A stretch of 32,000 nucleotides of DNA from Alphaproteobacteria bacterium (GTDB lineage: Bacteria > Pseudomonadota > Alphaproteobacteria > Rs-D84), in assembly GCA_017475605.1 (NCBI GenBank), contig JAFVFD010000002.1, forward strand, positions 60,001-92,000. The letters are read 5' to 3'. Positions 1 through 32,000 of this stretch are shown here, one piece after another. The notes under the pieces were generated by a model. The model saw nothing but the letters and a program-made list of their open reading frames with translations, made no database searches and was not told the DNA's origin. Within the stretch, counting starts at the first letter, position 1; each line of letters begins with the position of its first letter. Made by a program: the position numbers and the translations under genes.

Positions 1-1740
1 CGTGTTAATATATTGTTCGCACTGTAATACCCGACACCGGCCGCTGAACAATCGGTGCCTGTTGTGGTTGCCAACCAATGACCCGCATCACAGGATGTTA
101 TTACAAAGTCTTTACATCTGTCGGAATAGGCCAGGGCTGTTTCGTTGTAATAACATGTTTGTGTACCGCGTCCATGTGTTGCAACATATGTTGGCAACAA
201 TTCTTTATAACATGCCGCACTGCTTTCCGAATTGGCAGGCGATTTACCATCGTCCGGACAGGGTTCAATACCTGCCTGGCCAGAATTTGTAACGACGGTT
301 ACACCAGGGCAATAGTTGTTTGCCGTACATGGTAAACAGTCTGTTGTCGGATTTTCGCCGGCACCGCGATAATATTTACCCACTGGACATGTAATAGGTG
401 CATCGGTCCATTGTGCAGAAACCGTAGCATTGGATGTTGTAAATGTCAGTGCGGCCGTTGTTGTTACAAATTTGCCGTCCGCATCAACAACAGATACATT
501 ATTCCCTGTGTATCCAGCGAATGTCAACACACCCTTGACCGGTTTTGTGGTCAGTGTGGTAATTGCCGTTGTGGCGGCTGCATTTGAATACCAGCCGGTC
601 GCATACTTCAAATACACCTTGGCCGGTGAACCAGCGGTTGTCGCACCATTGTGATTCAATGTGATTTCATACACATTCGGTGTCCACTGGGCAAACAATT
701 CAATATCAGATGCATCAGACGATATATTTGTCGTAACCGTAGTACCCGCGTTATAGCATGTGCCACCACCATTCGCCGCGGTGCACCATTTGTTCGCGGT
801 GCTGTACCCGGTGCGTGTATCCACAATCGCCGGTAATGCGCATGCGCCACTGTCGAATGTGCACTTTACACTTGGTGCGGTTGAACCCGTACCACCATTT
901 TTGTTAAGGGTAATGGTGTATTCGTGTGCATCGCATGTTGGTGCGGCGGTGTTGTTGTTTTTGACATCATAACCGGTCTTGCACACTACATTGTATGAAC
1001 AAGCATTATATGTTGTCGCGCTGTTACCATACACGATATTTTCCGCGGCGGATACAGTCTTGGAATTTGCGAAATCCGCAGGTGTTTTATCGCATTCGGT
1101 ATAGCATGCGGTGTAACTTGCCGCGAATTCTGTTGAACCCGCCCAGCCCGCCGGACATTCCGTTTGGGTTGTTGCACCATCACCACTGTAATAACCGCTT
1201 GTTGTGCCGGAACACGCGAACGAACCGGCGACCCTGTAAAAGTATCCCGCGTTACAGGTCAAAGCATCGGCATCCATACAGTTATTATAATCACCACTAA
1301 CTTCTGTGCCGTTGTAATAGCATGTGGCGAAACCTGTACCATTTGCCCAATTGTGATTTGGATAGCCGGTTGTTGCGGTATATGGATTATATGTTACATA
1401 ACAAGTCTCAATACCACGATATTTTTGACCTTCAACCAGGGCGGCCTTGCCCGGGGTGCCATCTTTGTCGGTCGGACAGTCGTGGAATCCATCTGTATCG
1501 CACCACATATCTTCTGGGCAAACATTGGAACTATAGATACATTTGTTATAAGCATTTGTCGTTGTGTTATAGGAAACATGTTGGCTTACCACATTAACGG
1601 TAGTTCCGTTCAGATTCTTGGTTGCTTTACATGTCAAATAACAATCTGTAATCGCTTTACCATTTGTCGCACTGCCAGTATTTGGTGTGTTGCTGACCAC
1701 ATCGCCAGATGTATCTGTACCCGCGGGGCACACATTTAAT
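1..1740 (-). repeat. Third (partial) copy of the ~2.3-kb cassette, located in paralog 2 and continuing beyond the window
   Basis: 586..722 is 137/137 identical to 9255..9391 (offset 8669). 723..~1040 matches 11696..~12013 more closely (offset 10973). Encoded blocks such as AHEYTITLNKNGGTGSTAPSVKCTFDSG and LLPTYVATHGRGTQTCYYNE are shared. Confidence 0.85.
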
Positions 1741-4700
1741 TTAGTAGATGTGGTATCTGTTATATTTGTTTCGTTCCAATTAGTCGGGGCAGGACTCCAA
1801 TTGCCATCGCCAACCGCAACACAGTCCAGATTTTCATTTGTACTTGTTGCGCCGTCTAATTCATCATAGTATCCAGCATCACACTTGCGCATTGTATAAC
1901 TGTTGCCGCAATTGATTGAATAGGTGTTGTTAACAGTGCTCCAATGGCAACGTTTTGTGCGACCACCATGAGTTGTCTTTTCCCAAATGCCTTCGCGGAC
2001 ACAACCTTCTATCGAGCCACTTTCATCACCATCTGTGGATATCGTATTACGGGAATCATCAACATCGTACACAGCTTCTGGACAGCGTGTGCGTGCGGTA
2101 AAGTTGGTCGCACTGTAATATTGATAACCAACCAAAGAACAGTCAGTTGTTGTTTTGGTTGTATCCAACCACCAACCACTGTTACATGTCAATATTTCAA
2201 TTGTATTACAGTCGGAATTATACTTGCCCGCACTGTAATGGCAAACCTGCTTACCCTTACCATGATCTGCGCTGTATTGTACTGTGGCAAAGCAGTCTGA
2301 TTCTTCGTCTCTGCCATTGTCAGAACCAACACTTGGGGCAACATTGGAAAGCGCGGTGCCGTTCCAGGTTTGTGCCGGGGTATATGTTGTCCCCGCAACC
2401 GCAGTTGGACAGGCGTTTATAAAGTGATTCTGGCCATCGCGGTCTTCGTCGCTGTATGCGACACCACCCGGACACCATGACCCATTCGGACAAGACTTAC
2501 ATGCGTTGTCTGCATCATCAAAATATTGTCCCGCATTACATGTCTTGGTCTTTTTAGCAACCCAACTTGCTGTCAGGGTTGTTGTAGTTGTGGTATCGGT
2601 ATAATTTACCAGTTTATTGGTCGCCACGATTTGACCGGTGCCATTTATCACAGCAACCTGGGTTCCGCCAATCGTTGCATCATAGCCAGAACAATTCTGT
2701 GAGCCCTTGGTTGGCAGCACGATGCTTGTTATCGCGTTTGTCGCGGCGGCATTTGAATACCAGCCTTTGCCATATTTCATATAGATTGGACCATCTGTAC
2801 CACCGGTACCACCATCTTTTGCTAATATGAATGTATAGATGTTTGGTTCACATGTTGTACCAGATGTATGATAGCCGGCAACGCATACTGGGTTTTGCCA
2901 GGTGCATGTTCCAAATGTACCACTTGTTGTAACGGTTTTGTTCGTTGGGTTGTATGCCGTTATGGTCCCGGCAAAACTGACCGTTTCCGCAACCGGCGCA
3001 CGTGTACCAATTACTTCGCCATTGTCGGTAACATTCACCGATGAACAAGAGTTATAACATGCTGTCGGCAAAGCACTCTTTTCGCCTTCTGTTGTGGAAT
3101 TGATGTGTCCAGGCAAAGCACTACATGGATAGCGCGCCATACTTACAGCGTCTTCTGTGTTATTTGTCGGGGCGGGGCTCCAATTGCCTTTACCCGCTGG
3201 TTCACAGGTAGAAGAATCTTCTGCAACGCGATAATAACCACCACTGCAGTATTTAATTTTTATAGATTCACAGTTCTTATACCCGGCACTTGAATCATCA
3301 ACATAATTGCAAACCTGGTCGCCACCACCGGTTCCATTGGCCAAGGCCACACCTGTTCTTGTCGTTTTACATGCGGTAACAGCAGAACTGCCCGCCGGTG
3401 ATGTTACGGCCCCGCCAGATGTGTCTGTTGGGCAAGTCTTATGGCACCCGTCATCTGCCTTGTCTTTGTCTTCGTAGTCAACCTGGCCACCTGGGCAATA
3501 GAAGCCAGCAGGGCATTCTGCGTCAGAACCAGTTAACCCAGCGGTACATGTGAACAAGTTTGTTGACCAACGGGCATACAACGTGTCAAATACACCCGCG
3601 GTTGATGCGGTGCCGCCTTCGGCTGTGTCGGCAATACCAATGGTTGTTGCTACCGACAGATTACCAGAGGCATCGATTACTTGAACCCCACCTGTTTTTT
3701 CAGATACGGTATAGTAGCCCATAAATGTGTGATTTTCCCATGTCGGCGGTGTAATCTTGGTTACCGTTGTGCCAAAGTTAGTCAAAGACCACCCAATTGA
3801 ATATTTTTCATATATGGTCTTGTTTGTGCCCGGCGCACCGTTAAGGTCAAGTGTTATTGTGTACACCTTGGGATCACATGTACCCGCTGTTGCGTTTTTA
3901 TCATAATTGCCCATGCAGGTATATGTCATGGCACAACTTGACGGCATCGCGGTACATCCGCATAACACACCGTCTATATTATTACAAGTGCCATCGCAAT
4001 AATAGTCTGCACCACTTGTTTTTGCGTTTTCATTTTGGGTGCATGTCTTATTGTTGGCTGGGCATACTTGCGGTGTACAATACAAAGAGCATGTTGTATA
4101 GCATGTTCCACACGCACCACCTGTGTTGCCAAGTATCGACTGATTGTAGCCGGTTGTACTACAAGATTCGCATGTTCTTGTTTCTGTATTTTCGAAATAT
4201 CTGTTCTTACACCAAACTTGTTTAAGTTGGCATGCAGTATTGTTTACATTAGTACATGCAGAACTTCCATAATCTGAAATACCAGCAACCTTGTTTTCTG
4301 TATCATAAGAACAATTTGTTGAGTTTGTTGGGCATGTGCTTGGTTCAACACAAGTTGCGGTGTTACATGTTTTATAGCAGCCCGCAGATGTTGTCGATGC
4401 CGCATCAGACTTGGTATATTCCGATCCCAATGTTGTACAGGCAACAAAGCATCCCGCGCTACCTTCAATAGCAGTTCCGGTGCCCGGACAGTATTTACCG
4501 TCGGTTGGGCAATCTACGTGTTGTTCGCCATCGTAGTATTTACCAGCCTGACATTGAACGGTATTTTGAGACCAATGTGCATATAGTGTTGTATTGGTGG
4601 TCTTATCCCAAAGACGCAAAGAAACACCACTTGCGGAATAATATTGTGTTCCGCCTGTTTGTGCATCAAAATACCCGGCAAAAGACCATGTGGCGCGTGT

Positions 4701-6755
4701 CGGCAATTCAGAAGCAGACAAGGCCGGCAGATGCGCATCGTATGTCGCCGTAACTGATGATTTACAGCCCGTTCCACACGTGCCTTCATTTGCGTTCAGT
4801 GTAACTTGATATTCTAATGGTTCGCAATATGTGCCATCATCACTTACTTTATATCCTTCTGTACAAGAGAATGGTTCGTCATCGCCCGGACAGGTGGCAT
4901 GTGGAACGCATGCGTTACAACCGTTGCCGGACAGATAATAATTTTCAGCACACGCAGTTGCCGCGCAATTGTTTTCCCCATTTTTATGATAAATGCCAGA
5001 TACCGTCTTTGAACCCGCAACATCGGATACCTTACATTCACGATAACAATAATTCGAATCGGTTGTTCCCTGGACTGAATAAGGGAATGTCGAATTAGAT
5101 GCCGAACATAATGTACAATTTGTCGCGGTCGTAGATGCAAAGTAATTAGCGGCAGCCACAACCGGCGCAACAACCGTTTTGTTACATGTGTTTGTGTTTG
5201 TTTCACAGCCGCTCTTTATGGTGCCATCGGCGGTACCTGTCGCGTTCGAATATGCGACATAATCGCATGTCGCCGGTGTACAATCTTGGAATGTGGCAGA
5301 AACGCAACCGTTTGGTAATGTTTCAATATGTGCGCCACTTGATGTACGCTGTTTGGTCTCGCTGAAACATTGGGTGATGGCGGTCGATGTCGTGCTTTCT
5401 GTGTGTGGGTATGCCGTAGGGCATGTTTCGCATGCCGCATTCGCCTTGGCGGATGATGCCTTGTACTTGTTGTATCCGCATGCAGTCCACACCGCATAAA
5501 CCGTTTTGTCAGTTGTTATTGTTATTGTATACGAACCAGTCGTCGCAGATGCAGATGTTGCCCAGCCACCAAATACATAGCCCGCACGATAGAACGAGTT
5601 TGTATCACCACTGGCCAGTGTACATTCAACCCCGGATGCACATTGTTTGTTTGCTGGTTTTGTCCCATCACCACCATTCAGGTTATATGTTACAGTGAAC
5701 GTATCTTGGGAATAATTGCCGGTAAATGTAACTGTGCCGGAATACACCCCAAGGTTTTCATAGGTACACGCAATACCGGTTTGTCCACTGCCGAATGATT
5801 TAGTAACCAAAGTACTTGGAACCCATGATCCAAATGACCAATTGTCAACAGTTGGTGCGGTTGCCGCATTAAATGTTTCGCCATATGTACATGACGCAGG
5901 GGTTGTTGGTGCAGTACCTTTTGTTGGTGCCCAAACAAAGTTAATCGTGTTTGGTGTCGCGGTACATGTATATGATGTCGCACCTGCGGTTGAATTGGTT
6001 TGTGTGGTATTTGTGGTATAGCCTTGGTCGGCTTCTACACTATACACACACTTGTTGTCGTTTGAAGTTGTGGATGCGGTACAGGTCTTTACCCCCGTAC
6101 CCTTGGTGGCAAGACACGCACTACATGCATACGGTGCAGACCCTGTGCGAACATATTTTGAACTACATGTTTTAATCGTACAAAGGTTAGTTATAATATT
6201 GTTGTTCCAGGCCGTTGTTTCCCAGTTTGCGACATTAGACGCATTGGCGCAGTTTGCATCGCAACTGGTCTTGCCGGTACCACTGGTGGTTTTGCCTGCG
6301 GCACACGCGGTACAGGATGTGTTGCCGGTACCGGTATTGTATGAACCTGTGGCACACGCAATACACGCACTTTCGGCACTGCTGCCGGTGCTGGCATTGT
6401 ATGTTCCGGCGGAACATGCTGTGCGACCACCAACATCATCATAATGTACAGTAACTCCGCCCGGACAATATCCGCCGGCGGTACAGGTCGTTTCGCCCGC
6501 ACCAGCGGTTGCTACATACTTACCGGCCGTTGTTGTTAAATAACAGTTGTTTATGCCACCTGTGGTATTATCAGATGCACTGTTTGGATAGTTTGTTGGG
6601 CATTTTGCGCACTGACTGGACCCATCAAGGTAATAACCGGCATTACAGCTGATGTATGTTTTTTCGCATGAATAGCCCTCGGCAAAAGAATTCGCCGAAA
6701 ATGCGAACAGAAACAAACCAACGAAAAACCCGAGAAAACAGCGCTTTCTTCCCAT
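1..6755 (-). CDS. Giant secreted cysteine-rich repeat protein, paralog 2. This is the 5' part only: the ORF runs off the window at position 1, with at least 2251 codons in the window.
   Basis: ATG at 6755-6753 follows a GAGAGGAAG RBS. My hand translation of this minus frame (coordinate mod 3 = 2) met no stop down to position 3. The ORF track has no minus-strand entry in that frame anywhere in 1..6755, as expected if the tracker needs a stop codon. The N-terminus MGRKRCFLGFFVGLFLFAFSANSFA-EGYSCEKTY is nearly identical to that of the 4430-aa neighbour. Region 1..1740 is near-identical to repeats inside the neighbour. Confidence 0.85.
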   Translation of the reverse strand, partial: MGRKRCFLGFFVGLFLFAFSANSFAEGYSCEKTYISCNAGYYLDGSSQCAKCPTNYPNSASDNTTGGINNCYLTTTAGKYVATAGAGETTCTAGGYCPGGVTVHYDDVGGRTACSAGTYNASTGSSAESACIACATGSYNTGTGNTSCTACAAGKTTSGTGKTSCDANCANASNVANWETTAWNNNIITNLCTIKTCSSKYVRTGSAPYACSACLATKGTGVKTCTASTTSNDNKCVYSVEADQGYTTNTTQTNSTAGATSYTCTATPNTINFVWAPTKGTAPTTPASCTYGETFNAATAPTVDNWSFGSWVPSTLVTKSFGSGQTGIACTYENLGVYSGTVTFTGNYSQDTFTVTYNLNGGDGTKPANKQCASGVECTLASGDTNSFYRAGYVFGGWATSASATTGSYTITITTDKTVYAVWTACGYNKYKASSAKANAACETCPTAYPHTESTTSTAITQCFSETKQRTSSGAHIETLPNGCVSATFQDCTPATCDYVAYSNATGTADGTIKSGCETNTNTCNKTVVAPVVAAANYFASTTATNCTLCSASNSTFPYSVQGTTDSNYCYRECKVSDVAGSKTVSGIYHKNGENNCAATACAENYYLSGNGCNACVPHATCPGDDEPFSCTEGYKVSDDGTYCEPLEYQVTLNANEGTCGTGCKSSVTATYDAHLPALSASELPTRATWSFAGYFDAQTGGTQYYSASGVSLRLWDKTTNTTLYAHWSQNTVQCQAGKYYDGEQHVDCPTDGKYCPGTGTAIEGSAGCFVACTTLGSEYTKSDAASTTSAGCYKTCNTATCVEPSTCPTNSTNCSYDTENKVAGISDYGSSACTNVNNTACQLKQVWCKNRYFENTETRTCESCSTTGYNQSILGNTGGACGTCYTTCSLYCTPQVCPANNKTCTQNENAKTSGADYYCDGTCNNIDGVLCGCTAMPSSCAMTYTCMGNYDKNATAGTCDPKVYTITLDLNGAPGTNKTIYEKYSIGWSLTNFGTTVTKITPPTWENHTFMGYYTVSEKTGGVQVIDASGNLSVATTIGIADTAEGGTASTAGVFDTLYARWSTNLFTCTAGLTGSDAECPAGFYCPGGQVDYEDKDKADDGCHKTCPTDTSGGAVTSPAGSSAVTACKTTRTGVALANGTGGGDQVCNYVDDSSAGYKNCESIKIKYCSGGYYRVAEDSSTCEPAGKGNWSPAPTNNTEDAVSMARYPCSALPGHINSTTEGEKSALPTACYNSCSSVNVTDNGEVIGTRAPVAETVSFAGTITAYNPTNKTVTTSGTFGTCTWQNPVCVAGYHTSGTTCEPNIYTFILAKDGGTGGTDGPIYMKYGKGWYSNAAATNAITSIVLPTKGSQNCSGYDATIGGTQVAVINGTGQIVATNKLVNYTDTTTTTTLTASWVAKKTKTCNAGQYFDDADNACKSCPNGSWCPGGVAYSDEDRDGQNHFINACPTAVAGTTYTPAQTWNGTALSNVAPSVGSDNGRDEESDCFATVQYSADHGKGKQVCHYSAGKYNSDCNTIEILTCNSGWWLDTTKTTTDCSLVGYQYYSATNFTARTRCPEAVYDVDDSRNTISTDGDESGSIEGCVREGIWEKTTHGGRTKRCHWSTVNNTYSINCGNSYTMRKCDAGYYDELDGATSTNENLDCVAVGDGNWSPAPTNWNETNITDTTSTKLNVCPAGTDTSGDVVSNTPNTGSATNGKAITDCYLTCKATKNLNGTTVNVVSQHVSYNTTTNAYNKCIYSSNVCPEDMWCDTDGFHDCPTDKDGTPGKAALVEGQKYRGIETCYVTYNPYTATTGYPNHNWANGTGFATCYYNGTEVSGDYNNCMDADALTCNAGYFYRVAGSFACSGTTSGYYSGDGATTQTECPAGWAGSTEFAASYTACYTECDKTPADFANSKTVSAAENIVYGNSATTYNACSYNVVCKTGYDVKNNNTAAPTCDAHEYTITLNKNGGTGSTAPSVKCTFDSGACALPAIVDTRTGYSTANKWCTAANGGGTCYNAGTTVTTNISSDASDIELFAQWTPNVYEITLNHNGATTAGSPAKVYLKYATGWYSNAAATTAITTLTTKPVKGVLTFAGYTGNNVSVVDADGKFVTTTAALTFTTSNATVSAQWTDAPITCPVGKYYRGAGENPTTDCLPCTANNYCPGVTVVTNSGQAGIEPCPDDGKSPANSESSAACYKELLPTYVATHGRGTQTCYYNETALAYSDRCKDFVITSCDAGHWLATTTGTDCSAAGVGYYSANNILT
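6681..6755 (-). other. Sec (SPase I type) signal peptide coding region of paralog 2
   Basis: MGRKRCFLGFFVGLFLFAFSANSFA has a basic n-region (KRK-like), a hydrophobic core and an A-x-A-like SFA cleavage motif. There is no lipobox Cys. Confidence 0.75.
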
Positions 6756-6777
6756 AACTTCCTCTCTTTTATATTTC

Positions 6778-6807
6778 ATGGTAGAAAAAATATATGGGGT
6801 AGTGCAA
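6778..6807 (-). promoter_or_regulatory. Putative sigma70-like promoter of paralog 2 (TTGCAC, 18 nt spacer, TACCAT), inside an upstream block duplicated before both giant genes
   Basis: Minus-strand reading: ttcTTGCACtaccccatatattttttcTACCATgaaatataaaagagaggaagttATG. The same hexamers and spacing occur upstream of the other giant gene. The hexamers are only moderate matches to consensus. Confidence 0.3.
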
Positions 6808-6842
6808 GAATAAAATTAACAAAATATAAAGATTAACAATAC

Positions 6843-6863
6843 TCCCCGCGGTAAAGGCGGGGA
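6843..6863 (-). terminator. Possible intrinsic terminator hairpin between the two giant genes
   Basis: tccccgc / ggtaaag loop / gcgggga is a 7-bp GC-rich stem that ends 9 nt downstream of the 6872 stop. On the minus strand it is followed by T-rich sequence (gtattgttaatctttatatttt) but not a clean T-run. Confidence 0.4.
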
Positions 6864-6871
6864 ATATTTTA

Positions 6872-8100
6872 TTACCACGATATATATCCTGGATTACATG
6901 TCCGTTCACACTTTTTGGTGGCATTGTTCCACCGCAGCGAACCTGTTTCGTCTGAATATGGTTTGGCACAAATTGGGACACATTCATTATTTTCCAAATT
7001 GTACTTTTCGCCTTGATACAGACATGATGCTATTTCGCAACCGGTGCTGTAACTGGCCGCGGCAACTTCGCCCAGAACACTGAACTTGTTGCGGCATGCG
7101 CTGCACTGTTCGGATGCGTTGTTCTTTTCATACGGGTCGTTCGTATAGCCCGGCACGCACGATGTCGCGACGCATTCGTTCCATGAATTTGTTGTGGCAT
7201 TCCATGTCTTTGTACCAACACCATGTTCAATGTCGCATGCTTGTTCGTTTTCAACACATGCGTTTGACGCCAGGTGGAACCCATCTTCACACGATTTTAT
7301 CGTACAGATGCCGAATGCGCCATGGGTCGCATCCCATTTCTGAGTCGCCGCGGTTGCGTGTGGTGCGGCGCAGCCTTTGACATCTTGTTCACAAGTGTTG
7401 TTGTATGGGTGATATCCGATTGTACAACTTTCAATCACGCAATTTCCGTCTGATTTATAGGACAGGGCATTTTCACGATTACATGGCTTACACGACCCAT
7501 TAATCATTTCATAATGGCTGTTACATGATGTTTCAACGCAACGTCCGTCAACAACTTCCGCTGGGTTACCGGTTGCAGATGCACCAGTGTACTGACAATT
7601 GTTCGGCCAATAAGCAGTATTTTCAACCGGTGTTAATGTACATGTGTCTTCAATATATTCTGTACACATACGGTAACAATCGCTTGCCTTATTAGCACCT
7701 GGGGCTGAATACATCCAACTGCCATCACCCAGGTCCGCGCAAGATTTTGCGCCGTTGCCACCATCGCCACCCGGTGTTCCATCACAGAAACTGCCCGCGG
7801 GACAGGTTACACATTGACCGTTGGATAAACTGTAACCCGGTGCGCACGATGCAATTTGGCATGTGTCCGCGGCGGTATAGAAATCGCGTCCAGACATGGT
7901 GTTTGCGTTTTCGCCCATTGTACAGTCGCGATAGCAATATGCGGCATCAGTTGTTCCGGCATCTGATTTTGTAAATTGTCCACCGGTTAGACTATCACAC
8001 GTTGCCACCTCTAATCCTGGTTCACATACACTGTTTTCTGGGCAAATAAAGCATGCGCGTTCATTTTCACTGGTTTGTGTGCGTGTTGTAGAACCCGCCG
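6872..8100 (-). other. C-terminal EGF-like / VSP-like cysteine-rich region of the 4430-aa protein
   Basis: Repeated pattern C-x2-G-[YF]-x-[LMP]-x2-[NG]-x-C-[VKE]-x-C, for example CAPGYSLSNGQCVTCPAGSFC, CNSHYEMINGSCKPC, CEDGFHLASNACVENEQAC and CVPGYTNDP. The protein ends ...CERTCNPGYISW. Confidence 0.6.
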
Positions 8101-11100
8101 GACACGCATACCGCGCCAAATCGCGATCTGGACTGTAATACGCATAGTCCGCCACAGAACATTCTGTATCTGTTCCGTTCGCCAACCAATAACCGCCGTT
8201 ACAATATGTCATTGTCGGAACACCGCAACCGGCCAGATAGGCATTATCCGCAACACTCCACTTACATGTGCGTTCACCACCACCATGTTCCGCAACATAC
8301 GGCTGACCGTTCTTCCAGCATTCAGATATCGTACTTGTGTTATTGTATGATGTCTTACCTTCGTTCGGACACGCATGACGTTCAAGTTCGTCTTCAATGC
8401 TGTAATAGTTGAAGTCTACGACAGTACACGCGATATCTGTTTGTGCCGCTAAATAATACCCACCACGACACTTCGTAATAACCTTGTCAAAGCATTCGTG
8501 TTTATAGACGGCATCGTTTCCGGTACCACTTGAATACCAGCAACTTTGTGTCCCGGTACCCGAAGAATCTGTTGCGGTATAATCAAGGTTTGTCTTAAAG
8601 CATTCGTCAACGGTTTCCGCGGTTGTGTTATCAGACTTTGTTGTACCGCCATTCGGGCACGCATCACGTGTTAATATGTTATTCGCGCTGTAATACCCGA
8701 CACCGGCCTCCGAACAATCGGTGTCTGTTGTGGTTGCCAACCAATGACCCGCATCACAGGATGTTATTACAAAGTCTTTACATCTGTCGGAATAGGTCAG
8801 GGCATTTTCATTGTAATAGCATGTTTGTGTACCACGACCATGTGTCGCAACATATGTTGGCAACAATTCTTGGAAACACATTGTCGCACTTGCGGTACCA
8901 ACCAAAGACTTACCGTTGTCTGGGCATTCATCGATACCTGCCTGACCAGAGTTAGTCATTACGGTTACACCAGAACAATAGTTGTTTTCCGTACATGGCA
9001 GGCAGTCCGTTTCGGGCATTTCACCGGTGCCACGATAATATTTACCCGCCGGACATGTAATAGGCGCATCGGACCATTGTGCCGTCAATGTGGCATCGGC
9101 CGTCGTAAATGTTAATATCGCGGATGTTGTGGCGAATTTACCATCAGAATCGATTACAAAAACATTGCTTGTATTCTTGTATCCGTCAAATTTTAATACA
9201 CCCTTGACCGGTTTTGTGGCAAGTGCTGTAATTGCCGTTGTGGCGGCTGCATTAGAATACCAGCCGGTCGCATACTTCAAATACACCTTGGCCGGTGAAC
9301 CAGCGGTTGTCGCACCATTGTGATTCAATGTGATTTCATACACATTCGGTGTCCACTGGGCAAACAATTCAATATCAGATGCATCAGACGAAATATTCGT
9401 CGTAACCGTAGTACCCGCGTTATAACATGTACCACCACCATTCGCCGCGGTGCACCATTTGTTCGCGGTGCTGTACCCGGTGCGTGTATCAACAATCGCA
9501 GGTAATGCGCATGCGCCACTGTCGAATGTACATTTTACACTTGATGCGGTTGAACCCGTACCACCATTTTTGTTAAGGGTAATGGTGTATTCATGTGCAT
9601 CGCATGTTGGTGCGGCGGTGTTGTTGTTTTTGACATCATAACCGGTCTTGCACACAACATTGTACGAACATGCGTTATATGTTGTTGCACTGTTACCATA
9701 TACGATGTTTTCTGCGGCGGATACAGTCTTGGAATTCGCGAAATCCGCGGTTGTTTTGTCGCATTCGGTATAGCATGCGGTGTAACTGCCGGCGTTAGCC
9801 GTTGAACCAGCGCAACCGGCCGGACAGGCAATTTGATAAGTAGAAGAGCCTGCCTGCGCGACGGTCGGTTTGGTTTCGCCCGCAAAATAGGATTGTTCAG
9901 GGCTGTAATAACAAGTATCAACAGACGAACATTCCATGCCGGTCTTGTAGTAATAACCAGCATCGCACGTCAATGCGCCCATATCTGTATAATTAGAGTA
10001 TGTATTGGTTGATTTTTTATAGAATGCCTTTACCCAACCTGTACCCTTGGTCCACAAATTGTTATCTATAGATTTGAACGGATTGTACAGAATGTAACAT
10101 GTATCAATATCGCGATACTTCATGTTGTCAACCAAGACAGCCTTGCCGGTTGTGCCATATTCGTCGACTGGACAATCATGGAATCCATTTGTGTCGCACC
10201 ACATATCTTCTGGGCATGTATCTGAATCATACATACATGTGTTATATGCGGACTTGCTAGTGTTGTAAGAAACATATTCATTAACAACTTCGGCTATTGT
10301 TCCATTAAGATTCTTGGTTGGGTTACATTTCAACCGACAGTCTGTGATAAATTCTGCTGTTTCCGTTGGTGTACCGGGGTTAGTGCTTGTTACATCTGTC
10401 GCGCCTGTGCCGGCTGGACATGCGTAACGAACAAGTGCAGCATCTGGACTGTAATATGCATTACCCGCCACAGAACATTCTATATCGGTCGCATTTGCCA
10501 ACCAATAACCAGCATCGCAGTATAACATGGTTGGTGTTCCGCACCCGGCCAGGTACGCATTATCTGCAACACTCCATTTGCATGTGCGTTCGCCACCACC
10601 ATGTTCCGCAACATATGGTTGACCGTTCTTCCAGCACTCTGATATTGTACTGGTGTTGTCGTACGTGGTTTTACCTTCGTTCGGACACACGTGGCGTTCC
10701 AGTTCGTCTTCCGCACTGTAATAATTATAGTCGGCCACAGAACAAGTCTTGTCGGAAGCATTTTTCAAATAATATCCGCCACGACATTTTGTAATGACTT
10801 CATCAAAGCAATTGCGTCCATAAACCGCATTATTCCCGGTACCACTTGAATACCAGCAACTTTGTGTCCCAGTACCCGACCCATTAGATGCCGCGTAATC
10901 CAGATTTATCTTGAAACATTCCTGGACTGTTTCCGCGGTTGTATTATCAGACTTTGTTGTACCGCCATTCGGGCACGCATCACGTGTTAATATATTGTTC
11001 GCACTGTAATACCCGACACCCACCGCCGAACAATCTGTATCGTTTGTATTTTTCAGATAATAACCTGCATCGCAAGATGTCATAACAAAATCTTTACAGT

Positions 11101-14100
11101 TCGCAGAATAGGTCAGGGCATTTTCATTGTAATAACATGTTTGTGTACCGCGTCCATGTGTCGCAACATAGGTTGGCAACAGTTCCTTGTAACATGCGGC
11201 ACTGCTTTCCGAATTGGCCGGCGATTTTCCACCGTCCGGACATGCGTTTAATCCACGTACACCGTCATCGGTCGCAAACGAGCCGCCCGGGCAATAATGG
11301 TTTTCGGTACATGGCAAGCATGTTGAACCAGAACCACTGTAATATGTTTTTGCCGCGCATGTTGTGTTCCCGGCCGGCCATTTTGCCGTAATTTCCGTAT
11401 TTGTTGATGTAAATGTCAGTGCCACCGCAGATGTGCTAAACTTGCCATTTGTGCCAATGATTTCGTTGTCGTTCGTATCATAATAGCCCGCAAATTCATA
11501 ACCTGTTTTCTGGGGTTTGGTGACAAGTGTGGTAATCGCCGTTGTGGCGGTCGCGTTTGAATACCAGCCGGTCGCATACTTCAAATACACCTTGGCCGGT
11601 GAACCAGCGGTTGTCGCACCGTTGTGATTCAATGTGATTTCATACACATTTGGTGTCCATTGGGCAAACAATTCTATATTTGATGCATCAGACGATATAT
11701 TTGTCGTAACCGTAGTACCCGCATTATAGCATGTGCCACCACCATTCGCCGCGGTGCACCATTTGTTCGCGGTGCTGTACCCGGTGCGTGTATCAACAAT
11801 CGCCGGTAATGCGCACACACCACTGTCAAATGTACACTTTACACTTGGTGCGGTTGAACCCGTACCACCATTTTTGTTAAGGGTAATGGTGTATTCATGT
11901 GCATCGCATGTTGGTGCGGCGGTGTTGTTGTTTTTGACATCATAACCGGTTTTGCACACAACATTATATGAACAAGCATTATATGTTGTCGCGCTGTTAC
12001 CATACACAAAGTTTTCCGCGGCGGATACAGTCTTGGAATTGCTGATGCTTGCGGGGGTCTTGTTACATTCGGTATAGCATGCGGTGTAACTGCCGGCGAA
12101 TTCTGTTGAACCCGCCCAGCCGGCCGGACACTCTGTCTGGGCTGTTGCACCGTTTCCGCTGTAATAACCGGTTTCTGTGCCGGAACACGCGAACGAACCA
12201 GCAATTTTATAATAGTATCCAGCATTACATGTTTTTGCATCAACATCCATACAGTTAGAATAATCGTTTGTTGAATTGGTATAGAAACACTTTGCCCAAC
12301 CAGTACCATTTTCCCAATTGTGATTTGGATAGCCGGTTGTTGCGGTATATGGATCATATTTTACATAACATGTATCAATACCACGATATTTTTGACCTTC
12401 AACCAATGTTGCTTTACCTGGTGTGCCATCTTTGTCGGTCGGACAGTCGTGGAATCCATCTGTGTCGCACCACATATCTTCTGGGCAAACATTGGAATCA
12501 TAAACACAAGTGTTATATTTATTCGTACCATAAGACACAGTCGGTGTTTTTACTTCGACGGTTGTACCATTCAGATTCTTGGTTGGATTACATGTCAAAT
12601 AGCAGTCCGAAATAGAACCAGATGTTGTGGTCGCTGTGTCTGGGGTTGTGCTTACCACATCAACCGCGCCTGTGCCAACCGGACAATCATAACGTTGTGT
12701 CGAAGAGCCCGGGTTTTGCATGCTTGGTTGTAATTCTTCGCCCGAGAATGCTGACTGTGCAGGGCTGTAACGTCCTTTGCCAACAGGTACACAATCGCGG
12801 TCGCCATCAGAATTAGTATACGAACCATCGTCATAATAACCCGCATCACAAGTTACAATCACAGATACATTACAGTTGTATGAATACCCGGTTGATATAT
12901 TCGTGTCAGATTCATCAGATTTGTGATAGCAATTACGTCTGTGGCCACTGTGTCCGCCCGTTGGTTCATACCAGATATTACCACGATAACATTGTGATAC
13001 CTTTTCAGAAACATCGGTTTCGGTTGTAATAGTTGGGTCTTGGTCTGTATTTGGACACTTTGTCCTTGTTGTAACAAGATTCGGACTGTAATACTGATAA
13101 CCAACATTAGAACAGTCTTTTGTCGTTTTTGTTGTATCCAACCAGTGTCCAATTGTACAGGTCAAAATCTGTTCGTCTTTACAATTATCAACATACTTGT
13201 TCGTTGCGGTATTGAAATAGCATGTTTGGCTTCCTGCGCCCTGGGTTGCGGAATATTTCACATTTGATGCAAAACAGTCTGACTTTTTGGTCGAACCCTT
13301 GGCCGACGAAACCGATACCGTCAATGTTTGGTTGTTGGCATTGGTCGCGGCGGTATATGTGCTGGCGTCTGCCGGGCATGTGTCAAGTCCGGACACACTG
13401 CCGTTGTCCTGGTATGGTGTCGTGCCGGTACAATATGACCCAGCGGGACATTCAGTACATGTTGTGCCATACCCTGTGTAATATGTTCCCGCGGCGCAAT
13501 TTACGATTGGTATTTCGTCCCAATTTGCAGTGATAAGGGTTGGTGCCGTAAATACAGTATAGTTGGTCGTTAATTTACCTGTCCCATCAATTATTTGTTG
13601 GCCGGCCGCAAAATACCCACCGAATGTATTTCCAATGGATACAGGTTTTGTAACACTTGTAATAGGTCCAGAAACCGCCTTGGTTGTGGAATTATAATTT
13701 GAATACCAGCCTGTATTATATTTCAAATAAATATCGTATGTAGCGGTATTGCCATTAACACTGCCACCGTTATGATTTAATGTTATCTTGTATACATTTG
13801 GTTCGCAGGTTTCGCCAGATGGTATATATCCAGTATCGCAATCTGGGGTTTTATAAGTACAGGCCGGTATCGTTGTTCCGTTAAAGGAAACTGTATCTGA
13901 TGTTGGAACACGTGAACCATGGTCAATATTTATCGTTGAACACGTATTATAGCAATCACTTGCGGAATCGCTGTCTGAATCTGTTGTTGTAACCGTTGAA
14001 TTCGCGCCACTCAGATTGCTACATAAAAATCTATCTGTATCGCCCGCTGGACTGTATGCGCCCTTGCCAACGACAGCACATGTTGTTGATGCGGTTGATA

Positions 14101-17100
14101 CACGATAGTGTCCGCCAACACAACTTGTAATCTTGATTGTACAATCTTTATCATAAGATGTTCCACCAAAGAAGCAGGTTTGATCGCCCGCGCCGGTTAC
14201 AGGTGTTTCGTCCAATTCAACATTTGCGCGTGTTGTTTGGCATTGATTGATGCGTGTACTACCGGTGTCGGCTGTGGCGACATCGCCGTTTTTAATGTCG
14301 GTTGGACACTTGCGGGCGCACCCGATTTCTTCATCATCTTTGTCTAATTCTGAAACGATTTCACCCGGACAATAATAGCCAATCGGACAGGCGGTTGTTT
14401 TGTCTGATTTTTTGCCGGCTTCGCATTGGAATGGTGTTGCATCACCACAGTTTGGACTTGTTTTGTTTGCAACACCGGCGGAACCGCTGAATGTGCCACT
14501 GGCATTGCCGGCATTATTATATCCGTATTCGCATGTATAGGTATACTTGCAAACATTGTTTGATACACCGGTTACAGTACATGAATCGACTTTATCGCCA
14601 GGTGTACATGTGCAGCCCGCAAATTGAGCATACCATTTGGTTGTGTTGTTTGCGACGACCTTGGCGGCGGTAATACCATCACTTGTTATATAACCACTGG
14701 CATCAATATATTTGGTTCCGTTGCTTGATGCGCTGAAATAACCCAAGAATACGGCATTGGTTTTTGTTGGTATGGTAACGTTGTTTGCGCTTGCTGTCAT
14801 CGCCTTGGAACGCGCACTGTCTTTGTAAACATTAGTGGCATAAGTGGTGTAAATCGTGCCGGAACCGTTCGCGCCACCGTTGGTGCTGTCGTCCAGGCTG
14901 ATACTGTAATTGTTTGGGGTCCATGTTGCCGTAAGTGTTATCGTTGCACCCGCAACCGTTGTCGCGGTGCTGATTGACGCATCGGCGGCATATGTTGGGC
15001 TTGTGCAATTACCAGTGCTGGCGGAACATGCCCAACCCGCAAACGAATAACCCGTTCTAGTATAGGTGTTTGCTGGGGCCTTGCATGTGCCATTATATGT
15101 ACACGATGTTGGACTTGTTGGTGCGTTGCCAAAACCGCCTGTACCGGCATTATATGCAACATTAAATGTGTTCGCGGTCCAAGTTGCCGTCAAAGTGATT
15201 GTTGCGCCCGCCACAGTTGTGGCCGTATTGATTGCTGCACCCGCGGCATATGTTGCACTTGCGCAACTGCCACTGCTGGCGGAACATGCCCATCCGGCAA
15301 ATGTATATCCTGGTTTAGTATATGTGTTCGATGGGGCCTTGCAGTTGGTGTCATCATATGCGCACCATGTTGGACTTGATGGGGCGGTGCCAGATGCACC
15401 AGTTCCCGCATTATAGGAAACATTAAATGTGTTTGCGGTCCAGGTGGCTGTAAATGTTACAGTACCCTTGTTATAGTGCAGGTTTTTGAATTTGGTTGCC
15501 TTGACACCAGCAAGCGATGTGTCCGTTGTTGAATTATCACCGTAATAGTGGGCAACCTTGTTATCCATGCCGGCGATGTTCCAACCAGTAAATGTATAGC
15601 CTGTTTTGGTCGGATTGCTTATAGTTATTTCTGTGTCGAATGTTGCACTTGTTGGGTGCGATGCGCCGTGTGTCCCGCCGTTAAGTGTATATGATATGGT
15701 ATAAGAAGTGGCCTTGCATGTTTCGCCGTTTGCTTCATATCCATTGACACATGTCGTTGTATACGTACAGGCAGGTATGGTTGTCCCATTATAAGAAGAC
15801 TTGTCTGATGTTGGAACGCGCGAACCATGGTCTATATTTATCGTTGAACATGTATTATAACAATCTGTTGCAGAATCACTGTCTACATCTGTTGTTGTAA
15901 CCGTTGAATTTGCGCCACTCAGGTTGCTGCATAAAAATCTATCTGTGTCGCCTGCTGGACTGTATGCGCCTTTGCCAACAACGGCACATGTTGTTGACGA
16001 TTCCGACACCAAATAATGTCCACCAATACAACTTTTAATCTTGATGGTGCAATCTTTGTTATAAGATGTTCCACCAAAGAAGCAGGTTTGATCGCCGGCA
16101 CCGGTTACAGGGGTTTCGTCCAAATCAACATTTTCGCGGGTGGTATAGCATAATGTGTTGGTTTGGGTGCCTTTCCCTGTGGTTGTAACAGAGCCGTTTT
16201 GTGTATCGTCTGGACATTTTGTCTGTTTCGTTGCGGCGGTTGTATCAACATAATATCCGGTATCTGCAATTGTACAAGATGTGTTGCCTGCGGTTGCTTT
16301 GTAATAACCCTTGGTACATGCAGTACAGGACGAATACGATGTGCCACTGTAACCCGCCGCACATACACAGTCGTCTATGGATGCAGGTGTTGCTGTGATT
16401 GTTGTAGTATTGGCGGGGCAGTTATACACATTGTCGTCGCCATCTGGACTGTATGTGCCGGGTTCAACATTGGCACAAGACCCATTTGCTGCCTTGTAAT
16501 ACCCGGCATTACAGGTCCATGTTGCCGTAAGTGTATTATCGCCCTGGGTCGTATATTTATATGTTGTGTTGGCATTTGGATAACTGCCACTGGCGGCACT
16601 CCAACCGGCAAAAGTTGCGTTTGCCTTGGTAAATGTATTCGCCGCCTTGGTTGTAAAGTTTGCGTTATATGTAACAGATTGTGTTTGGTCGGTCCCAGAA
16701 CCACCAATGCCCGCTTTATATGTGATGGTATAGCCGGAATATGTTTTCGGTGAACACAAATTACTTACAGTATTTGTTGATGCGTTCCAGGTTGGTGTGT
16801 TCCATGTCGCAACAGTTGTACCAAACCCATCGCAATTGTTTGAACATGTCGTGTTAGCGGTGCCGGTATTTGTTTTACCACCATCACATGCCGTACATGA
16901 TGTTGCACCGGCCGCACTAAACGAACCATTCGCGCACGCAGTACACGCGTTCCCATTCTTATAATACCCGCCGGAACACTGCCATTCACAAGCATTTGAT
17001 GATGCCGCGCCGGTATAAGATGAATTTGATGCGGGCTTGTTGGTACATGCACTACAATCAATGCTGGCTGCGGTTGTTTTTGTGTTGTGTGATTCGTGGT

Positions 17101-20100
17101 AATAGCCCGTATTACATACATGGGTATATTTACATTGGTTACTTTCCACCGCATTGAATGTTGCAGAGGCGACATTGGTTCCCTTTGATGCCGTCGCGCA
17201 CGCAGTCCATTTTGCATATATTGTGGTTGGGGCATTACTTAAATCTGCACCAAATGCGTAATTTGTTCCACTGGTACCATTCGCGTTGCTGTACCAACTG
17301 GCAAGGTAATTACTGTCTTTTGTGATATTACAAGAAGTGCTGTTCCAACTTGGTGCGGTACATGTCCCGCCGTATGTACATGTTATACTGCCCGCATTTG
17401 TGCCACTTGCACCGGCGCACGTACCTGTTCCGGTGTTTTTGTTGATGGTTATGGTTTTATTGTTCACCTTGACAGAATATGTTGCACTTGCGGCGGCATA
17501 GTCGCCCTTGGCGGCACTGGTAACCGTTATGGTTGCAGTTCCAGCCTTTTTAAAGGTAAGATTTACCGTCGTTCCACTTATTGTGGCGGTTACCACAGAT
17601 TCATCAGAAGATGTCGCACTTAATGTGCCACCACTGGTATTGGTTGTAACCGTAAACGAACCAGCGGTCGTTGGGTATGTTACTTCTGTGCCATTACCAC
17701 TTAATACAACCTGATTCATCGTGCAAAGATAACTGCCGGTTTTGGTATTAAAGTTATTGCCAGTTACCTTGTAATATATTGTCTGGCTGCCGCCGGTGGT
17801 AAGGGTCGGGGCCGTACCATATGTGCCGTTTTCGGTTGTGCTGTATGTAATGGTCGCGCCACTGGTTGGGGCGGAAACGGTTACGTTTGCACAACTCTGC
17901 GCATTGCCGTTATACGACAGTTTCTTGGTAGACGCATTTACTGTCATATTTTTGGCATTCATTGTACATTTATATGTACCCGTCAGCGTGTTATAATTAG
18001 TTTTTTCCAGTTTATAACATACGGTTATTTCATCGGCATTGGTAATTGTCGGTGCCGATGTGCCGTATGATCCACATGAACCGCCCGTCTGGGTGGCGAA
18101 TGTTAATGCCGCATCACTTGGTACTATGTTGGAAACATTGGCGCAACTTTGTGCCGTTCCGTTTGATGTGGTTGTGCCGTTATATGTCAATGTCTTGTCG
18201 GACACATTCGCTGTTATAGTGGCATTGGTGATTTCACATTCAAAACTGCCGGTCTTGGCGGTATAATTTGCCGCGGTTACCTGGTAATATATTGTTTTGC
18301 TGTCTGCGACATTGGTAACGGTTGGGGCATCATTTAAATTATATGTTCCGCTGCTTGTGCCGTATTTAACGGTTGCGCCACTGGATGGTGTTGTAACCGT
18401 AATGTTACAGGTAAGGGCAGTGCCATCATATACCTTGCTCTTTTTACCAGCATTTACCGCGATAGTTCCCGCTTCGGCAACTGTACAGGCAAACTCACCT
18501 GTTTTGTCGGTATAATTTGTCGCAGATATTTTATAGCACACCGTTGTTGTGCCGGCATTTGTGCGGCTTGGAATGGTGCTGCTGAATGAACCACATGTGC
18601 TGCCGGATTTCGTTGCGTATGTTACGGTTGCGTTGCTTGGCACTTTGTTTGTTATGTTACCATCACAAGACAGTGGGTCGCCGTCAAATGTTTTACTGTT
18701 TCCTTCAACATTGGCGGTAATTGTGCCCTTGACGGTTTTTACAGTATATGTAGCAGTCGCAGCATTATATTTATCAGATTGTTCACTTGTTACAGTAATT
18801 ACCGTAGCATCGGCGGCATCTACATATGTAACTGTACCCTGGGTCTTAGCAGAGTTTAATACAACTGTTGCTTTGCTGGTCGCGGCACTGGTTGCTGTTA
18901 TTGTGCCATCACAAGAGCCTTTGTTTATTGTAAATGTGCTTGTCGTTGTCGGATAGGTAATAGTTCCACTGGTCGGTGTAACACTAATGCTGCATGTCCC
19001 GCGATTAACTGTTAAATCATATGTCGCGGAACACGCGTTATAATTTGCGGTGGCATCACTGGTTACAGTTATAGTTGCAGTCCCATATTTTACCGGGGTA
19101 ACGGTTACGGTGCCATTTGTTATGGTTGCTGTTGCGACAGATGTTGTCCCAGACGAAACCGATAATGCGCCGCCGCTGTTTGTACTGGCCGTAAATGTTC
19201 CGGTGTTTGGATATGTGATTGTGCCACTGTCCGCACCCAAAGATACAGAACAATTTGCCTTGGCCATGGTACAGGTATAACTACCAGATGCTTCGGCATA
19301 GTTCGGGGCTGTTACCTTATAATATACAGTTTTGGGCGATTCACTAACATTTGTCATTGTTGGCGCGGTCGCGTTGTATGTGCCGTTTTCGGTTGTGCTG
19401 TATGTAATGGTCGCGCCACTGGTTGGATTGGAAACGGTTACATTGGCACAACTTTGTGCATTACCGTTATATGTTAATGACTTGGTTGATGCACTGGCTA
19501 CGATATTTGGGATACAAACATAAGAACTGGTTGCTCCGGTGGAACCACTGCGCGTGTATCCAGTGGCACATGCGGTAATTGAACAAAGGTTCGATACACT
19601 GTTTGTGTTTGCAGACCAACTGGCATTTGCCCACCCGGAAACATTAGACGCATTGGGGCAGTTTGCATCACAACTTGTTTTGCCAGTACCACTGGTGGTT
19701 TTGCCGTTTGTACACGCGGTACATGATGTGTTGCCGGTACCGGTATTGTATGAACCCGTGAAACACTCAACACACGCACCAGAGATAACGCTTCCTGTGG
19801 TGTTATTAAATGTGCCAGCGGGGCACTCTGTGCGACCACCAACGCCATCATAATATACTGTAACTAGGCCCGGGCAATATCCGCCGGCGGCACAGGTTGT
19901 TTCGCCCGCACCAGCGGTTGCTACATACTTACCGTACGTTGTTGTTAAATAACAGTTGTTTATACCACCTGTGGTATTACCGGATGCGCTGTTTGGATAG
20001 TTTGTTGGACATTTTACGCACTGGCTGGACCCGTCAAGGTAATAACCGGCATTACAACTGGTGTATGTTTTTTCGCATGAATAGCCCGCGGCAAAAGAAT

Positions 20101-24273: not shown

Positions 24274-24298
24274 AATTGATATTCCTTTTACGATAGTT

Positions 24299-24595
24299 TT
24301 ACATTTGTTGTTGATAATATTTATTCTGCATACGTTCAAATATACGTTTTGCAATTTTTTGTGAATTTGTATATGCTTTGTTGTTAAGTGTAATGGTATA
24401 ATTATCGCCCTGGGAATGATGCCATTCGTGTTTAGAAACCATTTGCATATCTGGTGCATCTAATTCATAGTTTTCAACAGAAAACATATATTTATCATCG
24501 CGCATGATACAATGTAAAACACCTGATTTTTTGATAGAATCAATAACTTTTACTTCAAGTGGAGATAAGAATATTTTTTGAAAGATATTTGCCAT
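24299..24595 (-). CDS. Small hypothetical protein A, 98 aa
   Basis: I chose the start MANIFQKIFLSPLEV at 24595, which is 1 nt after the tsaB stop (24597-24599). The track's longer version (to 24661) would overlap the tsaB 3' end. Confidence 0.6.
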   Translation of the reverse strand: MANIFQKIFLSPLEVKVIDSIKKSGVLHCIMRDDKYMFSVENYELDAPDMQMVSKHEWHHSQGDNYTITLNNKAYTNSQKIAKRIFERMQNKYYQQQM

Positions 24596-24596
24596 T

Positions 24597-25142
24597 TTAT
24601 TTGCCTTTTTTGTTTGTTTCAACATAACTTGGGCGCAGGTACATCGGCACCACCGGTTCATTTGTACATTCTCTCAACTTATCTTGAATAATTTTGATGC
24701 CAAGTTTTAAATCAAACGGTTTGTGCCCAACTGTGCGTGGCCATTCCATCTGTTTGGTTTCAATTTCATCAATAGTCATTATACATGGATTTAACCCATT
24801 TGCCGCGACAAAGAAATCGCCACGTCCAGAATCAATCGCTACAAATGCATCGGGTGTTGCGGCCATATATAATTCAAATGCATTTATCGGAACAATAGGG
24901 ATATTTAATCCAATTGCCAACCCCTTGGCATAGGCGATACCAAGGCGAATGCCAGTAAAACTGCCTGGACCGGTTACAACACCAATCGCGCTTATATCTG
25001 ACCATGATGCGCCGCATTCAGTGATAAACTTTTCCGTCTCGGCTGGTAACGCGACAGACTGCTTGTCAACAGCAACCGTTTTGTATTTGTCGTCCAAAAC
25101 GAATTCCAGTGCATTTCCCGATGTGTTAATTACTAAAATCAT
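24597..25142 (-). CDS. tsaB: tRNA threonylcarbamoyladenosine (t6A) biosynthesis protein TsaB
   Basis: MILVINTSGNALEFVL...GVVTGPGSFTGIRLGIAYAKGLA is the hallmark GPGSFTG[IL]R motif. It is linked to rimI. Confidence 0.85.
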   Translation of the reverse strand: MILVINTSGNALEFVLDDKYKTVAVDKQSVALPAETEKFITECGASWSDISAIGVVTGPGSFTGIRLGIAYAKGLAIGLNIPIVPINAFELYMAATPDAFVAIDSGRGDFFVAANGLNPCIMTIDEIETKQMEWPRTVGHKPFDLKLGIKIIQDKLRECTNEPVVPMYLRPSYVETNKKGK

Positions 25143-25531
25143 CTTATACGCCCACTGAATAATTTATAATACAACATTGGAACGCCACCATAATGACGTT
25201 CAATTACATTGTTTGGTACGGTATCTACTGTGTTATTTTTTCTGTTCAAAATAACGCATTCATACTGTGCACCGTCCAAGATTTCCGGTACATTTGGTAT
25301 ATATTCTTTGCTGCATAATATGCGCAGACCATGTGATTGTGCCTGGATAACAATGCGGGTAAAACCATCGCGTTTCGCCGGCATAGGACATGCCGTAATA
25401 TCAAAACTTGTTATTTTGTTATACACATCCTTATAGCAACCGATTGCGCGTGCTGTTTCGGCATCGGTTACTGTTTTTACCAATTTACCTTCGGTATAAA
25501 ACTCGACTTCTCGGGTTGCTTGTCTGCTCAT
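25139..25531 (-). CDS. 130-aa protein with by-eye similarity to a shortened, degenerate Lon (S16) protease domain
   Basis: ATGA overlaps occur at both ends: with the lon-like stop at 25528-25531 and with the tsaB start at 25139-25142. Local matches to E. coli Lon P-domain motifs: VEFYTEGKLVKTVT vs IETACVPGKGKLTYT; PAKRDGFTRIV vs TPKDGPSAGIA (Thr at the catalytic Ser position); CSKEY vs GGLKEK; VPNNVIERH vs IPDNVIADL. Confidence 0.6.
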   Translation of the reverse strand: MSRQATREVEFYTEGKLVKTVTDAETARAIGCYKDVYNKITSFDITACPMPAKRDGFTRIVIQAQSHGLRILCSKEYIPNVPEILDGAQYECVILNRKNNTVDTVPNNVIERHYGGVPMLYYKLFSGRIR

Positions 25532-27285
25532 AATCTTACCCCAAATCCAATTTTTTTACTAAAACCGGCAGATTTCTGTAATGACAACAAATCATCAATT
25601 TTTTCCGATGTAAAATCTGTTGGTTTGTCTTCGCCATCGTTTTTCAATAATTCACGACGTAATATTGCGGTTAATTCGCGTTGTAATTGACGCACACCTT
25701 CTTCGGTGGTGTAGTTTTGAATAATGTGTCGTATCGCGTCATCGGAAATATTAATATTTTCCAATGCCCAACCTGTATCATGCGCGGCGCGCTGAATAAG
25801 GTGGTCGCGCGCGATACGGACCTTTTCGTCCATGGTATAGCCCGGTATTTCAATAATTTCCATACGGTCTTTTAGCGCGTTTGAAAAGTTCAAACTGTTT
25901 GCCGTTGCGATAAACAACACATTAGAAAGGTCAAAATCAACCTCTAAATAATGGTCGCGGAAGTTCTTGTTTTGTTCCGGGTCCAATATTTCCAGCAGGG
26001 CAGATTCCGGATCGCCACGCCAATCGCGCCCCATTTTATCAATTTCGTCCAAGACAATAACAGGGTTGTTTGATTTACAACGTTTCAACGCATCCATAAT
26101 ACGTCCGGTTTGTGCACCAATATAGGTCTTGCGATGACCGCGGAAATGCGCTTCGTCAGAAATGCCGCCCAACGATATGCGTTGATATTTGCGCCCCAAT
26201 GCCGCCGCAATAGATTTACCCAGCGATGTTTTACCAACACCAGGTGCGCCAACAAAACATAAAATGCTGCCCTGGTTGGTGCCAGTTTTCTTCATAACGG
26301 CGATGTGTTCCAAAATGCGTTCTTTGACCGCATCCATGCCGGAATGTTCACTGTCCAGAACGGTACGCGCGGTTTTTAAATCAATTTGCTGTTTGTCTGA
26401 TTTGCCCCATGGCATAGATAACATTTCGTCCAGATAGGCCTTTAATAAACCACCTTCGTTGGACATTGGCGATAATGTGCGCATGCGCCGCCATTCAGAC
26501 ATTGCTTTTTCTTTGGCTTCGGCGGACATGGGCGATTTTTCAATGCGACTGCGCATATTTTCGGCATCCATTTCTTCGTCGGTTTCACCCATTTCATGCT
26601 GAATTGCGCGCATTTTTTCCTGTAAAATCGCTTCGCGCCGGCCTTTTTCCATCTGTTGATTTATACGGCGATTGATAGAATCTTCGATTTTCATCGTTTC
26701 TGCCATCAAATTGACCTGTTCCAACAAAATGATTAACTTTTCACGCCACGTGGTTGCGCATAAAATGTTAATAGCAACATCTGTTTCTATATCCAACATT
26801 TGAATAACCGCATCAACAAAAGCGGGTAATGGATAGTTTTGAACCACAGTACGCAATTTATCCATTTTGATTTTGCGGGACGATGACATAGACTGAATAT
26901 TGTTCGCGATTTTGTCGCGCAGGGCAATTGTTTGGTCAAATTCGCTGTCGTCCAAAATTTCAATAGGCGTGGTTTCGCCCATAAATATGCCGTTTTCTAT
27001 TGTAATATCGGAAATTCGAACGGCACTTACTGTGCGCACAATCGCGTGCAGGGAACCGTCCGGCATGCGTAAAACCTGGGCGATTTCACCAATTGTGCCG
27101 ACATTGTAAATGTCATCAACCGCGGACGGATAGCCCCATGTATGCTGGGCAGTAAGGACGACCTGTTTGCCGGCCTTGGCGGCGGCCTCGATACATGCAA
27201 CCGACAGTGGGTTATCAATATAAATTGGCACAGTAAGGCCCGGATTTACGACCAAATCACGAAAAGGTAGAATGTATTCTTTCAT
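25528..27285 (-). CDS. lon: Lon-like AAA+ ATPase (LonA N-domain plus AAA+ module) that ends at the AAA+/protease junction, with no protease domain in this ORF
   Basis: The N-terminus is LPFRDLVVNPGLTVPIYI. Walker A is GAPGVGKTSLGKSIA and Walker B is PVIVLDEIDKMG. Further matches: LFIATANS, DRMEIIEIPGYTMDEK, TEEGVRQLQREL. The 585 aa align with about the first 590-600 residues of E. coli Lon. The ORF stops at ...IGFGVRL, where the P domain normally begins. Confidence 0.85.
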   Translation of the reverse strand: MKEYILPFRDLVVNPGLTVPIYIDNPLSVACIEAAAKAGKQVVLTAQHTWGYPSAVDDIYNVGTIGEIAQVLRMPDGSLHAIVRTVSAVRISDITIENGIFMGETTPIEILDDSEFDQTIALRDKIANNIQSMSSSRKIKMDKLRTVVQNYPLPAFVDAVIQMLDIETDVAINILCATTWREKLIILLEQVNLMAETMKIEDSINRRINQQMEKGRREAILQEKMRAIQHEMGETDEEMDAENMRSRIEKSPMSAEAKEKAMSEWRRMRTLSPMSNEGGLLKAYLDEMLSMPWGKSDKQQIDLKTARTVLDSEHSGMDAVKERILEHIAVMKKTGTNQGSILCFVGAPGVGKTSLGKSIAAALGRKYQRISLGGISDEAHFRGHRKTYIGAQTGRIMDALKRCKSNNPVIVLDEIDKMGRDWRGDPESALLEILDPEQNKNFRDHYLEVDFDLSNVLFIATANSLNFSNALKDRMEIIEIPGYTMDEKVRIARDHLIQRAAHDTGWALENINISDDAIRHIIQNYTTEEGVRQLQRELTAILRRELLKNDGEDKPTDFTSEKIDDLLSLQKSAGFSKKIGFGVRL

Positions 27286-27295
27286 AGCAGAAATA

Positions 27296-27323
27296 AATAT
27301 AGAATATTTTTATCGGTTTTCAA
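27296..27323 (-). promoter_or_regulatory. Sigma70-like promoter of the lon-like operon (TTGAAA, 16 nt spacer, TATATT)
   Basis: Minus-strand reading: caccTTGAAAaccgataaaaatattcTATATTtatttctgctATG. The -10 ends only 10 nt before the ATG and no SD is visible, so the mRNA would have a very short leader or none. Confidence 0.4.
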
Positions 27324-27363
27324 GGTGTTTTAGTGGATGTTTATTAACATCTTGATATTTAGG

Positions 27364-27392
27364 GAAAAAATAAAATCGGCACAAGGCCGATT
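27364..27392 (-). terminator. Rho-independent terminator downstream of tRNA-Ser
   Basis: Stem aatcggc (27374-27380), loop acaag, stem gccgatt (27386-27392). On the minus strand it is followed by TTATTTTTTCC. Confidence 0.65.
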
Positions 27393-27401
27393 CAATTTTT
27401 A

Positions 27402-27491
27402 TGGCGGAGCGTGTAGGATTTGAACCTACGGACCGCATTACTACGGTCACGGATTAGCAATCCGCTGCATTTACCCCTCTGCCAACGCTCC
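27402..27491 (-). tRNA. tRNA-Ser (GCT anticodon), class II with a long variable arm
   Basis: Reverse complement: GGAGCGTTGGCAGAGGGGTAAATGCAGCGGATTGCTAATCCGTGACCGTAGTAATGCGGTCCGTAGGTTCAAATCCTACACGCTCCGCCA. It has an anticodon loop TTGCTAA, a long variable stem-loop, a GTTCAAATC T-loop and an encoded CCA. Confidence 0.9.
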
Positions 27492-27502
27492 GGGTGGTTG
27501 GT

Positions 27503-27531
27503 ATTATATAGAAAGCATTTTTCAAATGCAA
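27503..27531 (-). promoter_or_regulatory. Near-consensus sigma70 promoter for tRNA-Ser (TTGCAT, 17 nt spacer, TATAAT)
   Basis: Minus-strand reading: tacTTGCATttgaaaaatgctttctaTATAATaccaaccaccc, followed by the tRNA 5' end. Confidence 0.55.
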
Positions 27532-27590
27532 GTACGAAAAAATAAAAAAGCATATTTGACATATCGTTTAATATCTGCCATCATAGAATT

Positions 27591-27629
27591 ATGACAATTC
27601 GTTTTATAAATTTTTACTGTTGTCGCTAA
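27591..27629 (+). promoter_or_regulatory. Candidate 12-codon leader mini-ORF (MTIRFINFYCCR) with tandem Cys codons upstream of cysS
   Basis: atg aca att cgt ttt ata aat ttt tac tgt tgt cgc taa lies 91 nt upstream of the cysS ATG. There is no SD. A TTGACA sits at 27556-27561. Possible alternative pairings downstream: 27630-27636 with 27648-27654, or 27648-27652 with 27663-27667. Confidence 0.25.
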
Positions 27630-27719
27630 TATTTGCCTTTTACCGCCGCAAATACGGTTTTGTTTGCAATAAACCAATCAATTGTTTATCATCGTATGGA
27701 AAATAACAGGGGAAGCACC

Positions 27720-29135
27720 ATGCAAATAAGATTATTTAATACAATGACGCGTAAGGTAGAAGACTTTAAACCATTGGTTCCAGGCAAAATGGGGTTCTAT
27801 TCGTGTGGGCCAACGGTCTATTGGGATCAGCATTTGGGAAATATGCGCACATTCATCAACAACGATATATTAAAGCGTATGTTTTTGGCAAATGGGTATG
27901 ATGTTACACACGTAATGAATTTTACCGATGTTGGTCATCTTACCAGCGACGAAGATACTGGCGACGACAAGATGGAAAAGGGGGCGGCACGCGAAAACAT
28001 GTCGGTGTGGGATGTTGCCAAGAAATATATTAACAACTGCGTTGCCGATATGAACGAATTAAATTTAATTCCGCCAACCGTAACACCGCGTGCCACAGAT
28101 CATATCCAAGAACAAATCGGGTTGATTCAAAAACTGGAAAAATTGGGTTACACCTATGAGATACCTGGTGATGGTATTTATTACGATACGGCGAAATTAC
28201 CAACCTATGGCGAACTGGGGGGGCAAAACCTTTCCGAATTGCGTGGCGGGGCGCGTATTGAAAACAACAATAAACGCAATATAACCGACTTTGCGTTATG
28301 GAAGTTTTCGCCAACTGATACCAAACGCGCGATGGAATGGGATAGCCCGTGGGGTGTTGGGTTCCCAGGCTGGCATTTAGAGTGCAGCGCGATGAGTATG
28401 AAATACCTGGGCGATCATTTTGATATTCATACCGGCGGCCAGGAACATATCAAGGTACACCATACAAACGAAATCGCGCAAAGCGAACCGATTGTGGGCA
28501 AGCCATGGGTGTCTTATTGGGTGCATTGGGCATGGCTGGTGTTAAAAGATGGCAAAATGTCTAAATCATCGGGTTCATTCTGGACGGTACGCACATTGAT
28601 AGAAAAGGGCTATGACCCGATGGCGTATCGTTATCTGGTAACATTGGGGCATTATCGTCAGCCAGTTGAATTTTCGTTTGAAAGTTTAGACGCGGCGGCA
28701 AATGGGTATAAAAACATTGTTCGTCGTGTGGCGGATATAATTGCTAACAAATCGGGCGATGTTGACAGTGCTGTTTATGATGCGTGGCATGATAAATTGC
28801 TGGCTCCGACAAGTGATAACCTTAAAACCGCAGAAACGCTGGTTATATTCCAGGAATTGTTGAAAGATACTTCTGTGAATAACGCAACCAAATATGCGCT
28901 GGTTGAATTTATGGACAGGTTACTGGGCCTGCAATTCATTGACCGTGCGGAAAAATTGATTGCAGCGGAATCGGTCGTGGCCCCGGCGGAAATTGTTGCA
29001 CTGGCGGACAAACGCAGTGCAGCCAAGGCGGCAAAAGACTGGGCAACGGCGGATGCGCTGCGCGCGGAAATAGATGCGGCGGGGTGGGTACTTACCGATA
29101 CGTCGGCCGGTCCAAAATTAACCAAAAAGGTGTAA
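27720..29135 (+). CDS. cysS: Cysteine--tRNA ligase
   Basis: MQIRLFNTMTRKVEDFKP aligns with the canonical CysS N-terminus. Other features: a HIGH-region variant (HLGN), PGWHLECSAMS, and the KMSKS motif. The start at 27720 has an AGGGGAAG RBS; the track's 27633 start adds a non-homologous extension. Confidence 0.9.
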   Translation: MQIRLFNTMTRKVEDFKPLVPGKMGFYSCGPTVYWDQHLGNMRTFINNDILKRMFLANGYDVTHVMNFTDVGHLTSDEDTGDDKMEKGAARENMSVWDVAKKYINNCVADMNELNLIPPTVTPRATDHIQEQIGLIQKLEKLGYTYEIPGDGIYYDTAKLPTYGELGGQNLSELRGGARIENNNKRNITDFALWKFSPTDTKRAMEWDSPWGVGFPGWHLECSAMSMKYLGDHFDIHTGGQEHIKVHHTNEIAQSEPIVGKPWVSYWVHWAWLVLKDGKMSKSSGSFWTVRTLIEKGYDPMAYRYLVTLGHYRQPVEFSFESLDAAANGYKNIVRRVADIIANKSGDVDSAVYDAWHDKLLAPTSDNLKTAETLVIFQELLKDTSVNNATKYALVEFMDRLLGLQFIDRAEKLIAAESVVAPAEIVALADKRSAAKAAKDWATADALRAEIDAAGWVLTDTSAGPKLTKKV

Positions 29136-29139
29136 AGGA

Positions 29140-29169
29140 AAACCGCCGTTTCGGCGGTTTTGCTTTTTA
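29140..29169 (+). terminator. Rho-independent terminator after cysS
   Basis: aAACCGCCGtttCGGCGGTTTtgcttttt begins immediately after the 29135 stop. Confidence 0.8.
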
Positions 29170-29190
29170 ATAAAAAAATATAAAAATCAC

Positions 29191-29219
29191 TTGAATTTTT
29201 GCGTTTTGTGATATATATT
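29191..29219 (+). promoter_or_regulatory. Sigma70-like promoter (TTGAAT, 17 nt spacer, TATATT) for the DUF1013 gene (and possibly rpoD)
   Basis: cacTTGAATttttgcgttttgtgataTATATTaagc lies about 30 nt upstream of the ATG at 29248. Confidence 0.45.
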
Positions 29220-29247
29220 AAGCGCGTTATAACACAAGGGAATTTCC

Positions 29248-29775
29248 ATGAACTATCCATATATGCCAAAATCTACGGCGCTGTGGTTGATTGAAAACAC
29301 AGCATTGACTTTTGAACAAATCGCTGAATTCTGCGGTCTTCATGAACTTGAGGTTAAAAATATCGCGGATGCGGAAACATATAAAATTCAGGGTTTAAAT
29401 CCGATTTTGAACGGTCAACTTACCCGCGAAGATATTGAAAAATGCGAAGCAGACCCGGAAGCGCGCCTGACTTTGCGTGAAGAAATTGTCGCCGCGCAGA
29501 AGGCCCAGAACAAGAAAGGTGTTGGTTATACGCCAAAATTACACCGTCAGAACCGTTTGGGTGGCATTTTGTGGATTTTGAAAAATTATCCAGAATTATC
29601 TGATGGCCAGGTTGCACGCCTTATGCGCAGTACAAACCCAACGGTCGCATCTATTCGCAACAAAACACACAAATCGTACAGCATTATTCAGATTCAAAGC
29701 CCAATTGTATTGGGGTTGGTGTCTGAATCTGCGTTACATGATGCGGTTGCCAAGGCGCAAAAGAAAAGCAAATAA
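29248..29775 (+). CDS. DUF1013 family protein (annotated in some alphaproteobacteria as cell-cycle transcriptional regulator TrcR)
   Basis: MPKSTALWLIENTALTFEQIAEFCGLHELEVKNIADAE...GLNPILNGQLTREDIEKCEADPEARL matches my memory of the conserved DUF1013 N-terminus. That family is essentially restricted to Alphaproteobacteria. Confidence 0.75.
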   Translation: MNYPYMPKSTALWLIENTALTFEQIAEFCGLHELEVKNIADAETYKIQGLNPILNGQLTREDIEKCEADPEARLTLREEIVAAQKAQNKKGVGYTPKLHRQNRLGGILWILKNYPELSDGQVARLMRSTNPTVASIRNKTHKSYSIIQIQSPIVLGLVSESALHDAVAKAQKKSK

Positions 29776-29817
29776 TTTCAAATAATCAAACAAACCAATA
29801 AAACGGAAGGGTGGCAT

Positions 29818-31905
29818 ATGGCAAAAAAGCTGGATGACGCAACCAAGTTATTGATTGACTCGTTGCCGGAAAATCTGCAGAAGTTAGCAACATCTGCGGT
29901 CGAAGTTGGGTATTTTTCCCAAATGGATTTTAATGCCGCAACCGAAGCAGACGAAGTTCCATCAGACGAACAGGAAGAAGTCCTTGATTTCTTTAAGCAG
30001 GACTTGGAATTGGAAATGTTGGAATCTGATTCCTATTCCAAAAACATTGAAAAATATTACGACGACGAAGATAGCGAAGAAGATCGCGATAAAACCCGCA
30101 ATTTGTTGAATGCAGACGCGGAACAGGTTGATGTTAATGACGAAGACTATGAACATTTCGCCAAACAGTTGGAACGCAGCCAAACCGGTTCATTGGTTTT
30201 GGGTGTCCAAGATTCTGTACAGTCATACCTTAAACAAATCGGTACGGTTCAATTGTTGACCGCCGCCGGCGAAGTCGCAATTGCCCAGCGTATCGAGGCC
30301 GCATCGCGCCTTATGGTGTATGGTTTATGCGAAAGCCCGATGACTATTCGTGCGATGTTGGACTGGTACCAACAATTATTGAACGAAGATATTCGTTTGC
30401 GCTATATCGTTAATTTGGAAGTTATGTATTCATCTGATTCCGAACAGAAATCTTTGGCCGCTTTGTCCGAAGCATTGAAATCCAAGGGGGTTGACGATGT
30501 CGATAACCTGGACGATGATGATTTAGACGATTTGGAAGAATCGACTGCATCCGATGAAGAAGATGACGAAGACGAAGAAGATGAAGAAGAAGACGGAATC
30601 AAGAAAGATGATACACCACGAGGAACATCGGGTGTTCCAATTCCTGTGATGGAAGAATCGTTAATGCCGATGGTTTTGGAACTTTTTGCCAAAATTAAAC
30701 GCACGTTTAATAGCATGCAGAAATTACAGGCCAAACGTTTGGAAAACCTGCTTACTTCGTCAAAGCCAGACGATGCGTTGGAAAAGAAATATGCCAAAAT
30801 GCGCCTGGAATTATTTGAAAATGTAAGCAAGATTCGTCTTAACGATGACCGTAATGCCGAAATTATGGAACAATTAACCAAGCGCAATAAACTTTTACAG
30901 GGGCTTGAAGGTAAATTGTTGCGTTTGGCGATGGCTAATAAAATTAAACGCGACGACTTCTTGGCTGAATATGTTGGCAATGAAATAAATCGCAACTGGG
31001 TCAAGAAAATGGCAAAGTCCAAGAATCAAACGTGGGTTAACTTTGTCAAGAAACACGAAAAAGATATTTTAAAGATTCAGGAAGATATTACCGCAATTGC
31101 GATGGAAACAGGCCAGCCAACCGCCGAATATAAAAAGGTTGTTGAATTGGTAAGCCATGGTCAAAAAGAAGCCGCCAACGCAAAACGCGAAATGATAGAA
31201 GCGAACTTGCGTCTGGTTATTAAGTTTGCTAAAAAGTCCAGCAATCGTGGTTTGGGACTAGATTTTTCTGATTTGGTCCAGGACGGCAATATCGGTTTGA
31301 TGAAGGCTGTTGATAAATTTGATTACCGTTTGGGGAACAAGTTTTCAACATATGCGACAAACTGGATTCAGCAGGGCATTTCCCGCAGTATCGCGGATCA
31401 GGCGCGCACAATTCGTATCCCTGTGCATATGATTGACAATATACACAAGATTCAACGTGCATCGCGTCAGTTTATGCACAAATATGGCCGCAACCCGACC
31501 GCCGAAGAATTGTCCAAGATTATATACTTGCCTGTGGACAAGATACACAAGGCCATGAAGGTCAATCTGAAACCGATTTCATTAGAGGCACCAGTTGGCA
31601 CCGAAGACGACAGCAGCCGTATTGAAATTATTGCCGACGAAACCGCGAAAAATCCATTTACATCGGCGGCGCAAAAGAATTTGCGCAAGATTGTTACACA
31701 AATCTTGTCTGAATTGGATCCCAAGGAAGAAACTGTTTTGCGTCAACGTTTTGGTATGAGCACCAATAAAACCAGCACCCTGGAAGAGGTCGGTGAATAC
31801 ATCGGTGTTACCCGTGAACGTATCCGCCAGATTGAACAAAAGGCGTTGAATAAACTAAAACACCCAACGCGTGCGCGTAAACTGCGCAGTTTCTTGGAAG
31901 ATTAA
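29818..31905 (+). CDS. rpoD: RNA polymerase primary sigma factor RpoD (sigma-70)
   Basis: Region 2 reads LRLVIKFAKKSSNRGLGLDFSDLVQDGNIGLMKAVDKFDYRLGNKFSTYATNWIQQGISRSIADQARTIRIPVHM. Region 4.2 reads LEEVGEYIGVTRERIRQIEQKALNKLKHP. A long acidic insert is present (DDDDLDDLEESTASDEEDDEDEEDEEEDG). Confidence 0.95.
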   Translation: MAKKLDDATKLLIDSLPENLQKLATSAVEVGYFSQMDFNAATEADEVPSDEQEEVLDFFKQDLELEMLESDSYSKNIEKYYDDEDSEEDRDKTRNLLNADAEQVDVNDEDYEHFAKQLERSQTGSLVLGVQDSVQSYLKQIGTVQLLTAAGEVAIAQRIEAASRLMVYGLCESPMTIRAMLDWYQQLLNEDIRLRYIVNLEVMYSSDSEQKSLAALSEALKSKGVDDVDNLDDDDLDDLEESTASDEEDDEDEEDEEEDGIKKDDTPRGTSGVPIPVMEESLMPMVLELFAKIKRTFNSMQKLQAKRLENLLTSSKPDDALEKKYAKMRLELFENVSKIRLNDDRNAEIMEQLTKRNKLLQGLEGKLLRLAMANKIKRDDFLAEYVGNEINRNWVKKMAKSKNQTWVNFVKKHEKDILKIQEDITAIAMETGQPTAEYKKVVELVSHGQKEAANAKREMIEANLRLVIKFAKKSSNRGLGLDFSDLVQDGNIGLMKAVDKFDYRLGNKFSTYATNWIQQGISRSIADQARTIRIPVHMIDNIHKIQRASRQFMHKYGRNPTAEELSKIIYLPVDKIHKAMKVNLKPISLEAPVGTEDDSSRIEIIADETAKNPFTSAAQKNLRKIVTQILSELDPKEETVLRQRFGMSTNKTSTLEEVGEYIGVTRERIRQIEQKALNKLKHPTRARKLRSFLED

Positions 31906-31910
31906 CAATT

Positions 31911-31937
31911 GGCCCGCGGGTGTTGCGGGCCTTTTTT
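31911..31937 (+). terminator. Rho-independent terminator after rpoD
   Basis: GGCCCGCgggtgttGCGGGCCtttttt begins 5 nt after the stop. Confidence 0.85.
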
Positions 31938-31955
31938 AGTGAAAGGAAGTTATTT

Positions 31956-32000
31956 ATGATAATAGCAGTAGAAGGCGCAGATAAGGCCGGCAAACACACC
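31956..32000 (+). CDS. 5' end (15 codons) of a P-loop kinase, possibly thymidylate kinase
   Basis: RBS is gaaAGGAAg. MIIAVEGADKAGKHT fits the E-G-x-D-x-x-G-K-x-T P-loop of dTMP kinases. The CDS is truncated by the window edge. Confidence 0.4.
   Translation, partial: MIIAVEGADKAGKHT

Follow-up and report, generated by a model that had tools for sequence, protein, structure and literature searches.

The C-terminal modules of two adjacent giant genes in an uncultured alphaproteobacterium form a mosaic. Along the module, the copy in one gene changes its affinity between the two copies in the other gene, the divergence at silent sites is heterogeneous, and the topology of the copies switches. This pattern was found in a window of 32,000 nucleotides, which is the whole stretch of DNA that was analysed and to which all positions refer. 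We consider it likely, judging from the sequence comparisons, that ectopic gene conversion or unequal recombination among the paralogous modules produced the mosaic in a window whose assembly is sound. The phenomenon itself is known, and the locus is a new example of it in an uncultured lineage.

The window contains two intact giant open reading frames, which are arranged in tandem and in the same orientation on the minus strand (Table 1). The full-length product of gene 2 was found as P0001, P0121, and P0122, and its NCBI product name is InlB B-repeat-containing protein. An exact look-up of the 4430-aa product of gene 1 and of the NCBI copy of gene 2 returned no record. Both products carry the same Sec-type signal peptide at the N-terminus, as read by eye, and the first ~175 codons and the 5′ leader are common to the two genes. 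Terminator-like hairpins lie 5′ of gene 1 as well as of gene 2. The hairpin between the stop codon of gene 1 and the start of gene 2 suggests that gene 2 is a separate transcription unit. Flg_new (PF09479), the Listeria-Bacteroides or InlB-B repeat, was the only Pfam family above threshold; it scored 69.8 and 68.6 bits in the two giant proteins, for a gathering score of 27. The scores for TIGR02543 were close to its cut-off of 20.95 bits, just over it for gene 2 (21.2 bits) and just under it for gene 1 (19.8 bits). A PDB sequence search with module A found no solved relative. The neighbours of the two genes are of the housekeeping type and comprise RpoD, CysS, TrcR, a Lon-like ATPase, a TsaB-like protein, and two tRNAs. 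The host is a Candidatus Enterousia-like gut alphaproteobacterium of the order Rs-D84, which is known solely as a metagenome-assembled genome (MAG). Many gut MAGs that bear the label Candidatus Enterousia, Alphaproteobacteria, or Rickettsiales encode relatives of the giant proteins. The very large, Cys-rich architecture with embedded repeats is specific to the Rs-D84/Enterousia-like MAGs. Genomes of the Candidatus Enterousia-like group are smaller than ~1 Mb (PMC12306168).

Table 1. Positions of the two giant genes, their modules, and the segments of the mosaic in the window.
Feature	Positions	Strand	Remarks
Gene 1	6872..20164	-	4430 aa; signal peptide; Cys-rich; Flg_new repeats
Gene 2	1..6755	-	2851 aa complete, 2251 aa in window; runs off left edge
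5′ end of gene 1 and upstream region matching gene 2	19641..20228	-	87.6% over ~590 nt
5′ end of gene 2, ribosome-binding site, and ~64 nt upstream	6232..6819	-	87.6% identical to 19641..20228
Terminator-like hairpin between gene 1 stop and gene 2 start	6838..6868	-	
Module C, extra upstream tandem unit of gene 1	10442..12694	-	
Module B, last tandem unit of gene 1	8126..10429	-	
C-terminal tail of gene 1	6872..8125	-	Paralogous to gene 2 tail, which falls outside window
Module A of gene 2, in-window part	1..1652	-	blastn of window against itself; extension with L002
Core of copy A, low divergence	586..977	-	InlB-B/Flg_new repeat and start of a second
Core of copy B, gene 1	9255..9646	-	Register of 586..977
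Core of copy C, gene 1	11559..11950	-	Register of 586..977
137-nt tract with A=B	586..722	-	Flanked by A/B differences at 585 and 723
A groups with copy C, upstream part of module A	1126..1527	-	A=C runs; AC|BO split
A groups with copy B, downstream part of module A	266..550	-	A=B runs; AB|CO dominant
A=C patch in B-like half, B outlier	206..243	-	21 consecutive informative sites
A=B patch	54..123	-	23 consecutive informative sites; A–B pS ~0.13

The two genes share a C-terminal module of ~2.3 kb and a tail. Gene 1 carries two modules in tandem (C, then B) with a period of 2316 nt, and gene 2 carries one (A). Module A and its tail extend ~1.8 kb past the left edge of the window, and the module itself extends ~540 nt past it. 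The nucleotide identity between A and B is ~86% (85.6%) over module and tail, up to both stop codons, and that between A and C is 81.6% over the module. The C-terminal block of ~1150 aa, which terminates in GY[IT][SM]W, is conserved as the end of the proteins throughout the family. Near-identity of A, B, and C is limited to a core of ~450–500 nt (roughly 586..1060), and this core encodes the family's best-conserved protein domain (80–90% amino acid identity to P0004). The copies are separated by 2.3, 8.7, and 11 kb, and in the relatives each gene has one or two cores.

The three copies were aligned over 2166 columns, and 645 sites were polymorphic. Because three sequences fit a star tree with private mutations at every site, the information lies only in the clustering of the sites. 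The recombination tests were our own permutation analogues of GENECONV, RDP, and 3SEQ, together with a PHI-like test of our own. A was equal to B but not C at 249 sites and equal to C but not B at 240 sites, and B and C agreed against A at just 108. The b/c string of these affinities contained 132 runs, compared with 245 expected (p ≤ 1e-4). The Sawyer-type longest-fragment tests for A–B and A–C and the 3SEQ-like test with A as the mosaic also gave p ≤ 1e-4. The signal was kept when 586..977 was left out (p = 2e-4) and at third codon positions alone. The three-way alignment and breakpoint-type tests, which had been put forward as a check by an earlier sequence-only reading of this DNA, thus uncovered a strong mosaic across the whole module (p ≤ 1e-4). 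The affinity of A alternates between unbroken runs of 16–26 informative sites, and further mosaic patches lie past the window edge. Overall, A resembles C in its upstream third and B in its downstream part and tail, with smaller patches of the opposite affinity in between. There was little sign of exchange between B and C, despite their adjacency in one gene. No other donor for the divergent B patch at 8875..8912 was found in the window.

Synonymous divergence (pS) is 0.04–0.2 in the core (~582..1000) and 0.5–0.95 in the flanks, and its variation along the module is about twenty-fold (0.04 to 0.95). The core pS is 0.16–0.24 among A, B, and C, compared with 0.72–0.75 to the nearest relative, L004. 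The silent sites of the core are saturated against L004, and therefore the low values among the three copies reflect homogenisation rather than constraint at the nucleotide level. The pN is ~0 in the core and high in the flanks (up to 0.3–0.4). Core differences between the copies are mostly at third positions and chiefly transitions (17–19 of 18–20). A diversity-generating retroelement was also considered and was rejected, because the neighbouring ORFs scanned held no reverse-transcriptase domain and the differences are ordinary third-position changes.

L004, as the closest relative, was added as an outgroup (O) for four-taxon splits, since a PHI test requires no fewer than four sequences. In positions 1100..1399 of A, AC|BO was supported by 30 splits and AB|CO by 3, whereas in positions 0..599 AB|CO dominated over AC|BO by 65 to 13. 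The PHI-like permutation test with L004 gave p ≤ 0.001. Protein windows were compared as well. In the upstream windows, B groups with P0004, P0003, and P0005, and a 15-aa insertion in upstream B is common to these three proteins and absent from A and C. In the downstream windows, C is the outlier. P0004, which belongs to another species, is in several windows as close to A or to B as these two are to one another. In other windows A and B are 97–100% identical, yet 33–50% identical to P0004. The outgroup splits and the protein windows together indicate that A combines a C-type left half with a B-type right half, which meet somewhere in the core, and that smaller exchanges followed. Owing to the subsequent homogenisation of the core in A, B, and C, the main junction can be located only to about 600..1100.

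The relatives provide a comparison for this homogenisation. L025, L026, and L042 each have two cores in one gene, and there the orthologues are 86–99% identical and the paralogues 62–68%. The homogenisation of the core appears to be lineage-specific, and in L025, L026, and L042 the cores would have been independent since before the species split. A 41-mer taken from where the core is invariant matched none of the JGI metagenome contigs, and no further strain came to light. A core-centred protein query of 301 aa gave three distant matches and missed its own protein; Flg_new words presumably saturate such a search, so its result was uninformative.

The sequence-only reading had focused on 586..1040, where it described a tract identical to copy B and, immediately after 722, an abrupt switch to copy C. 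The tract was borne out: 586..722 is identical to 9255..9391 at 137 of 137 positions, and this is the longest exact A–B match in the locus. Copy C differs there, as had been stated, at six sites (648, 678, 687, 702, 707, and 708) rather than five, and its correct register is 11559..11695 and not 11560..11695. The C-like variants quoted past 722 do exist (723, 729, 756, 762, 1002, 1005, 1017, 1020, and 1032). However, it is not the case that 723..1040 carries the C variants and not the B variants. In this segment, A is equal to C but not B at 13 sites, equal to B but not C at 9 sites (750, 843, 844, 846, 855, 978, 993, 1035, and 1037), and alone at 5. This gives A an identity of 95.6% to C and of 94.3% to B in the segment.

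The clean flip at 722 dissolves into a finely mixed pattern downstream. For 586..1040, the Fisher test with the pre-chosen breakpoint 722 gave p = 0.018 and the runs test gave p = 0.017, and the maximum chi-square test with a breakpoint search was not significant (p = 0.10). Given the local A–B divergence, the probability of the 137-nt identical run is 0.008–0.035, uncorrected for the choice of pair and region. The tract may be the most recent small conversion, although it is individually not significant. Mutations that arose separately in B and C after the last homogenisation would account for the fine b/c alternation past 722 just as well. The placement of 1..585 closer to B is mostly right, and the exception is 206..243, where A sides with C throughout. 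Overall, the gene-conversion mosaic stands in its general form, on the clustering, the pS, and the topology, and falls in its specific form of a flip at 722.

Three assemblies of this locus from the same strain were compared, namely the window, L002, and L003. The window appears to match the NCBI protein P0121, because the difference at residue 828 corresponds to the SNP at 4274. L002, a MEGAHIT k141 contig of 696 kb, has two differing bases in 16.7 kb and is the same as the window at every repeat site. L003 (XIEF21-1_SAMN15829995 scaffold_93) differs from the window at 27 bases, 25 of which fall within the 586..977 register of the three copies. The other two are at 4274 and 8709, and at 8709 the alternative allele is the one present in the paralogous copies. 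Beyond the giant genes, the contig of L003 agrees with the window at every base over 16.5 kb, which indicates that L003 is from the same strain. In L003, A, B, and C are identical over 392–401 nt in the core, and a stretch of the gene 2 tail carries the gene 1 allele at 29 of 29 differing sites. Its sites 648–762 equal the A haplotype of the window (11/11) and its sites 822–924 equal the C haplotype (10/10). On either side of each substituted block, at least 54 nt are free of variants, and no site-wise consensus is seen. We take this pattern to be de Bruijn bubble (bulge) removal at k ~55, followed by repeat traversal. The collapse in L003 is best explained by such bubble-popping, not by biology. 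As a separate observation, the A haplotype across the 708/723 switch was recovered as one path by a different assembler in L003.

The longest exact matches between copies in the window are 137, 102, and 71 nt. All of them are shorter than k = 141, and therefore the phasing is resolvable in principle, although barely so for the 137-nt tract. The phasing across that tract rests on 141-mers spanning 139 nt, which is the resolution limit. The study named by the L003 record used 150-nt reads with MEGAHIT and IDBA-UD (PMC8199421), and the window appears to stem from the same study. Judged from short-read metagenome assemblies alone, the window is probably assembled correctly. Assembly chimeras, which the sequence-only reading had named as a possible refutation, came into play in part, as L003 disagrees with the window in the core; but the pattern is that of collapse in L003 and not of chimerism in the window. 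No alternative mosaics were seen among the three assemblies of the one strain.

An assembly artefact would make the tract and the switch chimeric assembler paths through three near-identical copies. All assemblies are built from 150-nt reads, the tract is barely shorter than the largest k-mer of MEGAHIT (141), and the disagreement between the window and L003 is confined to the repeat core of A, B, and C, bar 4274 and 8709, as such an artefact would leave it. The switch sites 708 and 723, however, are only 15 nt apart and are thus linked by single reads. The same phasing was obtained in the second assembly (L002), L003 itself holds the A haplotype across 648–762 with the switch included, and the k = 141 graph is unambiguous because no exact match of 141 nt exists between the copies. 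Moreover, the large-scale mosaic is carried by divergent sequence on which all three assemblies agree, and it is significant without the core. An artefact is therefore an unlikely source of the mosaic. Independent divergence after duplication, in which the blocks would come from regional constraint and chance clustering and no recombination would be involved, is still harder to accept, and we give it very little credence. The twenty-fold synonymous variation and the saturation of the core against its orthologue are at odds with it, as are the alternating unbroken runs of 16–26 sites and the change of the four-taxon splits from AC|BO to AB|CO. What it can claim is that a star tree suits every site of three sequences, that the pattern in 586..1040 is only marginally non-random, and that the conserved domain with 80–90% amino acid identity to P0004 is encoded by the core. 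The contrasts could have been exaggerated by rate heterogeneity or by diversifying selection acting on the flanks, but neither can produce the topology switches.

Programmed exchange is a further alternative, in which an exposed adhesin would undergo segmental conversion at high frequency and the modules of gene 1 and gene 2 would serve as mutual donors. This seems improbable to us. Both genes are intact and possess a signal peptide and a ribosome-binding site as well as a 5′ region bounded by a terminator, copies B and C lie in frame within gene 1, and promoterless silent cassettes are absent. The analogy with antigenic-variation loci drawn by the sequence-only reading is likewise not supported: there are two intact genes, each with its own 5′ region, and no alternative mosaic was seen. 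The exchanged core is the conserved part (pN ~0), and the variable flanks, whose high pN of up to 0.3–0.4 would suit diversification, are exchanged least. The core pS of 0.16–0.24 implies that the last general homogenisation is old. The differences between the assemblies all fall in paralogous repeats, and the SNPs at 8709 and at 17013 of L002 toggle to the paralogous allele, as frequent exchange might produce; but the assembly differences are whole-haplotype substitutions, which are typical of bubble-popping. Neither a G-quadruplex nor an E. coli-type Chi site was found in the whole window, and other types of element are possible. In its favour, the giant proteins are of a secreted surface type, and the bacterium is host-associated with a reduced genome. 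A related and equally doubtful proposal is adhesin variation with two expression sites, in which the core would act as a recombination portal and the flanking halves would be reshuffled at appreciable frequency. The disagreement between the assemblies and the toggling SNPs would then be real recombinants within the population.

For the preferred reading, ectopic conversion or unequal recombination among the modules, the following course can be proposed. Repeated homologous exchange, presumably RecA-dependent, would occur between the directly oriented copies, with the long high-identity core as the preferred exchange site. One older event, either an unequal crossover or a long conversion, would have brought a C-type left half and a B-type right half together within the core. 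Subsequent non-reciprocal conversions, each tens to hundreds of nucleotides long, would have homogenised the core and a small number of other stretches. In the meantime, the flanks would have diverged at silent and replacement sites. Unequal crossovers of the same kind may lead to the gain or loss of modules.

If the mosaic is real, the giant surface-protein genes of ~22 kb, roughly 2–3% of a ~0.9 Mb genome, are remodelled by recombination among their internal modules. The remodelling of the modules would hint at pressure on proteins at the interface with a host or partner. The fine structure of the repeats is assembler-dependent, and one public assembly silently replaces three copies by a single haplotype. 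Therefore, claims of conversion tracts from MAGs need validation at the level of reads or with long reads.

The locus can be compared with several known systems. In Helicobacter pylori, babA/babB and sabA/sabB undergo intragenomic recombination between paralogous outer-membrane adhesin genes. The present genes may be analogous, as full-length and separately expressed paralogues that are conserved at the 5′ and 3′ ends and divergent in between, and in which conversion of the RecA type would give chimeric genes. Unlike bab and sab, the genes here are adjacent and 8.6–13.3 kb long, and the unit is an internal repeated module that is present twice in tandem within one gene. Cassette antigenic variation is represented by vlsE/vls of Borrelia, pilE/pilS of Neisseria, msp2 of Anaplasma, tprK of Treponema, and mgpB/MgPar of Mycoplasma genitalium. 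The likeness lies in mosaic tracts that are copied between homologous segments of surface-protein genes. However, systems of the vlsE/pilE type have a single expression site with silent partial donors, and their variable regions are flanked by conserved recombination sites. Both features are absent here.

Large bacterial surface proteins with repeats of the Rib/alpha-C and Bap/Esp types are known for the concerted evolution of tandem modules. As in those proteins, in-frame modules seem to be homogenised by recombination, and the number of modules varies between relatives. In contrast to them, the homogenisation here is patchy, covers ~0.4–0.5 kb of a 2.3-kb unit, and involves a second gene, and a sister lineage has the same duplicated modules without any homogenisation. 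The locus also resembles InlB B-repeat proteins (PF09479, TIGR02543), since the homogenised core encodes such repeats.

The three 392-nt core copies are identical to one another in L003, a publicly available assembly of this strain at scaffold level (ENA ERZ28654170, scaffold_93), and a segment of the gene 2 tail is replaced there by the gene 1 haplotype. The identical cores and the overwritten tail probably arose from bubble collapse during assembly. Because of both, P0122, the gene 2 product predicted from L003, shows 11 residue differences from the other assemblies. Comparing the assemblies also gave two isolated SNPs, at window position 8709 (codons GAG/GCG) and at position 17013 of the MEGAHIT contig L002, which corresponds to window position -257 (ATC/AAC). 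Both are located at paralogous positions, and at each of them one allele is the one that the other copies carry. Micro-conversions, polymorphism in the population or noise from the assembler could each account for these SNPs.

A sister lineage (contigs L025, L026 and L042) carries two core copies per gene, each of which is orthologous between species with 86–99% amino acid identity. The core copies inside one genome of this lineage are only 62–68% identical. Concerted evolution is absent in the sister lineage, unlike in the window. In L060, a contig of another Alphaproteobacteria MAG, a 326-nt tract (1..326 against 10917..11242) is 99.4% identical, while the same paralogues share 69–75% elsewhere. 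The tract is placed exactly at the contig end. It may reflect an exchange between paralogues like that in the window, with an assembly break at this point. L060 also carries three family tails in tandem.

The Cys-rich tail ending in GY[IT][SM]W is strongly conserved across the family, at the C-termini of genes 1 and 2 (window 6872..6900) and in the homologues of alignment A1. Its terminal tryptophan is invariant in this alignment, which suggests a signal for sorting or anchoring. A PDB sequence search with module A as the query gave no sequence-related solved structure for the family. With regard to search scope, the 4430-aa gene 1 product was missing among the homologue matches and in the exact look-up, despite being a called gene on two contigs. 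Likewise, a 301-aa query taken inside gene 2 did not return gene 2 itself among its matches.

Features in the window and in related contigs
Feature	Position	Strand	Remark
L003 identical cores and gene 2 tail segment	4779..5170, 7083..7474, 15779..16170 and 18104..18435
Window equivalents of the L003 cores	586..977, 9255..9646 and 11559..11950
Two-core region, L025	13634..16069		sister lineage
Two-core region, L026	13703..16138		sister lineage
Two-core region, L042	5954..8401		sister lineage
tRNA-Met	20275..20351	-	directly upstream of gene 1
PIF1/RecD-like helicase gene	20400..21689	+	directly upstream of gene 1
Lon-like protein, 585 aa	25528..27285	-	substrate-binding, AAA+ and lid domains present
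ORF, 191 aa	1164..1739	+	inside a giant gene, on the opposite strand or in another frame
ORF, 172 aa	11839..12357	-	inside a giant gene, on the opposite strand or in another frame

Among the neighbouring genes, no evidence was found tying the helicase to the recombination. The Lon-like protein gave no Pfam match to the C-terminal protease domain. In the gene list of L001, a 130-aa ORF with no Pfam match overlaps the end of the Lon-like gene. Gene 1 contains further internal repeats. The copies at 13805..14243 and 15716..16151 lie 1.9 kb apart and are 84% identical, and 14911..15457 consists of tandem units, each about 260 nt long, with 78% identity. The 191-aa and 172-aa ORFs are in all likelihood spurious and stem from the repetitive and biased coding sequence of the giant genes.
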